Below, piece after piece: positions 1-64,000 of a stretch of DNA of 64,000 bases; positions within the stretch are counted from its first letter, which is position 1, and every line of letters starts with the position of its first letter. Where the stretch lies: the sequence record PZ386948.1. One strand, given 5' to 3'. Source of the DNA: a phage. The position numbers and the translations under genes are program-made. Under the pieces are notes generated by a model. That model ran no database searches. It had not been told where the DNA came from and saw only the letters and a program-made list of their open reading frames with translations.

Positions 1-243
1 CATCCACAGTTCAACTAAAAGTTCTTTCTTATTTGTGCTGTTTATTAATTGACCTTTCTTTACATCACGAAATGGTTTGCCAAAAAGCCCAAATGTGATG
101 GCTTCTAACATAGTAGACTTACCACCGCCATTTCGGCCAGTAATAAGAGTTTTTTGAACCTTATCTAATTGAATGTCAACTCCATTTTGACCAACTGACA
201 TTATATTTTTATATTTTACTCTATTAAGTTTAAATGATTTCAT
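1..243 (-). CDS. 46: Recombination nuclease ATPase subunit gp46 (Rad50/SbcC-like), N-terminal 81 codons; gene runs off the window start
   Basis: Minus-strand ATG at 241-243 gives MKSFKLNRVKYKNIMSVGQ...GRNGGGKSTMLEAITFGLFGKPF (P-loop), open to position 1; lies downstream of gene 47 as in T4. Confidence 0.85.
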   Translation of the reverse strand, partial: MKSFKLNRVKYKNIMSVGQNGVDIQLDKVQKTLITGRNGGGKSTMLEAITFGLFGKPFRDVKKGQLINSTNKKELLVELWM

Positions 244-258
244 TTTGTATCCAATTGT

Positions 259-1113
259 TCACAATGAAGAAAATTCTTTAACTAAAGCCTGTAATGAAGC
301 CTCTATTGGATATCCATTCTTAACTAACATTTTCCTAAACATTACATGTTTAGGACGATTATATGATATCCACAATTCATACAATTTATCTTTATTATCC
401 CAATGATAGCCTTTTCGTCGAGATGCTATATGAGCTTTTCTAATCTCCGGATTTTTCCAACTAGCAGCTACTGAATTTGATATAGCTATTTTATATTCAG
501 GTTTTGATAAAGCAGCACGAACAGCCTTTTGGTGTTTAATTTTATTTTCTTCGTTATTAAACCATTCCCTTGAAGCCATTGAAATTTTTTGTTTTGTTTT
601 AAAATTATTTAATCTTTCTTTATTATCTTTCCTATTTTTTGCTACTGAAAAATATTTTAATGCCCTTTCTCTAGCAGCATTTCTATTTTGCGGATTTGAA
701 TAATACTGTTGAAGCCTTTTTGATATTGTGTCACTTACATCTTGTTTTATAAAACTATATTCAGCAGCTATTAAATCAACTTCGGCTAAAGATAAATTTT
801 TATATGTTTTTCCTGACATCATTCTATTTAAAGCATTTAGCATTTTTCCATTTTTACCTTTTGCTAATAAGAAGTGTGCTTTAAAATGATTAAAATGACT
901 TAAATTAACTAAATTCCATGTAGATTTTAAATATTCAGGAAATATTGATTTAGGAAGCACGTGGTGTGCTTCCGTTTTACCTGGAGTTTTAACAGTTGAA
1001 TTCACAGAAATAAAATTAATGTAAGACTTGGCGTCTTCTTCACTCAACGCTAATTTTTCAACTAATTCCTTTATTAAAAATTCATCATTAATGTCAAGTT
1101 TAAAATTCTTCAC
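259..1113 (-). CDS. Freestanding HNH-family homing endonuclease (mob-like)
   Basis: 284-aa ORF with HHVLPKS...NLVNLSHFNHFKAH motif; probable GTG start at 1113 with AAGGAA RBS; paralog of ORF 20989-21768. Confidence 0.8.
   Translation of the reverse strand: MKNFKLDINDEFLIKELVEKLALSEEDAKSYINFISVNSTVKTPGKTEAHHVLPKSIFPEYLKSTWNLVNLSHFNHFKAHFLLAKGKNGKMLNALNRMMSGKTYKNLSLAEVDLIAAEYSFIKQDVSDTISKRLQQYYSNPQNRNAARERALKYFSVAKNRKDNKERLNNFKTKQKISMASREWFNNEENKIKHQKAVRAALSKPEYKIAISNSVAASWKNPEIRKAHIASRRKGYHWDNKDKLYELWISYNRPKHVMFRKMLVKNGYPIEASLQALVKEFSSL
1079..1113. repeat. Imperfect 35-bp direct repeat, copy A (5' end of the HNH gene); copy B at 1282-1316
   Basis: aattcatcattaatgtcaag... vs aattcatcattaatgtcaaa...; first 19 nt identical, 28/35 overall. 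Confidence 0.7.
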
Positions 1114-1316
1114 AAAAGATTCCTTTTAATGTATCTTTTAGACCATTCTATCATATCATCATAATCTAAAAAGTATTCATCAAATTCAGCCATGCAAACA
1201 ACGCCTTGTGCTGCTTTTGATGTGATATAAATTATTCCAACATATCTAGAATCTTCTTCGGTGTAATCAATATTTGCTATGAATTCATCATTAATGTCAA
1301 ATGTCGAAAACTTCAC
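1110..1316 (-). CDS. Hypothetical small protein; N-terminus homologous to the HNH N-terminus
   Basis: ORF with probable GTG start at 1316 plus RBS (VKFSTFDINDEF... vs HNH VKNFKLDINDEF...); track ORF 1110-1373 is probably over-extended. Confidence 0.4.
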   Translation of the reverse strand: MKFSTFDINDEFIANIDYTEEDSRYVGIIYITSKAAQGVVCMAEFDEYFLDYDDMIEWSKRYIKRNLL

Positions 1317-1560
1317 AGTATGCATCCTTAATACAAGATACAGCCATATCTCGTAATGATTTAGGTGTGTCATTATCTAAAATGTTGAAGTTAAAAGATA
1401 CAGCCCAGTCAGTGCAGACTGTAACCTTTTTAATACAATTATCTTCAACCTCTAGCGGTTCAAACCAATATTCAATAATTTCTTTATGACCAATATCATC
1501 TTTTACTTCGCATTCAAAATGCTGACTCATCATAACATTTTTAAATTCATCAAAAGTCAT
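1297..1560 (-). CDS. Hypothetical protein
   Basis: 87-aa ORF; start overlaps the gp47 stop (translational coupling geometry). Confidence 0.45.
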   Translation of the reverse strand: MTFDEFKNVMMSQHFECEVKDDIGHKEIIEYWFEPLEVEDNCIKKVTVCTDWAVSFNFNILDNDTPKSLRDMAVSCIKDAYCEVFDI

Positions 1561-2576
1561 TGTGTTGCCTCTACATATAGCTGATTCGCATATTGAATAA
1601 GTGCTTCACGGTCAGAATCAGTGATGTCTGGAATTGCATTAATGTATTCTTCCATCAACGTCTGAAGAGATTGAACTTCAACTTCTTCACTTTCATCTGA
1701 CTCGACAGAGTTATCAATTTTTGACACAACTCGTAATGAATGCACAACTTTTTCTAGTTCAGATTCGAACTTCGTCAGATTTTTGTCTACCTCAGTTACT
1801 ATAACACGTACTGATAGATTTGTAAAATCTTTATAGTCAATTTTTCCTTTAAATGGATAATGAATTCTACGATGCCAGGTAGTATTGTTTGGAATAAATT
1901 CCATTCGTTCTGTTTCTGTATCAAACATCCAGAACCCACGAGGGTCATTCTCGTCACCTGCAGTTAGTGTCCATGGTGTCCCAATATATCTGACGTTAGC
2001 AGCCTCAGAGATAGTATGGAAGTGACCAGACCACACCTCTTTATAAGTCTTAAGGAAATCAGGTTCAAGACCGTGAGATTTCATTCCTTTATAAAAATAA
2101 AATCCATTCAGCTCCCAGTGACCAACACAAAAAGAAGCAGATGAAGTTTTGATGTGTTCAAGAATTTCACCAGTATTTTCTTCACACATCCAAGGAATTA
2201 AATCAATCAAACATCCGTCAAAATCTACTGTAGTAGGCTTATCATACACTTTAACATTAGGATATTTAGCCAAAAGCTCAGTAGAGGCATTTGGAGTTAA
2301 AGTATTTTTAAAGTGCATATCATGGTTTCCTACAACAGTATGTAGGGTAATACCAGCATCATCAAGCATTTGAACTATTTCACGAGCGAACTCCATAGTT
2401 TTATGTGTGATTGCTTTTCGCACATCAAAAATATCACCATATTGAATCCATACAGTAATTCCATTTTTCTTAGAATATTCTATCGCTTGCTTAATTCCAT
2501 CAATTTGAATACCGCGAATCCACTCATCATCGGCTTTAACGCCTAAATGCCAATCACCTAAATTTAAAATTTTCAT
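1557..2576 (-). CDS. 47: Recombination endonuclease subunit gp47 (Mre11/SbcD-like phosphoesterase)
   Basis: 339 aa; LGDWHLG...GDIFD...GNHD metallophosphoesterase motifs; T4 order a-gt/47/46. Confidence 0.9.
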   Translation of the reverse strand: MKILNLGDWHLGVKADDEWIRGIQIDGIKQAIEYSKKNGITVWIQYGDIFDVRKAITHKTMEFAREIVQMLDDAGITLHTVVGNHDMHFKNTLTPNASTELLAKYPNVKVYDKPTTVDFDGCLIDLIPWMCEENTGEILEHIKTSSASFCVGHWELNGFYFYKGMKSHGLEPDFLKTYKEVWSGHFHTISEAANVRYIGTPWTLTAGDENDPRGFWMFDTETERMEFIPNNTTWHRRIHYPFKGKIDYKDFTNLSVRVIVTEVDKNLTKFESELEKVVHSLRVVSKIDNSVESDESEEVEVQSLQTLMEEYINAIPDITDSDREALIQYANQLYVEATQ

Positions 2577-2737
2577 ATATCAAGAACCGTCATTGAAATG
2601 CAAAATAAAATTATTGAAATAAACCCATCTGGTGTGCTAAAGAACCCAATCCAACATGCTCTAGTGAATAGATAAAATGCAAGAAAAAGTATCACATATC
2701 CAAGAAATATCATTATATCAAACTCCGTATAAAGCTA

Positions 2738-2756
2738 AAGGGCCGAAGCCCTTTAT
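2738..2756. terminator. GC hairpin (aagggc-cgaa-gccctt) at the a-gt 3' end; possible terminator/attenuator
   Basis: Perfect 6-bp stem with CGAA loop followed by T-rich tract; overlaps the a-gt stop codon. Confidence 0.35.
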
Positions 2757-3955
2757 TTTGTAATAATGTCAAACTGTTCTTTAAAGCAGAAGCTTGAATC
2801 TTGATGCTGATACAAAAATTCATATGCTTTTTCTCGCTCACGGTCATAAAGAGCTCGGTCAGATGACAGTTCTTTAATACGTTCAAATGTTGATTCCATA
2901 TCATTTTCATCAAACCAAATGATACCGCTATCATGCGAGGTCAAAGGAGTATTATCAACACGGAATTTTAAATTTTCGCCAGTAGATTTCCAAAATACCG
3001 GAATTGTTCCACATGCACCAAGCTCGAGATGAGTATATTCTAAAGAACGTTGTAGATATTTTTTATCCAACTTACTCAACTGATAACCAAATCCGGATTT
3101 ACTCATACGTTCAAGCATTTCGCTATTTACATAACGGTCAAGAATTTGCGTTGGCAAATTAGGAGCAATTTTAATTTGGTCTACTTGATGAAGACGATAA
3201 TACTCGTATGGAATTCCTTTTTCTTTAATAGGAATGAACGCTGGAGAACGTTCCAGACCTTCCATAATAGTACTTAGTCCTGCAGGTTTAAGATGTTTTT
3301 CGTGAAAATCAAACATCTGATAAAAACCTTTCCATGTAGTCGTACGACCAATCCAACGGTTGATATTCATGTTAATTTCAGAAACATCTTTCCAGTAGGT
3401 TGACCGAACCTTCGCAATATCCATAGGAGGCTGAAAGTTATATACTGTCGGTGCTTCTTCAATATCATCAAACAGAGAAACTGTTTCTGGATACCATTCT
3501 TTCATCAGAACTTTATTAAAATCGCCATTATCAGAATGACTAAAAATAACATCAGCTCGACGAACAGTTTCTTCTAATCCCAAATTTCGGCGCAAAGAAA
3601 GAGAAGAATGGTCATGTTGATAAACTACAACACGAACAGAAGGTTTAATGTTATCAATAATTTTTTTATAGTTATTAATAGTGTCTTCTTCAACCGAAGT
3701 AGCAGGAACTGAATTGATAATTAGAATATCACAATCATTTACCAGCTTAAGTGTTTTATCATATTCTTTTGCCAATAAAACCGGAATTGAAAATGATTTA
3801 TAATCATGCGCGCAATTACGAGTAAATGATTTATCTTTAGCATAAACCAAAGTTACTTCATGACCATTTTTAATAAACCAATCACGTTGCTCAAGAGAAA
3901 ATTTAGTTACACCACAACCTTCAAGACCTCGAGCCATAAAAATACATACTTTCAT
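2753..3955 (-). CDS. a-gt: DNA alpha-glucosyltransferase
   Basis: 400 aa; MKVCIFMARGLEGCGVTKFSLEQRDWF... matches my recollection of T4 AGT; position between 55 and 47. Confidence 0.9.
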   Translation of the reverse strand: MKVCIFMARGLEGCGVTKFSLEQRDWFIKNGHEVTLVYAKDKSFTRNCAHDYKSFSIPVLLAKEYDKTLKLVNDCDILIINSVPATSVEEDTINNYKKIIDNIKPSVRVVVYQHDHSSLSLRRNLGLEETVRRADVIFSHSDNGDFNKVLMKEWYPETVSLFDDIEEAPTVYNFQPPMDIAKVRSTYWKDVSEINMNINRWIGRTTTWKGFYQMFDFHEKHLKPAGLSTIMEGLERSPAFIPIKEKGIPYEYYRLHQVDQIKIAPNLPTQILDRYVNSEMLERMSKSGFGYQLSKLDKKYLQRSLEYTHLELGACGTIPVFWKSTGENLKFRVDNTPLTSHDSGIIWFDENDMESTFERIKELSSDRALYDREREKAYEFLYQHQDSSFCFKEQFDIITK

Positions 3956-4370
3956 TTAATATCCTCTTTGTTTTGGTTTATTTTACCAAAAATTTATAAA
4001 GCAATATAGGAGCCGAAGCTCCTATCCACATAATACGCCATACAGAGACTCGTTAGAACTTTTAAATTTTATGCGCTTATATGTTATAGTTCCTTCTGCT
4101 TTAGCTTTATCATGAGACTCTTTAAAGCGTCTCATCATTTCCTCTTTAGAGGAACGAATTTTATTATAATCTATTTCAGAAGTCTGGATGTTCATCTTTC
4201 ACAGTTGCCACCATTTTTTGACTTGATAAGAATCAACCCACACTTTCATATTAGGGTCTGCTCTTACAATAGGAGGATTAACTTCTTTAATTGAACTATC
4301 ATGGTATTCTTTTTCAGAAATTTTCACACAAAGATGACCATTCAAAGATTCAGTAAATCCTGCATTAATT

Positions 4371-4688
4371 TTAAGACGCTTGAATTTTACGTGTGTAAGC
4401 ATCAATCATATCCTCAATTTGCGATCTAGTAGTCTTCCAAAGAATACTGATGAGTTCATCGTTATATGGCTGTTTTAGAATATCCCGACTTTTCTTGATA
4501 GCATATTCGTATTGAGCAAAATTATTGTTTTCAGCTGCGATCTGAGCGTGCTTATAAAGACGATTCAGTTCGCGTTTGTTTTTAGACAATAACTTATTTG
4601 CTTTTCTTTCTGCTTCAAGACGGTTCTTTTCTTCAATAGAAGAAATAAGCTTTTCCACTTCATCATTAATTTCGGGTTTATCAGTCAT
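4371..4688 (-). CDS. Hypothetical protein (coiled-coil, charged)
   Basis: 105-aa ORF in the minus-strand early gene run. Confidence 0.5.
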   Translation of the reverse strand: MTDKPEINDEVEKLISSIEEKNRLEAERKANKLLSKNKRELNRLYKHAQIAAENNNFAQYEYAIKKSRDILKQPYNDELISILWKTTRSQIEDMIDAYTRKIQAS

Positions 4689-4689
4689 A

Positions 4690-4908
4690 TTATTTCTCTA
4701 ATATAAAATAAAAATCATCATCTGTTAAATGATACCTGTAATTTAATTCTACACCATTAGATTTAAAAGCGGTATCATACGGATTTTCTGGATCAATATC
4801 AATGTCAAGAGCTAAAACTTCCCTGAGATACATTTTAAGTAAATAGGGAATAGCTTCAACTTCAGGTATTTCTTCCAAGAATCCGGAGAGGTTAATCGTT
4901 AGCCTCAT
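4690..4908 (-). CDS. Hypothetical protein
   Basis: 72-aa ORF immediately downstream of gene 55. Confidence 0.5.
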
Positions 4909-5449
4909 ATAAAAAATCCAAACTAGGAGAATCGTCTACAACACTTTTCTTTTCAGCCCCCGGTGTTCTATAGGTTGATTCTTCGTAATGCGTCATTTTA
5001 TCGTAAATGTCTTGAATAAAAGTTTCATCTACTAACGCAACCATATCGTCGTCACGGCTGTCATAGACATTGTGAACGAAGTAACTATATTTCTTTGCAA
5101 CTTCCTTACGTTCTTTTTTAATACGTTGGACGAATGCATTAAAACAAGCTTGAGTTATATACGCATGTGGGTTTTTATATTTCGTTTCATCAAAATTATG
5201 AAGCCCCTTAATAGAAGCTTCTATACCATCTGCAATCATTTCTTGTTTCCAAGACTGGGTGTATCCTGAAAAGTTGAAACGTTTAGATAAGCCTTCTGCA
5301 ATAAGCATAATGGCTAATCCGATAGTATCATTCTGACGAACTACTTTATTTGGGTCTTTATTATTTGCTAATTCTGTTTTCCAATCAATAATAGCTTGTA
5401 AAAGCTCTTTATTGTTTACGTAATTATATTTAGGCTTAGTTTCTGACAT
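4892..5449 (-). CDS. 55: Late-transcription sigma factor gp55
   Basis: [24 protein letters not shown]...; 185 aa from ATG at 5449 with RBS; track ORF starts 2 codons earlier at GTG. Confidence 0.85.
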
Positions 5450-5527
5450 TTTCACCTCTTAGCTCAATTCATAGATCTATTATATCATAATATTTGAAGA
5501 TCTATCTTAAAGCATAGAGGATATCAG

Positions 5528-5797
5528 TTATCTAAGTAAACAGTATGCTTGGAACACTTTATCCATCATCTTTTTAAATTCATGAATATCTATATAATGA
5601 CTAGTTAGATCAGCATGATATAAAAAGTCTAAAAACTTTTCATGTGTACTAACATATTCACTTTCATTTAATTCAGAAACATGACTTTCCCAATATCCAA
5701 CACCAGTCTTATTTGGGAAAAATGAAATTTTCATGTATTGGTCAACATAGAAAATGCCATAATTTTCAATAGTAATAGAAATATTAATAAATTTCAT
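5528..5797 (-). CDS. Hypothetical protein
   Basis: 89-aa ORF, tightly packed with neighbours. Confidence 0.5.
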   Translation of the reverse strand: MKFINISITIENYGIFYVDQYMKISFFPNKTGVGYWESHVSELNESEYVSTHEKFLDFLYHADLTSHYIDIHEFKKMMDKVFQAYCLLR

Positions 5798-6015
5798 ACA
5801 TTCATCAACTTAGCCGCTTCAAGAGCTGCATCTAGTGAATCAAATTGATCAACATATTCAATCAATTCGCCGTAATTGGCATATAACCACCATTGGCTAA
5901 ATTCATACTCAAGGATGAATCCGTTTCCTTCAATTTGAGTTAAACCAATGCCATTTGTATTTACTTCATATCCGGCAAGACGCAAATCGTTAATAAGAGC
6001 TTCGTTCATATTCAT
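5794..6015 (-). CDS. Hypothetical protein
   Basis: 73-aa ORF; overlapping start/stop with neighbours. Confidence 0.5.
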   Translation of the reverse strand: MNMNEALINDLRLAGYEVNTNGIGLTQIEGNGFILEYEFSQWWLYANYGELIEYVDQFDSLDAALEAAKLMNV

Positions 6016-6338
6016 ACCTTAGCAATTTTCAGGTCTGCAAATTTTTTCTTGCGTTGATTTTTCATGCGACGAATAGTTTTATCGGAAATTTCATGCTTTT
6101 GATAAGCTTTAGATTCTACGCCAAAAGCTTTAACATCAAATTCCGACAAGATATATTGAACCAGCAATTCACGGACAGTATTACGTCCAATCTTCTGATC
6201 ATTCTGTTTCATCGTCTGATGAAGCTCTTTTTCCCATTTATCCAAAATTTGAGGAGTTACAATATCGCCTTTTTCTAACAAAGAAACTACTTTATCATAT
6301 GCGTAAGAATTGATGGCGTTTTTAATTTGAATAGTCAT
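6012..6338 (-). CDS. Hypothetical protein
   Basis: 108-aa ORF. Confidence 0.5.
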   Translation of the reverse strand: MTIQIKNAINSYAYDKVVSLLEKGDIVTPQILDKWEKELHQTMKQNDQKIGRNTVRELLVQYILSEFDVKAFGVESKAYQKHEISDKTIRRMKNQRKKKFADLKIAKV

Positions 6339-6371
6339 ACATTATCCTCAATTACGTTAAAATTTTATTAT

Positions 6372-6393
6372 CCAAAAAGGGCCGAAGCCCTTA
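6372..6393 (-). terminator. Rho-independent terminator
   Basis: Minus-strand RNA forms aagggc-uucg-gcccuu followed by UUUUU. Confidence 0.6.
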
Positions 6394-6591
6394 GCTAAAC
6401 TTTTTGGCACCCTTCCAGCCTTCATACATCATTGCGGCTGATATTAATATTGCTCCTGAGCAACTTGAATATTTGTGATTCCAAAACCAGTTTAGAAAAA
6501 CTTCATCATCAATACCTTGGGCTATCATATTTTCAAAGAACTGACGACGAGATTCGGCAATTCGTTGTGATAATTTAGATTCAGGATTCAT
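6391..6591 (-). CDS. Hypothetical protein
   Basis: 66-aa ORF. Confidence 0.45.
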   Translation of the reverse strand: MNPESKLSQRIAESRRQFFENMIAQGIDDEVFLNWFWNHKYSSCSGAILISAAMMYEGWKGAKKFS

Positions 6592-6723
6592 TTAAATTTT
6601 CCAGTTACCGTTTTCATCAATAAATTTAATCCAGTCATTTACTGACCACTTAGTTGTATCGCCTTTTGGAGTAGCATTTAAAGTATATAGTCCTTGCTTA
6701 AAAAGCATTCGTTTGATATTCAT
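6592..6723 (-). CDS. Hypothetical small protein
   Basis: Internal ATG at 6723 with GAGGA RBS; track ORF 6592-6807 is likely over-extended. Confidence 0.35.
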   Translation of the reverse strand: MNIKRMLFKQGLYTLNATPKGDTTKWSVNDWIKFIDENGNWKI

Positions 6724-6730
6724 ATTTTCC

Positions 6731-7024
6731 TCAGCTATAACGATAACACTCGTTTGATTTACGTTTAGCAACTCGTTGAGAAGTATTATAATCAAAATCA
6801 TCGTCAATGTAAACAGATTTTTTCAACTTTCTTACTTCGCCGCGTAATTGACGATTTAGCTCATCTTTAACTTCTGAATCAATACCTTTCATTCTACGCC
6901 ATTTATCTGAGCGAAAAATGTTTTCAACCATATCTTTATGACTTACACCATCAGGAGCTTTACGCTTTCCGAAATAGTCATAATCACGCACTTTTAAGTC
7001 TTTACGACGATACGTTTTACCCAT
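6731..7024 (-). CDS. Hypothetical basic protein
   Basis: ATG at 7024 with AAGGAAA RBS (MGKTYRRKDL...). Confidence 0.45.
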   Translation of the reverse strand: MGKTYRRKDLKVRDYDYFGKRKAPDGVSHKDMVENIFRSDKWRRMKGIDSEVKDELNRQLRGEVRKLKKSVYIDDDFDYNTSQRVAKRKSNECYRYS

Positions 7025-7199
7025 GGAGTTTAATTTCCTTAGCAACTGAACTAAATACAGCACGATCACAAATCATACGTTTATGTAACTTGAGTATAAT
7101 ATAGCAAACTTCAAAACTATTTACATGAGTAACACGAACAGCATTACCATTAATGAGATAATACTGTCCCTTTTTAATTTCTTTATCAACCACAACCAT
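7017..7199 (-). CDS. Hypothetical protein
   Basis: 60-aa ORF with GAGG RBS, downstream of the promoter at 7228-7260. Confidence 0.45.
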   Translation of the reverse strand: MVVVDKEIKKGQYYLINGNAVRVTHVNSFEVCYIILKLHKRMICDRAVFSSVAKEIKLHG

Positions 7200-7227
7200 A
7201 TCAATTCCTCAAAGGTAATTCATATGT

Positions 7228-7260
7228 TAATAATACCACGGTTTGAACTTGTTGTAAACA
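7228..7260 (-). promoter_or_regulatory. T4-type early promoter
   Basis: Minus strand GTTTAC (7254-7259), 18-bp spacer, TATTAT. Confidence 0.5.
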
Positions 7261-7330
7261 ACTTTGTGAAAATTATTTTAGGGAATGATAAGAAAGGAAC
7301 GATAGCTTAGAATGGTAATATACAGAATGT

Positions 7331-7354
7331 GAGAAAGAAAGGCCCAGAGGGCCC
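7331..7354 (-). terminator. Rho-independent terminator after nrdH
   Basis: ggccc-aga-gggcc hairpin followed by U-rich tract on the minus strand. Confidence 0.55.
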
Positions 7355-7357
7355 GTC

Positions 7358-7666
7358 TTAATCTTCTATGATATCTCTATCATATCCAAGTGAAATGAGA
7401 GTTTCTTTGAAGTGTTTAATGTTCTTTTGTCTAGAATCATTAATGAAAATGACTGGATAACGAATGTTAAGAGATGTGAATCCAGCGCGTTTAGCAAGAG
7501 ATACAATCAGTGGACGATCATACTCAATCTTACCGTTATTTGTAAGAACTTTATAGAAAGTAAAAGGAGCATTGAGCTCCTTTAGAAGTTTTGTAACTGA
7601 TTGACATCCAGGACAACGACCTACTTCATCTGGAATTCCATAGACTTCAATCTTATTTTGTTTCAC
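7358..7666 (-). CDS. nrdH: Glutaredoxin-like protein NrdH
   Basis: 102 aa; CPGC redox motif near the N-terminus; adjacent to nrdG/nrdD. Confidence 0.7.
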   Translation of the reverse strand: MKQNKIEVYGIPDEVGRCPGCQSVTKLLKELNAPFTFYKVLTNNGKIEYDRPLIVSLAKRAGFTSLNIRYPVIFINDSRQKNIKHFKETLISLGYDRDIIED

Positions 7667-7668
7667 AA

Positions 7669-7881
7669 CTATTCCTTACTAAGAGCAGCATTCAGCTTGT
7701 TAGTAATTTTATCCAGACGCTCATTGAACTCACTAGAAGATAAGCCTTTTTCTGGAGAAATTAAGCTAATCACGAAAAATACAACAATAAAAGGAATAAG
7801 GAAAATAGCTCCAACTGCCATAAACAGAAAGAATGTTACAGTTGTAAGAAAATCAGCTAAACCTTTACGAAATTTATACAT
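7669..7881 (-). CDS. Small membrane protein
   Basis: 70 aa with one hydrophobic helix (FFLFMAVGAIFLIPFIVVFFVISLI). Confidence 0.5.
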   Translation of the reverse strand: MYKFRKGLADFLTTVTFFLFMAVGAIFLIPFIVVFFVISLISPEKGLSSSEFNERLDKITNKLNAALSKE

Positions 7882-7996
7882 ATTTTACCCTTAATTGATT
7901 AACCAAGCATTGATAAGCACTAAACTATACTGCGAATAAAATTCTGGACCAAAATGAAAAATCATATCATTTATAGTATCCATAATGTAATTCAAT

Positions 7997-8467
7997 TTAA
8001 TCATGTTTCCACACCCCATCGGTATTTGACCAAAGCCGCTGATTATCTGATCCTCTCCACAGCTTTTTGGTCGGAAGATTTTTCTCATACTTCCCATCAA
8101 TAATAACATCAACATATTTAAGCATTTCTAGTTGTTTAATATCTTCAAACTTATATCCTGTCCACAACCAAATGCTTTTATTTGGATAAAGATTTTTTAC
8201 TGTTTGAACAATGCAATGAATAACATCTCGATTATCAGGATAGAGAGGGTCTCCTCCAGTTATAGTTAATCCTTCTATATAATCATTATTCAAACATTCA
8301 ATTAATTGTTCTAGTGTTTCACCAGTAAATGGAATACCATTTCTAGCATTCCATGTTGATTTATTATAACACCCTTCGCATTTATGCAAACAACCTGTAA
8401 CGAAAAGAACGGCCCTGCATCCAGGGCCGTTCACAAAATCGCAAGGATAAAATCTATCATAATTCAT
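7997..8467 (-). CDS. nrdG: Anaerobic ribonucleotide reductase activating protein (radical SAM)
   Basis: 156 aa; CLHKCEGC radical-SAM cysteine motif; overlaps the nrdD stop. Confidence 0.9.
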   Translation of the reverse strand: MNYDRFYPCDFVNGPGCRAVLFVTGCLHKCEGCYNKSTWNARNGIPFTGETLEQLIECLNNDYIEGLTITGGDPLYPDNRDVIHCIVQTVKNLYPNKSIWLWTGYKFEDIKQLEMLKYVDVIIDGKYEKNLPTKKLWRGSDNQRLWSNTDGVWKHD

Positions 8468-10281
8468 TGGTGTTTAACCCTATGCATGATTTCTTTATTT
8501 TTACCGAGATTAAATCCGCGTTCGTTCGGATTTCCCAAATAACCACATGTTCTTCTTATTGTGTTCATCTTTTTAGGATCAGTTTCTCCACAAATAGAAC
8601 AAACAAATCCGTTTTCAGTAGGAGTCATTTCATGGGTACTTCCACATGTAAAACATTTATCTACTGGCATATTAACACCAAAATAATCTAAATGTTGTGC
8701 AGCATAATCCCATACGGCCTCAAGACCCTTTAAGTTATTTTTCATATCAGGAAGTTCAACATAAGAAATGTGACCACCTGTCGCAATGAAATGATATGGC
8801 GCTTCACGAGAAATCTTTTCAAACGGAGTAATATTTTCTTCTACTGAAACGTGGAAACTGTTAGTGTACCAGCCTTTATCGGTAACATCTTTTACACTTC
8901 CATATTTTTCTGTATCAAGTTTACAGAAGCGATAACAAAGGTTTTCAGCAGGAGTCGAATATAAACTAAAAGCAAATCCAGTTCTTTCAGTCCACTGTTT
9001 AAGATGAGCATTCATTTTAGTTAAAATTTCTTGTCCAATATCACGACCGACAAGAATATTCAATTCGTGAATACCAATGTATCCTAGGGACACTGAACTT
9101 CTACCGTTTTTAAATAACTCAATTATGTCGTCATCAGGTTTAAGACGAACCCCGAATGCACCTTCTTGGTAAAGAATAGGAGCAACAGTAGCTTTAACTC
9201 CTTTTAAGGAACTAATTCTACACATCAATGCTTCAAAACATAAATCCATTCGTTCATTGAACAATTCAACAAATTTCTGTTCATTGAATTGTGTTCCAAT
9301 ATAAGAATCTAACGCGATGCGAGGAAGATTCAATGTTACAACACCAAGATTATTACGTCCATCAAGAATTTCATTGCCAGTCGAATCTTTCCATACGCTC
9401 AAGAAACTACGGCATCCCATCGGAGAAACAGGAACAGATGAACCAGTGATAGCTTTATTGTTCTTAGCCGAAATGATGTCAGGATACATTCTTTTGCTTG
9501 CGCACTCTAAAGCAAGCTGCTTAATATCATAGTTCGGGTCGTCTTTATAAAGATTAACACCTTCTTCAACGAACATAACAAGCTTAGGGAAAATAGGAGT
9601 TATCCCATCACGACCAAGACCTTTAATACGATTTTTCAGAATTGCTTTCTGAATCATTCGTTCAGTCCAGTCAGTTCCCGTACCAAATGTAATTGTTACA
9701 AAAGGCGTTTGTCCGTTTGAACTAAAGAGAGTATTTACTTCATATTCATAAGCTTGGAATGCATCGTATACGTCTTTTTCTGTTTTAGATTGAGCATAAT
9801 TTAACGCATCAGCGATTTGCCATTTTTCTGCATCCTCAATATGTTTTGCATAGGTGCGTTTAACATAAGGAGAAAGTACTTTATCTACATTAGCAAAAGT
9901 CGTTCCGCCGTATTGATGGGAAGCAACCTGTGCAGTAATTTGTGCCATAATTGCAGTAGCAACACCGATTGATTTAGGAGTTTCAATCTGTGCATTACCA
10001 AGCTTAAATCCATTCTCAAGCATTCCTTTTAAATCTACTAAACAACAATTAGTAAATGGAAGAGCAGGGGAATAATCAATATCGTGGAAATGAATAATTC
10101 CGCTTTCATGCGCTTTCATAATAAAAGACGGGACCATATTTTTGGCAATGTGTTTAGACACAATACCAGCCATAAGGTCCCGTTGAGTTGGAAAAACACG
10201 AGAATCTTTATTAGCATTCTCGTTTAAAAGGTCTTTATTAGTTTTATGAATCAATCCTTCAATTTCTTTTTCAATTGTCAT
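8464..10281 (-). CDS. nrdD: Anaerobic ribonucleoside-triphosphate reductase, uninterrupted
   Basis: 605 aa; C-terminal glycyl-radical motif RRTCGYLG and Zn-ribbon cysteines; continuous ORF with no intron. Confidence 0.95.
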   Translation of the reverse strand: MTIEKEIEGLIHKTNKDLLNENANKDSRVFPTQRDLMAGIVSKHIAKNMVPSFIMKAHESGIIHFHDIDYSPALPFTNCCLVDLKGMLENGFKLGNAQIETPKSIGVATAIMAQITAQVASHQYGGTTFANVDKVLSPYVKRTYAKHIEDAEKWQIADALNYAQSKTEKDVYDAFQAYEYEVNTLFSSNGQTPFVTITFGTGTDWTERMIQKAILKNRIKGLGRDGITPIFPKLVMFVEEGVNLYKDDPNYDIKQLALECASKRMYPDIISAKNNKAITGSSVPVSPMGCRSFLSVWKDSTGNEILDGRNNLGVVTLNLPRIALDSYIGTQFNEQKFVELFNERMDLCFEALMCRISSLKGVKATVAPILYQEGAFGVRLKPDDDIIELFKNGRSSVSLGYIGIHELNILVGRDIGQEILTKMNAHLKQWTERTGFAFSLYSTPAENLCYRFCKLDTEKYGSVKDVTDKGWYTNSFHVSVEENITPFEKISREAPYHFIATGGHISYVELPDMKNNLKGLEAVWDYAAQHLDYFGVNMPVDKCFTCGSTHEMTPTENGFVCSICGETDPKKMNTIRRTCGYLGNPNERGFNLGKNKEIMHRVKHQ

Positions 10282-10751
10282 TTTAAACTCTTTCTAAGCT
10301 GCTTCTTAAATGAAGCTATTAATTGTGTTTTGGTGTCAGATTCATTATATTCAAATCCTCTTTGAAGCATCTCGGCCATCATTTCCTCTTTTCCTAAACG
10401 AGAAAATTCCTTTGTTTTATCTCCAACAAAGTTAGGGTGAATATTATTTTGGGTGTAATCGGATTTTAAATAAGTAAGTAAATTTTCTAACCATTCAAGA
10501 TAATCAACACCTTGTCCCTTTAAGCCAGAACGATTAAATTTGTGCTTCATTTGACCTTCTGCGGCATTACAGAGATTACAAAGCAATCCACGTACCTTTC
10601 CTGCTTTTGGTCCATTTAATTCATGGTCATGATCAAGATGATTAGCTTGAACATCAGGATTTAGTTCTCGTTGGCAAATTAAGCATTTACCGTTTTGTGC
10701 ATCATAAAATTTCTGTTTTTCTTCTTTATATAATTTGCCAGTCAATAACAT
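10278..10751 (-). CDS. 49: Endonuclease VII (Holliday junction resolvase)
   Basis: 157 aa; MLLTGKLYKEEKQKFYDAQNGKCLICQREL...HLDHDHEL matches T4 gp49 as I recall it. Confidence 0.9.
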   Translation of the reverse strand: MLLTGKLYKEEKQKFYDAQNGKCLICQRELNPDVQANHLDHDHELNGPKAGKVRGLLCNLCNAAEGQMKHKFNRSGLKGQGVDYLEWLENLLTYLKSDYTQNNIHPNFVGDKTKEFSRLGKEEMMAEMLQRGFEYNESDTKTQLIASFKKQLRKSLK

Positions 10752-10792
10752 AATAAACCCTTACCTTAAATAGATAAGGGTATTTATTATTT

Positions 10793-11278
10793 TCAAGTAT
10801 TGTAAAACATTTGATGCAATCGCTTATATTGCCGAATCTTTTGGTCAGAAAAAGAAATTTGGGTTTCAAGCCATTCAATATATTCTGCCGCAGCTTGCAT
10901 CAAATTTCCTTCATAGCCATCGTTATTTTCTTGTGCAGCTAATTTAGCTAATGCGTATGAAATACGTTCACCCTGAAAATCGGCTTTAGGCTTCTGAACA
11001 ACTTGATTAGTTCGCTCTACAACTTCTTCAATTTCGCCATTTTCGACTGATTCAGTATTCCACAAACACCAATACGTAATTGGCTTATCGTAGATGTTAA
11101 TAATCTTTCCATCAGAAAGTTCAATTTCAATAATTCCAGTATCAGGTTCTATATCATCTTCACATTCTTTTGCAAGTTCACGAACCTTAAAGACAGTACC
11201 TGCACTAAGTTCCGGCCAGTAATTACACAGCCCTGTATCAGCACGATTAATTCTAAACCACTTATCTACTGTAATCAT
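10793..11278 (-). CDS. pin: Protease inhibitor Pin-like protein
   Basis: 161 aa from ATG at 11278; position between 49 and nrdC as in T4. Confidence 0.6.
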   Translation of the reverse strand: MITVDKWFRINRADTGLCNYWPELSAGTVFKVRELAKECEDDIEPDTGIIEIELSDGKIINIYDKPITYWCLWNTESVENGEIEEVVERTNQVVQKPKADFQGERISYALAKLAAQENNDGYEGNLMQAAAEYIEWLETQISFSDQKIRQYKRLHQMFYNT

Positions 11279-11401
11279 GTCCCATCTCCATATCAATTAA
11301 GTCATTTATCGTTGGTTCATTATATACTGTTTCTTCATCAGTGTAAACCGGTTCTTCCGGCTCTGGCTCTACAGTTTCCCATCTAGCCGCCCACCAAGGT
11401 T

Positions 11402-11722
11402 TTATAGCGTAATCCATTCTCGTACTGTCTGAGTTACTACACGTTCATGGGGCTCGACTAGTTCAACAGTCGGAACTGCATAATACCAGTCAGAATGATA
11501 AGAACCTGACCGAGATTCATTTACCGCTACATGTACATTATGTTTTGGACTAAAGTAAACAAACTGACGATATTGGCATTTACCATCTTGCACCCAGTCT
11601 TCTATTTCGATAGGTTTAAGATAGTCGGAAAAATCGAAATCATAGTTTTCCGAAAATGCATCATGGTCTTCAATGATTTCGCTCAGAACTGCATCAACAT
11701 CTAATTTATTTTCAATAGTCAT
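11402..11722 (-). CDS. Hypothetical protein
   Basis: 106-aa ORF. Confidence 0.5.
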   Translation of the reverse strand: MTIENKLDVDAVLSEIIEDHDAFSENYDFDFSDYLKPIEIEDWVQDGKCQYRQFVYFSPKHNVHVAVNESRSGSYHSDWYYAVPTVELVEPHERVVTQTVREWITL

Positions 11723-11732
11723 TTTTCACCAA

Positions 11733-11903
11733 TTAATTTCGCAATTTATTAAGTTCTTCATAATCAATCCAGGATTCTAATCCTGATGGCAAATCACATT
11801 CAATTTCCCAAAGAAGTTCTTCAATTTTATGAAGACGATCTAGTTCTTCAGCAGGAATAGTAACCATTGACGGAGCTCTTGCTACATTAATATCGTAAAT
11901 CAT
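11733..11903 (-). CDS. Hypothetical small protein
   Basis: ATG at 11903 (MIYDINV...); track ORF begins earlier. Confidence 0.4.
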   Translation of the reverse strand: MIYDINVARAPSMVTIPAEELDRLHKIEELLWEIECDLPSGLESWIDYEELNKLRN

Positions 11904-11905
11904 AT

Positions 11906-12121
11906 TTACACCAGTTTGACCATACAATCGCCGTATTTCCACTTAGAAATAGACTTTTCACCATTAGAATAATAAACTTCAAGTTTAGCACGATTATTTT
12001 TAATTTGAATAACCTTTGCTGTCATCAAAGTTCCATACCCATAATAAACTGCAACTTCATCACCTACATATACAGCGCTTCCGCGGTAATCGTGAATATA
12101 GTCAGTTCCTTCGAGCATCAT
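11906..12121 (-). CDS. Hypothetical protein
   Basis: 71-aa ORF. Confidence 0.5.
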   Translation of the reverse strand: MMLEGTDYIHDYRGSAVYVGDEVAVYYGYGTLMTAKVIQIKNNRAKLEVYYSNGEKSISKWKYGDCMVKLV

Positions 12122-12381
12122 TTAAAATATTCTCGCAGTTGGTCAAATCCACCAATATGACTTCCATCAGGAGCAAATACCTGAGGCATTGTCAAGCCGA
12201 TTTGAGTATCACGACCTAGTTTAGTCAGAAGCTCAGCGATTTTCTCATCATCAAAAACACCTTTTTCCGGCATAATGTTGATAAATTCAAACGGCTGTTT
12301 CTTCACGGTCAAAAGACGTTTTGCATTATCGCAATACACACATTTATGAATGTTGCTATCATAACCATATACTTTAAACAT
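12118..12381 (-). CDS. nrdC: Thioredoxin/glutaredoxin
   Basis: 87 aa; CVYC redox motif; MFKVYGYDSNIHKCVYCDNAKRLL... Confidence 0.9.
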   Translation of the reverse strand: MFKVYGYDSNIHKCVYCDNAKRLLTVKKQPFEFINIMPEKGVFDDEKIAELLTKLGRDTQIGLTMPQVFAPDGSHIGGFDQLREYFK

Positions 12382-12382
12382 A

Positions 12383-12625
12383 TTATTCCTTAATTCCTAG
12401 TACTTGTTTAAAAGTCTCGTCGTAATCAAGACTTTGGCCCGTTTGTTCTTTATGTTTGTATATAATATCACTTACTTCTGATAGCATATTTTTATATGAA
12501 CGAGTTAAAGCAGATTTAAGCACGCTGTATCTATCAGGAAATTTACCATGTTCATTATAATAAGCTATTGCTAATTCATGGACTGCCTTTTCAGCAGCCT
12601 CCATATATTCTTTACGCTTGGTCAT
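12383..12625 (-). CDS. Hypothetical protein
   Basis: 80-aa ORF. Confidence 0.5.
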
Positions 12626-12627
12626 TT

Positions 12628-13017
12628 TTAATCCAAAATATTATTAGGCATTGGTTGAACACTCACAAGTTCTTTAAAGAACTCAGTAGAGTCAGGCAAT
12701 TTAACCATTTCCGGAGCATGCTTACTGAATTTATGTTTACATTGACGGCATTTATATTCAAGCTCTGGTTTACGCCAGTTAATCAATTGAACTTGTTCAG
12801 TACCGCATTCAGGGCAATTAGGAACGTTTTTAGAAGCTCTTTCACGTCGTTCAACCATAGCCATAATAGCATCCCATGCTGGAGGTTTAAAATCTAAATC
12901 GTCGCAGCCGTGAATCTTTCCACGCATTTCCATATCATCTTCCTCACCAGCCATAATAATTTTAATTAGACTAGAATTACTTGAAGCTGCAATATCTTCT
13001 AATAAACGCTTTTTCAT
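12628..13017 (-). CDS. Hypothetical protein with Zn-ribbon-like CxxC...CxxC
   Basis: 129 aa; CPECGTEQ...CRQCKHKF. Confidence 0.5.
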
Positions 13018-13940
13018 TTCAGTACCTCAATAGCATCACGTAAACCATTTGCTTTGGCGGTTAAAGCCTTAAGAACTTTAGTATGCTCTTCAATTTGTTT
13101 TTCAACTTCAATCAAACGAGCATTGAGATATTCGCGTTCTTCTTTCATAGTATCATTTCCATGATTAGATTTTGGTGTAGGTTTAAATTCACTAGGGTCC
13201 TTTAATTTAATAACAAATTTAGTTTCAAACAGTGAAAGACCATAATTCGTATTATCATCAAAGGATTTGACTACATCCATATCAGATAATAACACGCGCA
13301 AATTATAAGCCAAAGAACTAATAGTTTCATTGTGTTTATTAGCTTCGCGTGGTTTCATATACGGAAGATTTTTATATATCTCATGCGGAGCGCAAACGAT
13401 AATTGACAATTCAAATTGTCCATTCTGGGACGATGGAATGAATTTAGCCGTAACCCAGTCTTTTACATTCACATTAATAGTACGGTTATCACCATGACAA
13501 AACAGTCTACGAGAATGCTTAAAAAGCATATTCACGTTATTATTGAATTCGTGTGAAAATTCACTAGCAAATTTTTCTTTACTATCTTTAGAAAACCATT
13601 CTTCTAAATAAGTTCTTTTCACATCGTTAATAATATTAAATGTAACAACACTAGCATTTGATACATTAGTCTCAATGTAGCTTGGATACATAAATTTTTT
13701 AACATTATTAACAGCTATCACAGAAGATAGTAATCGGGAACGTTTGAACCACTCGAGCAAAGAACCAAGAGAATGTGAATACGCATTTTGTGTATCTTTA
13801 CAAATATGGTTTTCCCATCCAATATAGTCTAAAAAATCACGAAGAATATTATTGATTACTGCTCTGTGTCCTATCTGATAATCACGATGTTTAGTAATAA
13901 GACTGTCAAAATAATCAATATAATGTTTACGAGTTTTCAT
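13014..13940 (-). CDS. Hypothetical protein, paralog family member D (C-terminal coiled coil)
   Basis: 308 aa; shares SRLLS and C-terminal heptad-repeat tail with ORFs 13995-14993, 15051-16070 and 16079-16981. Confidence 0.6.
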   Translation of the reverse strand: MKTRKHYIDYFDSLITKHRDYQIGHRAVINNILRDFLDYIGWENHICKDTQNAYSHSLGSLLEWFKRSRLLSSVIAVNNVKKFMYPSYIETNVSNASVVTFNIINDVKRTYLEEWFSKDSKEKFASEFSHEFNNNVNMLFKHSRRLFCHGDNRTINVNVKDWVTAKFIPSSQNGQFELSIIVCAPHEIYKNLPYMKPREANKHNETISSLAYNLRVLLSDMDVVKSFDDNTNYGLSLFETKFVIKLKDPSEFKPTPKSNHGNDTMKEEREYLNARLIEVEKQIEEHTKVLKALTAKANGLRDAIEVLK

Positions 13941-13994
13941 GTTCTTCTCACTTGGTTAATGATTTATACTCCGAGCCATCCTTGGCTTTAAATT

Positions 13995-14993
13995 TTACTT
14001 AATTAACTGTAAAGCTTGTTCAAGACGATCCAAGCGATTGACAGATTCTTCCCAAATCCTTTTAGCCTGCTCATATTCTTTCTGCGCTTTATTAGAAATT
14101 TCTAGAACTTCTTTATAAGCTTTTTCTAATGCAATAACTTCTGGACGAATTTCTACCGGTTCAGGTGAATCATCAAGACATTCCATTAGTTCCTCAAGGG
14201 TAGTTTCTTCTTTAGGAGTATTCACAATTTCATCACATTTTTGTTGGTAAATTTCTTTACTAGTAGGTGAATAAGTACATTTCACTTCACGAAGACTAAC
14301 TACAATTTTATATCCTTCCCAACCGCATATATTCTTAAAAGGATATGTATGAATATTTTCTACTGTTTCCATACAGCCCAAAACCGCCTTTAATTGATAA
14401 GTTATAGTGCTAGCAATTGAGAAAAATTTATTAATATTCTTTTGGTTAGCGTTTGGTGTAAAAAATCCATAATTCACAAAAATAGCTACTTTATTTTCAT
14501 CAAGCTCATATTCTTTTACGATAATCATATCAGAAGCCAAAGGATGAATTTGACGATAATCGCCATAACATAATTTAGAAGCTGATTTTAGAATTTGTCC
14601 TTTGAAAAGTCTGAAATTACTAATCCAACGACGAGTAAAAATATTCTCAGGGGCTTCTTTATTAAGATGATAAGAATTAACATCACCGAACCAATTATAT
14701 CCTACTACATCTTTAGTTCGTTTAATTTCTTTCCCAAATTTACTAAGAATATCTCTGTTGACTAAGTATGAAAGAAGACGAGACCCTTTAAAGGTTTTCT
14801 TAATGTCATCTTTATCTACACGGCTAGAAATTTCACGAACTTCATGAATAAATTTGCCGGAAGAAACAATACTTGCATCAGTATTATTGAGCCATTGATT
14901 GATAATAGAAATCACACTATTCTTACTAGACATAGGTTTAACTTTATCATCAATAACGCTATTGAATGATTTGATATATTCGTTACGAGTCAT
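13995..14993 (-). CDS. Hypothetical protein, paralog family member C
   Basis: ATG at 14993 with GGAGG RBS; the track N-terminal extension overlaps the promoter. Confidence 0.6.
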   Translation of the reverse strand: MTRNEYIKSFNSVIDDKVKPMSSKNSVISIINQWLNNTDASIVSSGKFIHEVREISSRVDKDDIKKTFKGSRLLSYLVNRDILSKFGKEIKRTKDVVGYNWFGDVNSYHLNKEAPENIFTRRWISNFRLFKGQILKSASKLCYGDYRQIHPLASDMIIVKEYELDENKVAIFVNYGFFTPNANQKNINKFFSIASTITYQLKAVLGCMETVENIHTYPFKNICGWEGYKIVVSLREVKCTYSPTSKEIYQQKCDEIVNTPKEETTLEELMECLDDSPEPVEIRPEVIALEKAYKEVLEISNKAQKEYEQAKRIWEESVNRLDRLEQALQLIK

Positions 14994-15020
14994 AATAATC
15001 TCCTCAGTAGAAAGTAAGAA

Positions 15021-15050
15021 CATTATACCACATCCTTGTGGCAAAGTAAA
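15021..15050 (-). promoter_or_regulatory. T4-type early promoter
   Basis: Minus strand GTTTAC (15045-15050), 18-bp spacer, TATAAT (15021-15026). Confidence 0.65.
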
Positions 15051-16070
15051 CTAGTTCAGTGCATTTAGTGCATTGTTCAGTTTAGAACGTTGCTTCGTGA
15101 GATTTTTGACTTTTTCTTGAGCTTTTTCTAGCATCTTTTCAGCTTCTAGCACTTCATTGGTCGCTTTAACGAGTTCATCATCTACTGCCTTGATAGACTT
15201 CTCAATCGCATCCGCGTGCCATTTTTCAACAGGTTTAAGACTCGGATTTTCAATAGGAAGAAAATTCACTTTATTGAATTTCCATGCATCTTTATTACCT
15301 GAACTATACATCCAAAATTTAGGATCGTTTGATGAGTAATTAGATGAATTTAAGTTATCTTGCACTTCTTGCTTTTTCTCTTGCGGGACTTCGTCCTTTC
15401 TCAAAAAATCGTATTTAAATGAAACGATCATATCAAGTTCATATGTTGTTGTATGTTCCCAATTTCGCTCAAAACGAGGTAAAATCTTAGAATGAACAGC
15501 GGCAACAACATCCATATACTTAAATGCTTCTGTCAACTGCGATTTAAGGCATTCGCAAATTGAAAGAGAATTTTTTGTATTAGGTTTAAAGCTAATTCGT
15601 GCAGTTCTATTATTTTCTTTTAATGGTCTTACTTCCATCTGAAGAGTATAACCATCAAATTTCAGGTTCTTTAAGTTAATATCAGAACCTTTTAATCGAC
15701 TAGCCGTCGACAAAATTTGCTTTAATTGTTTACGGAATAGAGCAATAAATCTCCATTCAATACGATAATGATTTGGATTGAAAAATCCAGATGATAAATC
15801 GACCTTACTCTGACCAACACCTTGAACAAACAGAGGATTTTTATAATCAATAGTTTTACAGAAATCGGTGAGCTGCTCACGAGCAGTCATTTGTGTAATA
15901 TATCCCGCTTTACTAAAATGACGTAACCATTCACTGCTATTCATATACTTAAAGTGAATGGAACTATTAACTCTATCAGGGTCTAAATTATTTTGGCACA
16001 AAAATGTCATAACATCACGAGTATAGCTGGCATTACGAACCATATCTTCAATTTGAGAACGAGTTTTCAT
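15051..16070 (-). CDS. Hypothetical protein, paralog family member B
   Basis: 339 aa; QILSTASRL motif shared with member C (QILKSASKL); coiled-coil C-terminus. Confidence 0.6.
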   Translation of the reverse strand: MKTRSQIEDMVRNASYTRDVMTFLCQNNLDPDRVNSSIHFKYMNSSEWLRHFSKAGYITQMTAREQLTDFCKTIDYKNPLFVQGVGQSKVDLSSGFFNPNHYRIEWRFIALFRKQLKQILSTASRLKGSDINLKNLKFDGYTLQMEVRPLKENNRTARISFKPNTKNSLSICECLKSQLTEAFKYMDVVAAVHSKILPRFERNWEHTTTYELDMIVSFKYDFLRKDEVPQEKKQEVQDNLNSSNYSSNDPKFWMYSSGNKDAWKFNKVNFLPIENPSLKPVEKWHADAIEKSIKAVDDELVKATNEVLEAEKMLEKAQEKVKNLTKQRSKLNNALNALN

Positions 16071-16078
16071 AGTGTTCC

Positions 16079-16981
16079 TTAAGATTTAAGTAAATCAACA
16101 ATTTTAATTAATTTTTCACGCTCAGATTTAGCTTTACTACTCAATCCAGATAGTCTGAAAATTTCATCGTCATATTGTTGAATAGAAATATTCAGCTCTT
16201 CAATTTGCTTATTAAAATAATCAATTTGTTCAGAATGTTTTTCGTTACTACGAACTGGTACAGGTTTTGTAGGCAATTTAGTTGAACTGGATTCATCCGG
16301 GCGATAAATTAAAATACAACTTGAACCAATAGGGCATTTAGCACCAGATGAATATTCTAACGTTCCAGCTTCTTTTAAAACTTCAAAAGCTAAACAGAGA
16401 TGATGCCCCATATTAACATAATCTGTAGAGCGAGCTCTGATATAATAATCATCGCCGCGAATACTAAATTTAAAGCATTTAAGGTCTTCTGTATTATTGG
16501 TCTTAAAAATCATTTGTTTATCTAGACCTTTAGCTAATCGAGCGCCTAATGCTAATAATCGTCGTTGATTTTCCCACAAATCCGCAATCATTTGATCGAA
16601 TGATAATTTCGGCATTAGTCGACCATAAAGGTCATATCCTTTATTATAATTGCGAAGGATTTCACTCGCATTAATACGAGACAACGCTCCAATTTTATTA
16701 AGGGCTTTCATAATGCGATTAGATAAACCCATTCCAGACCCGTTTGTTCGTTGTAAATGTTTATCTAATCCAAACCCAATATCAACTTTAAATTTATCTA
16801 AAATTTCAGCATGAACATCTCTGTCAATAACATTCAAATCCAAAGTTGGGTTAAATCTATGAAAAAATTTATCTGGCTCTCCACGACGAAGTACAGTCCA
16901 TTCATTTAATTTTTTATTAACTAAAGATTTAATTACTGCATTGACATTATTAATTACTACTGACATATTTTTCTCACTCAA
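16079..16981 (-). CDS. Hypothetical protein, paralog family member A
   Basis: 300 aa; coiled-coil C-terminus. Confidence 0.55.
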   Translation of the reverse strand: MSEKNMSVVINNVNAVIKSLVNKKLNEWTVLRRGEPDKFFHRFNPTLDLNVIDRDVHAEILDKFKVDIGFGLDKHLQRTNGSGMGLSNRIMKALNKIGALSRINASEILRNYNKGYDLYGRLMPKLSFDQMIADLWENQRRLLALGARLAKGLDKQMIFKTNNTEDLKCFKFSIRGDDYYIRARSTDYVNMGHHLCLAFEVLKEAGTLEYSSGAKCPIGSSCILIYRPDESSSTKLPTKPVPVRSNEKHSEQIDYFNKQIEELNISIQQYDDEIFRLSGLSSKAKSEREKLIKIVDLLKS

Positions 16982-17382
16982 TTTTCAATTTTACTAAATA
17001 CACAGAATATGATGGAAAAGACTATATAAGCACAACACACAGATTGAACTAATACCATTCCAAAGAACCAAACAATATTATCAAACAATGTCTGTTTTAC
17101 GTCGAAAGGACGTAAACTTACAGTAATATTATCGCCTTTTTCTATTGATGAATACATCTCTGGTGAAATATATTCGCTAAATCTATAACCGTCATTGAGT
17201 TCATATACGGCAATAAACGATAAACTAGACCCCTTTCCTTGAGTTCCTGTAAGGGTATTAACTACAGTAACATCATAATCTTTATAATGCATATAATCAT
17301 TAATTGCGTAATAACCATATGCAACTACTACACATAAACAACATATCAATAAATTCAATCTTTTAATTATCAACTGTTTCAT
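16978..17382 (-). CDS. Membrane protein (N- and C-terminal TM helices)
   Basis: 134 aa; hydrophobic N- and C-terminal segments. Confidence 0.5.
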   Translation of the reverse strand: MKQLIIKRLNLLICCLCVVVAYGYYAINDYMHYKDYDVTVVNTLTGTQGKGSSLSFIAVYELNDGYRFSEYISPEMYSSIEKGDNITVSLRPFDVKQTLFDNIVWFFGMVLVQSVCCAYIVFSIIFCVFSKIEN

Positions 17383-17437
17383 AATAATCTCAATTAAAAG
17401 GGCTTAGAACCATTATACCATCCTTGGTATAAAGCGG

Positions 17438-17965
17438 TTATGCGAGTACCGTCTTTAACCGTTCTTCAAACTTCCGAAGAGTATTCTGGCGTTCAGCTCT
17501 TTGCTTTTTGTAAGTTTCAATACGCTCTGAAATGAGAGTGTATCGTTCATTTACTGATTCTTTCATAAAATCAGGAATTTCACGAGAAGCTTTAATCTCA
17601 TCAAATTTATCAATAACAGCTTGCTCTTCAGCAATTAAGTTATCATACATCAAAATATCTTTCTTGATGAACTCAATATCTTCTTGAGTTACACGAGATA
17701 ACTTAGATGCTTTATCCTTTTTGTACTGTTCGTTAGTATCACGAGACCAGTGTAATGTACGATTTTTATTCGTATTCTTGTAAATTTCTACAATACCAAT
17801 CTCATCAATAATAACGATCCAATTCCAACGAGATTTGTAAATTTGTCCTCCGTCAACCGTGATTTCACCTCCGATTGAGATGTCATTAAAGAACTTGCTT
17901 TGTGCTTCTGATTTAAATTTACCATCGTTGTAATTTACCAGGTTGAAAATATCTTTAGCGTTCAT
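17438..17965 (-). CDS. Hypothetical protein (coiled-coil C-terminus)
   Basis: ATG at 17965 with GGAGG RBS; track extension (..CGTIQLS..) is translated promoter sequence. Confidence 0.55.
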   Translation of the reverse strand: MNAKDIFNLVNYNDGKFKSEAQSKFFNDISIGGEITVDGGQIYKSRWNWIVIIDEIGIVEIYKNTNKNRTLHWSRDTNEQYKKDKASKLSRVTQEDIEFIKKDILMYDNLIAEEQAVIDKFDEIKASREIPDFMKESVNERYTLISERIETYKKQRAERQNTLRKFEERLKTVLA

Positions 17966-17989
17966 TTTGTGTTCCTCCGTAGTTGATAG

Positions 17990-18025
17990 TTGTATAGTAC
18001 CACAGAGGAACGGTCTTGTAAACAA
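17990..18025 (-). promoter_or_regulatory. Early-promoter repeat
   Basis: GTTTAC (18018-18023) plus the conserved TGTATAGTACCA block seen in several intergenic copies. Confidence 0.5.
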
Positions 18026-18340
18026 CTAAAAGAAACTTCTTTCACAATTTTTTCCACTGAACCACGCACTCACTGCTTTCTTAGTCTCAGGAGCAGTGTT
18101 ATCCATAAACCATTCAAAGGCAGCCTTTTTATGATTCTGGAGGTCTTCTCGGGCTTTAATCTGCTCACGGTCTATTAACACTAACATATGAGCCTTTCTT
18201 GTCACCATGGGCTTCTTATGATTTTTTGAATACTCCCAGTCATTTGTCCATCGCATTGTCGTTGCGAATTGAAATACAGCTTCTTTAATTTTAGTTTCGT
18301 AAATTTCACGAGCCTTTGAGTATAACATCATTACCTCCAT
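18026..18340 (-). CDS. Hypothetical protein
   Basis: 104 aa; GGAGG RBS before the ATG at 18340. Confidence 0.55.
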   Translation of the reverse strand: MEVMMLYSKAREIYETKIKEAVFQFATTMRWTNDWEYSKNHKKPMVTRKAHMLVLIDREQIKAREDLQNHKKAAFEWFMDNTAPETKKAVSAWFSGKNCERSFF

Positions 18341-18429
18341 TTACCAGTTTAATTCTAGTCATCTTTTTGATGGCAGTCCATATAATCTATTTCTGAACTG
18401 CCTTTTTATCTTAGAAGGCCTCTTATGAA

Positions 18430-19398
18430 TTATTTCAGAAGAGTAACCTCAGCGATTTCTTCCCAACCGTTTTTGTCGGTCATAATAAAGTCAGCAAGAT
18501 AAAGAGCAGTACGCAGTGAAACATTGCGTAAACGATTAACATTGACTTTCATCCATGATAATGCTTTATAAGTTTCTTCATCAGAAAGACCGCGCTTTTG
18601 CATCATGTCAGTTGAAAGAATAACATCTTCAACCCTGACCATAATTTCTTCATTAGTGTGAACACCCAAATCTAAATAAACTGAGCGGGACACTAATGCT
18701 TGTAAATGTGGAGCAAGTTTAGTACCACGGTCTAATTCGCGGTCAATATCAACGTTTGTGATAAAAACAATCGTTCCTTTAAATTCAAACTCACGCTCAA
18801 TGCCTTTTTCTTCTAAGTAAGAAGATGCAGTGCTCCAGCAGACTTTACGGGTCTCTCCGGTGTCCAGAGCAGCTTTCAGAAGATTAAGAATGTCCATATC
18901 AGAGAAAACATCCACATCATCAATCAAAAGGACAGAATTCTCTTCACGATTATTCCAAAGCTGTTCATAAAGACCGATACCAGAGATTTTACCATTAATG
19001 CTTTTATACTCAATGTATCCAATATCATTTGCTTTATTTAAAGCTTTATCTAAAGAATACGTTTTACCAATACCTGCTGCTCCCGAGATAATTAATGAAC
19101 GAATGTTTCCGTTAATAATACCATTCGTCATCATTCCCATAACATTAAATCTTTTATTAATGCGGGTTTTCATATCTTCATACGATTCTTTAACTTCTTC
19201 AACTTTTACACCATCATATGAAATGTCTGATTTGTAAACCCAAACACCGCGACGTTTACCGTCAATTTCAACAAAAACTTTACCATCTCCTTGTGCATCT
19301 ACCGGAGCATTATCTGGGAACCATTCGCCTAAGAGCTCAAAAGTTCCAGAGATTTCTTTACCGAAGTAGATACCCTTATTGATAGTTACAGTTTTCAT
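18430..19398 (-). CDS. AAA+/P-loop ATPase
   Basis: Walker A GAAGIGKT and Walker B VLLIDDVD; ATG at 19398 with GGAG RBS. Confidence 0.65.
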   Translation of the reverse strand: MKTVTINKGIYFGKEISGTFELLGEWFPDNAPVDAQGDGKVFVEIDGKRRGVWVYKSDISYDGVKVEEVKESYEDMKTRINKRFNVMGMMTNGIINGNIRSLIISGAAGIGKTYSLDKALNKANDIGYIEYKSINGKISGIGLYEQLWNNREENSVLLIDDVDVFSDMDILNLLKAALDTGETRKVCWSTASSYLEEKGIEREFEFKGTIVFITNVDIDRELDRGTKLAPHLQALVSRSVYLDLGVHTNEEIMVRVEDVILSTDMMQKRGLSDEETYKALSWMKVNVNRLRNVSLRTALYLADFIMTDKNGWEEIAEVTLLK

Positions 19399-19432
19399 TT
19401 TGTTCTCCAATTTCACATTTGTTTTGATAGGG

Positions 19433-19465
19433 TAATAATATCACACTACTACCCTGCTGTAAACA
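19433..19465 (-). promoter_or_regulatory. Early-promoter repeat
   Basis: GTTTAC (19459-19464), A/T -10, inverted repeat agggta/taccct around the -10. Confidence 0.5.
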
Positions 19466-19467
19466 AT

Positions 19468-19731
19468 TTATTTTAATGTTTGCCAAATTTTTACTGCTTC
19501 ACGACGAGATACTTCTACAGCTCCAAGTTCTACAGCTTTTTGGCGTCGCCGAGCGTGTAAGTCATAATGTTTAATGCGTTTATCTTGAAACCAAGAACGT
19601 TTCATTCCTATTGCTTCTGCCATTTCATGAAGCTCTTCAATATCTCCATCAGTGAACATATGACAATTTTTAGTTGGATGACCGCGAAGTTTCCATCCAT
19701 GATTCATTAAAACATCTACGTAAACTGTCAT
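19468..19731 (-). CDS. Hypothetical protein
   Basis: 87-aa ORF. Confidence 0.5.
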   Translation of the reverse strand: MTVYVDVLMNHGWKLRGHPTKNCHMFTDGDIEELHEMAEAIGMKRSWFQDKRIKHYDLHARRRQKAVELGAVEVSRREAVKIWQTLK

Positions 19732-19877
19732 TGATTCTTCTCCAAATAAGTTTCGATAATTTTCTGAGCGAGATAAACTGCATTATCTTCAGTTGCATCT
19801 TCTAAGAAACTTTCAAAACACTCTGAAATTTCTTCTGTGTCAATCAACTTTTTTACTTCAATTGGTGTAATTTTCAT
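19728..19877 (-). CDS. Hypothetical small protein
   Basis: ATG at 19877 (MKITPIEV...); track N-terminal extension is promoter sequence. Confidence 0.4.
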   Translation of the reverse strand: MKITPIEVKKLIDTEEISECFESFLEDATEDNAVYLAQKIIETYLEKNQ

Positions 19878-19911
19878 TTTGTTTTTCCGTTTAAGTGTTT
19901 GTTTTGATAGT

Positions 19912-19946
19912 TGTATAGTACCATAAAGCTTTATGCTTGTAAACAA
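19912..19946 (-). promoter_or_regulatory. Early-promoter repeat
   Basis: GTTTAC (19939-19944) plus the TGTATAGTACC block. Confidence 0.5.
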
Positions 19947-19964
19947 TTTTGTGAAAAATTTTTG

Positions 19965-19992
19965 AAATAAAAAAGGGAGCCCGAAGGCTCCC
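19965..19992 (-). terminator. Rho-independent terminator
   Basis: gggagcc-uucg-ggcuccc hairpin followed by UUUUUU on the minus strand. Confidence 0.7.
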
Positions 19993-19994
19993 TA

Positions 19995-21005
19995 TCATTT
20001 ATAATAACTTCGGTGGTTTTCAAGATAAACCCTCTCAAGGAAGTCATCCCAAAAACCCATGTCTACTTTTTGCTGCATACCGTTCTTAGAAGCTTCAGTA
20101 GATGCTGCTTCTACTTGATCGACCACATCTTCCAAAAACTCTTGAACCGTTTTAAATGGATGTTTACCCAACTTCACGTCGAGAATAAATGGAGCATCTT
20201 GGAGTGGATAAACCAAGTCACCAGTTTTGTAAATTTCCAATAGTTGGAGTCCACCACGGCAAGCATGACTCATAGCTTTCCAGTCAATACCTTCATTGGC
20301 TTCGGCCTTACGAGCACGTTCACCGTATTCAGCATCTAATTTGTTCAGTGACTGCTTAAGCTCAATAAGAGAAAGCGTTGTCTGATATTTACGACCCAAC
20401 ACTGTGTAAAACGTCTGTGGGCCTGTTTTCTCATGATTATGGAACACCCATTCACAGAATTCGTTTTCTGGAAGACGATGCTTAATATCTTCAACTTTAG
20501 TACGACGCTGCTTAATGGAACCGTCTTCTTGGTAATCAACCCATTGCTCAGGGATTTGATTAACTACTTTCAATACATCGCGTAATGCAGCCAAACGAGA
20601 ACCCTTAACGCCGTATTTAGAAGCTTGCTTACGGACATATCCTAAATAGGATTTCATGTTAGTCGTATAAAAACGAGAACGGTTGTCTTGAATAAACTTC
20701 CACACATCAGGCAAATCAGATTTAACCACTAACTCAGGTGGAGTGTGAAGCATATCTAACGCTACAGTTTCACCATCTGCTGCTAATTTAAAGAAATATT
20801 TAAGACTATACAATTCGTGGTCAATATCATCTTTAGTGTTTTTAGATGATGTGTTGTTAGTGTTTTTACTCATATGCTCTTTAACATTTCCGATAAGAAT
20901 ATCGCGAGCAGGAGGAACAAAAATTTCTTTAAAATCTACATCAGATTCTGGAGTAGAAGTTCCATAAAGATGACTACCAAAATAAGACTTAACTACAGTT
21001 TTCAT
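19995..21005 (-). CDS. Nucleotidyltransferase-fold protein (putative)
   Basis: GSHLYGTSTPESDVDF resembles the G[SG]-x-D-h-[DE] NTase signature; start codon ambiguous (21041/21020/21005); 5' end overlaps the HNH gene. Confidence 0.5.
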   Translation of the reverse strand: MKTVVKSYFGSHLYGTSTPESDVDFKEIFVPPARDILIGNVKEHMSKNTNNTSSKNTKDDIDHELYSLKYFFKLAADGETVALDMLHTPPELVVKSDLPDVWKFIQDNRSRFYTTNMKSYLGYVRKQASKYGVKGSRLAALRDVLKVVNQIPEQWVDYQEDGSIKQRRTKVEDIKHRLPENEFCEWVFHNHEKTGPQTFYTVLGRKYQTTLSLIELKQSLNKLDAEYGERARKAEANEGIDWKAMSHACRGGLQLLEIYKTGDLVYPLQDAPFILDVKLGKHPFKTVQEFLEDVVDQVEAASTEASKNGMQQKVDMGFWDDFLERVYLENHRSYYK

Positions 21006-21768
21006 TATTAGACCTTTCATAATCTTCATTAAATTGTACAATCAATCGATGATAATTAGATTTTGGATATCCTAATTTACTTATATAAGTTCCGAATGAC
21101 CCACGTTTAGGTCTATTTAATTTAATCCATAACTTATAAAGTAAGTCATAGTCTTGCCAATGTTTACCAGTTCTTTGTCTAATTTTAGATGAATTTGATT
21201 GTTTCTTTTTAGTTTCAAAATTATTCAAAGATTTTTTGACTGCAGCAGAGTGTTTTTCTTTAACTCCCGGTCGTTTAAAAGCAGCTTTCACCCCTTTAGA
21301 TATTTTTTCTTTAACTTCCGGTTTGTTTTGTGCTTCTAACTGGGATTCTGAAATTTTAGCCCTTATTTCAGGAAGACTTAATGTTATCGAACGTTTTTCT
21401 CTGTATTCATTAGACTTCCACATTTCTTTCATTGTATTAGAATGTATTTTTGAAAATTTTTCTCTAACTAACTGATATCCTCTTGAAGTTAATTTGAGAT
21501 TTCTTCCTAAAGAATCTTCTCCAAAATTATAAAATGACCACCATGCATAAATTAATCCAGGCGAATTATAATGAATTTTAGCTAAAAGCCAATGGGCTAT
21601 AAAATGCTCTCTAGCTGTTAATAAAACTAGATTATCAGAATCATCATTACCACCAATACAAGATGGAATAATATGATGCTTTTCCGTATAAAAATTTAAT
21701 TTAGATTTATCTAATTTTCTGAGTTTTCCTTTCTTAATTAAATTATTATATACTTTAGTATAATTCAT
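20989..21768 (-). CDS. HNH homing endonuclease, mobD-like by position
   Basis: 259 aa; EKHHIIPSCIGG...NLVLLTAREHFIAHWLLAK; C-terminal similarity to ORF 259-1113. Confidence 0.8.
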   Translation of the reverse strand: MNYTKVYNNLIKKGKLRKLDKSKLNFYTEKHHIIPSCIGGNDDSDNLVLLTAREHFIAHWLLAKIHYNSPGLIYAWWSFYNFGEDSLGRNLKLTSRGYQLVREKFSKIHSNTMKEMWKSNEYREKRSITLSLPEIRAKISESQLEAQNKPEVKEKISKGVKAAFKRPGVKEKHSAAVKKSLNNFETKKKQSNSSKIRQRTGKHWQDYDLLYKLWIKLNRPKRGSFGTYISKLGYPKSNYHRLIVQFNEDYERSNNENCS

Positions 21769-21842
21769 TGGTTTTTCGTCTCATTTAATTTTGCTTTGCA
21801 TTTATAACACATGTCTGTTCCACTTGAAATAAACATATTTCC

Positions 21843-22400
21843 TCACTTTGAAATCATAGTTGGAATGACAGAATCAAGATAAGTCTTTAGTGCAATAGCT
21901 TCGTCTTTGGTAAATGTGACAATATGTGCTCGAAAATCATCAATTTGACGAATAGTTAAGACATCTCCATCTTCATAACATTTTGATACGTTTAAAACAG
22001 TTTCATCATTCTGATTGCAAGCGTTAGTAATAATAGCATTGCAATTTTTAAACCATTTTAAACTATGTTTTCTTTCATTAGAATAATAAAAATATTTAAT
22101 CTTATCTATAAAACTATCCCAATGGATAACTGATAAACACATTGACTCACTTTTAATATTAAATCCTGGGCATGAAGAATAAAAATGAATTTTGTGCTCA
22201 TCATTGATGCTTACTATTTTATCAGTATAAGGATATTCAATTTGGGTTAAATGAATGATTTCACTAGGCGTAAAATATAGCATATCGTCTTCTTGTGTCA
22301 AACGATACATATTATTTACTTTTTCTATAGCTAATTCACCAAAAAGCGGACTAACTTCTAATACTAATCGTTTCATATTGATTCTCTTCGACTCACTCAC
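21843..22400 (-). CDS. Hypothetical protein
   Basis: 185-aa ORF. Confidence 0.5.
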   Translation of the reverse strand: MSESKRINMKRLVLEVSPLFGELAIEKVNNMYRLTQEDDMLYFTPSEIIHLTQIEYPYTDKIVSINDEHKIHFYSSCPGFNIKSESMCLSVIHWDSFIDKIKYFYYSNERKHSLKWFKNCNAIITNACNQNDETVLNVSKCYEDGDVLTIRQIDDFRAHIVTFTKDEAIALKTYLDSVIPTMISK

Positions 22401-22532
22401 AATTACATACTCCTTTGAATAATATCAATAATGTTGTTCACCAGATTATAAGTAAACATTGGATAATTATATTGAATCATCACATACACAACAAACAAAA
22501 CTTTCATTCTCTTCTCCTTGGAAGTTGACAAG

Positions 22533-22566
22533 ATTACTATACCATAACCTTGCCAACTTGTAAACC
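22533..22566 (-). promoter_or_regulatory. Early-promoter repeat
   Basis: GTTTAC (22560-22565) and TATAGT-like -10. Confidence 0.45.
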
Positions 22567-22567
22567 A

Positions 22568-22741
22568 TTAAATGGCGTTTTCAATAAAATTCTGAAGCTT
22601 TGTGTGAGCATCAACCATGATTTTCATTTCTTCTTTGGCGAAAGCTGTACCTCTTTCCCGAGAAGAACATTCATAGTCAGAAACTGCATTAGCATATTCT
22701 TCAATTAGTTTCATTAAAAACATCTGCTTTTCAGTTTTCAT
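22568..22741 (-). CDS. Hypothetical small protein (57 aa), below the ORF-track cutoff
   Basis: ATG at 22741 next to the upstream stop (coupled geometry). Confidence 0.3.
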   Translation of the reverse strand: MKTEKQMFLMKLIEEYANAVSDYECSSRERGTAFAKEEMKIMVDAHTKLQNFIENAI

Positions 22742-22925
22742 TATTCCACCTAATCATTTCAAGATATTGAACTAACTTAGCTTTAGATTTATCCAAATCC
22801 TTTTTAGCTGCTTCTATACCATCGTATGAATATCCTTCACAATGCTCAACTGCTAATTGATATGAATCTATTTCAATATCACGTGCTAATTTAATGATTT
22901 TTTCAAACTGTTCGCGTGTTAGCAT
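22731..22925 (-). CDS. Hypothetical protein
   Basis: 64-aa ORF. Confidence 0.45.
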   Translation of the reverse strand: MLTREQFEKIIKLARDIEIDSYQLAVEHCEGYSYDGIEAAKKDLDKSKAKLVQYLEMIRWNNEN

Positions 22926-22927
22926 AC

Positions 22928-23131
22928 TTACACTCTCGTATTATGATCGATAATTTCATCAAGAAACATATCTAACGCTTCTATAGCATTATCCACTTTA
23001 GTTTCAAAGTCTTTAATGCCTTTATTCGAAATACCCGATGAATACCAAGCAAAGTCAATCAGCTCTTCATCTGCTTTACGAATTGAAGCCACTAATTCCT
23101 TGATTTTATCTGCTTGCTCTATACTAATCAT
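22928..23131 (-). CDS. Hypothetical protein
   Basis: ATG at 23131 overlapping the upstream stop (TAATG). Confidence 0.4.
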   Translation of the reverse strand: MISIEQADKIKELVASIRKADEELIDFAWYSSGISNKGIKDFETKVDNAIEALDMFLDEIIDHNTRV

Positions 23132-23319
23132 TATTCCACCACATATGACAGAGAGAATATTGCACACGCCATGTGAGTTGCAACTTCATCACACATATCA
23201 TAACGTTTCTTAAGAAGTTCTACAAGTTCTTCACTAGTGACTTCATCCATGTCGACGAAAAAATCACCATTAATGATGACATAGATATTTCCTTCTTGAT
23301 TAAGTGCTTCAATTTTCAT
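23131..23319 (-). CDS. Hypothetical small acidic protein
   Basis: ATG at 23319 (MKIEALNQ...); track extension is promoter sequence. Confidence 0.4.
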
Positions 23320-23344
23320 GATGTTCTCCTCTTTATCCGATGGT

Positions 23345-23379
23345 TGTATAGTACCACAGCTCAAACGGAAAGTAAACCG
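23345..23379 (-). promoter_or_regulatory. Early-promoter repeat
   Basis: GTTTAC (23372-23377) plus the TGTATAGTACC block. Confidence 0.5.
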
Positions 23380-23385
23380 GTAAAA

Positions 23386-23409
23386 TGAAAAAAGTCTCCC
23401 GAAGGAGAC
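23386..23409 (-). terminator. Rho-independent terminator
   Basis: gucucc-uucg-ggagac hairpin followed by UUUUUU. Confidence 0.7.
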
Positions 23410-23414
23410 TAATG

Positions 23415-23801
23415 TTATTCGAGGGAAAGAAGATACTTACTCTGGTAAAACATTCCAGTAATATCATCTATCGTGCTTTGGATGGCTGGAGGCATTTCTT
23501 TATAAATGCTGTTAGATTGGTCTAGTATGTGATCAATCATTCTAATTGTGTCGGTAGGAAGTTTACTAGCATCTGGAATTGAAGGTGTGTATTTTCTACC
23601 AGAATACCCCAAATATTGCTCACCAAATTTATCAATCAAATCTGGCAACTCGGAGAAAATAAAATCGTATGCTTTGTGTCTAGCATAACTTTTAGTTTCA
23701 AAATGTGCAGAATGAAAATAAGCTTGTGCAGCCATTAATAAACCTAAGTATTCATCTGCCTTTGAAGGTTTTCCACTTTGTGAAAAGTCGCTGAATTTCA
23801 T
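23415..23801 (-). CDS. Hypothetical protein
   Basis: 128-aa ORF downstream of the rI-like gene. Confidence 0.5.
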
Positions 23802-24091
23802 TCAGTCTCCAATTTAATGTTCATAATTCTAGCGTATGATTGTGCCATCTCCGCGCCTCGCTCTATACATTCAAAATCGGAAGAGCACGGGTCATTTTTA
23901 TAAGTCGTTCGCATAAAACTATAGAACTGTTCAGATGATTCTACGCTTTTGTTTTCAAAAAGCATATAAACGTGTCTAATACCAGATTCCATAAATTTAT
24001 CAAAATGAGGATCGACATTCGCTTCAATTGGTGGAGATAAAGCAAACGCTAATCCTAGCATGGCAAATAGTGCCGTTGCTTTTAAGGCCAT
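23798..24091 (-). CDS. rI: Lysis-inhibition regulator RI-like (secreted)
   Basis: 97 aa with N-terminal signal/SAR-like segment MALKATALFAMLGLAFALSPPIEA; located just upstream of tk region as in T4. Confidence 0.7.
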   Translation of the reverse strand: MALKATALFAMLGLAFALSPPIEANVDPHFDKFMESGIRHVYMLFENKSVESSEQFYSFMRTTYKNDPCSSDFECIERGAEMAQSYARIMNIKLETE

Positions 24092-24103
24092 AAAGGCCTC
24101 CTA

Positions 24104-24316
24104 TCATTTTTGTCCTGTATTTACTTTATGCCGATGCACGGCCTTAACTTTATCAAGGTATTTTTCAAAATTTCGCAATCTAGTATAGTCTGCCGGAGAT
24201 TGGTTGAGTGATACTTCTCGACGCAAAGCTGAAATGATATTTCCAACTTCCCTACGAATTTCATCTAATTGAAGAACAGTAAGATTGCGAAGTTGCTTTT
24301 CAGTTAATTGTAGCAT
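24104..24316 (-). CDS. Hypothetical protein
   Basis: 70-aa ORF. Confidence 0.45.
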
Positions 24317-24358
24317 ATATACCCCTTTAGTTAGATAAACCTATTTATAACTTTTGCA

Positions 24359-24940
24359 CTAACCGAGCTTTTTAGTTAATTCATTCCAATGTTTTCTACA
24401 CAAAGAAACATAAATTTCATCACCAATACAGATTTGATTACCTTCTTTAACTGGTGTTCCATCTTCCATTAATCGAGCTGTCATAATAGCTTTTTTACCA
24501 CAATGACAAACTGCCTTTAGTTCAATAAGTTTATCTGCAATCGCCAAAAGTTCTTTAGAACCTTCAAATAATTTTCCAGCGAAATCAGTCCTTAGCCCAT
24601 AAGCCATAACAGGAACATTATATGTATCAACAATTCGACTTAATTGATGCACCTGTTTAGTTTTTAAAAACTGAGCTTCATCTACAAATACACAATGAAT
24701 ATCTTTTTGTGCTTCAGCCCATTTATAGAACTCAAAAATATCCATATCATCCGTAATAATATTCGCTTCCTGCTTAATTCCAATGCGAGAAACGACTTCA
24801 CAGACAGAATCACGAGTATCAATAGCAGGCTTAAGAACTAATACACCCATTCCGCGTTCTTTATAATTATGTGCAGCAGTCAAAAGAGAAGCAGATTTTC
24901 CAGCATTCATTGCTGCGTAAGTAAAAATTAAACTCGCCAT
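24359..24940 (-). CDS. tk: Thymidine kinase
   Basis: 193 aa; P-loop MNAGKS, C-terminal Zn-binding CHCGKKA...C; classic TK1-type. Confidence 0.92.
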   Translation of the reverse strand: MASLIFTYAAMNAGKSASLLTAAHNYKERGMGVLVLKPAIDTRDSVCEVVSRIGIKQEANIITDDMDIFEFYKWAEAQKDIHCVFVDEAQFLKTKQVHQLSRIVDTYNVPVMAYGLRTDFAGKLFEGSKELLAIADKLIELKAVCHCGKKAIMTARLMEDGTPVKEGNQICIGDEIYVSLCRKHWNELTKKLG

Positions 24941-24949
24941 ATCACCTTC

Positions 24950-25135
24950 TTAAAGCGTATTCACATAAGCTATTAATTCGTTTTCTTTCTTATCAAACCG
25001 ATCAGCAAATTCTTCTTGCTGATCGGGAGATAGCGGGCCGTATTCATCATAAAAGGTGTTTGCTTCTGTATGCTCATCTAGAAGTTCATGGATAAGCTCA
25101 AACAATTTATCTTTTTGTTCTTTACTCAGACTCAT
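24950..25135 (-). CDS. Hypothetical acidic protein
   Basis: 61-aa ORF. Confidence 0.45.
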   Translation of the reverse strand: MSLSKEQKDKLFELIHELLDEHTEANTFYDEYGPLSPDQQEEFADRFDKKENELIAYVNTL

Positions 25136-25301
25136 ATATTAATTTCCAGGAGTTTTAAAATAATTCGCTTTTGCTTAAATATTTCCATAGTTAAATGACC
25201 AGTATCTTTTTGACCGATTCCAATGGCAAAACCTTTATTGACAGCGAGTTCAATTAAATTATCAAGCTCACGTAACACTTCATATTGTAACTCAAAACTA
25301 T

Positions 25302-25529
25302 TCATTTCGGTTTACCTTCTTTAACGAAATCAGGATAAGGATAAAATCCTGAATAAAATCCTTCACCTTTATGATTGATGCATCCTTTATTAGAACAATA
25401 GCACCAATAATCGAAATCACAAGCCATTTCATCATTACATAAAGCAAAAACAACTGGCCATTCACACTTTTCGCAGTGGGCATTTTTAAGAATACTGGTT
25501 TGGCTCATAACCATGTAACCTTTAAACAA
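25302..25529 (-). CDS. Cysteine-rich small protein (possible Zn-binding)
   Basis: 75 aa containing 9 Cys/His-rich positions (CEKCEW...CDFDYWCYCSNKGCINH). Confidence 0.45.
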   Translation of the reverse strand: MFKGYMVMSQTSILKNAHCEKCEWPVVFALCNDEMACDFDYWCYCSNKGCINHKGEGFYSGFYPYPDFVKEGKPK

Positions 25530-25717
25530 TATTCTTCTACATGTTGTTTACGACCTTTCCTATCAATAAAGGTATATTCAACGAATGTTCCAATATAGTC
25601 TTTATCTACATCATGTGGACTATTAATTGGGCATTTAGTACGGCAAATGCGTTCCCATTGACGAATAATTTCCACTTTGTTTTTAGGATCAAACGGATGC
25701 GGGTAATGTACTTTCAT
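25505..25717 (-). CDS. Hypothetical protein
   Basis: 70-aa ORF. Confidence 0.45.
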   Translation of the reverse strand: MKVHYPHPFDPKNKVEIIRQWERICRTKCPINSPHDVDKDYIGTFVEYTFIDRKGRKQHVEEYCLKVTWL

Positions 25718-26168
25718 AATCCACCACTATTAAATCAATATCAGGAGTAAACATGTCGATTAATTTAGAAACCTTATCCCAATCGCCGCCAGCAATACCG
25801 CAACCTATGCGTGGAATGTAAATTACTGGTTTAAACAAAAGGGTTTCTGCCTGTAGATTTAATTCTATCATGCAGTTTACTAAAGCACCATAATCAAGAT
25901 TAGGACCCGGTTCGTATTGTGTATACAGGTTATAGCATATACCAAATCCCGTAGGACTATGTTTAAAAACAATAGACATATCGCCTAATTTATCACGAGA
26001 ACCGTACTCGGTAGTGGTTTTATCTATTTCTAAAATTTTGGGATAGGCTCTTGCTAATTGACCCGCTACGCCAGAGCCCATTGTGTGGAAGCAATTGCAC
26101 CCGTGCGCAATAATATTACCTTGAAGAAATAGGGCGACAATATCGCCCTTGATATATTTTACAATCAT
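25689..26168 (-). CDS. Macro-domain protein (putative ADP-ribose binding/hydrolase)
   Basis: 159 aa; GDIV...GNIIAHGCNC..MGSGVAGQLA...IPRIGCGIAGGDW, typical macrodomain motifs. Confidence 0.65.
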   Translation of the reverse strand: MIVKYIKGDIVALFLQGNIIAHGCNCFHTMGSGVAGQLARAYPKILEIDKTTTEYGSRDKLGDMSIVFKHSPTGFGICYNLYTQYEPGPNLDYGALVNCMIELNLQAETLLFKPVIYIPRIGCGIAGGDWDKVSKLIDMFTPDIDLIVVDYESTLPASV

Positions 26169-26506
26169 CTAGTACTCAATCCTCGATTATAAGAATCTAC
26201 TAAACGGTCAACCATTGAATGACAAGCGGCTTTATCTTTCTCCTCCGCAACTGAACATTCTAAAGTATTCCACTTTTTAGCATATCGTTTTAACAATGTA
26301 TCATTTTTATATCTGCTTGATTTATCTCTTTCTCCGTCTTTATATGCATATATTAATTTCTGCGCAAATTCAGCTTGGCATGCTTTATTTTTCCCACAAT
26401 AATCCGCGGCAGTACGGTTTACATACTCTCTAATTTCAGTATATGATGTATCTGCTAACGCAGAAAATGAAATTAATCCTATACATAAAACCAAAATTTT
26501 AGTCAT
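26165..26506 (-). CDS. Secreted small protein (signal peptide, conserved Cys)
   Basis: 113 aa; MTKILVLCIGLISFSALA signal peptide. Confidence 0.5.
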   Translation of the reverse strand: MTKILVLCIGLISFSALADTSYTEIREYVNRTAADYCGKNKACQAEFAQKLIYAYKDGERDKSSRYKNDTLLKRYAKKWNTLECSVAEEKDKAACHSMVDRLVDSYNRGLSTR

Positions 26507-27044
26507 TTACTATTTCCAAAAGTTTATTATTTTTAAGGTAATTAGCCTTTTCTAGGACTTCAGAAGCATATTTAGAACCAGCTTTAACATTCCATCCCGA
26601 ATTATAAGAGGATATTGCTTTTCTTATATCGCCCTTATGTATATTTAACCAATAAGAAAGTTCAATGTACGCCCAGGAAGCTGAATTGGATCGTTTATTC
26701 AACATTCTTTTTATTTCAGCATCGGTCATATTATAACCAAGTTCCTTAACTCTTGCTCGCATAGTAGGCAAATAATTTTGGAACATTCCATAAGCGTGAT
26801 GCTTTGGTTTAGATTTTAAATTAACTCCGCCAGAGCTTTCTTGCCATAAAATAGCAGCCATTATATGACCTAATCCGCTCTTGTGGATATTTTTGTGTGT
26901 TTTATATTTTCCATCCTTAGAAAATTGTTCCCCGAATTGATACGCGTAACGCATGTTATCGAGTTGGACATTACTGAAAGTATGCTCGGAGCTATGTGCC
27001 ATCATTGAAATGGCCAATAGACCAGCGAGTAGTGCTTTTCTCAT
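26499..27044 (-). CDS. Secreted lytic-transglycosylase-like (SLT domain) protein
   Basis: 181 aa; signal peptide plus ILWQESSG catalytic-Glu motif. Confidence 0.55.
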   Translation of the reverse strand: MRKALLAGLLAISMMAHSSEHTFSNVQLDNMRYAYQFGEQFSKDGKYKTHKNIHKSGLGHIMAAILWQESSGGVNLKSKPKHHAYGMFQNYLPTMRARVKELGYNMTDAEIKRMLNKRSNSASWAYIELSYWLNIHKGDIRKAISSYNSGWNVKAGSKYASEVLEKANYLKNNKLLEIVND

Positions 27045-27051
27045 GCTTACC

Positions 27052-27513
27052 TCATTGAGTTTTAATTACTGCTTTAGAAGCCTTTCCTGGTAAACGACGA
27101 CTGTTAATAATTGCCATCCTACATTGAAGTGACGGGTCTTTGAACTTCGCATTAGGTTTACAAACTGTAAATCCAAGCCAAAGATTTCCATCTGTGATTT
27201 CTAAACGTCCAGGACGGTATTCAACCCCATCAATAAAATCCTCGTCAATGTCAGGACGCGGAGGCATACTCAGGAATTCATTAACTTCTAAAACATGGTC
27301 TTTTATTTTGTGGAATAATTCAAAAACATATGTCTCATCAATCTCCCGTTGAATTGCACGATCAAGAAGATGCTGAGAATATTTTAGATGAAACGATGAG
27401 ACCCCTGCTGCTTTTGATGCCTCACGAATCTCATTGTTAATTTGACGAAACTCCGACTCAAAGTGACGACGAAGCTTATTTCGACGGATAAAAACTTCTG
27501 TGTTGATAGTCAT
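27052..27513 (-). CDS. regB: RegB-like endoribonuclease
   Basis: 153 aa at the T4 regB position with its own early promoter; assignment from memory of size/position. Confidence 0.6.
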   Translation of the reverse strand: MTINTEVFIRRNKLRRHFESEFRQINNEIREASKAAGVSSFHLKYSQHLLDRAIQREIDETYVFELFHKIKDHVLEVNEFLSMPPRPDIDEDFIDGVEYRPGRLEITDGNLWLGFTVCKPNAKFKDPSLQCRMAIINSRRLPGKASKAVIKTQ

Positions 27514-27538
27514 GTTATTCTCCTCTTAACTGATAGAA

Positions 27539-27572
27539 AAATTATACCACAGTCAAGAGGAAAAGTAAACAG
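27539..27572 (-). promoter_or_regulatory. T4-type early promoter
   Basis: GTTTAC (27565-27570), 18-bp spacer, TATAAT (27541-27546). Confidence 0.65.
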
Positions 27573-27851
27573 TTATTCTTTAAATCTAATCAATTTATTC
27601 ATAGACTTTGAAACTTCTGCACGGACCTCATGAAGGTTTTTGAGCTGTTCAAGACGTTGCTCATAGTAAGCAATTTCATCTTCTTCAAGACAGTCCTGTG
27701 AATCTTCTTTAAGATAACGTGCATAGTCCTGAAAAGCTTTACGGACTACTTCCTGGAAGTCATCAAGACTTTGAATTTTCTTAGGAGCAGCAGACACACG
27801 ACGAGGGGCAGTATAATACTCATAACCAAACCCTGCGCTTAATTGAGCCAT
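27573..27851 (-). CDS. Hypothetical protein
   Basis: ATG at 27851 overlapping the upstream stop (TAATG). Confidence 0.45.
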
Positions 27852-28117
27852 TAGTATTTTTCCTCTGGTTGGAACACAGCACGACAAGCCCACATACTGG
27901 CTTCTTTGAGTTTCGTTTTAGCAATAGCTAAATGATCGAGGCTTTCAGCGTAATTCTTCGCGAGTTCAAAGTCTTCGCAATTATCTAGTGCTTCCCAGAA
28001 TTCATCATATAAAGCATCAAAGATAAGTCCTAAACGAACTTCAGCGTCTTTAATAGCATTTACTTTACCGATTTTTTCGTCGGTATGTGGCTTATAACCT
28101 TTAATATCTTCAATCAT
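27851..28117 (-). CDS. Hypothetical protein
   Basis: ATG at 28117 with GAGGAAG RBS. Confidence 0.45.
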
Positions 28118-28331
28118 ATTTGACTTCCTCACCAGTACATAAATCGTATTCAACTAAACGAATAGGTTCATGAATGCCATATCCTTGAACAGAAATTTCT
28201 GTCGTAGGATAAATTCCATTAATATCACCCATGTTCCATGCTTCGTTAAATTGCTGTTCGCCTGAATTACTAAACCACTCGGCGAAAGCATTTAGCACAT
28301 CTTCAGAACCTTCAATAATTATCTTTGCCAT
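28110..28331 (-). CDS. Hypothetical acidic protein
   Basis: 73-aa ORF; start overlaps the GrcA-like stop. Confidence 0.45.
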   Translation of the reverse strand: MAKIIIEGSEDVLNAFAEWFSNSGEQQFNEAWNMGDINGIYPTTEISVQGYGIHEPIRLVEYDLCTGEEVKYD

Positions 28332-28693
28332 TACAAACTCTCGGTGAAGGTACGAGCGATAACGTCGCGCTGCTGTTCCGGAGTCAGAGAGTTAAAGCGA
28401 ACTGCATAACCGGATACACGGATGGTCAGCTGCGGATATTTTTCCGGATGCTTAACTGCATCTTCCAGAGTTTCACGACGCAGAACGTTAACGTTCAGGT
28501 GTTGACCACCTTCAATTTTAACTGTAGGCTGTTGCTCAATTTCAATTTCACGGGCATGCAAACCATAGAAAATTTCTGGGTCTACAAAAGAGTCCTCTTT
28601 AAAGGTTTTAGAGACAATAATTCGTGCTTGAATACCATCTTCAAAATAAATAGTACCTTTATGTGTGCCTTCAAGAATTTGATATGCTTTCAT
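28331..28693 (-). CDS. Autonomous glycyl-radical cofactor (GrcA/YfiD-like; T4 Y06I-type)
   Basis: 120 aa; C-terminus ...[33 protein letters not shown] carries the glycyl-radical RVSGY motif; 3' half is GC-rich. Confidence 0.85.
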
Positions 28694-28699
28694 ATAACC

Positions 28700-29029
28700 T
28701 CAATTAGAAAATAAATTTATCCAAGATTGTTCTTTAATTAAAAATGGCTCAGAATCATATGCCATTAAACTCTGTGTGATTAGTCCTTTAAAAGGCCCAT
28801 CAATAAATTCCATGGTAAAATATGGAATTTTATTCATTAGCCGTGCATTAGGAGCCGTGCACAAAACTCTGCATCCTTTGAATACGCCTTTTTGTAATTT
28901 GTATTGCTTGGGATAAAATTCGCTCAAAATGTTATTTTTTGCCAAAATTTCAAAATGATTCACCAATTTATTTTTAATAGTTTTTGGCGAAAAATAAAGA
29001 TATTCGAAAAGCTGAGTGTCTGTCATCAT
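28700..29029 (-). CDS. Hypothetical protein
   Basis: ATG at 29029 overlapping the upstream stop (ATGATGA). Confidence 0.45.
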   Translation of the reverse strand: MMTDTQLFEYLYFSPKTIKNKLVNHFEILAKNNILSEFYPKQYKLQKGVFKGCRVLCTAPNARLMNKIPYFTMEFIDGPFKGLITQSLMAYDSEPFLIKEQSWINLFSN

Positions 29030-29565
29030 TGCATTCCGATTACGAAAAACTGTGGACGAGTAATACCACCAATGCAACATTTAATATTACAGCAGCAGTG
29101 TACAGTGTCAATATGGACACTATAAATCTTATCCATATCAGGAGATTTGACAGGCTCATCAATTATATACAAAATTCGCGAAAGCGATAAACCTCTGAAC
29201 TTGCTTCCTTTATTACCAATAAAACTGCGCACAGAATCAGTAAATAAACGAAAACGTATATCATCATTAGAATAACGCGAAAATTCCTTTTTAATATTAT
29301 CTGCGGAAATTTTAGCGTAAGCTGAAGTATTAGAAAGAACAATAACTGTTCCACCGTCATACAACCAATTAGCGGCAAAATTAGTTACTGCAGTTGATTT
29401 ACCAGATTGACGCCCACCATCTAGTCGAAGTGTACAATACTGTTTAAGTAAGTCTTCAAATGGCGGGATATATTCGTTTTTACAAATTTCTTCTACTCTA
29501 GCATCAGAATGGTGTGTAAAAGCATTCATCAGGGATAGATAAGGACCAGTTAAAAATGTTCTCAT
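29026..29565 (-). CDS. P-loop NTPase
   Basis: Walker A GGRQSGKST and Walker B ILYIIDEP; start codon uncertain (29565 preferred). Confidence 0.5.
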   Translation of the reverse strand: MRTFLTGPYLSLMNAFTHHSDARVEEICKNEYIPPFEDLLKQYCTLRLDGGRQSGKSTAVTNFAANWLYDGGTVIVLSNTSAYAKISADNIKKEFSRYSNDDIRFRLFTDSVRSFIGNKGSKFRGLSLSRILYIIDEPVKSPDMDKIYSVHIDTVHCCCNIKCCIGGITRPQFFVIGMQ

Positions 29566-29710
29566 TTTGTTCTCTCTAGGTTTGGGCCATTCCATGGCGC
29601 ATGAATTGTCCATTTCTGTATTTACCCATTACCGCACTTGGGCTCGACCTTATTACAGGTTGGCGGGAATCCCTCACAGAATCATGAGGTCCAGGTTATT
29701 CCCATGTTAT

Positions 29711-30127
29711 TTAAATGTAAATATTTTTGCCGTAATACTTATACCAGTGTGGCTTCATTAAAATTTTTTCATCGAGTCGTTGTTGACTCAACTTAATAGC
29801 TGATTTGCATGGATTATAATCATTTTTCCATTCTACTGGAATATCGCTGATGTCAGGAACTTCAGTATCTTTTATACTGAACCCGCGTTTTAAGCATTCC
29901 GTTATAATGTCCGATTGACGCTTTCGCAAAAATTCTAACTTATCGTAAAAGAAAGTAACATGACCAGAACCTAAAATAAATTTAGAAGATATTTTAAAAT
30001 CTTTAACGCGCTTACCGTTTGCCACATGCTTACGAACTATACCAAAAACACGCGGCAATTCACGGTATTCTGCGATTAAATGTTGATCAGCAAGTTCAGA
30101 TACTAAAGTCAAATTAATACGAGTCAT
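29711..30127 (-). CDS. denV: Endonuclease V (pyrimidine-dimer DNA glycosylase)
   Basis: 138 aa; [39 protein letters not shown]..., roughly 75% identical to my recollection of T4 DenV. Confidence 0.9.
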
Positions 30128-30150
30128 TTTATCCCTCCAAGTAACTGTGA

Positions 30151-30183
30151 ATATACTATCACAATTCTAGGAGAAAGTAAACA
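30151..30183 (-). promoter_or_regulatory. T4-type early promoter upstream of denV
   Basis: GTTTAC (30177-30182), 17-bp spacer, A/T-rich -10. Confidence 0.5.
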
Positions 30184-30186
30184 ACT

Positions 30187-30717
<531 letters not shown>

Positions 30718-31158
30718 TTAAAAGAGGCTGTTCATTATTCGGTAAAGTGAAGGACCCATCACATATTGCCACTGAGTACGAGGAATAAGGGCAAAAGCAT
30801 CCATCTCTGGAATCATAACACCATCTTTATTTTCAAAATAAGACTCGCAATGGCAATTTCTGAACATCTCATGCTCTACTGGAATCGTATAATAAAATAA
30901 CTGTAAGTCTTTATTACTAGAATATTTAAATACACCTAGGTCTTCTAGAAGGTCTGGATTATAATTGCTAAAACCGGTCTCTTCTAAGCATTCTCTTTTT
31001 GCAGCTTCCAGTGCATTCAAATCAGAACTTTCTACGCGGCCCTTTGGAATATCCCAGCGATGTGCCATCATTCCAGGCTTACGAGAACCAGTAACCCGAC
31101 CCATAAATAAATCTTTATCTTCTGTCATAAAGATAATACCAGCTGATAGTGTTTTCAT
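30718..31158 (-). CDS. nudE: Nudix hydrolase
   Basis: Nudix box GRVESSDLNALEAAKRECLEETGF; ATG at 31158 with AGGAAA RBS (track starts at 31173). Confidence 0.8.
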   Translation of the reverse strand: MKTLSAGIIFMTEDKDLFMGRVTGSRKPGMMAHRWDIPKGRVESSDLNALEAAKRECLEETGFSNYNPDLLEDLGVFKYSSNKDLQLFYYTIPVEHEMFRNCHCESYFENKDGVMIPEMDAFALIPRTQWQYVMGPSLYRIMNSLF

Positions 31159-31346
31159 TTTAATTTCCTGCATTCAGTGATAAAGTTATTTAAATTTTGA
31201 GTATATTTCTTTTCATCAAAAATCTTTTGTTGTCTGCGTAAACGCCATGGCATTTCAATGAACATACGCCATATTCCTGATAATACTGCTGCTGTAAAAA
31301 TATTAACAAGTATAGTTAAAAGAACCCAATCTCCTATTCTGTCCAT
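31155..31346 (-). CDS. Small membrane protein, tandem paralog set (..ECRKLK tail)
   Basis: 63 aa; one TM helix; C-terminal tail related to the two ORFs upstream. Confidence 0.45.
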   Translation of the reverse strand: MDRIGDWVLLTILVNIFTAAVLSGIWRMFIEMPWRLRRQQKIFDEKKYTQNLNNFITECRKLK

Positions 31347-31644
31347 TGGATTTTTTTATAAAAAAGTAAAATACGAACGATGATATAGGAAGACTAATGA
31401 TATACCACAGAAGAACCTTCTTATCTGTGAACCAATCAGCATTCGTTAACTTAGCGCGACCGTTTTGAATACATACGAACTTATCATCTGTTACAGTAAA
31501 TGGCTTAGCTGCTTGATATCCCATTCTAAACTCCCTAATCAACAAATTTTTCATATCTTCGGAACAACCATTCCAGTCAACTCTATCAACTGAAATGCCA
31601 TCATCCCCATCATCTAAATCATACCAGCGAGTTTTTAAAATCAT
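31303..31644 (-). CDS. Hypothetical protein with C-terminal TM helix
   Basis: 113-aa ORF. Confidence 0.45.
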   Translation of the reverse strand: MILKTRWYDLDDGDDGISVDRVDWNGCSEDMKNLLIREFRMGYQAAKPFTVTDDKFVCIQNGRAKLTNADWFTDKKVLLWYIISLPISSFVFYFFIKKSNGQNRRLGSFNYTC

Positions 31645-32003
31645 TTAATTTTCCTACAATCACTCACAAACTCTTTCATTGACTCATTTTCAATATAAGA
31701 CATGTAGCTATTATATTCTTTTAATTGTATTTTGTAATCTTTTTTTCTTTGCCAATTTATTTTAAAATTATCATAATGAAAATATAAAATGATACCAAAG
31801 AATGAAAACAATGAAATAATTTTAGTATAACAAAGCTCACTCCAAACTTCTGTTATATTTACTGTGCCGTCGATGTTTAAAATAAGACAGTCAATTAACA
31901 ATCCAAAAAGACTACCTGCAAGAGCTGCAGCCAACGCCACAGCAAAAATTAAAAATGACTCAGAAAACGAATATTTGACTTTATTTAGTTTTGGCTTTTG
32001 CAT
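31641..32003 (-). CDS. Membrane protein, tandem paralog set
   Basis: 120 aa; two TM helices; tail ...MKEFVSDCRKIK. Confidence 0.5.
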   Translation of the reverse strand: MQKPKLNKVKYSFSESFLIFAVALAAALAGSLFGLLIDCLILNIDGTVNITEVWSELCYTKIISLFSFFGIILYFHYDNFKINWQRKKDYKIQLKEYNSYMSYIENESMKEFVSDCRKIK

Positions 32004-32398
32004 CGTGATTCCTTAACAAATTTCATAATTTCATCAAATTCATACGCAGCAAGTTTAAGCTGATGTTCCTTTTTAATCTTTTTACACTGTGCTTTCCAAT
32101 CACGCACGCGTTTACGATAATGCCTTCCTTGATACCAGTATCCTACCCAATTTACGGGTACTAATAAAAGTGGAACTATTAATGGAAGAATTAGCATTAA
32201 CACAAGTATTTCGCCAGAATCAATATCAGTCATAACATCTAAAACACCTCCAATAATCAATAGAATTACAAATGATATGAGTATAACAGGACCTATTAAC
32301 ACATCAGTAGAAATTATCTGACGCTTTAATTCATACTTCAACGGTTTACTTGGAAGGTATAGTGATGGCTTTGACATATTCTCTACATTCCTTAACAA
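31985..32398 (-). CDS. Membrane protein, tandem paralog set
   Basis: 137 aa; two TM helices; tail ...IMKFVKESRCKSQN. Confidence 0.5.
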   Translation of the reverse strand: MLRNVENMSKPSLYLPSKPLKYELKRQIISTDVLIGPVILISFVILLIIGGVLDVMTDIDSGEILVLMLILPLIVPLLLVPVNWVGYWYQGRHYRKRVRDWKAQCKKIKKEHQLKLAAYEFDEIMKFVKESRCKSQN

Positions 32399-32960
32399 AT
32401 TTTTCTAGTAATAAATCACTTTCAAAATTGGGATTTTCTACAAATTTATCAAAAAGATCATCAACAATAGTTAAGATATTCTTTTTACTAAGAATACGTT
32501 TATTTTCATGCTTCGTTTCAGAATCAACTATAAGAGTAAAGAAATATTTCTTGCCCTGAAATTTTACAGTAGTATCAATATAAAATAAATTTGACTTTTG
32601 TAAATTACGTTTAAACCATGCGTCACTTAAACTATAAACACCGAGATAATCAAAATCGTCGTTTAAATAACAAACCGTCCATTCAGGAGAAATGAAATCA
32701 GTAAATTCAACATCAAAATCACACGTCAATGAATGAATTGATTCAATACTGTTAATGAGTATTCCAGGACGTATTAAAGACTTTTTACCTCTAGAAAATC
32801 TTCCGGAAAGGCTTTCATCAGTTTCATATGAAGACCCCCAATAGTAATTACGTCCTTCTGCCATGCGTTTAAGAGCATTTAGTAATTGGTCTGGAACATC
32901 AACCTGTCTTTGGAACTCTTCAAACATTGAATTGAAATCACTTTGCATTTTCATTTTCAT
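32346..32960 (-). CDS. Hypothetical protein
   Basis: 204-aa ORF with GGAG RBS. Confidence 0.55.
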   Translation of the reverse strand: MKMKMQSDFNSMFEEFQRQVDVPDQLLNALKRMAEGRNYYWGSSYETDESLSGRFSRGKKSLIRPGILINSIESIHSLTCDFDVEFTDFISPEWTVCYLNDDFDYLGVYSLSDAWFKRNLQKSNLFYIDTTVKFQGKKYFFTLIVDSETKHENKRILSKKNILTIVDDLFDKFVENPNFESDLLLEKFVKECREYVKAITIPSK

Positions 32961-32974
32961 TCCTATTTACTCCA

Positions 32975-32996
32975 AGTATAAGGGGCCGAAGCCCCT
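32975..32996 (-). terminator. GC hairpin (aggggc-cgaa-gcccct), weak terminator
   Basis: 6-bp stem with CGAA loop; U-tract imperfect. Confidence 0.4.
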
Positions 32997-33001
32997 TATC
33001 A

Positions 33002-33595
33002 TTATTTCAGAGAATTAATGTATTCCTGAACATCGGCAGAGGTAGTTTCAACCCCAGAAATATTACCGTTAAAGGTTTCAACTCGAGCAAGGGTATCTTC
33101 AATATCAACCTTAGTCAGTGCTGCAATTTCAACTACATCATCAGCAGTACTAATTCCAAGGGCATTTGCTGCACGAGTTTCACGGATATATTCCAATTTA
33201 ACTGCAAGTTCTTGGCGAGCATCATCCAATTCAACTACTTTCTTGGCGATTTCAATTCGCATTTCAGCATAACCATCAGCTTTAGTAGTCAACTGTTCAG
33301 CTGTTCGACGATATAGCAAGCCGAGTTTAGCATGCATTGTTACATCTTGACTTTCAGAAAGAAGCTTGCGAATTTCACGCTCTTTTGATTCGGCCTGTCG
33401 ATTCTTTTCGACAATAAGTTCACGAATACGTTTTTCTTCATTAATAGATTTAACAGAAGCAGTTTTTAGATCTTTAATTTTATCAAGTAGTTTTGCTGCT
33501 GCAGCAGTATACTGTTCTTCGACAGATAGATTTTTAGCCATAGCAGAACCAAGTTTAGTGCGAATAAACTCAACAATTTTCTTCAGTGTGTTCAT
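33002..33595 (-). CDS. Coiled-coil protein of unknown function
   Basis: 197 aa, highly charged with heptad-like periodicity; AAGGAAA RBS. Confidence 0.55.
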
Positions 33596-33638
33596 AGTAT
33601 TTCCTTAGGTTGATTAAGATTTAAAATCCGTGAGAGTA

Positions 33639-33815
33639 TTATACTCCGGATAGTTTGTAAACTATTTCAACATCGCCTTTTGCTGCTTTATAACCTTCAG
33701 CCCAAGATATAACCGAGTTTTTATCTGAAGATTCAAATTCTGGCATTGGGCTTTCGCCAATGTTCACGCAGTATGTTTCTTCATTTTCGTCGAACCAAAT
33801 AATTAAAGTAGTCAT
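33639..33815 (-). CDS. Hypothetical small protein (58 aa), below the ORF-track cutoff
   Basis: ATG at 33815 with GGAG RBS: MTTLIIWFDENEETYCVNIG... Confidence 0.35.
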   Translation of the reverse strand: MTTLIIWFDENEETYCVNIGESPMPEFESSDKNSVISWAEGYKAAKGDVEIVYKLSGV

Positions 33816-33883
33816 TTATTTCTCCGTTTCTGTATTTGTTTTGATAAGTCTATAATAACACCGTCCTTGGTGTTTGTACACAA

Positions 33884-34147
33884 TTATTTCATATTATTGA
33901 AATATTCTTCTGCGATTTCGTCGTTATCATGGTAAACTTTAGAAGACAGTTTAACATAACCTTCAGCAGTGAACATGTTAATCACAACCTTTACAGTATA
34001 CCACTGACCATCTTCATTACCCATTACTGCGTAAGTTTCAAACATCGGATGGTCAGGACCGATAACTTTAATATCATTCACTGTACGACCGAAATCTTCT
34101 GAAACACATTTCATAAAGAAGTTGAACAGCTCACCGTAATTATCCAT
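33884..34147 (-). CDS. Hypothetical protein
   Basis: ATG at 34147 (MDNYGELF...); track extension is promoter sequence. Confidence 0.5.
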   Translation of the reverse strand: MDNYGELFNFFMKCVSEDFGRTVNDIKVIGPDHPMFETYAVMGNEDGQWYTVKVVINMFTAEGYVKLSSKVYHDNDEIAEEYFNNMK

Positions 34148-34187
34148 TTCATTCTCCAAGTTGTTTTCTGTATCAGTAGTTGATAGT

Positions 34188-34221
34188 TGTATAGTACCAT
34201 GGAAGGACAAGGATGTAAACC
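34188..34221 (-). promoter_or_regulatory. Early-promoter repeat
   Basis: GTTTAC (34215-34220) plus the TGTATAGTACC block. Confidence 0.5.
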
Positions 34222-34352
34222 GTTTTGTGAAAAAATTTTTAAAAAGTTTTGGGGAATTCTAGGGCAGGAAGGGGAAATCAAAGGATAGGATAATATATTA
34301 TAAAGGGTAGAAACTAAATGATGTCTAGAGAGGCCTGGAAAGGCCTAGATAC

Positions 34353-34380
34353 CAAAAAGCCCCAACCTTTCGGTCGGGGC
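34353..34380 (-). terminator. Rho-independent terminator, copy 1 of an identical 31-bp element
   Basis: gccccgacc-gaaa-gguuggggc hairpin followed by UUUUU; identical to 34909-34939. Confidence 0.7.
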
Positions 34381-34388
34381 TAAGAATG

Positions 34389-34862
34389 TTATTTGATTTG
34401 TTTAGCAGACCAAATGCGATCTTTAATAATTTTTTGGATGTCTTCAACATACACAAGAGAGTGAGCATGTGGATTATCTTTGAAACTATAAGCACGAGCT
34501 AGTTTTTGGCCTTCAGTTTTGATTACTAAAAGCTCTTTAAGGATAGCTTCATATTTGGAGATAATTCCTTTAACAATATTTTTTTCTTGTGCAGCTTTAG
34601 GATCTGCTTTAGGAGCAGGTTTACCCGAAGCCTTTGCAAAAGCAGCGCCAGTAGCAACTAAACTTTTCCAGGCCATACTAACTGCATTTCCCGTAAATCC
34701 TTCCGCTTTCATGTCGCGTGCGAACTGGAATCGCGATTCATCAGAAGCATCTTTATAAGAATATTTACCCGCTGCAATGGCTGCTTTTGCGACAGCTTGA
34801 ATTTCGGTGCTAGATGCTTCATTTAACACCGCTTCATTTAAAAATTGAGTATATGATTTCAT
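34389..34862 (-). CDS. Internal-protein-like protein with capsid-targeting sequence
   Basis: 157 aa; N-terminus MKSYTQFLNE|A resembles the T4 IP targeting sequence MKTYQEF... with an LxE cleavage motif. Confidence 0.6.
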   Translation of the reverse strand: MKSYTQFLNEAVLNEASSTEIQAVAKAAIAAGKYSYKDASDESRFQFARDMKAEGFTGNAVSMAWKSLVATGAAFAKASGKPAPKADPKAAQEKNIVKGIISKYEAILKELLVIKTEGQKLARAYSFKDNPHAHSLVYVEDIQKIIKDRIWSAKQIK

Positions 34863-34898
34863 CTTATTTCCTGTTTTAATTCGTGGTTTTAATATACT

Positions 34899-34906
34899 TA
34901 TTTATA
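34899..34906 (-). promoter_or_regulatory. Late promoter (TATAAATA) for the IP-like gene
   Basis: Exact TATAAATA on the minus strand about 37 bp upstream of the ATG. Confidence 0.55.
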
Positions 34907-34907
34907 C

Positions 34908-34935
34908 TAAAAAGCCCCAACCTTTCGGTCGGGGC
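34908..34935 (-). terminator. Rho-independent terminator, copy 2 of the identical 31-bp element
   Basis: Same hairpin as 34353-34380 with U-run. Confidence 0.7.
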
Positions 34936-34941
34936 TAAGCC

Positions 34942-35235
34942 TTGCGGCAACCTTGTCGGGGTTCCACCTGCTAAGGCAAGTGTTTGTACGAAACGCCGGG
35001 ATTCGAACCCGGTTATTAAGCAGTTGACGCTACTCAATATTTTTAAAAGGCCATATCTCGACCATATCCGAACGTTCCGTCAAAAACGCTACTCGGCTTA
35101 CGGCAAAGATATTTCCTCGAATCGATAATTCGGTGCGCCGTTTCTGCTGTGATGTAAGAGGGCATCAATAAACGCAAAGATTATTAACGCAATTCCTTAC
35201 TCAGGGAACATCAGTCCGACGACTTACCGGTAGCG
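34942..35235 (-). ncRNA. Structured GC-rich non-coding region, candidate stable small RNAs (T4 rnaC/rnaD-like position)
   Basis: No ORF; tRNA-like T-arm CCGGGTTCGAATCCCGG on the minus strand; sits between tRNA-Arg and the terminator as species 1/2 RNAs do in T4; boundaries approximate. Confidence 0.35.
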
Positions 35236-35245
35236 ACCCGGTTTC

Positions 35246-35596
35246 TTAATATTCTTTTAAAGCATCAATCTGTTTACGGCGTTCACGCCATAAATCAATT
35301 GCTTCATACGCGGATTCAACATTTCGAATTGGACGGCATTTATATAAAGATTTGTGATTTTGATATTGCGTAGATAACGGAATTTTATCTAAAAGGTCTT
35401 TACGTTCAAAGTATTCGTAACCATCTAAGCCAAATGAACGATTTTTGAGAAATTGCCAATGACCAAATTCGTTTTGAATATAAATATAATCCGCATGTTG
35501 ATAAAGTAAATTAATTTCACGAAATGAGATATGTTTTTCATATTCATTGAAGTAAAATGTTAAATCATGAACTACTAAATAAACATTACCTTTCAT
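35246..35596 (-). CDS. Hypothetical protein
   Basis: 116 aa with GAGG RBS, immediately downstream of tRNA-Arg. Confidence 0.5.
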   Translation of the reverse strand: MKGNVYLVVHDLTFYFNEYEKHISFREINLLYQHADYIYIQNEFGHWQFLKNRSFGLDGYEYFERKDLLDKIPLSTQYQNHKSLYKCRPIRNVESAYEAIDLWRERRKQIDALKEY

Positions 35597-35614
35597 ATTT
35601 TCCTCACTTATAAT

Positions 35615-35690
35615 TGGTCGAGGCAGTAGGGATCGAACCTACGACCTAGGACTTAGAAGGTCCTTGCTCTTCCTTCTGAGCTATGCCCCG
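35615..35690 (-). tRNA. tRNA-Arg (anticodon UCU)
   Basis: Manual cloverleaf: acceptor CGGGGCA/TGCCTCG, anticodon loop CTTCTAA, T-arm GTAGG-TTCGATC-CCTAC, 3' ACCA. Confidence 0.8.
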
Positions 35691-35694
35691 TAAT

Positions 35695-35781
35695 TGGGGT
35701 GACCGATGGGAGTCGAACCACCCGAGTCGCAATGACAATGGATTTACAGTCCACACCGCTACCTCTACGGGATAACTCCCC
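35695..35781 (-). tRNA. tRNA-Tyr(GUA)-like class II element, probably degenerate
   Basis: Canonical anticodon arm GTGGA-CTGTAAA-TCCAT, long variable arm, TTCGACT T-loop and 3' CCA, but acceptor and T stems pair poorly. Confidence 0.4.
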
Positions 35782-35794
35782 TTAATTCTTAATT

Positions 35795-35869
35795 TGGTGG
35801 CCCTGGGTGGAATTGAACCACCATCTGGCGATTATGAGTCGCTTGCTTGAACCTTCCAGCTACAGGGCC
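35795..35869 (-). tRNA. tRNA-Ile/Met (anticodon CAU)
   Basis: Acceptor GGCCCTG/CAGGGCC, anticodon loop CTCATAA, T-arm GGTGG-TTCAATT-CCACC, 3' ACCA. Confidence 0.75.
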
Positions 35870-35870
35870 T

Positions 35871-35946
35871 TGGTGCTGATTGACGGAATCGAACCGCCGA
35901 CCTTCTCATTACAAGTGAGTTGCTCTACCTACTGAGCTAAATCAGC
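35871..35946 (-). tRNA. tRNA-Thr (anticodon UGU)
   Basis: Acceptor GCTGATT/AATCAGC, anticodon loop CTTGTAA, T-loop GGTTCGATTCC, 3' ACCA. Confidence 0.8.
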
Positions 35947-35951
35947 AAAAC

Positions 35952-36041
35952 TGGCGGAGGCGATAGGATTTGAACCTATGAGTCGCCGGAGCGACTGCCG
36001 GTTTTCAAGACCGGTGCATTAAACCACTCTGCCACGCCTCC
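35952..36041 (-). tRNA. tRNA-Ser (anticodon UGA), class II
   Basis: 90 nt; acceptor GGAGGCG/CGCCTCC, anticodon loop CTTGAAA, long variable arm, T-loop GGTTCAAATCC, 3' GCCA. Confidence 0.8.
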
Positions 36042-36047
36042 AAATAT

Positions 36048-36698
36048 TTATATATTGTTAATTTGATTTAGAATTCTTTTTGCTTGAGTATGACTTACGC
36101 CAATATGCTTAGCATATTTAGACAATTCGCCACGTTTAGAAAAATCATATAATTTAGAAATTTCTATTCTTCTTTTTCTTTCATCCGCAGAAACTTTTGC
36201 TTCGTTTGCTTTTGCTATTTTACGTTTAGCTTCTTGAGAATGAGTTTTACCAGCAAAGCCATTCTTCATTAATCCATTTGAAGACCATCCTTTTAATTTT
36301 CCGTTAGAATGTGCCTTTTTAACACCCAATGAAATTAATTCGCGTTGCTGATCTGTCATAGGATAATTATTTATATGATCCCATCCACCTTCACCTCCAA
36401 GTTTTAAATTATACACATCTGGTCTATTTAAAAACTCTTCTGTGACAATATTTTTCTCGGCTTCAAGCATAGATTCTTTATCGTCAAAATACTCTAATAT
36501 TTCTTTAGAAAAATTTTCTATACCATATTTATCTTGGGCTCTTTTTAATAATTTACCAGAACCCATATATCCATCATCTAAATTTTCGGTAGAATGCACA
36601 CCAATATAAATTTTATTATTAATTTTATTTGTTATTTTATAAAGATAAAAATGCATATCAGTCCCTAATAAAGAACTGAGCGTCTCACGACGAGTCAT
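36048..36698 (-). CDS. segB: GIY-YIG homing endonuclease (SegB-like, within the tRNA cluster)
   Basis: 216 aa; N-terminal GIY-YIG module (YLYKITNKINNKIYIGVHST...GYMGSGKLLKRA); lies between tRNA genes as segB does in T4. Confidence 0.75.
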   Translation of the reverse strand: MTRRETLSSLLGTDMHFYLYKITNKINNKIYIGVHSTENLDDGYMGSGKLLKRAQDKYGIENFSKEILEYFDDKESMLEAEKNIVTEEFLNRPDVYNLKLGGEGGWDHINNYPMTDQQRELISLGVKKAHSNGKLKGWSSNGLMKNGFAGKTHSQEAKRKIAKANEAKVSADERKRRIEISKLYDFSKRGELSKYAKHIGVSHTQAKRILNQINNI

Positions 36699-36702
36699 AA
36701 AT

Positions 36703-36776
<74 letters not shown>

Positions 36777-36781
36777 AAATT

Positions 36782-36868
36782 TGGTGCGAGAAGTGGGACT
36801 CGAACCCACAAGGAAATCATTCCGCAGCATTTTAAGTGCTGTGCCTTTACCAATTTGACCATTCTCGC
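36782..36868 (-). tRNA. tRNA-Leu (anticodon UAA), class II
   Basis: 87 nt; acceptor GCGAGAA/TTCTCGC, anticodon stem-loop CAGCA-CTTAAAA-TGCTG, long variable arm, T-loop GGGTTCGAGTCCC, 3' ACCA. Confidence 0.8.
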
Positions 36869-36874
36869 GCTATA

Positions 36875-37507
36875 TTATTTATTACGTGAAAAAGACTGTT
36901 CTATCAATTCTGGACACTTTCGTTCTATCCATTTTCTAGCTTTTTGTGGGCTTATACCTATTATTTTAGCAGCTTTACTAACCCATCCAAATTTAGAATA
37001 ATCGATTTTAACTAATTCTTCGTAAATTTCATCAGTTAAAATCTTTTCATTAATATTTACCAGTAAATGATATAATTTATTATCATTAGCAATTTTAATG
37101 AATCTTTTATAGTTTCCGCCTTTACTTAAACCTAATGAAGTAATTGCAGATGATATAGTAGCCGAATTTAATAGTGCGTTTAAAATTTCTTCATCACTAA
37201 CATTATAACGCTTTTTATTATTTTTAATATTTTTACCAGCAAAAGTATCAGTTTGCGAATGGCAGTTTGGACATAATAATCTTAAATTTGATTTAAGATG
37301 ATTTTTGTTATTTCCATCAATATGGTCTAATTGCAGAACAATATGCTTATTTTGCCATTTTGAAATTTTACAAATTGCACACTCATATGGAAAAATATTT
37401 TCTTTTATTATTTTGTCTTTCAGCTTTCCTGTACTAAAATTTGGATGTTTTCCTTCAAAAATTTCAGCTAATTTAGTATCCATAATATGATTCCCAATTA
37501 TTAACAA
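36875..37507 (-). CDS. HNH homing endonuclease
   Basis: 210 aa; LQLDHIDGNNKNH...LRLLCPNCHSQTD (HNH with Zn-binding Cys); stop abuts tRNA-Leu. Confidence 0.75.
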   Translation of the reverse strand: MLIIGNHIMDTKLAEIFEGKHPNFSTGKLKDKIIKENIFPYECAICKISKWQNKHIVLQLDHIDGNNKNHLKSNLRLLCPNCHSQTDTFAGKNIKNNKKRYNVSDEEILNALLNSATISSAITSLGLSKGGNYKRFIKIANDNKLYHLLVNINEKILTDEIYEELVKIDYSKFGWVSKAAKIIGISPQKARKWIERKCPELIEQSFSRNK

Positions 37508-37582
37508 AGGCTCTCTAACAAGAACCCTTGATGATAGAGGGTATTAATCAGTGCGGTATGAGTTAATAATAACAAATAATTC

Positions 37583-38098
37583 TTAAAGCAAATTAAACAT
37601 TTTAACGGTCGGCAAAACAATTTCTTTTTCTATATAAGAGTATTTAACACTCTCAACTACACGCAAAAAATCATAATCATAATACTCAGAAGCATTACCT
37701 AAAATATTAATAAGTCCTTCAAGCACTTTATTACCATTCACAAAGAATAAGTCAAATACGCGTTCTTCGTCTTCTTCGGATTTATTACCAAGGTCAACTT
37801 CTATATCAAAGACCTTTTTAATGAATTCTGGATAAAGTTGTTCTGAGAACAGTCCTTCAACCAAGTATTCATAAATAAAAAGCGATTGCTCGCTGAACAA
37901 GCCATTACCACAATAACGTTCAGCTTTAGTACTAGAATGTCTACTTTTAAACTTCTTTAAAAGATATTGAAATTGTAAGATTTCATGCTCTTCTACGCCA
38001 AACAGTGTTTTAGTTTTATAGTTGTCACCATCATTTTCCCAGGTAGTGACATCAATTACGTAACCCTGTGGAATTGTAGTACCTAAACAAATATTCAT
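37583..38098 (-). CDS. Hypothetical protein
   Basis: 171-aa ORF. Confidence 0.5.
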   Translation of the reverse strand: MNICLGTTIPQGYVIDVTTWENDGDNYKTKTLFGVEEHEILQFQYLLKKFKSRHSSTKAERYCGNGLFSEQSLFIYEYLVEGLFSEQLYPEFIKKVFDIEVDLGNKSEEDEERVFDLFFVNGNKVLEGLINILGNASEYYDYDFLRVVESVKYSYIEKEIVLPTVKMFNLL

Positions 38099-38388
38099 TT
38101 GCTCACCATATTAATGTAAGTATATTCAATACATTCAAGACCCAAAGGATTCTTGAAAATATCATATTCAAGAGGACCTTTTTCTGTTTCAATAAAGAAA
38201 TCAAAATTTACTGTATTAAATTTACGGTCTTCCTTCACTAATTTAACCTGAGAAGATGAACGGTCAATGTAAACCTTTTCAACTTCAAAACATGTTAAAA
38301 CGCCATAATCATCAATCAAGGCTTTAGCCGCGTCTTGATCATATTTATATCCATTTTCAATTGACGATACTTTAGCATAAAGAATCAT
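38095..38388 (-). CDS. Hypothetical protein
   Basis: 97-aa ORF. Confidence 0.5.
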   Translation of the reverse strand: MILYAKVSSIENGYKYDQDAAKALIDDYGVLTCFEVEKVYIDRSSSQVKLVKEDRKFNTVNFDFFIETEKGPLEYDIFKNPLGLECIEYTYINMVSK

Positions 38389-38390
38389 TA

Positions 38391-38771
38391 TCAGCCTTCA
38401 TCAACAATAGTATGAGTGTGGGCATTTACAATTTGCCACCAATCAAAGCGATTAGAACCACACATCGGTTTGTTTTCATTTTCTTTGATAATATCACGAA
38501 GTTCATCTTCGGTAGCGGCTTTCGCGATTAAATCAGCATATCCACCGCGAGGATAATAATTATCACCTGCAAAAAGTAAAAAGTTCGGTTTAATATTATT
38601 GAACTCTTCAAGAGTAATAACTTTTCCTGTCGGTTGAACAATCTCTACATATTTATATCCTAATTTTTGAGCAGCATCTACTGCTTCAAGCAAAGTATCA
38701 TGAGCCCATCCAATTTGACAACCTGGCTTTTCAGATGGATTAGCCTGATAATCCGCGTACACTTTATACAT
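38391..38771 (-). CDS. Hypothetical protein
   Basis: ATG at 38771 (MYKVYADYQ...); track start is further upstream. Confidence 0.5.
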   Translation of the reverse strand: MYKVYADYQANPSEKPGCQIGWAHDTLLEAVDAAQKLGYKYVEIVQPTGKVITLEEFNNIKPNFLLFAGDNYYPRGGYADLIAKAATEDELRDIIKENENKPMCGSNRFDWWQIVNAHTHTIVDEG

Positions 38772-38772
38772 T

Positions 38773-38958
38773 CTATTCACCTTTAGAAATTTTATCCATA
38801 ACGATAGCAATTAAACCAATTAAAAATGCTACTACAAGTGAAAAAACATTTTCTGCTGTAGTTAATAATCCGCATATAAATCCAACAAACATTGAAAAAC
38901 TAAAAGCAGAAGCAGAAATTGCAATAGCAACATTTCGAATTAATTCACAACGTTTCAT
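38773..38958 (-). CDS. Small membrane protein (two TM helices)
   Basis: ATG at 38958 (MKRCELIRNVAIAISASAFSFSMFVGFICGLL...); track extension is promoter sequence. Confidence 0.45.
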   Translation of the reverse strand: MKRCELIRNVAIAISASAFSFSMFVGFICGLLTTAENVFSLVVAFLIGLIAIVMDKISKGE

Positions 38959-38984
38959 TTTATTCTCCTCAGTAGCTGATAGGG

Positions 38985-39018
38985 TAATAGTATCACTACT
39001 AAAACCCAATGTAAACAA
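38985..39018 (-). promoter_or_regulatory. Early-promoter repeat (IP-array type)
   Basis: GTTTAC (39011-39016), 18-bp spacer, TACTAT; shares about 50 bp with copies at 39279, 39645 and 39975. Confidence 0.55.
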
Positions 39019-39019
39019 T

Positions 39020-39244
39020 TTATTCAACGCCAGCGGCTTTCAAAAGTTTCTTAAGATTGGCAACACCTTGAGCAGAAAATGTGACCTTGCCACCTTTTTC
39101 ACTGATAGAACCAACCAATTTAGCAAGTTTATCATTAGGAATTTTTTTAAAATCAGCCAATGTTCCATCAAAGGTTTTTGAAACAAAAGGCAGTTCGTCT
39201 TCGCGTCTTTTAGCTTCTACAATAAATTCTTGATATGTTTTCAT
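39020..39244 (-). CDS. Internal-protein-like protein (capsid-targeting sequence MKTYQEF)
   Basis: ATG at 39244 with RBS; N-terminus MKTYQEFIVEAKR resembles the T4 IP targeting sequence. Confidence 0.6.
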   Translation of the reverse strand: MKTYQEFIVEAKRREDELPFVSKTFDGTLADFKKIPNDKLAKLVGSISEKGGKVTFSAQGVANLKKLLKAAGVE

Positions 39245-39278
39245 TTTAGTTTCCATTTGAGTGTTTGTTTTGATAGGG

Positions 39279-39312
39279 TAATAGTATCACTACTAAAACC
39301 CAATGTAAACAA
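39279..39312 (-). promoter_or_regulatory. Early-promoter repeat (IP-array type)
   Basis: GTTTAC (39305-39310), 18-bp spacer, TACTAT (39281-39286). Confidence 0.55.
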
Positions 39313-39328
39313 CTTTGTGAAAAATTTA

Positions 39329-39616
39329 TTACAAAAGATTTTTAGCAATAATCTTGAGATGTGCCGCAGAAATGTGTTTAGCTTTAAACAACGCAGTTTC
39401 TTCAGCAGGAGAGATAACGATTGTAGCACCATCCTTTTTAGCAGACCACCCATCGCCTAGGTAAACAGTACCTTTGATTTCTTCGCCATCAACCAGACTA
39501 ATCATTGGTTTACCTTCTCGTCCTTTATTTGCTTTAATAACTTCAGAAGTAAGAGTAGCTTCGGTAATAGTAGAAACCGGGGTAGTTGTAGAAGTAAATT
39601 CTTTGAAAGTTTTCAT
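39329..39616 (-). CDS. ipI: Internal protein I-like
   Basis: 95 aa; N-terminal MKTFKEF targeting sequence with a likely ITE|A cleavage site; position next to 57B as ipI in T4. Confidence 0.65.
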   Translation of the reverse strand: MKTFKEFTSTTTPVSTITEATLTSEVIKANKGREGKPMISLVDGEEIKGTVYLGDGWSAKKDGATIVISPAEETALFKAKHISAAHLKIIAKNLL

Positions 39617-39644
39617 TTTATTTTCCTAATTAATTTTGATAGGG

Positions 39645-39678
39645 TAATAGTATCACAACTAAAACCCTATGTAAACAA
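39645..39678 (-). promoter_or_regulatory. Early-promoter repeat (IP-array type)
   Basis: GTTTAC (39671-39676), TACTAT (39647-39652), flanked by inverted repeat ataggg/ccctat. Confidence 0.55.
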
Positions 39679-39688
39679 CTTTGTGAAA

Positions 39689-39946
39689 TTATTTTAAATC
39701 TTCTAATCGTTTCTTCATCTTAGAACCGTTCTTAGCGATTTCGCCTGCATCAGAGCATAATGCTAAAAGCGCTTTAACTTTAGTTTGGTCTCCTTTAAAA
39801 GATGAAGGATCAACAGCAGCAGCAAGTTCTTTAATACGAGAGAAAAGACGCTCAGCTTCAGCTAAAGCCATTCCAAGCTTTACTTCCATACCGCGGGAAG
39901 ATTCAGTAATAGTAGTTTTTGTAGCAAACTCTTTGAAAGTTTTCAT
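39689..39946 (-). CDS. Internal-protein-like protein (MKTFKEF)
   Basis: 85 aa; first ~7 codons and upstream leader near-identical to the ipI-like gene. Confidence 0.6.
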   Translation of the reverse strand: MKTFKEFATKTTITESSRGMEVKLGMALAEAERLFSRIKELAAAVDPSSFKGDQTKVKALLALCSDAGEIAKNGSKMKKRLEDLK

Positions 39947-39974
39947 TTTATTTTCCTAATTAATTTTGATGAGG

Positions 39975-40008
39975 TAATAGTATCACTACCTCATCAGTAT
40001 GTAAACAA
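39975..40008 (-). promoter_or_regulatory. Early-promoter repeat (IP-array type)
   Basis: GTTTAC (40001-40006), TACTAT (39977-39982), flanked by perfect 9-bp inverted repeat gatgaggta/tacctcatc. Confidence 0.55.
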
Positions 40009-40018
40009 CTTTGTGAAA

Positions 40019-40703
<685 letters not shown>

Positions 40704-40704
<1 letters not shown>

Positions 40705-41429
40705 TATAGTACCTTTAGTGTATTTTTAATTTTAGAAAAAAGTTCTTCAAGAGAACCATCGTTTGTAATTACTAAATCGCCATCACGAATTGGCAATCCA
40801 GCTTCTGTAATATGTGTATCATTGGATTTTTGACCAGGACGAACTACATGAATTACTGTAGCACCCATCGCCCTAGCCGCATCCATTTCATGATCTTGAC
40901 GGGTATCAGGAACGATATAATAATCATAACCTGAGTTAAATTTATCAAGATAATCTAAAGCAAATAATTTTACCCAGTACATGCGGTCGAAGTTATTAAC
41001 AATCAAATCCGTACCTAGGGCTTGCATCAGACGACGGACTGACCATTGATCTTCAATATTATTTATAACGTCAATAATCTTGTTAAATGCTACGGAATTA
41101 ACTGATTCTTGTCCTTCGTCATCAAAAACAAACACACCCTTAATTGGGCTTTTACCGTTAAGATAGCAAAATGCTTGTTCCATAATCGTGATTACTTCTG
41201 ATTTAGTCAGATTTAAATTAGTCTCACGATCATAGTCAATTCCTTCAAACTCTTTACGAGTTAAGCAAGGATAGTCAGTGTTTGCTGCAAATACTCCCCA
41301 TGCATAAGCCAATGCATCCTTAATAGGACCAGCAAGTTGGTATTTAACTGCAGAATAATTGCTCATGATAAAATCAGCAGTAGTATCTTTTCCACTACGC
41401 TTTACACCGCTTAAAAAGATTAGTTTCAT
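40704..41429 (-). CDS. 1: Deoxynucleoside monophosphate kinase gp1
   Basis: 241 aa from ATG at 41429 with GGAG RBS; MKLIFLSGVKRSGKDTTADF P-loop. Confidence 0.9.
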
Positions 41430-41478
41430 GTGTTTCTCCTCAAATTTAATTAAGATTATAACACACAAAACTGAAGCA

Positions 41479-42009
41479 TTAAACTTCTGCTATAATTTTA
41501 CCATCTTTTTCTACTTGAAAATACGTATAAGGAATCGTAGCTGTACATACTAAAGCCGGGTCTGAATCTTCTGTGTAGCTAAATTCTACTTCAGATAGGT
41601 CAGAAACCCAAGGCTTATAAAAATTTATTGACATCACGATTTCAGTTTTGCTATTATCTAAGATGTAAAGCGTAATGTACTCAGGACCTGTTTTTTGGGC
41701 AGTATTTTCACCTGTAAGATAGTTGCTAGTTCCTAGCATCCATTCATACATTCCTATCCACGACTTAAGTTCTTCATCAACTATAAATCTCACAATGAGT
41801 GGATCATACTCAAATGTAACACCTGGACGTTGTGCTCTACCCAGTCCAAACGGCCCAGTCACGGTATCAGTAACAGGTATTCTAATTCCTGGAATAGGAA
41901 CTGACTGAGCATTTAAAGTAAAAGCAGATGTAGTATTACTATGTGGTATTGATACTACAAAGTTAGTTGTATTTGCTTGGTTAAAAATTTGTTGCAGAGC
42001 TTGCGACAT
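41479..42009 (-). CDS. 3: Tail completion / sheath stabiliser gp3
   Basis: 176 aa from ATG at 42009 with GAGGAA RBS (MSQALQQIFNQ...); T4 order 1-3-2-4. Confidence 0.8.
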   Translation of the reverse strand: MSQALQQIFNQANTTNFVVSIPHSNTTSAFTLNAQSVPIPGIRIPVTDTVTGPFGLGRAQRPGVTFEYDPLIVRFIVDEELKSWIGMYEWMLGTSNYLTGENTAQKTGPEYITLYILDNSKTEIVMSINFYKPWVSDLSEVEFSYTEDSDPALVCTATIPYTYFQVEKDGKIIAEV

Positions 42010-42115
42010 ATATTCCTCATAATGCTTTATAACTGTTGGTGGTATAATGGGTCTAAGTCCCTTCCATTCAATTCCATTTAGAACAAACAACAGAAAAGAA
42101 TGGAAGATAATAGAA

Positions 42116-42940
42116 TTAGATATTTGACCAGACTTTGTTTGCAGAGAAACGTTTTCCTTTTGAAACGAACTGCTGAAGTGGCATCAACACAACGTTCGCC
42201 CAGTCTTTCGGGGCGATTTCAACAAGGCTACCCATAATATTACCAGGTATATATGCCTTAATCATTTGGTCTGCACCCCTAAATCCTTTCACTTGACTCC
42301 AATCAATTTTTAATTTCGTTTTATTAGTAATAGTAGGTGTATTTGCATATTGCTTTAAAAGCTCTTCTAGGAATTGCTGACGAGCTTTAGGTGGAATATA
42401 GTGCAAGTTTAATCCGTACATTAAATTATGCTTACCTAAACCAAGGTAAATTATCAAAGGAAATTTATCCCAGTAAGGAAGAGTTTCCTTGTGTTTAGCA
42501 TCATAAGCAAAAGCATATATTCGTCCCGGCTGCGGGCGAACAACTTTATGTCCTTTTACTTGCTTAATAGTTTCAGCAAACCATTTTCTGGTTTTATTAT
42601 TAATTGCTGCACCTTCATTACGAATTTTATCACGCAATGTTTGTCTGAATGAATTTATCATAAGCAGTTGTCTTTCTTGCTTATTGAGCTTATTCATTGG
42701 TTTTGATTCAAGCTTTTGAATCTTTTCAGCCGTTTTAATTCCTGAAGCATATTTTGACATTGCCGAAGTAAACGTAGAGTATTTGATTCCTCTTTCTTCA
42801 GCAAATTGCTTTCCTGTCATTCCTTTTGCTTTGGCCTTTTTATATTCAAGACCTATCTGAATCCATTTCTTTTCGTTTAATGATTGCTTAACCTTTGGAA
42901 CTTGGGGAGTGCTTTCATTAATTATTTGAAAAATAGCCAT
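42116..42940 (-). CDS. 2: DNA end-protector protein gp2
   Basis: 274 aa, basic protein; position and size as T4 gp2. Confidence 0.8.
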
Positions 42941-43392
42941 TATGCCCCCTTAAAGCCAAGAGCTCGTAATCCATCTTCTGTTAAAATTCTAAATTTTATT
43001 CCACGCTTTTCAGCTAAAGATTGTGCTGCTTTCCATTTGTCGGTGTTAACAGACCAGGTATAAATTTCATTCATAAATCTTTTCTTCGCTGCGGTTGTTA
43101 GATGCGCCGGTTTAACTGGTGGTTGTGTTTCTTTTTTAGGTTTTATTTCAATAAAAAATTCTTGTCCAGAAGAATCTTTCATCCAAATATCCATGAAGTA
43201 TCTACGTTTTTTCCCTTCTGCATTACAAAAATAAGGAATTACTGCTGTTTCACTACCCCATGCAATAATTTCTGGATTTTTATCTAACCATTCAAAAAAG
43301 AATTTTTCCCAATTTGATCTATACGTAATTTTTTTAGGGTCACCTCTATACTTTGATATATTTTTAGGAACCCATTTTCCAGAATATGCCAT
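42940..43392 (-). CDS. 4: Head completion protein gp4
   Basis: 150 aa; stop overlaps the gp2 start; divergent from gene 53. Confidence 0.8.
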
Positions 43393-43403
43393 TGGATTCT
43401 CCT

Positions 43404-43411
43404 TATAAATA
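43404..43411 (+). promoter_or_regulatory. Late promoter (TATAAATA) for gene 53
   Basis: Exact TATAAATA 28 bp upstream of the gp53 ATG, followed by AGGAGG RBS. Confidence 0.65.
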
Positions 43412-43418
43412 GATAATA

Positions 43419-43426
43419 TATTTATA
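43419..43426 (-). promoter_or_regulatory. Late promoter (TATAAATA) for gene 4, divergent
   Basis: Exact TATAAATA on the minus strand 27 bp upstream of the gp4 ATG. Confidence 0.6.
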
Positions 43427-43439
43427 AACAGGAGGGCCC

Positions 43440-44030
43440 ATGCTCTTTACATTTTTTGATCCGATTGAATATGCGGCCAAAACGGTGAATAAAAACGCGC
43501 CGACTATTCCTATGACAGATATTTTTAGAAACTATAAAGACTATTTTAAACGCGCTCTTGCGGGATACCGCTTACGTACTTATTATATCAAAGGTTCACC
43601 ACGCCCGGAAGAATTAGCAAATACTATATATGGAAATCCACAGTTGTATTGGGTTTTATTGATGTGTAATGATAATTATGACCCGTATTATGGATGGATT
43701 ACTTCACAAGAAGCAGCTTATCAAGCATCTATACAAAAATACAAAAATGTAGGTGGAGACCAAATAGTATATCATGTGAATGAGAACGGTGAAAAATTTT
43801 ATAATTTAATATCATACGATGATAATCCATATGTTTGGTATGATAAAGGCGATAAAGCTAGAAAATATCCTCAATATGAAGGAGCACTTGCTGCGGTCGA
43901 TACGTATGAAGCTGCTGTTCTTGAAAATGAAAAACTTCGTCAAATAAAAATAATAGCAAAATCAGACATCAATTCATTTATGAACGACCTTATACGTATA
44001 ATGGAGAAATCTTATGGAAATGATAAGTAA
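43440..44030 (+). CDS. 53: Baseplate wedge protein gp53
   Basis: 196 aa; first late gene preceding gene 5. Confidence 0.85.
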   Translation: MLFTFFDPIEYAAKTVNKNAPTIPMTDIFRNYKDYFKRALAGYRLRTYYIKGSPRPEELANTIYGNPQLYWVLLMCNDNYDPYYGWITSQEAAYQASIQKYKNVGGDQIVYHVNENGEKFYNLISYDDNPYVWYDKGDKARKYPQYEGALAAVDTYEAAVLENEKLRQIKIIAKSDINSFMNDLIRIMEKSYGNDK

Positions 44031-45741
44031 TAACCTTAATTGGTTTGTTGGTGTTGTTGAAGATAGAATGGACCCATTAAAATTAGGTCGTGTTCGTGTT
44101 CGTGTGGTTGGTCTGCATCCACCTCAAAGAGCACAAGGCGATGTAATGGGTATTCCAACTGAAAAATTACCATGGATGTCAGTTATTCAACCTATAACTT
44201 CTGCAGCAATGTCTGGAATTGGAGGTTCTGTTACTGGTCCGGTAGAAGGAACTAGAGTCTATGGTCATTTTTTAGACAAATGGAAAACTAACGGAATTGT
44301 CCTTGGCACGTATGGTGGAATAGTTCGCGAAAAACCTAATAGACTTGAAGGATTTTCTGATCCGACTGGACAGTATCCTAGACGTCTAGGAAATGATACT
44401 AACGTATTAAACCAAGGCGGAGAAGTAGGATATGATTCGTCTTCTAATATTATCCAAGATAGCAATCTAGACACTGCGATAAATCCTGATGATAGACCAC
44501 TATCAGAGATTCCAACTGATGATAATCCAAATATGTCAATGGCTGAAATGCTTCGCCGCGATGAAGGATTAAGACTAAAAGTTTATTGGGATACTGAAGG
44601 ATATCCGACAATTGGTATTGGTCATCTTATCATGAAGCAGCCAGTTCGTGATATGACTCAAATTAATAAAGTTTTATCAAAACAGGTTGGTCGTGAAATT
44701 ACCGGAAATCCAGGTTCTATTACAATGGAAGAAGCGGTAACTTTATTTGAACGTGATTTGGCTGATATGCAAAGGGATATTAAATCACATTCTAAAGTAG
44801 GACCAGTCTGGCAAGCTGTCAACCGTTCTCGTCAAATGGCATTAGAAAATATGGCGTTTCAGATGGGTGTTGGCGGTGTAGCTAAATTTAACACAATGTT
44901 AACTGCTATGTTAGCCGGAGATTGGGAAAAAGCATATAAAGCCGGTCGTGATTCATTGTGGTATCAACAAACAAAAGGCCGTGCATCCCGTGTTACCATG
45001 ATTATTCTTACGGGGAATTTGGAATCATATGGTGTTGAAGTGAAAACCCCAGCTAGGTCTCTATCAGCAATGGCTGCTACTGTAGCTAAATCTTCTGACC
45101 CGGCTGACCCTCCTATTCCAAATGACTCGAGAATTTTATTCAAAGAACCAGTTTCTTCATATAAAGGTGAATATCCTTATGTGCATACAATGGAAACTGA
45201 AAGCGGACATATTCAGGAATTTGATGATACTCCTGGGCAAGAACGATACAGATTAGTTCATCCGACTGGAACTTATGAAGAAGTATCACCGTCAGGAAGA
45301 AGAACAAGAAAAACTGTCGATAATTTGTATGATATAACCAACGCTGATGGTAATTTTTTGATAGCCGGTGATAAAAAGACTAACGTCGGTGGATCAGAAA
45401 TTTATTACAACATGGATAATCGTCTTCACCAAATAGATGGAAGCAATACAATATTTGTACGTGGCGATGAAACTAAGACGGTTGAAGGTAATGGAACTAT
45501 CCTAGTTAAAGGTAATGTTACTATTGTAGTTGAAGGTAATGCTGACATCACAGTTAAAGGAGATGCTACCACTTTAGTTGAAGGTAATCAAACTAATACA
45601 GTAAATGGAAATCTTTCTTGGAAAGTTGCTGGGACAGTTGATTGGGACGTTGGTGGTGATTGGACAGAAAAAATGGCATCTATGAGTTCTATTTCATCCG
45701 GTCAATACACAATTGATGGATCGAGGATTGACATTGGCTAA
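44014..45741 (+). CDS. 5: Baseplate hub / cell-puncturing protein gp5 with lysozyme domain
   Basis: 575 aa; OB-fold N-terminus, internal lysozyme domain (MAEMLRRDEGLRLKVYWDTEGYPTIGIGHL, paralog of e), C-terminal VxGxxxxx beta-helix repeats. Confidence 0.95.
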   Translation: MEMISNNLNWFVGVVEDRMDPLKLGRVRVRVVGLHPPQRAQGDVMGIPTEKLPWMSVIQPITSAAMSGIGGSVTGPVEGTRVYGHFLDKWKTNGIVLGTYGGIVREKPNRLEGFSDPTGQYPRRLGNDTNVLNQGGEVGYDSSSNIIQDSNLDTAINPDDRPLSEIPTDDNPNMSMAEMLRRDEGLRLKVYWDTEGYPTIGIGHLIMKQPVRDMTQINKVLSKQVGREITGNPGSITMEEAVTLFERDLADMQRDIKSHSKVGPVWQAVNRSRQMALENMAFQMGVGGVAKFNTMLTAMLAGDWEKAYKAGRDSLWYQQTKGRASRVTMIILTGNLESYGVEVKTPARSLSAMAATVAKSSDPADPPIPNDSRILFKEPVSSYKGEYPYVHTMETESGHIQEFDDTPGQERYRLVHPTGTYEEVSPSGRRTRKTVDNLYDITNADGNFLIAGDKKTNVGGSEIYYNMDNRLHQIDGSNTIFVRGDETKTVEGNGTILVKGNVTIVVEGNADITVKGDATTLVEGNQTNTVNGNLSWKVAGTVDWDVGGDWTEKMASMSSISSGQYTIDGSRIDIG

Positions 45742-46270
45742 TATACTTCCAATGAGCGCTGATTTAGGAGAATCCATGGAAGGTTCTTCTATCGACGTCA
45801 CCTTTACCGCTCAATTAGAAACAGGTGAAACGTTAGTATCTATAAATATAACTAGTTACGAAGAAACTCCTGGGGTTTTAGTAGAAGAAAATCGCTTATA
45901 TGGAACATATGAATCTGTGTTTGGATTTGGAAATGACGCGTTGAAATATCGTTTAGGCGATGAATTTAAAACTGCTGCTTCATGGGAAGAACTTCCTACT
46001 GATTCTGATACTCAGTTGTATTTGTGGAAAGCTCCTCAAAATCTCCAGAAGACATTCACTTACGAAGTAACATTAATATATGACTACCAAGAACAAAGTG
46101 AATCTGGAGGTTCTGGCAGTAATTCTAGGTCATCTTCTGATACTACTGAACCGACGGATCCTCCTGCTCCAGTAAGAAAAACTCTCGTTAAAAATTATAC
46201 TAAAACTATAGTTGGAAATTGGAGTCGTTGGGCTAATAAATTAAGAAGCTATGTGTATGAGAGGTCATAG
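45713..46270 (+). CDS. Hypothetical protein (gp5.1-like position)
   Basis: 185-aa ORF between gene 5 and 5.4. Confidence 0.6.
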
Positions 46271-46564
46271 ATGTCAGGATTAAGTTATGATAAATGTGTT
46301 ACTGCTGGTCATGAAGCATGGCCTCCAACAGTTGTGAATGCTACACAAAGTAAAGTATTCACTGGAGGAATTGCTGTTCTCGTAGCAGGTGATCCAATTA
46401 CAGAACATACAGAAATTAAAAAGCCATATGAAACACATGGCGGAGTGACACAACCCAGAACTTCTAAGGTATATGTCACTGGAAAGAAAGCTGTTCAAAT
46501 GGCTGATCCAATATCATGCGGTGATACTGTGGCTCAGGCATCATCTAAAGTATTCATTAAATAG
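46271..46564 (+). CDS. 5.4: PAAR-repeat spike-tip protein gp5.4
   Basis: 97 aa; small Cys/Gly-containing protein directly after the gene 5 region. Confidence 0.8.
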
Positions 46565-46572
46565 GATTTAAA

Positions 46573-48555
46573 ATGGCAAATACCCCTGTAAATTATCAAT
46601 TAACAAGAACAGCAAATGCTATTCCCGAGATATTCGTCGGGGGTACGTTTGCTGAAATAAAACAAAATCTCATTGAATGGCTTAATGGCCAAAATGAATT
46701 TTTGGATTATGATTTTGAAGGCTCAAGATTAAACGTTCTGTGTGACCTTTTAGCTTATAATACATTGTACATTCAACAGTTTGGTAATGCTGCTGTGTAT
46801 GAAAGCTTTATGCGTACTGCTAACTTACGAAGTTCAGTTGTTCAAGCTGCACAAGATAACGGATATTTACCTACTTCAAAATCCGCTGCGCAGACCGAAA
46901 TTATGTTAACATGCACCGACGCATTGAATAGGAATTACATTACTATTCCTCGCGGAACTCGCTTTTTAGCATATGCAAAAGATACTTCTGTTAATCCATA
47001 TAACTTCGTTTCTACCGAAGACGTTATTGCTATTCGTGATAAAAATAACCAATATTTTCCGCGTTTAAAATTGGCCCAGGGACGTATAGTAAGAACTGAA
47101 ATCATTTATGATAAATTAACACCTATTATCATTTATGATAAAAATATTGATAGAAACCAGGTTAAATTATACGTTGATGGAGCAGAATGGATTAACTGGA
47201 CAAGAAAGTCAATGGTTCATGCTGGTTCTACATCGACAATTTACTACATGCGTGAAACTATTGATGGAAATACTGAATTCTATTTTGGTGAAGGTGAAAT
47301 TTCTGTTAATGCTTCTGAAGGAGCTTTGACCGCTAATTATATCGGAGGTCTTAAACCTACTCAGAACTCTACGATTGTTATTGAGTACATCAGTACTAAT
47401 GGTGCTGACGCGAACGGAGCAGTCGGATTTTCATACGCAGATACATTAACAAATATAACTGTCATCAATATTAATGAAAATCCAAACGATGACCCAGATT
47501 TTGTTGGGGCAGATGGCGGCGGTGATCCAGAAGATATTGAGCGTATCCGCGAATTGGGTACTATTAAACGCGAAACCCAGCAACGCTGCGTAACTGCGAC
47601 TGACTATGATACATTCGTTTCAGAGAGATTTGGTTCTATTATTCAAGCAGTTCAGACTTTCACTGATTCTACTAAACCTGGTTATGCATTTATTGCTGCT
47701 AAACCTAAATCAGGTCTGTATTTAACTACCGTACAGCGTGAAGATATTAAAAATTATCTCAAAGACTATAATTTAGCTCCTATTACGCCATCAATTATTT
47801 CTCCTAATTATCTTTTTATTAAGACTAATTTAAAAGTCACATATGCTTTAAATAAACTGCAAGAATCCGAGCAGTGGCTTGAAGGTCAAATAATTGATAA
47901 AATTGATCGCTATTATACCGAAGATGTAGAAATTTTTAACTCGTCTTTCGCTAAATCTAAGATGTTGACATATGTAGATGATGCAGATCATTCTGTCATT
48001 GGTTCATCAGCGACTATTCAAATGGTTCGTGAAGTACAAAACTTCTATAAAACGCCTGAAGCGGGTATTAAATATAATAATCAAATAAAAGATCGTTCTA
48101 TGGAATCTAATACGTTTTCATTTAATTCTGGACGAAAGGTTGTAAATCCTGATACTGGTTTAGAAGAAGATGTATTATATGATGTTCGTATAGTATCAAC
48201 AGACCGAGATTCTAAAGGAATTGGTAAAGTTATTATTGGTCCATTTGCTTCTGGCGATGTTACAGAAAATGAAAACATTCAGCCGTATACAGGCAATGAT
48301 TTTAATAAATTAGCAAATTCTGATGGACGTGACAAATATTATGTTATCGGTGAAATAAATTATCCAGCTGACATGATTTATTGGAATATCGCTAAAATTA
48401 ATTTAACATCTGAAAAATTTGAAGTTCAGACTATTGAATTATATTCTGACCCAACCGATGATGTTATCTTTACTCGCGATGGTTCACTGATTGTATTTGA
48501 AAATGATTTACGTCCGCAATACTTAACTATCGATTTGGAGCCTATATCACAATGA
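46573..48555 (+). CDS. 6: Baseplate wedge protein gp6
   Basis: 660 aa; gene order 5-6-7-8. Confidence 0.9.
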   Translation: MANTPVNYQLTRTANAIPEIFVGGTFAEIKQNLIEWLNGQNEFLDYDFEGSRLNVLCDLLAYNTLYIQQFGNAAVYESFMRTANLRSSVVQAAQDNGYLPTSKSAAQTEIMLTCTDALNRNYITIPRGTRFLAYAKDTSVNPYNFVSTEDVIAIRDKNNQYFPRLKLAQGRIVRTEIIYDKLTPIIIYDKNIDRNQVKLYVDGAEWINWTRKSMVHAGSTSTIYYMRETIDGNTEFYFGEGEISVNASEGALTANYIGGLKPTQNSTIVIEYISTNGADANGAVGFSYADTLTNITVININENPNDDPDFVGADGGGDPEDIERIRELGTIKRETQQRCVTATDYDTFVSERFGSIIQAVQTFTDSTKPGYAFIAAKPKSGLYLTTVQREDIKNYLKDYNLAPITPSIISPNYLFIKTNLKVTYALNKLQESEQWLEGQIIDKIDRYYTEDVEIFNSSFAKSKMLTYVDDADHSVIGSSATIQMVREVQNFYKTPEAGIKYNNQIKDRSMESNTFSFNSGRKVVNPDTGLEEDVLYDVRIVSTDRDSKGIGKVIIGPFASGDVTENENIQPYTGNDFNKLANSDGRDKYYVIGEINYPADMIYWNIAKINLTSEKFEVQTIELYSDPTDDVIFTRDGSLIVFENDLRPQYLTIDLEPISQ

Positions 48556-51500
48556 CAGTAAAAGCACCTTCAGTCACTAGTCTCAGAATTTCCAAGTTAT
48601 CCGCAAATCAGGTGCAAGTACGCTGGGATGACGTTGGTGCTAATTTCTACTATTTTGTAGAAATCGCTGAGACAAAAACAGACTCGGGGGAAAATCTCCC
48701 GAGTGATCAATATCGTTGGATTAATTTAGGATATACAGCAAACAATAGTTTCTTTTTTGATGATGCTGATCCACTAACATCATACATCATTAGAGTAGCT
48801 ACAGCTGCACAAGATTTTGAGCAATCTGATTGGGTTTATACGGAAGAGTTTGAAACTTTTGCTACGAATGCTTACACATTTCAAAACATGATTGAAATGC
48901 AATTAGCCAATAAATTCATTCAGGAAAAGTTTACTCTTAACAATTCTAATTATGTCAATTTTAATAATGACACTATAATGGCTGCATTGATGAATGAATC
49001 GTTCCAATTCAGCCCATCATATGTTGATGTTTCATCAATCAGTAATTTTATTATTGGTGAAAATGAGTATCATGAAATACAAGGTTCCATTCAGCAAGTA
49101 TGTAAGGATATTAACCGAGTTTATTTAATGGAATCAGAAGGGATTCTATATCTTTTTGAGCGTTATCAACCCGTGGTTAAAGTATCTAATGATAAAGGAC
49201 AAACCTGGAAAGCTGTAAAGCTCTTCAATGACCGTGTAGGATATCCTTTATCTAAGACAGTATATTACCAATCTGCGAACACTACATACGTTCTAGGATA
49301 CGACAAGATTTTCTATGGCCGCAAATCTACTGATGTTAGATGGTCAGCCGATGATGTCAGATTTAGTTCACAGGATATAACATTCGCTAAACTTGGCGAC
49401 CAATTACATCTAGGATTTGATGTAGAAATTTTTGCCACTTACGCGACTTTACCAGCGAATGTATATCGTATAGCTGAAGCCATTACTTGTACGGATGATT
49501 ATATCTATGTTGTCGCCAGAGACAAAGTTAGATACATAAAAACGAGTAATGCACCTATAGATTCTGATCCATTATCTCCAACATATTCGGAAAGACTTTT
49601 TGAACCTGATACCATGACTATAACCGGAAATCCTAAAGCAGTATGCTATAAAATGGATTCTATTGGTGATAAAGTTTTTGCTCTTATTATCGGTGAAGTT
49701 GAAACATTAAATGCTAATCCTAGAACGTCAAAAATAATTGATTCTACTGATAAAGGAATATATGTTTTAAATCATGACACAAAAACGTGGAAAAGAGTTT
49801 TTGGCAACACTGAAGAAGAAAGAAGACGTATTCAACCTGGGTATGCGAATATGTCAACTGATGGTAAATTAGTTTCTCTATCTTCGAGTAATTTTAAATT
49901 TTTAAATGATAACGTTGTTAATGACCCTGAAACTGTAGCAAAATATCAGTTAATCGGTGCCGTTAAATATGAATTTCCTCGTGAATGGTTAGCTGATAAG
50001 CATTATCATATGATGGCATTTATAGCAGATGAAAAGTCTGATTGGGAAACTTTTACGCCTCAGCCAATGAAATACTACGCAGAACCGTTCTTTAATTGGT
50101 CTAAAAAATCTAACACACGCTGTTGGATAAACAACTCTAATAGAGCTGTAGTAGTTTATGCTGATTTAAAATACACTAAAGTTATAGAAAATATTCCGGA
50201 AACATCACCAGATAGATTAGTTCATGAATACTGGGATGATGGTGATTGTACGATAGTAATGCCAAATGTTAAATTCACGGGATTTAAAAAATATGCGTCT
50301 GGGATGCTTTTTTATAAATCTTCTGGTGAAATAATTTCTTATTATGATTTTAACTATCGTGTGAGAGATACAGTAGAAATTATTTGGAAGCCGACTGGAG
50401 TATTTTTAAAAGCATTTTTACAAAACCAAGAGCATGAGACTCCTTGGTCGCCAGAAGAAGAGCATGGATTAGCTGACCCTGATTTAAGACCATTAATTGG
50501 CACAATGATGCCTGATTCTTATTTGTTGCAGGATTCGAATTTTGAGGCATTTTGTGAAGCATATATTCAATATCTTTCTGACGGATACGGAACTCAGTAT
50601 AATAATTTACGAAATTTAATTCGTAATCAGTATCCACGAGAAGAGCATGCGTGGGAATATTTGTGGTCAGAGATATATAAAAGAAACATTTATTTAAATG
50701 CTGACAAACGTGATGCTGTTGCAAGATTTTTTGAATCACGTAGTTATGATTTTTATTCTACTAAAGGAATTGAAGCATCATACAAATTTCTTTTTAAAGT
50801 TCTTTATAATGAAGAAGTTGAAATTGAAATTGAATCTGGAGCTGGTACTGAATATGATATAATCGTTCAATCTGATTCTTTGACTGAGGATTTAGTAGGA
50901 CAAACGATTTATACAGCTACAGGAAGATGTAATGTTACTTATATAGAAAGAAGTTATTCTAACGGTAAATTGCAATGGACCGTGACTATACATAATCTTT
51001 TGGGGCGTTTAATAGCAGGGCAAGAAGTTAAAGCAGAAAGACTTCCTAGTTTTGAAGGCGAAATTATTCGTGGGGTTAAAGGAAAGGATTTGCTTCAAAA
51101 TAATATAGACTATATTAATAGAAGTCGATCATATTATGTAATGAAAATTAAATCCAATTTACCTTCTTCTCGTTGGAAATCTGACGTTATTCGTTTTGTT
51201 CATCCAGTAGGATTTGGATTTATAGCAATCACGCTTTTAACTATGTTTATTAATGTCGGTTTAACTCTTAAACACACAGAGACAATAATTAATAAATATA
51301 AAAACTACAAATGGGATTCTGGATTGCCTACTGAATATGCTGATAGAGTAGCTAAATTAACTCCAACTGGCGAAATTGAACATGATTCAGTAACAGGAGA
51401 AGCAATTTATGAACCTGGCCCAATGGCTGGTGTAAAATATCCTCTTCCTGATGACTATAATGCTGAAAATAATAATTCAATATTTCAAGGTCAATTGCCT

Positions 51501-51650
51501 TCTGAACGACGCAAGTTAATGAGTCCTCTATTTGACGCATCTGGAACAACATTTGCACAATTTAGGGATTTAGTTAATAAACGTCTAAAAGATAATATAG
51601 GAAATCCAAGAGACCCTGAAAATCCAACACAGGTTAAAATAGATGAATGA
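48552..51650 (+). CDS. 7: Baseplate wedge initiator gp7
   Basis: 1032 aa. Confidence 0.9.
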   Translation: MTVKAPSVTSLRISKLSANQVQVRWDDVGANFYYFVEIAETKTDSGENLPSDQYRWINLGYTANNSFFFDDADPLTSYIIRVATAAQDFEQSDWVYTEEFETFATNAYTFQNMIEMQLANKFIQEKFTLNNSNYVNFNNDTIMAALMNESFQFSPSYVDVSSISNFIIGENEYHEIQGSIQQVCKDINRVYLMESEGILYLFERYQPVVKVSNDKGQTWKAVKLFNDRVGYPLSKTVYYQSANTTYVLGYDKIFYGRKSTDVRWSADDVRFSSQDITFAKLGDQLHLGFDVEIFATYATLPANVYRIAEAITCTDDYIYVVARDKVRYIKTSNAPIDSDPLSPTYSERLFEPDTMTITGNPKAVCYKMDSIGDKVFALIIGEVETLNANPRTSKIIDSTDKGIYVLNHDTKTWKRVFGNTEEERRRIQPGYANMSTDGKLVSLSSSNFKFLNDNVVNDPETVAKYQLIGAVKYEFPREWLADKHYHMMAFIADEKSDWETFTPQPMKYYAEPFFNWSKKSNTRCWINNSNRAVVVYADLKYTKVIENIPETSPDRLVHEYWDDGDCTIVMPNVKFTGFKKYASGMLFYKSSGEIISYYDFNYRVRDTVEIIWKPTGVFLKAFLQNQEHETPWSPEEEHGLADPDLRPLIGTMMPDSYLLQDSNFEAFCEAYIQYLSDGYGTQYNNLRNLIRNQYPREEHAWEYLWSEIYKRNIYLNADKRDAVARFFESRSYDFYSTKGIEASYKFLFKVLYNEEVEIEIESGAGTEYDIIVQSDSLTEDLVGQTIYTATGRCNVTYIERSYSNGKLQWTVTIHNLLGRLIAGQEVKAERLPSFEGEIIRGVKGKDLLQNNIDYINRSRSYYVMKIKSNLPSSRWKSDVIRFVHPVGFGFIAITLLTMFINVGLTLKHTETIINKYKNYKWDSGLPTEYADRVAKLTPTGEIEHDSVTGEAIYEPGPMAGVKYPLPDDYNAENNNSIFQGQLPSERRKLMSPLFDASGTTFAQFRDLVNKRLKDNIGNPRDPENPTQVKIDE

Positions 51651-52647
51651 TTCAAGTGTTATCTATCGTGCGATAGTTACTTCAAAATTTAGAACAGAAA
51701 AAATGTTGAATTTTTATAATTCAATTGGGAGTGGTCCGGATAAAAACACTATCTTTATCACATTTGGAAGATCAGAACCGTGGTCATCAAATGAAAATGA
51801 GGTGGGCTTTGCCCCACCTTATCCAACCGATTCTGTATTAGGCGTAACTGACATGTGGACGCATATGATGGGAACAGTAAAAGTTCTTCCATCAATGCTT
51901 GACGCTGTTATTCCTCGCAGAGATTGGGGAGATACTAGATATCCGGATCCATACACATTTAGAATTAACGATATTGTAGTGTGTAACTCAGCTCCTTACA
52001 ACGCTACTGAATCAGGCGCAGGCTGGTTAGTATATCGTTGTTTAGATGTTCCTGATACCGGAATGTGTTCAATAGCATCTTTAACTAATAAGGATGAATG
52101 CCTCAAATTAGGCGGAAAATGGACTCCTTCTGTTAGGTCAATGACTCCTCCTGAAGGTCGAGGAGATGCGGAAGGAACAATCGAACCTGGAGACGGATAT
52201 GTTTGGGAATATCTTTTTGAGATTCCGCCCGATGTATCTATAAATAGATGCACAAATGAATATATCGTAGTTCCTTGGCCTGAGGAATTAAAAGAAGATC
52301 CAACTAGATGGGGGTATGAAGATAATCTCACTTGGCAACAAGATGATTTTGGATTAATTTACCGGGTTAAGGCAAATACTATCCGTTTTAAAGCATATTT
52401 AGATTCAGTTTACTTTCCTGATGCTGCATTGCCAGGAAATAAAGGATTTAGACAAATATCAATAATCACAAATCCTCTTGAAGCTAAAGCTCATCCAAAT
52501 GACCCAAATGTTAAAGCTGAAAAGGATTATTATGATCCAGAAGATTTAATGAGGCATTCGGGCGAAATGATTTATATGGAAAATAGGCCACCTATTATCA
52601 TGGCAATGGATCAGACAGAAGAAATCAATATTCTGTTTACATTTTAA
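51643..52647 (+). CDS. 8: Baseplate wedge protein gp8
   Basis: 334 aa. Confidence 0.9.
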   Translation: MNDSSVIYRAIVTSKFRTEKMLNFYNSIGSGPDKNTIFITFGRSEPWSSNENEVGFAPPYPTDSVLGVTDMWTHMMGTVKVLPSMLDAVIPRRDWGDTRYPDPYTFRINDIVVCNSAPYNATESGAGWLVYRCLDVPDTGMCSIASLTNKDECLKLGGKWTPSVRSMTPPEGRGDAEGTIEPGDGYVWEYLFEIPPDVSINRCTNEYIVVPWPEELKEDPTRWGYEDNLTWQQDDFGLIYRVKANTIRFKAYLDSVYFPDAALPGNKGFRQISIITNPLEAKAHPNDPNVKAEKDYYDPEDLMRHSGEMIYMENRPPIIMAMDQTEEINILFTF

Positions 52648-52652
52648 ATTAA

Positions 52653-52676
52653 GGGAGCCCATGGGCTCCCTTTTTC
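52653..52676 (+). terminator. Rho-independent terminator after gene 8
   Basis: gggagccc-atg-ggctccc hairpin followed by TTTTT. Confidence 0.65.
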
Positions 52677-52678
52677 TT

Positions 52679-52686
52679 TATAAATA
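52679..52686 (+). promoter_or_regulatory. Late promoter (TATAAATA) for gene 9
   Basis: Exact TATAAATA 25 bp upstream of the gp9 ATG. Confidence 0.65.
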
Positions 52687-52710
52687 CTATAAACTCATAA
52701 GGAAACCGCT

Positions 52711-53577
52711 ATGTTCATTCAAGAACCAAAGAAATTGATTGATACCGGCGAAATTGGTAACGCTTCTACTGGTGATATCTTATTCGACGGTGGTAATAAA
52801 ATTAATAGTGATTTTAACGCAATTTATAATGCGTTTGGCGATCAGCGTAAAATGGCAGTAGCAAATGGCACTGGAGCAGATGGTCAAATTATCCATGCTA
52901 CTGGATATTATCAAAAACACTCTATTGCTGAGTATGCAACTCCAGTAAAAGTTGGCACTAGACATGATATTGATACCTCTACTGTAGGTGTTAAAGTTAT
53001 CATTGAAAGAGGAGAACTTGGCGATTGTGTTGAATTCATTAATTCTAATGGATCAATATCAGTTACTAATCCTTTAACGATTCAGGCTATTGATTCAATT
53101 AAAGGTGTTTCAGGTAATTTGGTAGTAACTACTCCATATAGTAAAGTTACTTTACGCTGTATTTCATCTGATAATTCTACGTCGATTTGGAATTATTCTA
53201 TTGAAAGCATGTTTGGTCAAAAGGAATCACCAGTTGAAGGTACGTGGAATATTTCTACATCTGGATTAGTTGACATTCCATTGTTTCATCGCACTGAATA
53301 TAACATGGCTAAATTGTTAGTTACATGCCAGTCAGCAGATGGAAGAAAAATTAAAACAGCAGAAATAAATATTCTTGTGGATATTGTTAATTCAGAGGTC
53401 ATTTCTTCTGAATATGCTGTCATGCGAGTTGGGAATGAAACCGAAGAAGACGAAATCGCTAATATTGCATTTAGTATTAAAGAAAATTATGTAACGGCGA
53501 CTATAAGTTCTTCAACTGTCGGTATGAGAGCAGCAGTTAAAGTTATCGCTACGCAGAAAATCGGGGTGGCTCAATAA
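52711..53577 (+). CDS. 9: Baseplate protein gp9 (long tail fibre socket)
   Basis: 288 aa. Confidence 0.9.
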   Translation: MFIQEPKKLIDTGEIGNASTGDILFDGGNKINSDFNAIYNAFGDQRKMAVANGTGADGQIIHATGYYQKHSIAEYATPVKVGTRHDIDTSTVGVKVIIERGELGDCVEFINSNGSISVTNPLTIQAIDSIKGVSGNLVVTTPYSKVTLRCISSDNSTSIWNYSIESMFGQKESPVEGTWNISTSGLVDIPLFHRTEYNMAKLLVTCQSADGRKIKTAEINILVDIVNSEVISSEYAVMRVGNETEEDEIANIAFSIKENYVTATISSSTVGMRAAVKVIATQKIGVAQ

Positions 53578-55382
53578 TGAAACAAAATATTAATATCGGT
53601 AATGTTGTAGATGATGGTACCGGTGACTACCTGCGTAAAGGTGGTATAAAAATAAATGAAAACTTTGATGAGCTTTATTACGAGCTTGGTGACGGTGATG
53701 TTCCATATTCAGCTGGTGCCTGGAAAACTTATAATGCTTCATCAGGACAAACATTAACAGCAGAATGGGGAAAATCATATGCCATTAACACTTCATCTGG
53801 AAGAGTAACTCTACAACTTCCTAAAGGAACCGTTAATGATTATAATAAAGTAATTAAAGCTAGGGATGTATTTGCAACATGGAATGTTAATCCAGTTACT
53901 CTAGTAGCCGCTTCTGGTGATACTATTAAAGGATCATCGTCATCAGTTGAAATTAATGTTCAATTTAGCGATTTAGAATTAGTTTATTGTGCTCCAGGAC
54001 GTTGGGAATATGTCAAAAACAAACAAATTGACAAAATTATTAGTTCAGATATTAGTAATGTAGCACGTAAAGAATTTTTAGTCGAAGTTCAAGGACAAAC
54101 AGACTTTTTAGATGTTTTCCGTGGAACTAGCTATAATGTTAATAACATCCGAGTAAAACACCGCGGTAATGAATTATATTATGGCGATGTATTTAGTGAA
54201 AACAGTGACTTTGGCTCTCCTGGGGAAAATGAAGGAGAATTGATTCCTCTTGATGGATTTAATATTAGGTTAAGACAGCCTTGTAATATTGGTGACACTG
54301 TTCAAATTGAAACATTTATGGATGGTGTATCACAATGGAGAAGTTCATATACAAGACGCCAAATAAAAGTACTGGATTCAAAACTAACATCAAAGACTTC
54401 TTTAGAAGGAAGCATTTATGTTACTGATTTATCAGCGATGAAATCAATTCCATTTTCTGCATTTGGATTAATTCCTGGTGAACCCATTAATCCTAACTCT
54501 CTTGAGGTTCGTTTTAATGGAATTTTACAACAACAAGCTGGAACAGCCGGATATCCTCTGTTTTTGTGTGAAGGTGCTAATTCAGATACGCAAGAAGGAT
54601 GTATATCTCTTGGTGGTGAATGGAAGGAATCGAATACAGATTATTCTATAGAATATGAAGATGGAAAACCTGTCAGTCTTTTATTTGATAGAAAATTTGA
54701 ATCCGGTGATATAATCGTTATAACATGGTTCAATAATGATTTAGGAACTCTTTTAGAAAAAGATGACATTATTGAATTAACTGATGACCGTTATGTTAGT
54801 AAAGGATCATCTACTGAAGTTACTGGTGATGTAGCCTTAACAGATTTTGATAAAATCGGTTGGCCAAATGTTGAAAAAGTTGATTCTTATACTAGAACGT
54901 ATAATTCAATATCATCTATTTTCGACAGCATTTATCCTGTTGGTTCAATTTATGAAAATGCTATAAATCCAAATAATCCAGTGACTTATATGGGATTTGG
55001 TTCATGGAAATTATTTGGTAAAGGGCAGGTTTTAGTAGGATGGAATGATGATGTTACAGATCCAAACTTTGCATTAAACAATAATGATTTAGATTCTAGC
55101 GGAAATCCTTCACATACCGCCGGTGGAACAGTTGGTACAACATCAGTAACGCTTGAAAACGCAAATCTTCCTGCGACTAAAACTGATGAAAGAGTTTTAA
55201 TTGAAGACGAAAATGGATCAGTTATTATTGGAGGATGTCAATATGACCCAGACGAAACTGGTCCTATATATACAAAATATCGTGAAGACTACGCAACAAC
55301 AAACTCTTCACATACTCCTCCTACTAATATTAGTAATATTCAACCGTCTATTACTGTATACCGTTGGATAAGGATTGCATAA
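53577..55382 (+). CDS. 10: Baseplate wedge protein gp10
   Basis: 601 aa. Confidence 0.9.
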
Positions 55383-56041
55383 TGAGTTTACTTAATAATA
55401 AAGCGGGAGTTATTTCCCGCTTAGCAGATTTTCTTGGTTTTAGAACTAAGAAAAATGATATTTCGGTTATGAATAATCAGCCGGTAGGCGCTGTAACAAT
55501 TTCACAAATAGCAAAAGGTTTTTATGACCCAAATGTAGAATCTGCTATCAATGATGTTAGAAATATGGCAGAGCAACAGGTTGGAGCTGTATTAATTAAT
55601 ATAAGCGGCGTATCTCCTACTGGAGTGCAACAAACAGACTATTGGTCATTTGAAGGAACTGTTACTGATACTTCAGCCAAACCAGGTGACCCAGTTATTG
55701 TTAACATGTTTGGTATTCCAGTTAAAGCTACTAACGGAATGACTTCAATTGAATTTACCAGTGCCGTTAGAATAGCTCTACAGGAAATGGTTGCAAAATT
55801 TATTGCAATTGATTCATTTGAAGACCATCCTACCATAGGAAATAAAATACAAGTTAAGTATTTAGATAACCAAGAACATATCTTAGAGCAATACTCTGAT
55901 AAAGGAATTACTTTCAAGCAAGAAATAATTTCTCCTTCTAAACCTGGATATGGAACTTGGCAATTATTAGGTGCGCAAACTGTCACGTTAGATAGTCACA
56001 CACAACCTACAGTATTTTATTATTTTGAGAGAATAGCATGA
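55382..56041 (+). CDS. 11: Baseplate wedge protein gp11 (short tail fibre attachment)
   Basis: 219 aa from the ATG overlapping the gp10 stop (TAATG); track ORF begins 6 codons upstream. Confidence 0.85.
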
Positions 56042-57621
56042 GTAATAATACATATCAACACGTTTCTAATGAATCTCGTTATGTAAAATTTGATCCAACT
56101 GGTACAAATTTTCCGGAAGAGATTACTGATGTTCAGGCTGCTATAGCAGCCATTTCTCCTGCTGGCGTAAATGGAGTTCCTGATGCATCGTCAACAACAA
56201 AGGGAATTTTATTTCTTGCCACTGAACAGGAAGTTATAGATGGAACTAATAATACCAAAGCAGTTACACCAGCAACGTTGGCAACAAGATTATCATATCC
56301 AAATGCTACCGAAGAAGTTTATGGACTTACACGTTATTCAACAGACGATGAAGCTGTAGCTGGTGTTAATAATGAATCATCTATAACTCCGGCTAAATTT
56401 ACTACAGCAATTAATCACATTTTTGATACACGAATTTCTTCTGAAAGTTCACTTGGCGTTATTAAGTTATCATCTCTACCGCAAGCATTAGCTGGTGCAG
56501 ATGATACTACTGCAATGACTCCATTAAAAACGCAGCAGTTAGCTATTAAATTAATTGCGCAAATTGCTCCTTCTGAAACCACAGCTACCGAATCGGACCA
56601 AGGTGTTGTTCAATTAGCAACAGTAGCGCAGGTTCGTCAGGGAACTTTAAGAGAAGGCTATGCAATTTCTCCTTATACGTTTATGAATTCATCTGCTACT
56701 GAAGAATATAAAGGCGTAATTAAATTAGGAACACAATCAGAAGTTAACTCGAATAATGCTTCTGTTGCTGTTACTGGTGCAACTCTTAATGGTCGTGGTT
56801 CTACAACGTCAATGAGAGGCGTAGTTAAATTAACTACAACTGCCGGCTCACAGAGTGGAGGTGATGCTTCATCAGCACTAGCTTGGAATGCTGACGTTAT
56901 CCATCAAAGAGGCGGTCAAACTATTAATGGAACACTCCGCATTAATAACACGCTTACAATAGCTTCAGGTGGAGCAAATATTACCGGAACAGTTAACATG
57001 ACCGGTGGTTATATTCAAGGTAAGCGTGTCGTAACACAAAATGAAATTGATAGAACTATTCCTGTCGGAGCTATTATGATGTGGGCCGCTGATAGTCTTC
57101 CTAGTGATGCTTGGCGTTTTTGTCATGGCGGAACTGTTTCAGCATCAGATTGTCCATTATATGCTTCTAGAATTGGAACAAGATACGGCGGAAGTTCATC
57201 AAATCCTGGATTACCTGATATGCGCGGTCTTTTTGTTCGCGGCTCTGGTCGCGGCTCTCACTTAACAAATCCAAATGTTAATGGTAATGACCAGTTTGGT
57301 AAGCCTAGATTAGGTGTAGGTTGTACTGGTGGATATGTTGGTGAAGTACAGAAACAACAGATGTCTTATCATAAACATGCTGGCGGATTTGGTGAGCATG
57401 ATGATTCTGGAGCATTCGGTAATACCCGTAGATCAAATTTTGTTGGTACACGTAAAGGACTTGACTGGGATAACCGTTCATACTTCACCAATGACGGATA
57501 TGAAATTGACCCGGCATCACAACGAAATTCCAAATATACATTAAATCGTCCTGAATTAATTGGAAATGAAACACGTCCATGGAACATTTCTTTAAACTAC
57601 ATAATTAAGGTAAAAGAATGA
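56038..57621 (+). CDS. 12: Short tail fibre protein gp12
   Basis: 527 aa; Gly/Ser/Thr-rich fibre repeats. Confidence 0.9.
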
Positions 57622-57630
57622 GGATTACAA

Positions 57631-59088
57631 ATGATTGAATTAAAAGAGTTACCTTTTGTTGATAGCGTTCCTGACGAAGGTCAGGAACGTATTTCATGGA
57701 TTAAAAATGGTGAAGAAATATTAGGAGCTAGTACTAAGTATGGAAATGATGGATCAATGAATAGACCAATTGTTTCCGTGTTTAAAAACGTCGAAGTTCT
57801 TGATGAAAATGTGGGAATTCTTAAAACTGCCATTGAAACATCACAGAAAGATATTAAAACAATTCAAGGAGTTTTAGATGTATCAGGAGATATAGAAGCA
57901 CTATCGCAGATCAGTGTTAATAAAAATGACATATCGAATTTAAAGACACTTACCAGTGAACACACTGATATATTAACTGGAACTAATAATACAGTTGACA
58001 AAATTATTGCTGATATAGGTCCATTTAATGATGAAGAAAACTCTGTTTATAGAACAATTAGAAATGATTTATTGTGGATTAAACAGGAATTAGGACAATA
58101 TTCTGGCCAAGACATTAACGGTCTTCCTGTTGTTGGTAATGCTAGCACAGGAATGAAACACAGAATAATAACAAATAGTACATTATTATCTTCACAGGGC
58201 ATTCGTTTAAGCGAATTAGAAAATAAATTTACTGAATCTGACGTAGGATCATTAACTGTTGAAGTTGGTAAATTACGTGATGAACTTGGTAATAAACCAG
58301 TAGATTTTGGGCCAAATATTTATAATAGATTAAACACCATAGATGATAAACAAACTTTAATAATTTCTGATATAGCAGAAATTAAATCTTCTATTGGATA
58401 CCCAGAAAATGTTTCTATAATAACAGAAATTAATAATAACAAAAGTAGCATTGAAGCTATTAATAATGAATTAAATCAGAGTGAAGGTGTTAAACAGCGC
58501 TTAACGGCTATTGAAACTTCTATAGGTTCAGATGATATTCCTTCTAGTATTAAAGGAAAAATTAAAAATCACACAACTTCTATTGAGTCTTTAAACGGAA
58601 TTGTTGGTGAAAACACTTCGTCTGGTTTAAGAGCGAATGTTTCGTGGTTAAATCAAATTGTTGGAACTGACTCCAGCGGAGGACAACCGTCTCCTTCTGG
58701 ATCTCTATTAAATAAAGTTTCAGTGCTTGAAGGAGAAGTTTCAGTTTTAAACAATAATGTTCAAAATATACAAGTTGAAATAGGAAATAATAGAACAGGA
58801 ATTAAAGGTCAAGTTATTGAACTTACTTCACTTATAAATGGAAATAATCCTGACGGATCAACTGTTGAAGAACGAGGATTAACTAATTCTATAAAAACGA
58901 ATGAAACCAACATTGCGGCAGTCACACATGAAGTAAATACAGCTAAAGACAATATATCCTCTTTACAGAGCAGCGTTCAAGCTCTACAAGAAGCAGGTTA
59001 TATTCCTGAAGCTCCAAAAGATGGCCAAGCTTACGTTCGTAAAGACGGCGAATGGGTACTACTTTCTACCTTTTTATCACCAGCATAA
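57631..59088 (+). CDS. wac: Fibritin (whisker antigen control)
   Basis: 485 aa; long coiled-coil repeats; C-terminal foldon-like [27 protein letters not shown]. Confidence 0.95.
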
Positions 59089-59091
59089 CAT

Positions 59092-59107
59092 GGGGCCGCA
59101 AGGCCCC
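59092..59107 (+). terminator. GC hairpin after wac (ggggcc-gcaa-ggcccc), weak terminator or stabiliser
   Basis: Perfect 6-bp stem with GNRA-type loop; no immediate U-run. Confidence 0.35.
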
Positions 59108-59119
59108 AAAGGATTTTAA

Positions 59120-60822
<1,703 letters not shown>

Positions 60823-60863
60823 TAAATATTATAAACTAATTAAAGCCCAGATTAGGAGAAATC

Positions 60864-64000
<3,137 letters not shown>

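What the first reader, a model, noticed from the sequence alone, without database searches (positions are those of the whole stretch)
259..1560. Freestanding HNH homing-endonuclease gene inserted between recombination genes 47 and 46, with a duplicated 5' segment
Genes 47 and 46 are separated here by about 1.3 kb holding an HNH endonuclease ORF (259-1113) and two small ORFs. In T4 these two genes are, to my knowledge, adjacent. The first ~35 bp of the HNH gene (RBS, GTG start and codons for KNFKLDINDEF) recur as an imperfect direct repeat 200 bp upstream (1079-1113 vs 1282-1316, 28/35 identical), where they form the start of a small ORF (VKFSTFDINDEF...). This looks like the footprint of a homing or recombination event that reused a resident translation-initiation region.
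Basis: partly seen in the sequence, partly recalled or inferred. Interest (0 to 1): 0.55.

Follow-up and report, generated by a model that had tools for sequence, protein, structure and literature searches.

The report
Mob-type homing endonuclease beside gene 46
A selfish nuclease gene of a well-known phage family sits inside the first codons of the recombination gene 46, uses that gene's start signal and supplies a spare one; this is an ordinary kind of element, but its junctions and linked sequence changes show where it probably cuts.

Summary
The window is Shigella phage CM8, a T4-like Tequatrovirus. The ORF at 259-1113 (minus strand) is real. It is a free-standing HNH endonuclease gene of the T4 Mob family and is already annotated 'homing endonuclease'. 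It occurs in about 72 of about 500 Tequatrovirus records, including T6, and is frameshifted in T2 and RB51.

The framing is partly wrong. The two 'small ORFs' are resident T4 genes 46.1 and 46.2, so only 870 bp is extra.

The insertion lies after codon 6 of gene 46. The HNH gene took over gene 46's RBS, GTG and codons 1-6. Gene 46 received a new ATG and a second copy of those codons.

Codons 7-12 match 46.1. In Mosigvirus and Gelderlandvirus, homologous HNH genes replace 46.1 and keep its start, so this repeat is probably a relic of such an arrangement.

In all three genera, HNH-carrying alleles differ from HNH-less ones 10-20 times more in gene 46 codons 6-22 than in the next 300 nt. That marks the likely target and immunity site. 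T4 has this tract without the HNH gene.

No activity was tested. It is a new member of a known kind, of moderate interest.

The parts
259..1113 (-). HNH (Mob-type) free-standing homing endonuclease ORF, 284 aa, GTG start
   Evidence: ORF. phrog_655 'homing endonuclease' E=7.8e-45. 30-36% identity to T4 MobD/MobC. Annotated 'homing endonuclease' in CM8.
862..975 (-). HNH catalytic core, residues 47-84 (EAHHVLPKS...WNLVNLSHFNHFKAH)
   Evidence: H50 H51 P54 N67 L71 H76 A79 H80 are invariant with T4 MobB/C/D. The family profile hits solved HNH domains: Cas8f-HNH E=3e-4, McrA E=8e-3. The model shows strand 47-51, strand 68-72 and helix 73-86.
1096..1125 (-). Captured gene-46 translation-initiation region: RBS AAGGA (1121-1125), GTG (1111-1113), codons 1-6 MKNFKL; the GTG overlaps the 46.1 stop (GTGA)
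   Evidence: 100% identical to the T4 and RB14 gene 46 start and its upstream sequence.
1079..1097 (-).
1282..1300 (-). Source copy of the 19-nt repeat, within the native start of gene 46.1
   Evidence: Identical in HNH-less T4, RB14 and IMG/VR loci.
1110..1316 (-). Gene 46.1 (DUF5487), a resident gene and not part of the insertion
   Evidence: PF17589 E=2.2e-49. Same gene at the same place in T4.
1297..1560 (-). Gene 46.2 (T4_Y03C family), a resident gene
   Evidence: PF25721 E=2.6e-43. T4 annotation.
1557..2576 (-). Gene 47 (Mre11/SbcD-like nuclease subunit)
   Evidence: phrog_100 E=3.3e-142, PF00149.
226..258 (-). Replacement start for gene 46 carried at the 3' end of the cassette: 15-nt spacer after the HNH stop, new ATG (241-243), second copy of codons 1-6 (MKSFKL)
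   Evidence: Absent from T4 and RB14. Present in all HNH+ Tequatrovirus loci examined.
1..243 (-). 5' end of gene 46 (Rad50/SbcC-like subunit; runs off the window start)
178..228 (-). HNH-linked polymorphic tract, gene 46 codons 6-22 (core codons 12-22 = 178-210): candidate target and immunity site
   Evidence: Differences between HNH+ and HNH- congeners in this 51-nt tract versus the next 300 nt: 14 vs 4 (Tequatrovirus), 12 vs 7 (Mosigvirus), 23 vs 6 (Gelderlandvirus); Fisher p = 7e-10, 6e-7, 9e-17. No HNH+ record carries the RB14-type tract.
585..590 (-). A6 run where RB51/RB68 carry a 1-nt deletion that frameshifts the HNH ORF
   Evidence: P0002, 208 aa.
502..505 (-). A4 run where T2 carries a 2-nt deletion that frameshifts the HNH ORF
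   Evidence: P0010, 204 aa.

Best explanation
This is a free-standing homing endonuclease gene of the T4 Mob family. It has an N-terminal HNH nuclease domain and a MobD-like C-terminal region.

Shown by comparison. The 870-bp cassette lies after codon 6 of gene 46. The HNH ORF is therefore translated from gene 46's original RBS and GTG, still overlapping the 46.1 stop. The cassette's 3' end supplies gene 46 with a new ATG and a second copy of its first six codons, so gene 46 stays intact.

Inferred, about 0.6. Codons 7-12 of the HNH ORF are identical to 46.1 codons 7-12. They are a relic of an older arrangement in which the cassette replaced 46.1 and kept its start, as it still does in Mosigvirus (7 codons kept) and Gelderlandvirus (start codon kept). 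A later in-register, microhomology-mediated join between the similar 46.1 and 46 start regions would have produced the present form with 46.1 restored.

Inferred, about 0.55. By analogy with MobE, the enzyme nicks or cuts HNH-less alleles in the 5' end of gene 46, around codons 12-22. Repair from the HNH+ genome copies in the cassette and the adjacent tract. The HNH-linked tract (K/S12, GTT17, Q19) makes the carrier immune.

Further inferences. T4 itself carries this tract without the HNH gene and is predicted to be immune. RB14-type phages, about 70% of Tequatrovirus records, are predicted to be sensitive. The gene has no late promoter or hairpin of its own and rides on upstream transcription.
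For: Identity of the window: 100% match to phage CM8.

Family. PHROG 'homing endonuclease' E=8e-45. tblastn hits to MobC, MobD and Mob-like genes. T4 MobD 30% identical over 243 aa. HNH residues invariant with T4 MobB/C/D. Profile hits to solved HNH domains. Strand-strand-helix at the motif in a model with pLDDT 82.7.

Insertion point and start capture. Alignments with T4, RB14, T2, T6, RB51, PhiZZ23 and six IMG/VR loci.

Sporadic distribution and decay. 71-72 HNH+ among about 505 records with 46.1. Independent frameshifts in T2 and RB51. All cluster members read start MKNFKLD(I/L)NDEF, which points to a single origin.

Precedent for the 46.1 relic. The pEK20 HNH begins MTKTDYE, the first 7 codons of the 46.1-like gene of HNH-less p000y, and replaces that gene. 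The SEA1 HNH starts at the same ATGA overlap with the gene 47 stop as the 46.1-like gene of STP4-a.

Target and immunity tract. There is 10-20-fold excess divergence confined to codons 6-22 in three genus-level contrasts. In the core, same-status alleles of different genera are closer than opposite-status alleles of one genus. All 72 HNH+ Tequatrovirus records have the linked tract, against about 359 RB14-type and about 71 T4-type HNH-less records.

MobE paradigm. MobE is promoterless and nicks the 5' end of the downstream gene in a polymorphic patch next to a conserved block, with co-conversion of flanking sequence (PMC2790892; PMC2988022).

Expression. No TATAAATA late promoter in 1-2800 and no significant RNA structure at either start.
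Against: No biochemical or genetic test of nuclease activity or biased inheritance exists for this protein, as far as the searched literature shows.

The presumed Tequatrovirus intermediate (46.2-46.1'::HNH-46) was not found in the phage collection, IMG/VR or JGI metagenomes.

The linked tract could be hitch-hiking donor sequence rather than the recognition site. The records are phylogenetically non-independent.

The T4-type tract differs by 2 nt from the HNH+ tract. T4 could still be cleavable if recognition spans the insertion point.

About 70% of relatives remain uninvaded, which sits uneasily with a highly active element.
Confidence: 0.62

Rival explanations
1. It is a stranded or inactive homing endonuclease gene. 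It invaded once and no longer homes. It persists because it now carries gene 46's original initiation region and its translational coupling to 46.1, so most deletions would harm the essential gene 46.
For: All Tequatrovirus copies share one chimeric N-terminus and are 98-100% identical, consistent with a single origin. About 70% of relatives carry the presumed ancestral tract and remain uninvaded. Frameshifted copies persist in T2 and RB51. The review notes that host expression signals embedded in endonuclease genes favour their retention (PMC2988022).
Against: Most copies are intact at 284 aa, and the HNH residues are conserved across three genera at 44% identity. HNH+ phages belong to several different species, with mosaic flanks. 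The same HNH-linked tract pattern recurs in three genera.
Confidence: 0.2
2. The 46.1-like codons 7-12 were copied into the HNH gene after insertion. The route would be ectopic gene conversion or template switching between the two similar GTGAAG start regions 203 bp apart. On this reading they are not a relic of an older cassette that had replaced 46.1.
For: The two starts are in register and already 13/18 similar apart from the copied block. No intermediate arrangement was found.
Against: There is no homology on the 3' side of the copied block to resolve a conversion. Two other genera show the replacement-type arrangement with 46.1 start codons retained at different fusion points. That makes start retention a recurrent property of this cassette.
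Confidence: 0.15
3. It is a domesticated nuclease that works with the gp46/gp47 (Rad50/Mre11-like) complex. That would explain why it is always next to gene 46.
For: The position immediately upstream of gene 46 is the same in three genera.
Against: It is absent from most relatives, including T4, and is a pseudogene in viable T2 and RB51. In two genera it replaces a conserved gene. Its closest relatives sit at other loci such as nrdD/nrdG. Site-specific homing to gene 46 explains the constant position.
Confidence: 0.03
4. The repeat is a chance similarity between two AT-rich gene starts.
For: Both copies begin with GTGAAG and lie in AT-rich DNA.
Against: The core is a 19-nt exact match. It is the only such pair in 64 kb, with 0.17 expected even at up to 3 mismatches. 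It is the top direct repeat in the region.
Confidence: 0.01

Closest known systems
T4 MobE (free-standing HNH homing endonuclease between nrdA and nrdB)
   Same: It has an N-terminal HNH domain and is a promoterless cassette that rides on upstream transcripts. It sits immediately upstream of the gene it targets. Its nick site lies in the 5' end of the downstream gene, in a polymorphic patch beside a conserved block. The carrier is immune through polymorphisms, and flanking sequence is co-converted (PMC2790892). The inferred layout here is the same, with gene 46 in place of nrdB.
   Different: The locus and the C-terminal region differ. Activity is shown for MobE and not for this protein. This gene is fused to the target gene's own first six codons and supplies a replacement start, which was not reported for T4 mobE in the passages read.
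T4 MobD (free-standing HNH gene between nrdC.11 and mobD.1; target unknown)
   Same: It is the best full-length T4 relative: 30% identity over 243 aa, including the C-terminal block ...LY.LWI..NRPK...GYP.... Some records annotate the gene 46-associated homologs as 'MobD-like'. CM8 also carries a true MobD at window 20992-21768.
   Different: It sits at a different locus. This protein is only 30% identical, so it is a separate Mob lineage rather than an orthologue of mobA-E.
mobE in nrdA of Aeromonas phage Aeh1, and mobA in T4 gene 60/39 (gene-splitting insertions)
   Same: A Mob-type gene is inserted inside a host coding region, and the host gene continues to function through new start or stop signals (PMC2988022).
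   Different: Here the 'split' removes only six codons. Those codons are duplicated, so gene 46 remains a single complete ORF. The upstream fragment becomes the N-terminus of the endonuclease itself.
HNH domains of solved structures (Cas8f-HNH fusions, McrA, group II intron maturase En domain)
   Same: The motif E-x-HH-I/V-x-P ... N-L/M-V/I-x-L-S/T ... H ... AH aligns at profile level, with E from 3e-4 to 8e-3.
   Different: The similarity covers only the roughly 60-residue catalytic core. There is none outside it.

Membership tests
HNH (beta-beta-alpha-metal) nuclease superfamily | Conserved His-His (general base), Asn, and His...His on the following helix | tested here: met
   H50 H51 N67 H76 H80 are invariant in alignments with T4 MobB/C/D and database relatives.
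HNH (beta-beta-alpha-metal) nuclease superfamily | Significant sequence-profile similarity to experimentally solved HNH domains | tested here: met
   Family profile A4 against PDB: Cas8f-HNH E=2.9e-4, group II maturase En domain E=4.5e-3, McrA E=8.4e-3. All hits are aligned on the motif.
HNH (beta-beta-alpha-metal) nuclease superfamily | Beta-beta-alpha fold confirmed by structure comparison | tested here: inconclusive
T4 Mob family of free-standing HNH homing endonucleases | N-terminal HNH domain homologous to MobA-E, with a lineage-specific C-terminal region | tested here: met
   tblastn against MobC-like (36%), MobD (30%) and Mob-like genes. T4 MobB/C/D match the window ORF. The C-terminus aligns only with MobD and the gene 46-associated homologs. 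The 35%-identical relatives carry a different, NUMOD1-like C-terminus and sit at nrdD/nrdG.
T4 Mob family of free-standing HNH homing endonucleases | Free-standing: not inside an intron or intein, and placed at a boundary of conserved genes | tested here: met
   It lies between 46.1 and gene 46, at codon 6 of gene 46.
Homing endonuclease gene (functional definition) | Presence/absence polymorphism among otherwise near-identical genomes, with decayed copies | tested here: met
   About 72 of about 505 Tequatrovirus records and 5 of 16 Gelderlandvirus records carry it. T2 and RB51 carry frameshifted copies.
Homing endonuclease gene (functional definition) | Sequence polymorphism near the insertion site that distinguishes carrier alleles from empty alleles (immunity or co-conversion tract) | tested here: met
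   Gene 46 codons 6-22 show 24-45% divergence, against 1-2% in the next 300 nt, in three genera. Linkage is complete in 72 HNH+ records.
Homing endonuclease gene (functional definition) | Site-specific nicking or cleavage of the empty allele | not testable with these tools
   This needs in vivo nick mapping or purified protein.
Homing endonuclease gene (functional definition) | Super-Mendelian inheritance in mixed infections, dependent on the catalytic motif | not testable with these tools
   This needs phage crosses.

The most novel reading that the evidence does not exclude
This Mob lineage travels as a unit: the endonuclease gene, a replacement start for gene 46, and an immunity tract in gene 46 codons 12-22. 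It has entered at least three Tevenvirinae genera. Each time it hijacked the resident start codon of the gene it displaced or split. Reference phage T4 has no such endonuclease here, yet it carries the immunity tract. That tract would be a scar of a past invasion followed by loss through recombination between the duplicated TTTAAACTT codons, or of target conversion without the gene. On this reading the N-terminus of T4 gp46 was shaped by an element T4 no longer has.
Probability: 0.35. Interest if true: 0.45.

Novelty: new member of a known kind. Interest (0 to 1): 0.3.

Why it matters
The analysis adds an uncharacterised sixth Mob-type lineage to the T-even homing endonuclease set. It is present in the classic phages T6 and T2 but not in T4.

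It gives a precise, testable target prediction: gene 46 codons 12-22, with RB14-type alleles sensitive and T4-type alleles immune.

The junctions show concretely how a free-standing endonuclease gene can enter an essential gene without harm. It takes over that gene's ribosome-binding site and start codon and carries a spare start for the host gene. In different genera it keeps 0, 7 or 12 codons of the gene it displaced.

Practically, the element would bias marker inheritance around the gene 46/47 recombination genes in T-even crosses. It also explains a sharp divergence hot spot at the start of gene 46.

It does not change the general picture of homing endonuclease biology.

Tried and rejected
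- Pfam and NCBIfam scans of the protein and its homologs gave no HNH or NUMOD hit above threshold.
- phmmer of the single protein against PDB returned only noise.
- The full-length AlphaFold model has a low-confidence C-terminal half (pLDDT 58.9). Foldseek on it returned noise.
- I looked for the presumed intermediate arrangement (46.1 codons 1-12 fused to the HNH body with 46.1 otherwise deleted). A chimeric BLAST query found none in the phage collection. An exact degenerate pattern found none in IMG/VR or JGI metagenomes. IMG/VR also lacks the CM8-type junction and holds only 7 loci with 46.1, so that negative is weak.
- A chimeric BLAST query for an HNH+ allele carrying the RB14-type tract found none.
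- There is no exact T4 late promoter TATAAATA and no convincing MotA-type promoter specific to the HNH gene. The sigma-70 and terminator scan was uninformative.
- RNA folding found no RBS-occluding hairpin at the HNH start or the new gene 46 start; z-scores were -0.5 and +0.8.
- Literature searches found no paper describing this endonuclease.
- A target-site duplication by transposition was considered and rejected. The duplicated 18 nt are the first six codons of gene 46 in two different allelic forms (13/18 identical), not an exact duplication.
Full report
**Identity and gene map**

The first 2.7 kb of the window is 100% identical to Shigella phage CM8 (MK962750), a Tequatrovirus. All genes here are on the minus strand:
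- gp55: 4892-5455
- alpha-glucosyltransferase: 2753-3955
- 47.1: 2573-2713
- gene 47: 1557-2576
- 46.2: 1297-1560 (PF25721, E=2.6e-43)
- 46.1: 1110-1316 (DUF5487, E=2.2e-49)
- the 284-aa ORF: 259-1113
- gene 46: ATG at 243, running off the window start

T4 has 47, 46.2, 46.1 and 46 in the same order, with the 46.1 stop overlapping the gene 46 GTG. Genes 47 and 46 are not adjacent in T4. The extra DNA is 870 bp.

**The repeat**

The segments 1079-1113 and 1282-1316 are 29/35 identical, with a 19-nt exact core TTGACATTAATGATGAATT. This is the longest direct repeat in 1-2700: 45 nt at 78% identity. The 19-mer occurs exactly twice in 64 kb, and only 0.17 matches are expected even with up to 3 mismatches. 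The upstream copy is the native start of 46.1. It is identical in HNH-less T4, RB14 and six IMG/VR loci, so the HNH copy is the derived one.

**Where the insertion really is**

The relevant sequences, aligned against T4:

| Allele | Sequence at the junction | Codons |
|---|---|---|
| T4 gene 46 start | ...AAAAGGAATCTTTT GTGAAGAATTTTAAACTT / AATAGAGTAAAA... | VKNFKL / NRVK |
| CM8, HNH start | same upstream sequence and same 18 nt, then GACATTAATGATGAATT..., then the HNH body | MKNFKL / DINDEF |
| CM8, after the HNH stop | TGAACAATTGGATACAAA ATGAAATCATTTAAACTT / AATAGAGTAAAA... | MKSFKL / NRVK |

The cassette thus lies after codon 6 of gene 46. The endonuclease ORF has taken over gene 46's RBS, GTG, first six codons and its GTGA overlap with 46.1. 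The cassette's 3' end supplies a new ATG and a second, allelic copy of those codons (13/18 identical, 9 nt exact). This duplication, 1096-1113 vs 226-243, is the real boundary feature.

**What the protein is**

- PHROG 655 'homing endonuclease' matches at E=7.8e-45.
- tblastn finds MobC-like (about 36%), MobD (30%) and many 'Mob-like HNH' genes in T4-like phages.
- T4 MobB, MobC and MobD all hit this ORF. CM8 also has a true MobD at 20992-21768.
- Alignment with T4 MobB/C/D leaves H50, H51, P54, N67, L71, H76, A79 and H80 invariant.
- A profile of that alignment hits solved HNH domains on exactly this motif: Cas8f-HNH E=3e-4, group II maturase En domain E=4.5e-3, McrA E=8e-3.
- A model of residues 1-120 (pLDDT 82.7) places the motif on strand 47-51, strand 68-72 and helix 73-86.
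- The C-terminal half is MobD-like. The next-closest relatives, at 35% identity, have a different NUMOD1-like C-terminus and sit between nrdD and nrdG, the mobC position. This fits the modular Mob architecture described in PMC2790892.

**Distribution**

- The full 2.7-kb arrangement is in 72 of 628 matching records.
- The HNH protein is at least 90% identical in 72 records.
- 71 of 505 records that contain 46.1 also have the HNH.
- Carriers include T6, PP01, RB68, PhiZZ23 and a Hafnia phage, which belong to several species.
- T2 has a 2-nt deletion in an A4 run, and RB51/RB68 have a 1-nt deletion in an A6 run. Both frameshift the ORF.
- All 40 cluster members read begin MKNFKLD(I/L)NDEF, so the chimeric N-terminus arose once.

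This is the presence/absence and decay pattern expected of a homing endonuclease gene.

**Origin of the 46.1-like codons**

Homologs at about 44% identity lie immediately upstream of gene 46 in two other genera:
- Mosigvirus: pEK20 and F2 have 46.2-like, HNH, then 46.
- Gelderlandvirus: SEA1 and Melville have 47, HNH, then 46.

HNH-less congeners have a 46.1-like gene in that slot: p000y and S16 and STP4-a.

The pEK20 HNH begins MTKTDYE with ATGACGAAGACTGACTATGAAA. That is identical to the first seven codons of p000y's 46.1-like gene. After that the sequences part. The SEA1 HNH starts at the same ATGA overlap with the gene 47 stop as STP4-a's 46.1-like gene.

This cassette has therefore repeatedly replaced 46.1 while keeping its start, with fusion points at codon 1 and codon 7/8. 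The CM8 form has 46.1 codons 7-12 preceded by gene 46 codons 1-6 and an intact 46.1 upstream. It is most simply explained as such a replacement-type cassette, fused at codon 12, that was later joined in register to the gene 46 start of a 46.1-containing genome. The two start regions share TGTGAAG and TT at the junction. This step is inferred. The intermediate was not found, and the IMG/VR negative is weak.

**Where it probably cuts**

Within Tequatrovirus, CM8, T4 and RB14 are 99-100% identical through 46.2 and 46.1, and again from gene 46 nt 67 onward. RB14-type alleles differ from CM8 and T4 at 14 of 51 positions in codons 6-22. The same pattern holds in the other genera:

| Genus | Allele pair (HNH+ vs HNH-) | Differences, nt 16-66 (51 nt) | Differences, nt 67-366 (300 nt) | Fisher p |
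|---|---|---|---|---|
| Tequatrovirus | CM8 vs RB14 | 14 | 4 | 7e-10 |
| Mosigvirus | pEK20 vs p000y | 12 | 7 | 6e-7 |
| Gelderlandvirus | SEA1 vs STP4-a | 23 | 6 | 9e-17 |

- All HNH+ alleles encode Y(K/S)NIMSVGQ, with GTT at codon 17 and CAA at codon 19.
- HNH-less alleles in four genera encode YQNIMSVGG.P.
- In the core (codons 12-22), alleles of the same status in different genera are closer to each other than opposite-status alleles within one genus. For example, CM8 vs pEK20 is 7 while pEK20 vs p000y is 12, and RB14 vs p000y is 4.
- In the Mosigvirus pair, codons 4-11 are identical and only codons 12-22 differ. That argues for this patch rather than simple contiguous hitch-hiking.
- A chimeric query found no HNH+ record with the RB14-type tract. 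All 72 sit at 92.3% identity to it.
- Among HNH-less Tequatrovirus records, about 359 are RB14-type and about 71 are T4-type.

This mirrors MobE. MobE is a promoterless cassette upstream of nrdB that nicks at nt 122-126 of nrdB, in a polymorphic patch next to a conserved block, with co-conversion of flanks and carrier immunity through polymorphisms (PMC2790892).

I therefore infer that this enzyme nicks or cuts RB14-type gene 46 around codons 12-22 and that the linked tract is the immunity allele. T4 carries that tract, 2 nt different, without the HNH gene. Two routes could produce this, and I cannot separate them: loss by recombination between the duplicated TTTAAACTT, which would regenerate exactly T4's sequence, or conversion of the target without the gene.

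**Expression**

There is no exact late promoter in 1-2800. Neither start has a significant hairpin. The gene appears to depend on upstream transcripts and on gene 46's former initiation region. Many T4 free-standing endonuclease genes are promoterless cassettes (PMC2988022).

**Verdict**

The anatomy was misread. This is an uncharacterised member of the known Mob family, already labelled 'homing endonuclease' in GenBank, with an instructive start-capture junction and a well-defined predicted target. No activity has been shown. No paper in the searched library describes it. Interest is moderate to low.

Noticed in passing
L020 (GenBank OK040907.1 'phage Ac3'), locus about 601-1570; corresponds to window about 150-1113: This RB51-like record is synonymously recoded at almost every codon, from the HNH start (GTG changed to GTT) through at least the first 96 nt of gene 46. 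The changes favour E. coli-preferred codons: GC is 44% against 28%, with 248 substitutions, 168 of them at third positions. 46.1 and 46.2 upstream are unchanged, and RB51's 1-nt frameshift is retained. It looks like synthetic, codon-optimised DNA inside a phage genome record.
   Followed up: partly
L003 (PhiZZ23) 3054-3677; also G28, F26 and G2540-3. The equivalent site in the window is about 2573-2713.: Some HNH+ phages carry a second gene of about 620 bp, annotated 'HNH endonuclease', between gene 47 and a-gt, in place of 47.1. CM8 has 47.1 there instead.
   Followed up: no
window 20992-21768 (minus strand): CM8 has a MobD 99.6% identical to T4's but no mobB or mobC anywhere in the 64-kb window. 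T4 has mobB next to a-gt. The two phages therefore carry different sets of Mob genes.
   Followed up: partly
window 585-590 and 502-505: The two independent inactivations of this gene, in RB51/RB68 and in T2, are deletions in A6 and A4 homopolymer runs. A 2025 bioRxiv preprint (10.1101/2025.10.21.683753) reports frameshift-prone contingency loci in T2 and T4. I did not read it.
   Followed up: no
window 953-973: A 9-bp-stem inverted repeat, GGAAGCACGTGGTGTGCTTCC, lies exactly on the codons for the catalytic EAHHVLP motif. The scan flagged it as terminator-like on the non-coding strand. It may be a by-product of the codons.
   Followed up: no
L017 (phage F2) 4276-4374: In F2, another gene annotated 'homing endonuclease' lies on the opposite strand immediately after gene 46. 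Gene 46 there is flanked by endonuclease genes on both sides.
   Followed up: no
window 2227-2427 and 1627-1727 (gene 47): CM8 gene 47 contains blocks that are only 85-93% identical to T4 and RB14, while T4 and RB14 are 95-99% identical to each other there. This is mosaic exchange unrelated to the HNH boundary.
   Followed up: no
L021 (Salmonella phage S16) 1590-1796: RefSeq annotates the 46.1-like gene of S16 as only 1674-1796. A GTG at 1590, overlapping the gene 47 stop, gives the full 68-aa homolog, as annotated in STP4-a.
   Followed up: partly
window 226-243 vs L015 (p000y) 1801-1815: CM8's replacement gene 46 start, ATGAAATCATTTAAA, is identical to the native gene 46 start of HNH-less Mosigvirus p000y. 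It does not match the start in HNH+ Mosigvirus pEK20, GTGAAAACATTTAAA. The origin of the cassette's 3' flank is unresolved.
   Followed up: partly

Follow-up and report, generated by a model that had tools for sequence, protein, structure and literature searches.

Four adjacent genes of the T4-type nrdC region are tandem, anciently diverged paralogues that include the orthologue of the anti-Dsr1 gene nrdC.5

The window, a stretch of 64,000 nucleotides, comes from Shigella phage CM8, a T4-like Tequatrovirus, and four consecutive ORFs on its minus strand are 100% identical to CM8. As the comparison with the T4 nrdC.x ORFs proposed in the first-pass annotation bears out, they are the orthologues of T4 nrdC.3 (13014-13940, 308 aa, 93% identity to T4), nrdC.4 (13995-14993, 332 aa, 90%), nrdC.5 (15051-16070, 339 aa, 92%) and nrdC.6 (16079-16966, 295 aa, 97%). 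Both sequence and position between nrdC/nrdC.2 and nrdC.7 place them in the T4 nrdC.3-nrdC.6 set, with nrdC itself at 12118-12381, and the gene order agrees with that annotated in RB5 and AR1. The nrdC.6 reading frame stays open back to a TTG at 16981, but the start is most likely the ATG at 16966, as annotated in RB5 and others. The start of nrdC.4 is the ATG at 14993, preceded 8 nt upstream by a GAGGAG ribosome-binding site, and directly upstream of this gene lies a promoter-like site of the T4 early type (15022-15050, minus strand), recognized by consensus match only (GTTTAC, 17 nt, TATAAT, with TG). A second allele of nrdC.3, with ∼60% identity, is common in Tequatrovirus, making this gene dimorphic.

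The first-pass annotation had found no assignable known domain. Named families containing these ORFs do exist, namely Pfam PF26897, PF23882 (DUF7235) and PF26899 and PHROGs 1435, 2351 and 2257, although all are of unknown function, and searches of Pfam, NCBIfam and PDB sequences matched only families of this kind. The nrdC.5 protein matches DUF7235 over residues 1-339 (E 1.6e-125; 419 bits, with a cut-off of 30); PF26897 (nrdC.4 and nrdC.3) and PF26899 (nrdC.6) are precomputed labels on near-identical homologues, the former also being attached to a fusion protein whose C-terminal part is of the nrdC.3 type. The databases keep three separate families, and only the PHROGs merge nrdC.3 with nrdC.4 (phrog_1435). 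The thioredoxin/glutaredoxin label found on many database entries has no Pfam or NCBIfam match behind it, and none of the four proteins contains a CxxC; it appears to have spread from the neighboring nrdC gene.

Pairwise BLASTP among the four proteins links only nrdC.3 and nrdC.4 (E 4e-5), and no DNA-level repeats joining the four genes were found. The BLAST result, the three separate Pfam families and the non-significant tail-only profile comparisons between families (P 0.009-0.27) would suit four unrelated ORFs with coincidental motifs and coiled-coil ends, or four housekeeping T4 proteins, the outcome that the first-pass annotation had set against its own proposal. Profile-profile comparison contradicts this. 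The nrdC.3 and nrdC.4 families align at 98% in hhalign (E 1.5e-14), and with enlarged families nrdC.3/4 align to nrdC.5 at 91-94% over 224-227 columns (E 1e-6 to 1e-7). The nrdC.6 profile with its Karamvirus orthologue reaches E 6e-6 against a merged nrdC.3/4/5 profile and E 2.8e-8 when the 336-aa protein of phage Moon is added to the merged side; further addition of an Acinetobacter-phage relative to the nrdC.6 side gives E 9e-9 and 2e-10. Early hhalign runs had used small families, and one included a natural fusion protein (P0056) that was afterwards excluded. As controls we used reversed profiles and 19 local families unrelated to these proteins; none gave an E value below 0.01, against 1e-5 to 1e-10 for the comparisons of interest. 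We defined a superfamily by significant profile-profile similarity, a collinear alignment and a result better than that of unrelated controls, and this was found for all four proteins. With agreeing model topologies for nrdC.5 and nrdC.6 and with natural and laboratory deletions that are viable, chance resemblance or a housekeeping role is scarcely credible. The four ORFs are tandem, anciently diverged paralogues of one Straboviridae-specific family in the T4 early region, as first suggested, and the present analysis contributes the union of three database families, all of unknown function, in a single superfamily. The neighboring nrdC.8 was considered as a fifth member; its tail is similar, but its profile-profile E values of 0.07-0.12 do not support membership.

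Two motifs, an SRLLS-type motif 1 followed by a QILKSASKL-type motif 2, occur in one order in all four proteins and are the best-aligned blocks of the profile-profile alignments. The motifs SRLLS and QIL(K/S)(S/T)AS(K/R)L picked out in the first-pass annotation are real, non-random anchors of these alignments. In nrdC.3, motif 1 is RSRLLSSVIAVNNVKKF (13692-13742, minus strand), with equivalents on the same strand at 14730-14786 in nrdC.4, 15855-15908 in nrdC.5 and 16640-16693 in nrdC.6; motif 2 is NMLFKHSRRLFCHGD (13488-13532), with equivalents at 14559-14600, 15681-15722 and 16520-16564, respectively. Independent AF2 models of nrdC.5 and nrdC.6 agree in the succession of elements that runs from motif 1 to the C-terminus: the motif-bearing helices are followed by a strand-strand-helix-strand-strand core, and a disordered linker then leads to a C-terminal helix. 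Both models, that of nrdC.6 with a pLDDT of 77 and that of nrdC.5 with a poor 51, match one protein of Erwinia phage Cronus in BFVD with a probability of 1.00. Foldseek also returned many tail terminator and tail completion proteins for the low-confidence nrdC.5 model (E 1e-3 to 1e-2, target-normalized TM-score 0.3-0.47); these were set aside as unreliable because that model is poor, and no matches of this kind came from the structure search with the better model, that of nrdC.6. No known fold or solved structure matching the proteins was found. From the motifs and from the secondary-structure order of the two models, the heads are predicted to be diverged versions of one fold, so that the "variable effector domains" originally proposed give way to homologous heads.

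Each protein ends in a proline-free heptad helix of 43-57 residues, so that the heptad tail ascribed to every ORF is present in all four, although longer than the ∼40 residues first estimated. The heptad scan places it at residues 266-308 of nrdC.3 (13017-13145, minus strand, as for all four), 288-332 of nrdC.4 (13998-14132) and 283-339 of nrdC.5 (15054-15224), the last with an AF2 helix at 283-338; in nrdC.6, AF2 predicts two helices, 247-276 and 282-299, within residues 247-300 as numbered from TTG 16981 (16082-16243). When the 67 window ORFs with 100 aa or more are ranked by C-terminal heptad score, the adjacent genes nrdC.3-nrdC.6 and nrdC.8 take five of the top six places. By heptad scan and register the four tails are coiled-coil-type segments, that is, proline-free helices with at least four to five heptads and hydrophobic a and d positions. 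Tail sequence is family-specific and conserved within each family, the tail ranking lowest or second lowest in variability among the regions (in nrdC.5 lowest, the poorly occupied N-terminus aside). Across families the tails share no more than their heptad pattern and a terminal L..A(I/L)..LK motif, which lends no support to the shared docking site envisaged in the first-pass annotation, and a register test anchored at the C-terminus gives ∼2 SD of support only. As tail similarity from one family to another is not significant, only position and periodicity suggest that the tails share a function. A 173-aa metagenomic protein (P0229), which carries the exact nrdC.5 tail on a head absent from the phage records searched, may have arisen as a chimera in assembly.

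The copy number of the family is one in distant relatives, three in RB69 and nine other sampled loci (L013-L021) and four in T4-type phages. The order nrdC.6, nrdC.5-like, nrdC.4 or nrdC.3 is kept in the three-copy loci, and the single-copy relatives, in phages Moon, Entb_43 and Konradin, occupy the same neighborhood upstream of nrdC. In an Aeromonas phage locus synteny is broken and no member was detected; a related-locus search seeded with nrdC.3 returned just two near-identical loci. Natural relatives show loss, splitting or fusion for every one of the four: LYE-01 lacks nrdC.4 and another relative (L012) has it split, nrdC.5 is frameshifted in Ec_YwIITB1, a deletion in ACG-C40 spans nrdC.5 to nrdC.3, nrdC.6 is disrupted in Pinarejo, and Manna carries an nrdC.6::nrdC.4 fusion. 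The four are thus early accessory genes that are dispensable in nature. Gene-wide dN/dS is 0.03-0.37 across the four genes, in every case below 1, with 0.11-0.37 for nrdC.3-nrdC.5 compared with 0.01-0.11 for nrdC.8-nrdC.10. As gene-wide values these give no sign of positive selection, so that they indicate faster evolution and allele replacement rather than demonstrated positive selection, and the diversifying selection initially invoked is not borne out. The pattern is one of relaxed constraint, with two allelic forms of nrdC.3 and with genes lost or fused. Of the four, nrdC.6 is conserved most strongly and distributed most widely (dN/dS 0.03-0.16; mostly at least 95% identity across ∼500 genomes), and such strong conservation looks less like that of an arms-race gene.

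Experiments have established a function for one member. With T4 nrdC.5, plating on hosts that carry Dsr1 is restored, that is, the protein neutralizes the Dsr1 sirtuin defense (Srikant, Guegler and Laub 2022, PMC9391042); in the same work nrdC.5 expressed alone from a plasmid rescued the deletion phage on Dsr1-positive cells, and a T4 deletion removing nrdC.5 was viable on MG1655. That study treats nrdC.5 as a single uncharacterized gene, without its kinship to nrdC.3, nrdC.4 and nrdC.6, its domain layout or its tail. Judged from 92% identity, the same nrdC.6 and nrdC.4 flanks and the same DUF7235 assignment, CM8 nrdC.5 is orthologous to the T4 anti-Dsr1 gene, the activity having been demonstrated for the T4 allele. 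The counter-defense role suggested for the whole array in the first-pass annotation therefore stands for this member. Neighboring genes have also been published as anti-defense, gp49.2 against OLD and nrdC.1 against Septu; their products are likewise small proteins without known domains from the early, dispensable pin-to-nrdC stretch, but they are unrelated in sequence, much shorter and outside this paralogue family. Given that one paralogue, nrdC.5, switches off Dsr1, nrdC.3, nrdC.4 and nrdC.6 are good candidates for a similar job.

The reading that we favor, and hold to be moderately probable, is that nrdC.3-nrdC.6 form an ancient paralogue array of dispensable early proteins that most likely inhibit host immune sensors stoichiometrically. 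Each protein would consist of an N-terminal helical region with the two motifs, the strand-strand-helix-strand-strand core, a disordered linker and a C-terminal amphipathic heptad helix. Such inhibitors would be made early, before the capsid protein and other late proteins appear; the diverged head would confer target specificity, and the conserved tail would increase avidity, either by oligomerization or by clamping the protein to its target. Direct binding, the tail's contribution and an anti-defense role for nrdC.3, nrdC.4 and nrdC.6 are what we infer here. A working model is provided by DSAD1 of SPbeta-like phages, which blocks the SIR2-domain NADase defense DSR2 and which published structures show to bind this defense protein directly. 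The likeness is one of mechanism only, and target and trigger differ: DSR2 and a tail tube protein for DSAD1, Dsr1 and the major capsid protein for nrdC.5. The sensor of Dsr1 is a TPR domain triggered by that capsid protein, and in a more specific version of the favored reading, which we regard as quite doubtful, the paralogues would be a matched inhibitor panel, each tuned to a different member of a large family of host immune proteins that have a TPR sensor of the Avs7/Dsr1 type for the major capsid protein. Before capsid is made, this sensor would be plugged either by the conserved C-terminal helix or by the free C-terminus, which has the same end point in all four, and duplication and divergence of the heads would have widened the range of sensors blocked.

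A different possibility, somewhat unlikely in our judgment, is that these are early proteins of host takeover or physiology with no dedicated anti-defense role, whose targets might for instance lie in host transcription, in the nucleoid or in metabolism, and that rescue from Dsr1 by nrdC.5 is indirect. No mechanism has been published for nrdC.5, no similarity of the four proteins to any known inhibitor was found, and nrdC.6, highly conserved and widespread, resembles a gene with a constant target. However, nrdC.5 alone from a plasmid was enough to rescue the deletion phage on Dsr1-positive cells, none of the four genes has stayed intact in all natural isolates, and flanking genes are anti-defense. 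It is distinctly improbable that the C-terminal helices join the four paralogues in one hetero-oligomer with a single function and that the proteins do not act as independent inhibitors. The genes are adjacent and on the same strand, and so are probably co-expressed, and all four tails carry heptads and end in a similar L..A(I/L)..LK; yet nrdC.5 by itself suffices against Dsr1, relatives have anything from one to four copies, with single members freely lost, and the tail sequences are family-specific.

T4 is the reference model phage, and most of its nrdC.x genes are without known function. The anti-Dsr1 activity of nrdC.5 was known before, and the present result adds candidate members to this already known kind of anti-defense gene. 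If the favored reading is true, nrdC.3, nrdC.4 and nrdC.6 would be three concrete anti-defense candidates, whose head-linker-tail layout suits truncation and swap experiments, and the copy-number pattern would be a natural series for the gain and loss of counter-defense repertoires.

The 3,968-base region matches Shigella phage CM8 (Tequatrovirus) at 100% identity and hundreds of T4-like phages at 90-97%. By position and by the annotation of relatives, its four minus-strand genes are nrdC.3 (13014-13940; 93% identity to T4), nrdC.4 (13995-14993; 90%), nrdC.5 (15051-16070; 92%) and nrdC.6 (16079-16966/16981; 97%), with the glutaredoxin gene nrdC on the same strand at 12118-12381. The start of nrdC.4 is ATG 14993, preceded by a GAGGAG ribosome-binding site, and that of nrdC.6 is most likely ATG 16966, as in other annotations, rather than TTG 16981. 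A promoter-like site of the T4 early type (GTTTAC, 17 nt, TATAAT, with TG; 15022-15050, minus strand) lies between nrdC.5 and nrdC.4 and a short GC-rich hairpin (13971-13988) between nrdC.4 and nrdC.3; the plus strand opposite the four genes holds only short ORFs (at most 62 aa).

Databases separate the four proteins into different families (phrog_1435 for nrdC.3 and nrdC.4, phrog_2351 for nrdC.5, also in Pfam DUF7235, and phrog_2257 for nrdC.6), and precomputed Pfam labels on homologues are PF26897, PF23882 and PF26899. Pairwise BLASTP gave a sole link, nrdC.3 with nrdC.4 (E 4e-5), and we therefore built family alignments from three protein searches and the ORFs of 28 loci from related phages, clustered all sequences locally into 22 families and compared these by hhalign; a natural fusion protein, P0056, was taken out of the nrdC.5 set because it would create a false link. 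The nrdC.3 and nrdC.4 families matched at 98% probability (E 1.5e-14, 207 columns), and their cluster matched that of nrdC.5 at 91-94% (E 1e-6 to 1e-7, 224-227 columns) in an alignment that reaches the last residue. The nrdC.6 cluster alone gave 13% against the merged nrdC.3/4/5 profile (E 2e-3, the best of 20 targets; 146 columns). Joined to the Entb_43 protein, a 332-aa single-copy Karamvirus orthologue that by itself matches the nrdC.6 profile at E 5e-7, it reached 85% (E 6e-6, 119 columns), or 95% (E 2.8e-8, 84 columns) when the Moon protein was added to the merged profile; with the Konradin relative also included, the two comparisons rose to 96-97% (E 9e-9 and 2e-10; 149 and 86 columns). 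All 19 control families gave E 0.01 or worse; with the extended nrdC.6 profiles, neither control families nor reversed profiles did better than E 0.06. The first-pass annotation had proposed one paralogue family from scattered motifs, and both parts of that proposal hold: the E-values stand clear of the controls, and the nrdC.6 link, which spans the first ∼170 residues, is anchored on motif 1 (RSRLLS..V, GSRLLSYLVNRDILSKFGK, AGYITQMTAREQLTDFCK and IGALSRINASEILRNYNK in the four proteins) and motif 2 (NMLFKHSRRLFCHGD, GQILKSASKLCYGD, KQILSTASRLKGSD and RRLLALGARLAKGLD). An N-terminal M(K)TR start is common to nrdC.3, nrdC.4 and nrdC.5, and within the window the four genes share no DNA repeats.

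The AlphaFold2 model of nrdC.6 is usable (pLDDT 77, pTM 0.65) and that of nrdC.5 is poor (pLDDT 51); obtained from independent alignments, the two have an identical order of elements from motif 1 on, namely the motif 1/2 helices, a strand-strand-helix-strand-strand unit, a linker modeled as disordered (222-281 in nrdC.5, 232-247 in nrdC.6) and a long C-terminal helix (modeled at 283-338 in nrdC.5, and at 247-276 and 282-299 in nrdC.6). A Foldseek search of BFVD with the nrdC.6 model returned 11 matches at E 1e-3 or better, all of them 280-378-aa proteins from T4-like phages (of Enterobacter, Pectobacterium, Acinetobacter, Yersinia, Klebsiella and Erwinia), with eight lying outside the nrdC.6 family at only 12-16% identity to the query. 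The poor nrdC.5 model found comparable proteins in Serratia, Citrobacter and Erwinia phages, and a protein of Erwinia phage Cronus is in both lists at probability 1.00. A 175-aa protein of Klebsiella phage KPV15 (L007:12548-13075), also present in the two lists, aligns to the nrdC.3/4/5 profile over the core-plus-tail part alone (E 8.5e-5) and may be a short family form without the N-terminal helical region.

The C-terminal tails were also examined by a simple heptad scan of 67 ORFs in the window, in which nrdC.3 to nrdC.6 and nrdC.8 gave five of the six top C-terminal scores. The a and d positions are mainly L/I/V/A, and within each family at most one segment varies less than the tail. Common to the tails are the heptad pattern and L..A(I/L)..LK ending exactly at the C-terminus; compared between families on their own they are not significantly similar, and an alignment anchored at the C-terminus gave weak register support. 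Hence the conserved coiled-coil tail described at first pass stands as an architectural feature, but the shared docking partner suggested for it is not indicated. nrdC.8 (17438-17965, minus strand; 175 aa), two genes upstream of nrdC.6, likewise has a heptad-type C-terminal helix of ∼45 residues; it has no Pfam match, a profile E of 0.07-0.12 gives no link to the four paralogues, and one paper treats it as a nucleotide reductase. The label "thioredoxin" is common on GenBank/UniRef entries for nrdC.2 to nrdC.10 homologues and seems to have spread from the adjoining nrdC gene; the proteins so labeled gave no thioredoxin-fold match and lack CxxC.

The order nrdC.6, nrdC.5-like, nrdC.4 is kept in nine retrieved loci (L013-L021), RB69 has nrdC.6, nrdC.5-like and nrdC.3, and a single relative of 332-343 aa, with a similar type of tail, lies upstream of nrdC in each of Moon, Entb_43 and Konradin; nrdC.6-type proteins seem the most widespread of the four. 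Counts of identity to the CM8 proteins among phage records give a divergence gradient along the array: mostly 95% or more for nrdC.6, 80-99% for nrdC.5, mostly 80-95% for nrdC.4, and a dimorphic nrdC.3, for which 140 records reach at least 80% and some 200 lie near 60%, with neighboring nrdC.10 at 99% or more in most records. nrdC.10 (18430-19416, minus strand), an AAA/STAND-like ATPase found in 1,312 phage records, is very conserved, in contrast to the fast-evolving genes adjoining it, with at least 99% identity within Tequatrovirus and detectable homologues in Vibrio, Xanthomonas, Agrobacterium and jumbo coliphages.

When the genes were compared pairwise with those of seven Tequatrovirus loci, dN/dS was 0.12-0.37 for nrdC.3, 0.19-0.31 for nrdC.4, 0.11-0.24 for nrdC.5 and 0.03-0.16 for nrdC.6, against 0.01-0.11 for neighboring nrdC.8 to nrdC.10. 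Constraint is relaxed, and the diversifying selection first proposed finds no support at the gene level, where these comparisons revealed no positive selection. Comparison of the window with L005, L010, L012, L022 and L023 revealed two nrdC.3 alleles ∼60% identical (dS about 0.9) inside genomes otherwise 95-99% identical, which indicates recombinational replacement, not gradual divergence. The C-terminal part of nrdC.2 varies as well (129 aa with a zinc-ribbon-like CPEC...CRQC in the window, 104 aa in RB5).

All four members have been lost somewhere among natural phages: LYE-01 has no nrdC.4 and one metagenomic genome carries a split copy of it, Ec_YwIITB1 has a frameshift in nrdC.5, Pinarejo has a destroyed nrdC.6, and in ACG-C40 the nrdC.5-to-nrdC.3 stretch is deleted, leaving only the first 71 nrdC.5 codons and the nrdC.3 tail (L004:6302-6713). 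Salmonella phage Manna (L027:2715-3752) lacks nrdC.5 and most of nrdC.4 and has an in-frame hybrid gene in which nrdC.6 residues 1-267 run into nrdC.4 residues 250-332 across a DEI microhomology, in effect a natural, ready-made head/tail swap. The ACG-C40 remnant and P0056, in which nrdC.5 residues 145-271 are fused to nrdC.3-type residues 134-308 (metagenomic, 167-kb contig), are two further deletion products. P0229, a 173-aa protein from the exhaustive protein search, joins an unrelated 120-aa N-terminal part to an exact copy of the nrdC.5 tail; no match to this head turned up in the 50,697 phage records searched, and so P0229 may be either a genuine exchange of the head or a chimera produced in assembly.

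On ECOR17, a T4 deletion clone plated only after removal of dsr1, nrdC.5 alone from a plasmid restored plating on MG1655 carrying dsr1, and the T4 genes in that deletion are dispensable for growth on MG1655 (Srikant et al., PMC9391042). According to a 2026 preprint (PMC12803255), the sensor of Dsr1 is a TPR domain that Avs7 also has, and the phage major capsid protein is its trigger. Adjoining genes have been reported as inhibitors, gp49.2 of OLD and nrdC.1 of Septu; our literature searches on nrdC.3, nrdC.4 and nrdC.6 turned up no more than a brief mention of nrdC.4. On the best-supported reading, the four are dispensable early proteins that inhibit host immune sensors; the diverged head would give target specificity and the tail would oligomerise the protein or clamp the target. 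Thus, the observation made at first pass is confirmed and its interpretation partly supported, the counter-defence role being established at the genetic level for nrdC.5 alone, through the T4 gene, and one that we infer for nrdC.3, nrdC.4 and nrdC.6. That the genes are T4 ORFs was already known, as was the published anti-defence role of one; what appears to be new here is the finding that the four form a single family and share one layout, which therefore provides three more candidate counter-defence genes that are directly testable.

Follow-up and report, generated by a model that had tools for sequence, protein, structure and literature searches.

The tk.4 product of Shigella phage CM8 is an ALC1-like macrodomain of the Gln subtype and a likely counter-defence enzyme

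Introduction

In the T4-like phage CM8, as in T4, the gene between vs and tk.3 is annotated as a phosphatase. A sequence-only reading of the DNA studied here took its product for a macrodomain protein, which could reverse an ADP-ribosylation-based host defence or tune the ADP-ribosylation carried out by the phage itself. Which kind of macrodomain is encoded, and which of these functions does it serve? We analysed a window of 64,000 nt, which corresponds to approximately 32109-96108 of the record of Shigella phage CM8, a T4-like Tequatrovirus. Positions 25000-27000 of the window are 100% identical to the CM8 RefSeq sequence.

The tk.4 locus of CM8

25689..26168, minus strand: coding sequence of the tk.4/adfM ortholog, a macrodomain protein (ORF listing; ATG start, 159 aa).

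These coordinates are those of the RefSeq CDS KMC31_gp107 (YP_010075916.1), labelled 'phosphatase', and the product reads MIVKYIKGDIVALFLQGNIIAHGCNCFHTMGSGVAGQLARAYP...IYIPRIGCGIAGGDWDKV... The motifs GDI, GNIIAHGCNC, GSGVAGQLA and IPRIGCGIAGG, on which the macrodomain claim had been built, are all present; the strand, which had been left unstated, is minus. The gene is flanked by vs on one side and tk.3 on the other, which is the position of tk.4 in T4, and the order tk, small ORFs, tk.3, tk.4, vs, vs.1, regB is common to CM8, T4 and SV76. The neighbourhood includes RNA-related early genes, namely regB (endoribonuclease) and vs (valyl-tRNA synthetase modifier). In RefSeq the tk.4 products of T4 and CM8 are labelled 'phosphatase; contains A1pp phosphatase motif', and some records name the Tk.4-type protein 'Poa1p-like family protein'.

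Three features belong to the start of the gene:

26165..26189, minus strand: tk.4 translation-initiation region, reading TAATCGAGGATTGAGTACTAG and then ATGA (from the sequence and the ORF coordinates).
26184..26180, minus strand: Shine-Dalgarno-like GAGGA before tk.4 (read from the sequence).
26131..26149, minus strand: perfect 8-bp GC-rich hairpin, AGGGCGATATTGTCGCCCT, in tk.4 codons 7-13.

The ATG of tk.4 (26168..26166) overlaps the TGA stop codon of vs (26167..26165), an arrangement that suggests translational coupling of the two genes. The hairpin is identical in T4 at the nucleotide level. A scan of 24300-28300 for sigma-70 promoters gave 10 sites versus 15.7 expected, thus no enrichment in this region; the only site that looks meaningful lies upstream of regB. 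A 2026 preprint lists the tk.4 mRNA of T2, mislabelled as 'putative thymidine kinase', as a partner of the sRNA ArcZ.

Assignment to the macrodomains

The Pfam model PF01661 (Macro) matches CM8 Tk.4 with an E-value of 1.3e-7 and 32 bits (gathering cutoff 22 bits) over profile positions 2-117 of 118, and PHROG 335 matches at E 1e-71. Solved macrodomains with a sequence match include BT1257 (4e-10), Poa1p, SCO6735, DarG and TARG1; the profile-profile matches to TARG1/DarG obtained with hhalign have a probability of 99.4%. Taken together, these matches lie well above what chance would produce. A three-layer alpha/beta/alpha macrodomain fold is predicted, and the best Foldseek match of the model is human TARG1 (E 8e-10, TM ~0.72-0.8). 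A set of 105 homologs has retained both glycine-rich loops, MGSGVAG (30-36) and PRIGCGIAGG (119-128), and also N25, and these align with their counterparts in TARG1, DarG and SCO6735. Pfam, predicted fold and binding-loop motifs therefore agree with the macrodomain call of the sequence-only reading: the protein is a macrodomain of the ALC1-like class, Gln subtype.

DarG is the sole match among the PADLOC defence-system models (E 5e-7, positions 3-144 of 329). It is also the best NCBIfam match, restricted to the macrodomain part of this antitoxin (positions 2-142 of 338); the 27.7 bits reached by the 159-aa protein stand against an equivalog cutoff of 250 bits. Membership in the DarG group was rejected, since the FPTK lysine, the C-terminal DarT-binding domain and a neighbouring darT gene are all missing, the neighbours being vs and tk.3. 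The MacroD/YmdB label used by some sources ('RNase III regulator / O-acetyl-ADP-ribose deacetylase') is not supported, as neither an equivalog match nor a preference for a MacroD-type fold was found.

Tk.4 has homologs in 2,790 phage records out of 50,697, many of them in phages of other genera, those of Klebsiella, Pseudomonas and Vibrio among them. This wide distribution fits a broadly useful counter-defence gene. A bacterial homolog, from Pelagimonas, is an orphan gene without DarT in its neighbourhood and so gives no direct pointer to the origin of the gene.

Active-site residues and subtype

26091..26105, minus strand: HGCNC, codons H22-G23-C24-N25-C26; H22, G23, N25 and C26 are invariant in the 105 homologs.
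26061..26081, minus strand: first glycine-rich ADP-ribose-binding loop (GxG), MGSGVAG, codons M30-G36 (alignment and conservation).
25917..25931, minus strand: codons N80-L81-Y82-T83-Q84; the 105 homologs show no variation at N80, Y82 or Q84 and at least 90% conservation at T83.
25779..25814, minus strand: second (phosphate-binding) loop, PRIGCGIAGGDW, codons P119-W130 (conservation and alignments).

N25 aligns with Asn22 of DarG, Asn27 of SCO6735 and Asn23 of the PhiKZ AdfM. The exchange N27S leaves SCO6735 nearly inactive (PMC9411070), and N23A reduces the activity of the PhiKZ protein, gp104 (PMC13309987). H22 aligns with His24 of SCO6735, and G23 with its Val25, the backbone of which holds the proposed catalytic water. 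In the first loop G31 and G33 are invariant in a MAFFT alignment of CM8, T4, BT1257, SCO6735, TARG1, two DarG macrodomains and gp104; G33 and A35 are among the residues that are invariant throughout the 105 homologs.

The catalytic lysine of TARG1 (K84) and DarG (K80) is replaced by Gln84, which corresponds to Gln85 of SCO6735. With a probability of 99.4% hhalign pairs NLYTQY of CM8 Tk.4 with YLITKK of TARG1, and the MAFFT column reads TQ, TQ, GQ and GQ versus TK in four sequences. SCO6735 Q85A is inactive (PMC9411070). In the second loop P119 and W130 are invariant, while conservation in the 105 homologs reaches at least 90% at I121, G122, G124, A126, G127 and G128; G122 and G124 correspond to G126 and G128 of SCO6735, and A126 occupies the site of the catalytic Asp125 of TARG1. 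The Lys/Asp dyad of TARG1 is thus absent (K84 to Q84, D125 to A126), whereas the Gln and the Asn27-equivalent lock of the SCO6735/BT1257 subclass are present as Q84 and N25 according to hhalign, hmmsearch and MAFFT. Judged from these alignments, the Gln84/Ala126 pattern matches the SCO6735/BT1257 subtype and not the DarG type. The sequence-only reading had made its claim depend on catalytic residues in an alignment with characterised macrodomains. The Lys and the Asp are lost, yet what stands in their place is the signature of the active SCO6735/BT1257 subtype, and the loss does not refute the macrodomain claim, because the Gln is essential in the active SCO6735 subtype (PMC9411070).

Two relatives, SCO6735 from Streptomyces coelicolor (5E3B) and BT1257 from Bacteroides (2FG1/2AFC), are Gln-type ALC1-like proteins with about 26% identity to CM8 Tk.4. 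They differ from it in several respects. Asp28 and Gly84 of SCO6735 are Cys26 and Thr83 in CM8, and both relatives are chromosomal whereas Tk.4 is viral. A longer 'mobile loop', about five residues beyond DarG and TARG1, is a trait of the SCO6735 subclass (PMC9411070). This loop, with its Lys89, is confined to the SCO6735/BT1257 side: CM8, T4, TARG1 and DarG have no insertion of 5-6 residues after the Gln or its equivalent. TARG1/OARD1 (4J5S) resembles CM8 Tk.4 in this loop length and in the PRIGCG motif and differs by its Lys84/Asp125 dyad, and the DarG macrodomains of T. aquaticus (5M31/5M3E) and M. tuberculosis (5M3I) differ by the catalytic Lys80. Since T4-type AdfM has a Gln instead of a catalytic Lys, mutational and inhibitor work should follow the SCO6735 model.

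Probable counter-defence against DarTG2

A reversal of DarT-type DNA ADP-ribosylation was one of the functions proposed for the CM8 protein, and for the syntenic gene of T4 it has been shown genetically. A clean knockout of T4 tk.4 is sensitive to DarTG2, upon which the gene was renamed adfM (anti-DarT factor Macrodomain) in the HIDEN-SEQ preprint (10.1101/2025.11.20.689424); in the transposon screen of the same study tk.4 was the sole significant gene and the phenotype was specific to DarTG2. A further factor was to be expected, as T4 without adfA and adfN remains resistant to DarTG2 (PMC11825919). Removal of the ADP-ribose that DarT2 attaches to DNA is published for SCO6735, DarG, TARG1 and PhiKZ AdfM: dT-ADPr DNA is cleaved by SCO6735, which also confers protection from DarT (PMC9411070), and gp104 strips the DarT2 modification in vitro and in vivo (PMC13309987). 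The counter-defence role of tk.4 is thereby already known in substance, and the gene is widely distributed and already annotated.

The CM8 gene is an allele of tk.4/adfM, and we regard it as likely that its product, a small single-domain macrodomain, is catalytically competent and serves the phage as a counter-defence enzyme. De-ADP-ribosylation by the CM8 allele itself and its mechanism are deduced from orthology and residue conservation. Host DarT2, the toxin of DarTG2, would ADP-ribosylate the N3 of thymidine in TNTC motifs of single-stranded phage DNA and so block replication. The two glycine-rich loops (MGSGVAG, PRIGCGIAGG) would grip the ADP-ribose moiety, and hydrolysis of the N-glycosidic bond between thymine and ribose would free the ADP-ribose and restore the DNA, so that the phage protein would work as an orphan 'antitoxin'. 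In the absence of a Lys nucleophile the chemistry is probably closer to SCO6735 than to DarG: Asn25 would hold Gln84, Gln84 would orient the distal ribose, and the reaction would be initiated by a water that the backbone holds in place.

Some points count against this explanation. The literature searched yielded no biochemical assay of Tk.4 from either CM8 or T4, and for T4 the support is genetic, from a preprint. Between the CM8 protein and the T4 protein that was tested, 42% of the positions differ, some of them in the phosphate loop. Lys89 of the mobile loop contributes to the DNA activity of SCO6735 (PMC9411070), and the Tk.4 family lacks that loop.

The mode of action could also be a different one, with DarT2 being neutralised mainly by stoichiometric binding of the toxin or by sequestration of ligands that contain ADP-ribose. 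The dead SCO6735 variant Q85A still inhibits DarT strongly by interaction, beyond DarG or TARG1 (PMC9411070), and an allele swapping confined to tk.4 (see below) would fit the co-evolution with a protein partner. However, all residues required for catalysis in SCO6735 are invariant in the 105 homologs, which argues for selection on enzymatic activity, and the 159 aa of CM8 Tk.4 do not include the C-terminal DarT-binding domain of DarG. We rate a neutralisation mainly by binding as highly improbable.

Other candidate substrates

The database labels point to soluble ADP-ribose derivatives. The protein would then be an ADP-ribose-1''-phosphate phosphatase like Poa1p or an O-acetyl-ADP-ribose deacetylase, engaged in the clean-up of NAD/ADPr metabolites or in the destruction of a defence signal and not in DNA repair. 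Besides the 'A1pp phosphatase' and 'Poa1p-like' annotations in RefSeq and other records, the proposal of Iyer et al. that phage Macro and NADAR domains may favour soluble ADPr derivatives (PMC9503650) speaks for it, as does His22, which corresponds to Poa1p His23 (position numbered here from the PDB chain), a residue selected for mutation in PDB 6lfs. The yeast enzyme (6LFQ-6LFU), an ADP-ribose-1''-phosphate phosphatase whose known substrates are small molecules, has HSCNC in place of HGCNC and a similar fold, although it is about 20 residues longer and carries insertions. Poa1p is just as close in the HxCNC motif and in the fold, which leaves room for a small-molecule substrate. On the other hand such a substrate leaves the DarTG2 sensitivity of T4 delta-tk.4 unexplained (10.1101/2025.11.20.689424). 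The NCBIfam models for O-acetyl-ADP-ribose deacetylases give CM8 Tk.4 15.7 bits versus a cutoff of 291. To our knowledge the RNA repair pathway of T4 (Pnkp/Rnl) makes no ADP-ribose-1''-phosphate. A role in soluble metabolites is in our view quite unlikely.

The sequence-only reading also expected ADP-ribosyltransferases elsewhere in the phage, and these were found in the annotation of CM8, outside of the window: a ModA/ModB-like pair ('RNA polymerase ADP-ribosylase', at the ModA/ModB position, record 11526-12748) and two 'Alt-like RNA polymerase ADP-ribosyltransferase' genes (record 120325-124479). Tk.4 might consequently reverse or tune the modifications made by the phage, for example by resetting Arg265 of the RNA polymerase alpha subunit or by removing RNAylation marks. 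SCO6735 and TARG1 hydrolyse protein-linked ADP-ribose as well (PMC9411070), and an arginine-specific macrodomain, MavL, is cited in PMC13036486. However, the residue modified by Alt and Mod is arginine (PMC8120803), which is no known substrate of this macrodomain class, and the T4 screen phenotype is specific to DarTG2 (10.1101/2025.11.20.689424). Tk.4 is moreover unlinked to mod and alt, which lie ~45 kb and 62 kb away, and as far as homolog occurrence alone goes, the gene is also found in Klebsiella, Pseudomonas and Vibrio phages. ALC1-like macrodomains act on Glu/Asp esters and on the N3 of thymine and uracil and are not known to act on Arg. This second function suggested by the sequence-only reading is thus unsupported, and we consider it very unlikely.

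A further candidate is RNA. The main targets could be ADP-ribosylated RNA bases, with uracil N3 as an example, or whatever other defence ARTs produce; the enzyme would then be a nucleic-acid de-ADP-ribosylase of wider range, and its activity on DarT2-modified DNA only a part of this. U-ADPr RNA is robustly hydrolysed by SCO6735 and TARG1 (PMC13036486), and as both also act on protein (PMC9411070), DNA may be one substrate among several. The early-gene neighbours regB and vs are RNA-related, but in the early regions of T4-like phages the neighbours of a gene say little about its function. A bacterial defence producing U-ADPr RNA was not found in the literature searched. CmdT modifies adenine (PMC13036486), and CmdTAC defends robustly against T-even phages (PMC11618068), so that Tk.4 does not counter CmdTAC. 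RNA as the main target appears distinctly improbable.

Allele exchange at tk.4 and comparison to PhiKZ AdfM

25691..26152, no strand assigned: allelic cassette that diverges from T4, with 47-82% DNA identity per 60-nt window.

The Tk.4 proteins of CM8 and T4 share 58% identity and 74% positives over 155 aa without gaps (E 1e-70). In a sliding-window comparison (MAFFT, window versus T4 NC_000866 57000-63000) the flanking genes vs, vs.1, regB, tk.3, tk and rI are 95-100% identical in DNA; a divergent tk.4 between such flanks indicates a swapped allele. Both alleles occupy the slot between vs and tk.3, have similar lengths (159 aa in CM8, 155 aa in T4) and share H22, N25, C26, D49, N80, Y82, Q84, P119 and W130. 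The 42% of residues that differ lie mostly beyond residue 45. The phosphate loop reads IGAGIGKG in T4 (allele stretch PRIGAGIGKGNW) and IGCGIAGG, the family consensus, in CM8, and the CM8 protein has a C-terminal extension of four residues, overlapping tk.3 by 29 nt. In the phage database the CM8-type allele was found in 313 records, the T4-type in 224, and a third type, 80-90% identical to T4, in 159.

PhiKZ gp104, the 'AdfM' of a chimallivirus, is likewise a phage-encoded single-domain macrodomain with the conserved Asn that acts against DarTG2 (PMC13309987). In contrast to CM8 Tk.4 it is of the DarG type with the FPTK lysine, and it matches the M. tuberculosis DarG at E 9e-25 versus 5e-5 for CM8 Tk.4 and DarG. 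Equivalence of the two phage proteins was rejected, as their pairwise match is limited to E 0.001 over 23 residues and the subtypes differ. A Lys/DarG-type gp104 and a Gln-type Tk.4 argue for two independent recruitments. A more far-reaching reading is that the Tk.4-type proteins form a phage-specific, short-loop, Gln-type ALC1-like lineage, recruited against DarT2 independently of PhiKZ AdfM, in which the bounded allele swapping reflects an arms race, the alleles being tuned to DarT2 variants or to extra substrates. Taken as a whole we hold this to be unlikely; if true, the tuning might be achieved by direct binding of the toxin, as for SCO6735, or concern U-ADPr RNA substrates.

Implications

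Under the one name AdfM, T4 Tk.4 and PhiKZ gp104 represent a convergent recruitment of different macrodomain subtypes. That T4-type AdfM is mechanistically no DarG mimic is a modest addition to what is known of the gene. A homolog of gp30.3 is present in CM8; in T4 this gene encodes the NADAR protein AdfN, active against the guanosine-modifying DarT1. Like T4, CM8 thus has layered counter-defences against DarT toxins, with Tk.4/AdfM directed against the thymidine-modifying DarT2 and the gp30.3 homolog in addition. This bears on attempts to predict the host range of phages among E. coli and Shigella that carry DarTG.

Gene and locus

The tk.4 gene of Shigella phage CM8 and the neighbouring features discussed here lie in the window as follows.

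24950-25135: DUF7438 ORF, inside the second block replaced relative to T4
25132-25305: 57-aa ORF, no Pfam family match at E <= 0.01
25302-25529: Cys-rich ORF, 'Phage zinc binding domain' (PF23895)
25689..26168 (-): tk.4, ATG start, 159 aa
26131-26149 (-): hairpin AGGGCGATATTGTCGCCCT, perfect 8-bp, GC-rich, tk.4 codons 7-13
26499-27044 (-): vs.1 homolog, 181 aa
27052-27513: regB
27569..27541 (-): strong sigma-70-like promoter, TTTACT-17-TATAAT, extended -10 TG

Between 25000 and 27000 the window is 100% identical to CM8 (NC_054939.1, genus Tequatrovirus), in which the tk.4 ORF is the RefSeq CDS KMC31_gp107, annotated as 'phosphatase'. The ORF was defined by ORF listing and sequence reading, and its translation includes KGDIVALF, GNIIAHGCNC, GSGVAGQLA and IPRIGCGIAGG, with all motifs that a sequence-only reading had quoted. 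By sequence reading, the start codon and the stop of vs, the preceding gene, overlap (ATGA), and a Shine-Dalgarno-like GAGGA is found 11 nt upstream of the start; at its 3' end, tk.4 shares 29 nt with the tk.3 homolog (DUF7202). With the gene order rI, rI.1, tk, small ORFs, tk.3, tk.4, vs, vs.1 (SLT domain), regB, the neighbourhood is the T4 tk-vs-regB region. The promoter upstream of regB probably drives the regB-vs.1-vs-tk.4 unit as an early promoter; the region as a whole shows no enrichment of promoter-like sites. The vs.1 homolog has an N-terminal signal-like sequence and scores 25 bits (cutoff 21.3) for PF01464, the SLT lytic transglycosylase domain; RefSeq lists it as hypothetical only, with a misleading 'RegB' note.

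T4 Tk.4 (NP_049723, 155 aa) and CM8 Tk.4 share 58% identity and 74% positives without gaps, and in the T2-type phage SV76 the gene in the corresponding place is labelled tk.4. The CM8 gene can thus be assigned to the T4 Tk.4/AdfM orthologous group. In a sliding comparison of 60-nt windows, CM8 and T4 DNA are 95-100% identical through rI, tk, tk.3, vs, vs.1 and regB, but identity falls to 47-82% per window across the tk.4 body (~25691-26152). CM8 thus carries an alternative allele (cassette) at this locus. The second replaced block (24919-25510), whose T4 counterpart is tk.1 and tk.2, is marked by a collapse of identity and many gaps.

The hairpin AGGGCGATATTGTCGCCCT begins 17 nt past the tk.4 start codon and is nucleotide-identical in T4 (4353-4371 of the T4 sequence compared, L003) although DNA identity over the remainder of the gene is down to about 50-80%. 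It could be a structure of the mRNA that affects its stability or its translation; alternatively, it could mark a boundary of recombination. RIL-seq is reported to pair T2 tk.4 mRNA with the host sRNA ArcZ, and the same preprint found Tk.4 protein in the proteome of infected cells (bioRxiv 10.64898/2026.06.19.733364); the label 'putative thymidine kinase' used there is a mis-annotation.

Both alleles are frequent in the phage database: 313 records contain the CM8-type allele (at least 90% protein identity), 224 have a protein at least 90% identical to the T4 type, and in 159 the identity to the T4 type is 80-90%. A tk.4-type homolog is detectable in 2,790 of 50,697 phage records, including phages of Klebsiella, Salmonella, Pseudomonas, Vibrio, Acinetobacter and Aeromonas. 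A bacterial homolog, from Pelagimonas, is likewise an orphan gene without DarT.

Macrodomain class and active site

CM8 Tk.4 gives a nearly full-length match to Pfam PF01661 (32 bits, cutoff 22) and PHROG 335 (E 1e-71), and phmmer against PDB sequences returned macrodomains only.

phmmer matches of CM8 Tk.4 among PDB sequences
BT1257 (2FG1/2AFC): E 4e-10
Poa1p (6LFU): E 1.6e-9
SCO6735 (5E3B): E 8.5e-8
M. tuberculosis DarG (5M3I): E 4.9e-5
TARG1: E 0.01

An AlphaFold2 model built from the family alignment A1 (n=105 sequences) reached pLDDT 94.3 and pTM 0.89, and Foldseek against the PDB ranked TARG1, Poa1p, BT1257 and DarG on top. Sequence and model therefore agree with the earlier claim of a macrodomain, a member of the Macro superfamily, and from these results together CM8 Tk.4 belongs to the ALC1-like (TARG1/DarG/SCO6735) class.

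For the active site we used DarG macrodomains from T. aquaticus and M. tuberculosis, BT1257 and SCO6735 from literature and PDB alignments, a TARG1 sequence confirmed as identical to PDB chains, and PhiKZ gp104 as translation of the construct printed in its paper. H22, G23, N25, C26, G33, A35, D49, N80, Y82, Q84, P119 and W130 are invariant in the 105 sequences. In the profile-profile alignment of the family with TARG1, DarG and gp104 (probability 99.4%), Q84 aligns with TARG1 K84, DarG K80 and the Lys of the gp104 FPTK motif, A126 with TARG1 D125, and N25 with DarG N22; hmmsearch and MAFFT reproduce these columns. The Q84 column reads TQ in CM8 and T4, GQ in BT1257 and SCO6735, and TK in TARG1, both DarGs and gp104. 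CM8 Tk.4 therefore lacks the TARG1 and DarG catalytic residues.

The absence of catalytic residues had been named beforehand as an argument against the reading; it applies to the TARG1/DarG set, but the SCO6735 equivalents (G23, N25, Q84, G122 and G124 in CM8) are all present and conserved. In SCO6735, Gln85 stands in place of the Lys; activity is lost in Q85A and in Q85E, almost lost in N27S and lowered in G128E (PMC9411070). The enzyme cleaves thymidine-linked ADP-ribose on DNA, with a processivity above DarG and TARG1 according to the authors, who propose a water-mediated mechanism via the Val25 backbone carbonyl, and protects cells from DarT (PMC9411070). CM8 Tk.4 is closest to this Gln-type SCO6735/BT1257 subclass by its active site, but in the phage family the 'mobile loop' that follows the Gln falls 5-6 residues short of the subclass and has the TARG1/DarG length.

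PhiKZ gp104, also named AdfM, truly belongs to the DarG type (Mtb DarG hit at E 9e-25) and has almost no sequence relationship to CM8 Tk.4; a PhiKZ-type identity was thus rejected, and the name AdfM probably spans two independent macrodomain recruitments. Identity as DarG was rejected for lack of the catalytic Lys, the C-terminal domain and a darT neighbour, the DarG model scoring 27.7 bits, far from its 250-bit cutoff. A MacroD/YmdB deacetylase was likewise rejected.

Proposed function

In a T4 transposon screen on a host expressing DarTG2, a defence system whose toxin DarT2 ADP-ribosylates thymidine in ssDNA, tk.4 was the single significant hit, and its clean deletion made T4 DarTG2-sensitive; the authors renamed it adfM and noted a structural resemblance to DarG (HIDEN-SEQ preprint, 10.1101/2025.11.20.689424). 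This fits the report that T4 without adfA and adfN is still DarTG2-resistant (PMC11825919). PhiKZ gp104, independently named AdfM (Cell Reports 2026), strips a TNTC oligonucleotide of the ADP-ribose that DarT2 has added, with reduced activity in N23A, and rescues DarT2 toxicity (PMC13309987). No biochemical study of a T4-type Tk.4 was found in the literature searched.

Given the fold, the class, the conserved residues and the orthologous, syntenic relation to T4 tk.4 observed here, and the T4 knockout phenotype and the activities of SCO6735, DarG, TARG1 and gp104 established by others, we infer activity and mechanism of the CM8 allele. It is likely that CM8 Tk.4 reverses the DarT2 modification, in line with the DarT-type option of the sequence-only reading. 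With its gene in the early regB-vs-tk transcription unit, it would be an orphan antitoxin-like ADP-ribosylglycohydrolase that takes DarT2-installed ADP-ribose off phage ssDNA thymidines, so that replication proceeds. It probably uses SCO6735-type chemistry, in which Gln84 and Asn25 would hold the ribose in position and water would donate the proton. Since SCO6735 Q85A retains DarT inhibition, the protein might act by non-catalytic DarT binding instead; we consider this most improbable, as the invariant catalytic-site residues argue for enzymatic selection. De-ADP-ribosylation of further nucleic acids, including U-ADPr RNA, is plausible as an additional activity, by analogy with SCO6735 and TARG1, for which it is demonstrated.

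ADP-ribosyltransferases had also been expected elsewhere in the phage, and the CM8 record (NC_054939.1) indeed encodes them outside the window.

11526-12748: ModA/ModB-like 'RNA polymerase ADP-ribosylases'
120325-124479: two tandem Alt-like ADP-ribosyltransferases
127282-127740: gp30.3 homolog

T4 gene 30.3 encodes AdfN, a NADAR anti-DarT1 factor. With these genes besides tk.4, CM8 carries ADP-ribose writers and two different eraser classes. The earlier alternative that Tk.4 tunes the phage's own ADP-ribosylation has these writers in its favour, but Alt, ModA and ModB modify arginine, which is no known substrate of its macrodomain class, and their genes are unlinked to tk.4; that it reverses their marks is therefore very unlikely.

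The macrodomain finding is correct and its main interpretation supported, yet it is already known in substance from the T4 RefSeq annotation of Tk.4 ('contains A1pp phosphatase motif'), the 2025 report on its anti-DarTG2 role (10.1101/2025.11.20.689424) and the Gln-type chemistry described for SCO6735 in 2022 (PMC9411070). The modest new points are that T4-type AdfM is Gln-type rather than DarG-type, that it has no counterpart of the SCO6735 mobile-loop insertion, and that alleles at the tk.4 locus are replaced within sharp boundaries in Tequatroviruses that are nearly identical otherwise.

Follow-up and report, generated by a model that had tools for sequence, protein, structure and literature searches.

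Family 1 lytic transglycosylases, which share the SLT/GH23 domain, include Slt70, MltC, MltD and MltE/EmtA of E. coli as well as MltF and Slt of P. aeruginosa. Their consensus comprises, downstream of the catalytic glutamate, the motifs G-L-M-Q and A-Y-N-x-G and a conserved tyrosine, and these bacterial enzymes carry a lipoprotein anchor or accessory domains. Three phage proteins of the same fold class, T7 gp16, phiKZ gp144 and phi6 P5, are virion-borne or act as endolysins released at lysis.

Lysozyme-fold enzymes also have small protein partners. The host factors Ivy, MliC/PliC and PliG, which are periplasmic or lipoproteins, bind such enzymes, PliG being directed at GH23 g-type lysozymes; all are β-sheet proteins (PMC7677548). 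T4 itself encodes Spackle (sp / 61.3), an early protein whose signal for periplasmic localisation is cleaved off and which folds as a small, compact α-helical bundle with a disulfide; it inhibits the lysozyme-fold domain of gp5 in the periplasm (PMC7677548).

Two T4 genes, vs.1 and vs, bear on both groups. The genes and the SLT similarity are already known (published 2003, 2006); the similarity of vs.1 and its orthologues is in print in PMC1524935 (2006), where PSI-BLAST matches of earlier date are cited. T4 Vs is the 'valyl-tRNA synthetase modifier' that gives Pfam family PF26829 its name. Here we analyse the copy of this gene pair carried by a Tequatrovirus genome, in a stretch of 64,000 nucleotides (record PZ386948.1) hereafter called the window. 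We consider it fairly probable that Vs.1 and Vs make up a periplasmic module for peptidoglycan remodelling, conserved among the Straboviridae and non-essential, in which Vs is the partner of Vs.1.

The locus is syntenic with T4

The two ORFs are vs.1 and vs of T4. The original prediction described them as adjacent secreted proteins with exact coordinates and left the strand unstated; both are on the minus strand. Their identity as known T4 genes had been missed. The region is organised as follows, in the direction of transcription.

27541..27569, minus strand: sigma-70-type promoter-like site, TTTACT-17-TGnTATAAT, upstream of regB (10/12 matches, extended -10)
27052..27513, minus strand: regB (endoribonuclease), directly upstream of vs.1 in the same transcription unit (Pfam REGB_T4, 1.4e-68)
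27049..27053, minus strand: Shine-Dalgarno GAGGT of vs.1, read from the sequence, 5 nt before the ATG
26499..27044, minus strand: vs.1 CDS, 181 aa, stop codon included; predicted exported single-domain protein of SLT/GH23 lytic-transglycosylase type
26499..26506, minus strand: vs.1/vs overlap of 8 nt, ATGACTAA; the start codon of vs is contained in the final codons and stop of vs.1
26165..26506, minus strand: vs CDS, 113 aa, stop included; predicted small exported four-helix, four-cysteine protein
25689..26168, minus strand: tk.4 (macro domain; AdfM), Pfam Macro, 32 bits

The order tk.4-vs-vs.1-regB is that of T4. Vs.1 is 100% identical over 181 aa to T4 ORF 61.4 (UniProt P13311; PHROG 600), whose gene is also flanked by regB and vs. 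The window Vs is 99% identical, with a 2-aa indel, to T4 Vs (ORF 60.9, UniProt P13310, 115 aa), likewise located between vs.1 and tk.4, and it matches PHROG 1256 over its full length (E 5.2e-40). Phage CM8 shows 100% DNA identity across window positions 25600-27600, and the regB-vs.1 order is retained as far as Aeromonas phage 31. The downstream gene product, Tk.4, is AdfM, an anti-DarTG2 factor (preprint 10.1101/2025.11.20.689424).

The genes are tightly packed. The vs.1 Shine-Dalgarno overlaps the regB stop codon (TGA 27052-27054), at the place where X04567 annotates a ribosome-binding site, and the tk.4 start overlaps the vs stop (ATGA at 26165-26168). As read from this layout, the 8-nt vs.1/vs overlap is a predicted translational coupling. 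The site upstream of regB is a likely early promoter for regB-vs.1-vs-tk.4; it is kept as a mere candidate because a promoter and terminator scan of the region yielded a number of promoter-like sites not above that of shuffles. Three plus-strand ORFs (26296-26433, 26615-26749 and 26883-27008) were discarded, as they are short, antisense to conserved genes and annotated in no record.

Vs.1 carries an SLT/GH23 domain with the motifs of family 1 transglycosylases

Residues 61-154 of Vs.1 match the Pfam SLT model (PF01464) with 25.1 bits (cutoff 21.3; E 1.4e-5), and 29 of 32 Vs.1 homologues match the same model at E <= 0.01, the best with 1.3e-7. The AlphaFold2 (AF2) model, compared with known structures, corresponds to the lysozyme-like, all-α catalytic fold of SLT/GH23. 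Its structural matches include T7 gp16, phiKZ gp144, phi6 P5 and family 1 transglycosylases, the latter at only 12-21% sequence identity. Neither the single sequence nor the 32-sequence profile of Vs.1 matched any PDB sequence, so that the fold assignment rests on Pfam and structure comparison. A search of NCBIfam gave no match for Vs.1 or for Vs. The domain predicted at the outset was thus recovered by both routes, and three motifs could be placed in it.

26829..26852, minus strand: motif I, ILWQESSG (I65-G72), with the putative catalytic Glu69 (codon GAA 26838-26840) followed by Ser70
26778..26789, minus strand: motif II, G86-M-F-Q89, counterpart of G-L-M-Q of family 1 transglycosylases
26595..26606, minus strand: motif III, Y147-N-S-G150, counterpart of A-Y-N-x-G

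Motif I, the catalytic-glutamate motif on which the original prediction was founded, is present within the string AAILWQESSGG; all 32 homologues keep E69 and nearly all keep S70, and in the model helix 59-70 has E69 at its C-terminal end. In motif II, G86, F88 and Q89 are invariant, with F where L or M is usual. Y147, N148 and G150 of motif III as well as the downstream Y159 are also invariant in the 32 sequences, and YN[AS]G is found in 41/41 distinct homologues. In an hhalign alignment with MltE of E. coli, E69 falls opposite E64, which is replaced in PDB 4hjy ('MltE-E64Q'), and motif II falls opposite AIGLMQ. The score is weak (probability 0.33), and the alignment was therefore taken for the local register of the catalytic motifs alone; in this respect, the register of ES and G-x-x-Q is locally convincing despite the low probability.

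The fold alone has no power to separate a lytic transglycosylase from a hydrolytic g-type lysozyme. In g-type lysozymes, a second acidic residue lies between the positions that match E69 and G86 of Vs.1. No conserved Asp or Glu is found in this interval of Vs.1, although a second invariant Glu (E128), which could conceivably lie near the cleft, is present elsewhere. This gap and the conservation of E-S, G-x-x-Q, Y-N-x-G and the downstream Tyr of family 1 speak to some extent against a hydrolytic enzyme, be it a g-type-lysozyme-like muramidase or a chitinase-like GH23 enzyme, and a silent peptidoglycan binder would be at odds with a catalytic Glu that is invariant in 32 sequences. We regard these non-transglycosylase readings of Vs.1, taken together, as very improbable. 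In a lytic transglycosylase of this type, Glu69 would most likely act alone as the acid/base catalyst.

The window also encodes e (30187-30681, GH24) and gp5 (44014-45741). By its sequence, Vs.1 is of a different family from both and would be a third domain of peptidoglycan-cleaving type, in agreement with the early proposal of a transglycosylase besides the endolysin and gp5. Compared with the bacterial family 1 enzymes, Vs.1 is phage-encoded and minimal, with a single domain and 163 mature residues, and bears a type I signal peptide in place of a lipoprotein anchor or accessory domains. Unlike T7 gp16, phiKZ gp144 and phi6 P5, it has its own predicted Sec signal and comes from a non-essential gene with early transcription; we found no sign of Vs.1 as a virion protein.

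Vs.1 and Vs have conserved signal-peptide features

Export signals were sought with a crude, rule-based definition: a positive n-region, a hydrophobic h-region of 10-15 residues, and small residues at -3 and -1. Both proteins conform to it. The N-terminus of Vs.1 reads MRK / ALLAGLLAISMMA / AHS followed by SEH, with 13 hydrophobic residues, and that of Vs reads MTK / ILVLCIGLISF / SALA followed by DTS, with 11.

26991..27044, minus strand: predicted Vs.1 signal peptide, residues 1-18, MRKALLAGLLAISMMAHS, followed by SEH
26453..26506, minus strand: predicted Vs signal peptide, residues 1-18, MTKILVLCIGLISFSALA, followed by DTS

Cleavage at these sites would give a mature Vs.1 of 163 aa (18.8 kDa, pI 9.65) and a mature Vs of 95 aa (11.0 kDa, pI 8.9). 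The rule is selective in the window, where it flagged 4 of 131 ATG-initiated ORFs of at least 60 aa, namely Vs.1, Vs, one membrane-anchor-like ORF and RI, the known periplasmic antiholin. Compared with T4, the window Vs lacks two residues (Ser-Ala) of the signal-peptide c-region, and the A-x-A site is retained. A lipoprotein signal in the window Vs was rejected, Cys8 being too early and a lipobox absent.

The signal peptides claimed for both ORFs hold up across their families. A signal-like N-terminus was found in 40/41 distinct Vs.1 homologues and in 40/42 distinct Vs homologues (both sets from IMG/VR loci), as well as in 40/43 Vs cluster representatives; those that lack it are fragments, start-codon artefacts or, in one case, borderline in score. 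The relatives of Vs.1 in Ackermannviridae and Felixounavirus also have a predicted signal peptide. In both proteins the property of the N-terminus is kept while its sequence drifts. In the AF2 models, the N-terminal helix of Vs.1 is detached and of low confidence, and residues 1-18 of Vs have pLDDT <50. Moreover, Vs of the CC31-like phages (33 records) contains a lipobox, LSGC, which would anchor the protein of that clade to lipid outside the cytoplasm. Overall, these sequence features suggest that Vs.1 and Vs are both Sec-exported. In keeping with export, full-length Vs bearing an N-terminal His tag was insoluble in the cytoplasm (PMC8076793). Our literature search retrieved no report of a periplasmic localisation for Vs.1 or of a signal peptide for Vs.

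The reading of ORF 26165-26506 as secreted collides with the established annotation, a conflict that the original prediction overlooked: this ORF is annotated as the modifier of the cytoplasmic valyl-tRNA synthetase, on the basis of biochemistry and genetics from the 1970s. Vs could be this cytoplasmic tau factor, binding the host valyl-tRNA synthetase, with an N-terminus that is unused or inefficiently used for export; only Vs.1 would then be periplasmic, and the adjacency of the genes would be inherited synteny. Genetic interaction of vs alleles with valS(ts) hosts would be in line with this reading. The modifier name is attached to all Vs records and to PHROG 1256, and Vs-synthetase binding is ascribed to Muller & Marchin 1975/1977 in the citation that PMC8076793 makes of them.

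Nevertheless, the annotated function clashes with the export features of the family and is hard to reconcile with export. A cytoplasmic Vs does not account for a signal peptide that is conserved in property across ~40 divergent members, nor for a whole clade with a lipobox, and an internal start that would yield a signal-less form was rejected, since the sole internal Met is M98. The size of tau, roughly 10 kDa, is closer to the 11.0 kDa of mature Vs than to its 13-kDa precursor, which would imply processing by signal peptidase. In addition, the family is present in Acinetobacter and Klebsiella phages too, whereas synthetase modification is not known outside the T-even phages. We therefore regard the cytoplasmic reading as rather doubtful; further evidence on both of its sides is given below.

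Vs is a predicted four-helix protein with four invariant cysteines

The AF2 model of Vs (pLDDT 79) is all-helical, with helices 20-37, 41-60, 69-84 and 89-111. Four cysteines are located near one end of this predicted bundle.

26222..26398, minus strand: four invariant Cys codons of mature Vs, C37 (26396-26398), C43 (26378-26380), C84 (26255-26257) and C95 (26222-26224)

These cysteines are four of only seven invariant columns among 13 Vs sequences that go down to 24% identity, and exactly four Cys follow residue 22 in 39/43 cluster representatives. They probably form two disulfides. Their clustering in the model could equally make a Cys4 metal site, and metal binding by such a site could suit a cytoplasmic Vs.

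The family appears confined to phages in our searches. With a narrow Vs alignment, an exhaustive profile search of 1.84 billion representatives gave 8 matches, all from phages; a broader profile gave 44 matches, all belonging to PF26829 and of ~100-120 aa, the long contigs among them being T4-like phage genomes. Neither profile search returned a cellular relative. Among PDB sequences, Vs had just a chance match to a ribosomal protein (E 1), and a Pfam match to Cauli_AT (E 0.076) was dismissed as spurious.

Spackle and Vs share the same general anatomy. As for the inhibitors and partner proteins described above, Vs is small, predicted to be extracytoplasmic, and co-encoded and co-expressed with a lysozyme-fold enzyme. 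Ivy, MliC/PliC and PliG are built on β-sheets, in contrast to the all-helical model of Vs; if relevant, they are more likely targets or competitors of the module than relatives of it. The Vs model showed no likeness to any known inhibitor or cofactor of lysozymes or transglycosylases, including Spackle, Ivy, MliC and PliG. In T4-type phages the two mature proteins, Vs and Vs.1, are basic; across the family the charge of Vs ranges from -5 to +5, and no charge complementarity between the two proteins was found across 44 pairs.

vs.1 and vs are strictly paired across related phages

In 48/48 related loci, vs.1 is immediately followed by an ORF of the Vs family, and the junction measures -7 to +4 nt in 47 of them. 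The pairing extends to Dhakavirus, Krischvirus and phages of Klebsiella and Acinetobacter. When loci were collected starting from Vs, each of them had Vs.1 as well, and Vs was never found without it. The converse does not hold: Aeromonas phage 31, Det7 and finno have Vs.1 but no Vs, and two natural genomes have a disrupted Vs beside an intact Vs.1, by an in-frame deletion in one (L028) and by a frameshift in the other (L046). The module is located near rI in T4 and abuts rI in Acinetobacter phage Mokit.

So strict a coupling to a secreted enzyme is a further argument against a cytoplasmic Vs. Taken with the Vs signal peptides and the invariant cysteines, it leads us to conclude that a periplasmic two-gene module fits better than a cytoplasmic synthetase modifier.

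The pairing also raises the question of an enzyme-inhibitor couple, where Vs, acting like Spackle or an immunity protein, would restrain Vs.1 until a late signal (lysis or the collapse of lysis inhibition) and Vs.1 would be a Sec-exported auxiliary endolysin; the lysis-control idea of the original prediction corresponds to this scenario. By analogy, the gene order and translational coupling resemble those of effector-immunity pairs, and Spackle offers a possible precedent in the same phage (PMC7677548). Among the structural neighbours of Vs.1 are enzymes whose structures were determined together with protein inhibitors (PliG/g-lysozyme, PDB 4g9s, and Tse3-Tsi3), and the proximity to rI, with direct contact in Mokit, is in line with this scenario. 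However, the genomes with disrupted Vs and intact Vs.1 and the many phages that have Vs.1 without Vs speak against it, as do the structural dissimilarity of Vs to Spackle, Ivy, MliC and PliG and the lack of charge complementarity. T4 already possesses a complete t/e/rI lysis system, and vs.1 and vs are early genes.

Insertions in vs and vs.1 are under-represented, and both genes are non-essential

In T4 omics data, vs.1 and vs belong to the 'early RNA, middle protein' class, and both proteins are detected in infection (PMC9697503). Both genes are non-essential in T4, and vs knockouts are viable, which again does not favour Vs as an indispensable restraint on Vs.1. In liquid LB, transposon insertions in vs and vs.1 are 5- to 25-fold under-represented relative to their neighbours, with values of 26.6 and 22.6 for the pair against 178.6, 289.6 and 652 for the neighbours. 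In M9, both fall further, vs insertions with a log2FC of -2.19 (adjusted p 0) and vs.1 insertions with a log2FC of -0.87 (p 0.0055, adjusted 0.155).

The greater cost in M9 of losing vs alone, compared with vs.1 insertions, would fit an enzyme-inhibitor pair. On the contrary, the deleterious rather than neutral effect of vs.1 insertions counts against such a pair, although it is confounded by polarity, since the vs.1 insertion phenotype could reflect an effect on vs. Considering all these points, we judge inhibition of Vs.1 by Vs unlikely. The defect of the vs knockout specific to minimal medium is read by its authors as a nutrient or translation effect, which suits a cytoplasmic synthetase binder. 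A lysis phenotype of vs or vs.1 was not found in the literature, and the role in lysis control suggested by the original prediction is a conjecture.

A probable periplasmic module in T4-type phages

The favoured explanation, a periplasmic peptidoglycan-remodelling module, is based here on gene identity, fold, motifs, conservation of the signal peptides and cysteines, and strict pairing, together with published data on expression, non-essentiality and fitness. From these we infer actual export, catalysis, the Vs-Vs.1 interaction and a physiological role, as follows. Both genes would be transcribed early with regB and tk.4, with coupled translation. Vs.1 would be made with a cleavable Sec signal peptide and reach the periplasm as a basic enzyme of 18.8 kDa with a single domain. 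Its most likely activity there is that of a lytic transglycosylase, which cuts the host sacculus at MurNAc-GlcNAc bonds and produces 1,6-anhydroMurNAc ends. Vs would be co-produced and likewise exported, as a protein of 11 kDa whose four helices are held together by the four invariant Cys, probably as two disulfides, and would serve as an accessory partner that activates, targets or restrains Vs.1. The module may thereby loosen or remodel peptidoglycan from the periplasmic side during infection and add to fitness, most visibly in minimal medium, the main lysis enzyme being another.

More tentatively, Vs of T4, which has gone by 'valyl-tRNA synthetase modifier' for 50 years, would itself be an exported, disulfide-bonded periplasmic partner of Vs.1, anchored to lipid in some phages. 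If this is true, its synthetase binding is secondary, takes place only once cells have been broken, or was mistakenly attributed to this ORF, and the minimal-medium defect of vs is an envelope phenotype and not a translation phenotype.

T4-type phages would thus export early, beside gp5 and the endolysin, a third and mechanistically different cell-wall enzyme, which has close relatives in Ackermannviridae and Felixounavirus and for which T4-type mutants show a measurable fitness cost. For Vs, sequence and gene context speak for a periplasmic protein linked to Vs.1 rather than a cytoplasmic one, and this may correct an annotation that has spread across hundreds of phage genomes.

Gene identity and organization of the vs.1-vs region

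The window belongs to a Tequatrovirus genome, in which the 2 kb around vs.1 and vs match Shigella phage CM8 at 100% identity and hundreds of T4-type phages at 95-99%. The two ORFs of the original prediction are present with the coordinates given there, but they lie on the minus strand:

26499-27044, minus strand, vs.1 ORF, 181 aa
26165-26506, minus strand, vs ORF, 113 aa

Position and sequence identify the 181-aa ORF as T4 vs.1 and the 113-aa ORF as T4 vs, in the gene order regB - vs.1 - vs - tk.4. T4 ORF 61.4, as first recorded in 1986 (X04567), is identical to the 181-aa protein, and T4 Vs (ORF 60.9) is 99% identical to the 113-aa protein, which is two residues shorter in the signal-peptide c-region. 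There, Ser-Ala is absent compared with T4 NC_000866 (window 26453-26470, minus strand; SFSALA/D vs SFSASASA/D, the slash marking the end of the signal); the A-x-A cleavage site is retained in both versions, and other isolates show further variants (SFSVLA, SASALA).

The genes are tightly packed. As read from the sequence, the Shine-Dalgarno GAGGT of vs.1 overlaps the regB stop, vs begins within the end of vs.1 (8-nt overlap, ATGACTAA) and the stop codon of vs shares bases with the tk.4 start (ATGA). A sequence scan found a good match to a sigma-70-type site upstream of regB, which is only a candidate promoter because promoter-like sites in the region are no commoner than in shuffles. Just downstream of the vs stop, within the first tk.4 codons, a GC-rich hairpin (AGGGCGA...TCGCCCT) with a T-run (26131-26149) was picked up as a terminator-like element on either strand; it may dampen read-through from vs to tk.4, or be due to chance. 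The tk.4 gene itself (25689-26168, minus strand) codes for a protein with a macro domain (Pfam Macro, 32 bits), still labelled 'phosphatase' or 'hypothetical' in many records; a recent preprint names its T4 orthologue AdfM, an anti-DarTG2 factor (10.1101/2025.11.20.689424).

Vs.1 has a predicted signal peptide and an SLT fold

The N-terminus of Vs.1, MRKALLAGLLAISMMAHS/SEH, has the classical n/h/c layout of a predicted signal peptide. This layout, not the sequence itself, is retained in 40 of 41 distinct IMG/VR homologues, and it is also found in distant relatives from Ackermannviridae (Det7 gp70) and Felixounavirus (finno_46). Both proteins had been proposed to carry signal peptides, and the layout is indeed present in both; a crude rule flags only 4 of the 131 window ORFs, among them the antiholin RI, known to be periplasmic. 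Another flagged ORF (16978-17382, minus strand, 134 aa) begins with a signal-anchor-like sequence (MKQLIIKRLNLLICCLCVVVAYGYY...) and gave no match in Pfam.

Vs.1 matches the Pfam SLT model with 25.1 bits, above the gathering score of 21.3, and 29 of 32 homologues (down to 40% identity) match it at E <= 0.01. Invariant residues in the alignment of these 32 homologues include E69 (the Glu of the ILWQESSG motif), G86/F88/Q89, Y147/N148/G150 and Y159, which correspond, in family 1 lytic transglycosylases, to the motifs E-S, G-L-M-Q, A-Y-N-x-G and Tyr. AlphaFold2 modelling from the same alignment gave a confident structure (pLDDT 88.9, pTM 0.83), and its top 19 Foldseek matches in the PDB are lytic transglycosylases and a GH23 chitinase. 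In a profile-sequence alignment with E. coli MltE, of weak statistical support, E69 falls on the catalytic E64 and AYGMFQ on AIGLMQ. The SLT motif originally proposed for this protein is thus borne out by the Pfam match, the modelled fold and the invariant E69; absence of an SLT fold had been named as grounds for rejection, and structure prediction finds that fold. The modelled fold would suit a hydrolytic g-type lysozyme as well as a lytic transglycosylase. The motif pattern, together with the finding that no second acidic residue is conserved after E69 in the 32 homologues, favours a lytic transglycosylase. As originally noted, the endolysin e (30187-30681) and gp5 (44014-45741) are also encoded in the window; they belong to the Phage_lysozyme family, whereas Vs.1 belongs to a different one.

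The SLT similarity of Vs.1 is already known and of low interest alone. Nolan et al. (PMC1524935) reported the similarity as corroborating earlier PSI-BLAST matches, and some GenBank records read 'transglycosylase SLT domain-containing protein'; our literature search found no experimental work on Vs.1. Labels of vs.1 homologues drift ('endoribonuclease', 'site-specific RNA endonuclease', 'putative RegB protein', 'C-type lysozyme/alpha-lactalbumin family protein'), and the CM8 RefSeq record attaches a RegB note to vs.1. Among the public-record matches, Vs is also labelled as the enzyme itself, 'valyl-tRNA synthetase', and the label 'ABC transporter ATP-binding protein' appears too.

Vs resembles an exported protein

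Vs is annotated everywhere as 'valyl-tRNA synthetase modifier', and binding to the host synthetase has been attributed to it (Muller & Marchin 1975/1977, cited by PMC8076793). This classical cytoplasmic role is a serious rival to export. Nevertheless, going by its sequence, Vs is a predicted exported protein, against its annotation. Its N-terminus in the window is MTKILVLCIGLISFSALA/DTS, and since the sole internal Met is at position 98, an alternative start would not yield a signal-less Vs. A charged and hydrophobic N-terminus is found in 40 of 43 cluster representatives, the remaining three being fragments or truncated gene calls. Predicted mature Vs has a mass of 11.0 kDa, closer than the 13-kDa precursor to the roughly 10 kDa of the purified factor.

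In our searches, the family was restricted to T4-like phages, reaching Dhakavirus, Krischvirus, and Klebsiella and Acinetobacter phages (PHROG 1256 E-values 1e-27 to 1e-37). Among 13 aligned sequences (down to 24% identity), only 7 columns are invariant, four of them C37, C43, C84 and C95; exactly four cysteines follow residue 22 in 39 of the 43 representatives. Mature Vs was modelled as four helices with moderate confidence, and all four cysteines are found towards the same end of this bundle; they may bind a metal rather than pair as disulfides.

The Vs signal of the CC31-like Karamvirus clade (33 records) terminates in a lipobox (...ALSGC/K), which predicts a lipid-anchored extracytoplasmic protein. 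This lipoprotein signal, MKKLFVLLVVVALSGC/K, occurs in loci L043, L047 and L058 (about 3549-3875) and L044 (2495-2821) and in Enterobacter phage CC31 (NC_014662 60064-60354); the records nonetheless say tRNA synthetase modifier. When produced in the cytoplasm, full-length Vs with an N-terminal tag formed inclusion bodies (PMC8076793), weak but consistent evidence for export.

vs depends on vs.1 in one direction

In all 48 IMG/VR loci where the Vs.1 homologue is complete (44-100% identity), a Vs-family ORF comes directly after vs.1. In 47 of them, vs starts -7 to +4 nt from the vs.1 end, the exception being a frameshifted copy. Searching from the Vs side, every contig recovered also has Vs.1. 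Conversely, Aeromonas phage 31, Det7 and finno have Vs.1 but no Vs, and in two genomes Vs is damaged while the adjoining Vs.1 is intact (L028 3541-3798; L046 3549-3876). One of these copies has lost its first two cysteines by in-frame deletion; the other is frameshifted, possibly by sequencing error. Since Vs is present only with Vs.1 and Vs.1 also without Vs, the dependence is one-way, which in these comparisons is the pattern that an accessory factor, not an indispensable antidote, would leave.

An inhibitory action of Vs on Vs.1 would be attractive by analogy with Spackle, the T4 inhibitor of the gp5 lysozyme domain (PMC7677548). However, Vs resembles known inhibitors neither in structure nor in charge, and its natural losses leave Vs.1 intact.

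A third signal-peptide protein (PHROG 4957) follows vs in Klebsiella phage Roth66 (L009 2863-3255) and Acinetobacter phage Mokit; next to it in Mokit come a membrane-anchored protein and the rI antiholin (L010 2824-3249, 3249-3548, 3545-3847), forming a cluster of envelope-directed genes. In Aeromonas phage 31, where Vs is absent after vs.1, ORF105c (L005 3356-3796) lies just before tk.4, about where Vs would be, and encodes an unrelated protein of 146 aa (PHROG 9490) whose N-terminus is lipoprotein-like (...IGMYGC).

Expression and fitness

Both mRNAs are early and both proteins are detected in T4 omics (PMC9697503 supplement). In the HIDEN-SEQ transposon-insertion preprint on T4 (10.1101/2025.11.20.689424), vs and vs.1 are non-essential, with mean insertion counts in liquid LB of 26.6 and 22.6; those of flanking genes are far higher (regB 178.6, tk.4 289.6, vs.3 652). 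In M9-glucose, vs is the most depleted gene (log2FC -2.19), and vs.1 shows the same trend (log2FC -0.87, p 0.0055, adjusted 0.155). On CFE299, a wild E. coli isolate, depletion is significant for vs.1 and not for vs (log2FC -1.20, adjusted p 0.015; Extended Data Table 6, sheets S8 and S9), a host-dependent phenotype not mentioned in the main-text passages of the preprint that we covered. As tk.4 insertions are neutral, the vs effect is not polarity on tk.4; that of vs.1 could be polarity on vs. The viability of vs mutants and the deleterious, not neutral, effect of vs.1 insertions further weaken the inhibitor model. Overall, these public data agree with Vs as an accessory factor and not an indispensable antidote.

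A putative exported transglycosylase and its partner

The vs.1-vs module is not the lysis enzyme, because T4 has t, e, rI and spanins, and vs.1 and vs are early and dispensable. From the fold, motifs, signal-peptide and cysteine conservation and pairing computed here, with expression and fitness taken from papers, Vs.1 and Vs are most likely an exported transglycosylase and its partner. Both would be Sec-exported early in infection; in the periplasm, Vs.1 would work on the host sacculus as a lytic transglycosylase that uses E69 for catalysis, Vs would be its co-produced accessory partner in contact with it, and the module may confer a condition-dependent fitness benefit. The original observation is confirmed with its strand corrected, and its interpretation is partly supported.

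We found no discussion, in the searchable literature, of the conflict between the Vs annotation and its export signals. This conflict, together with the family-wide occurrence of these signals and the strict vs.1-vs pairing, is the part that merits specialist attention, and it is testable.
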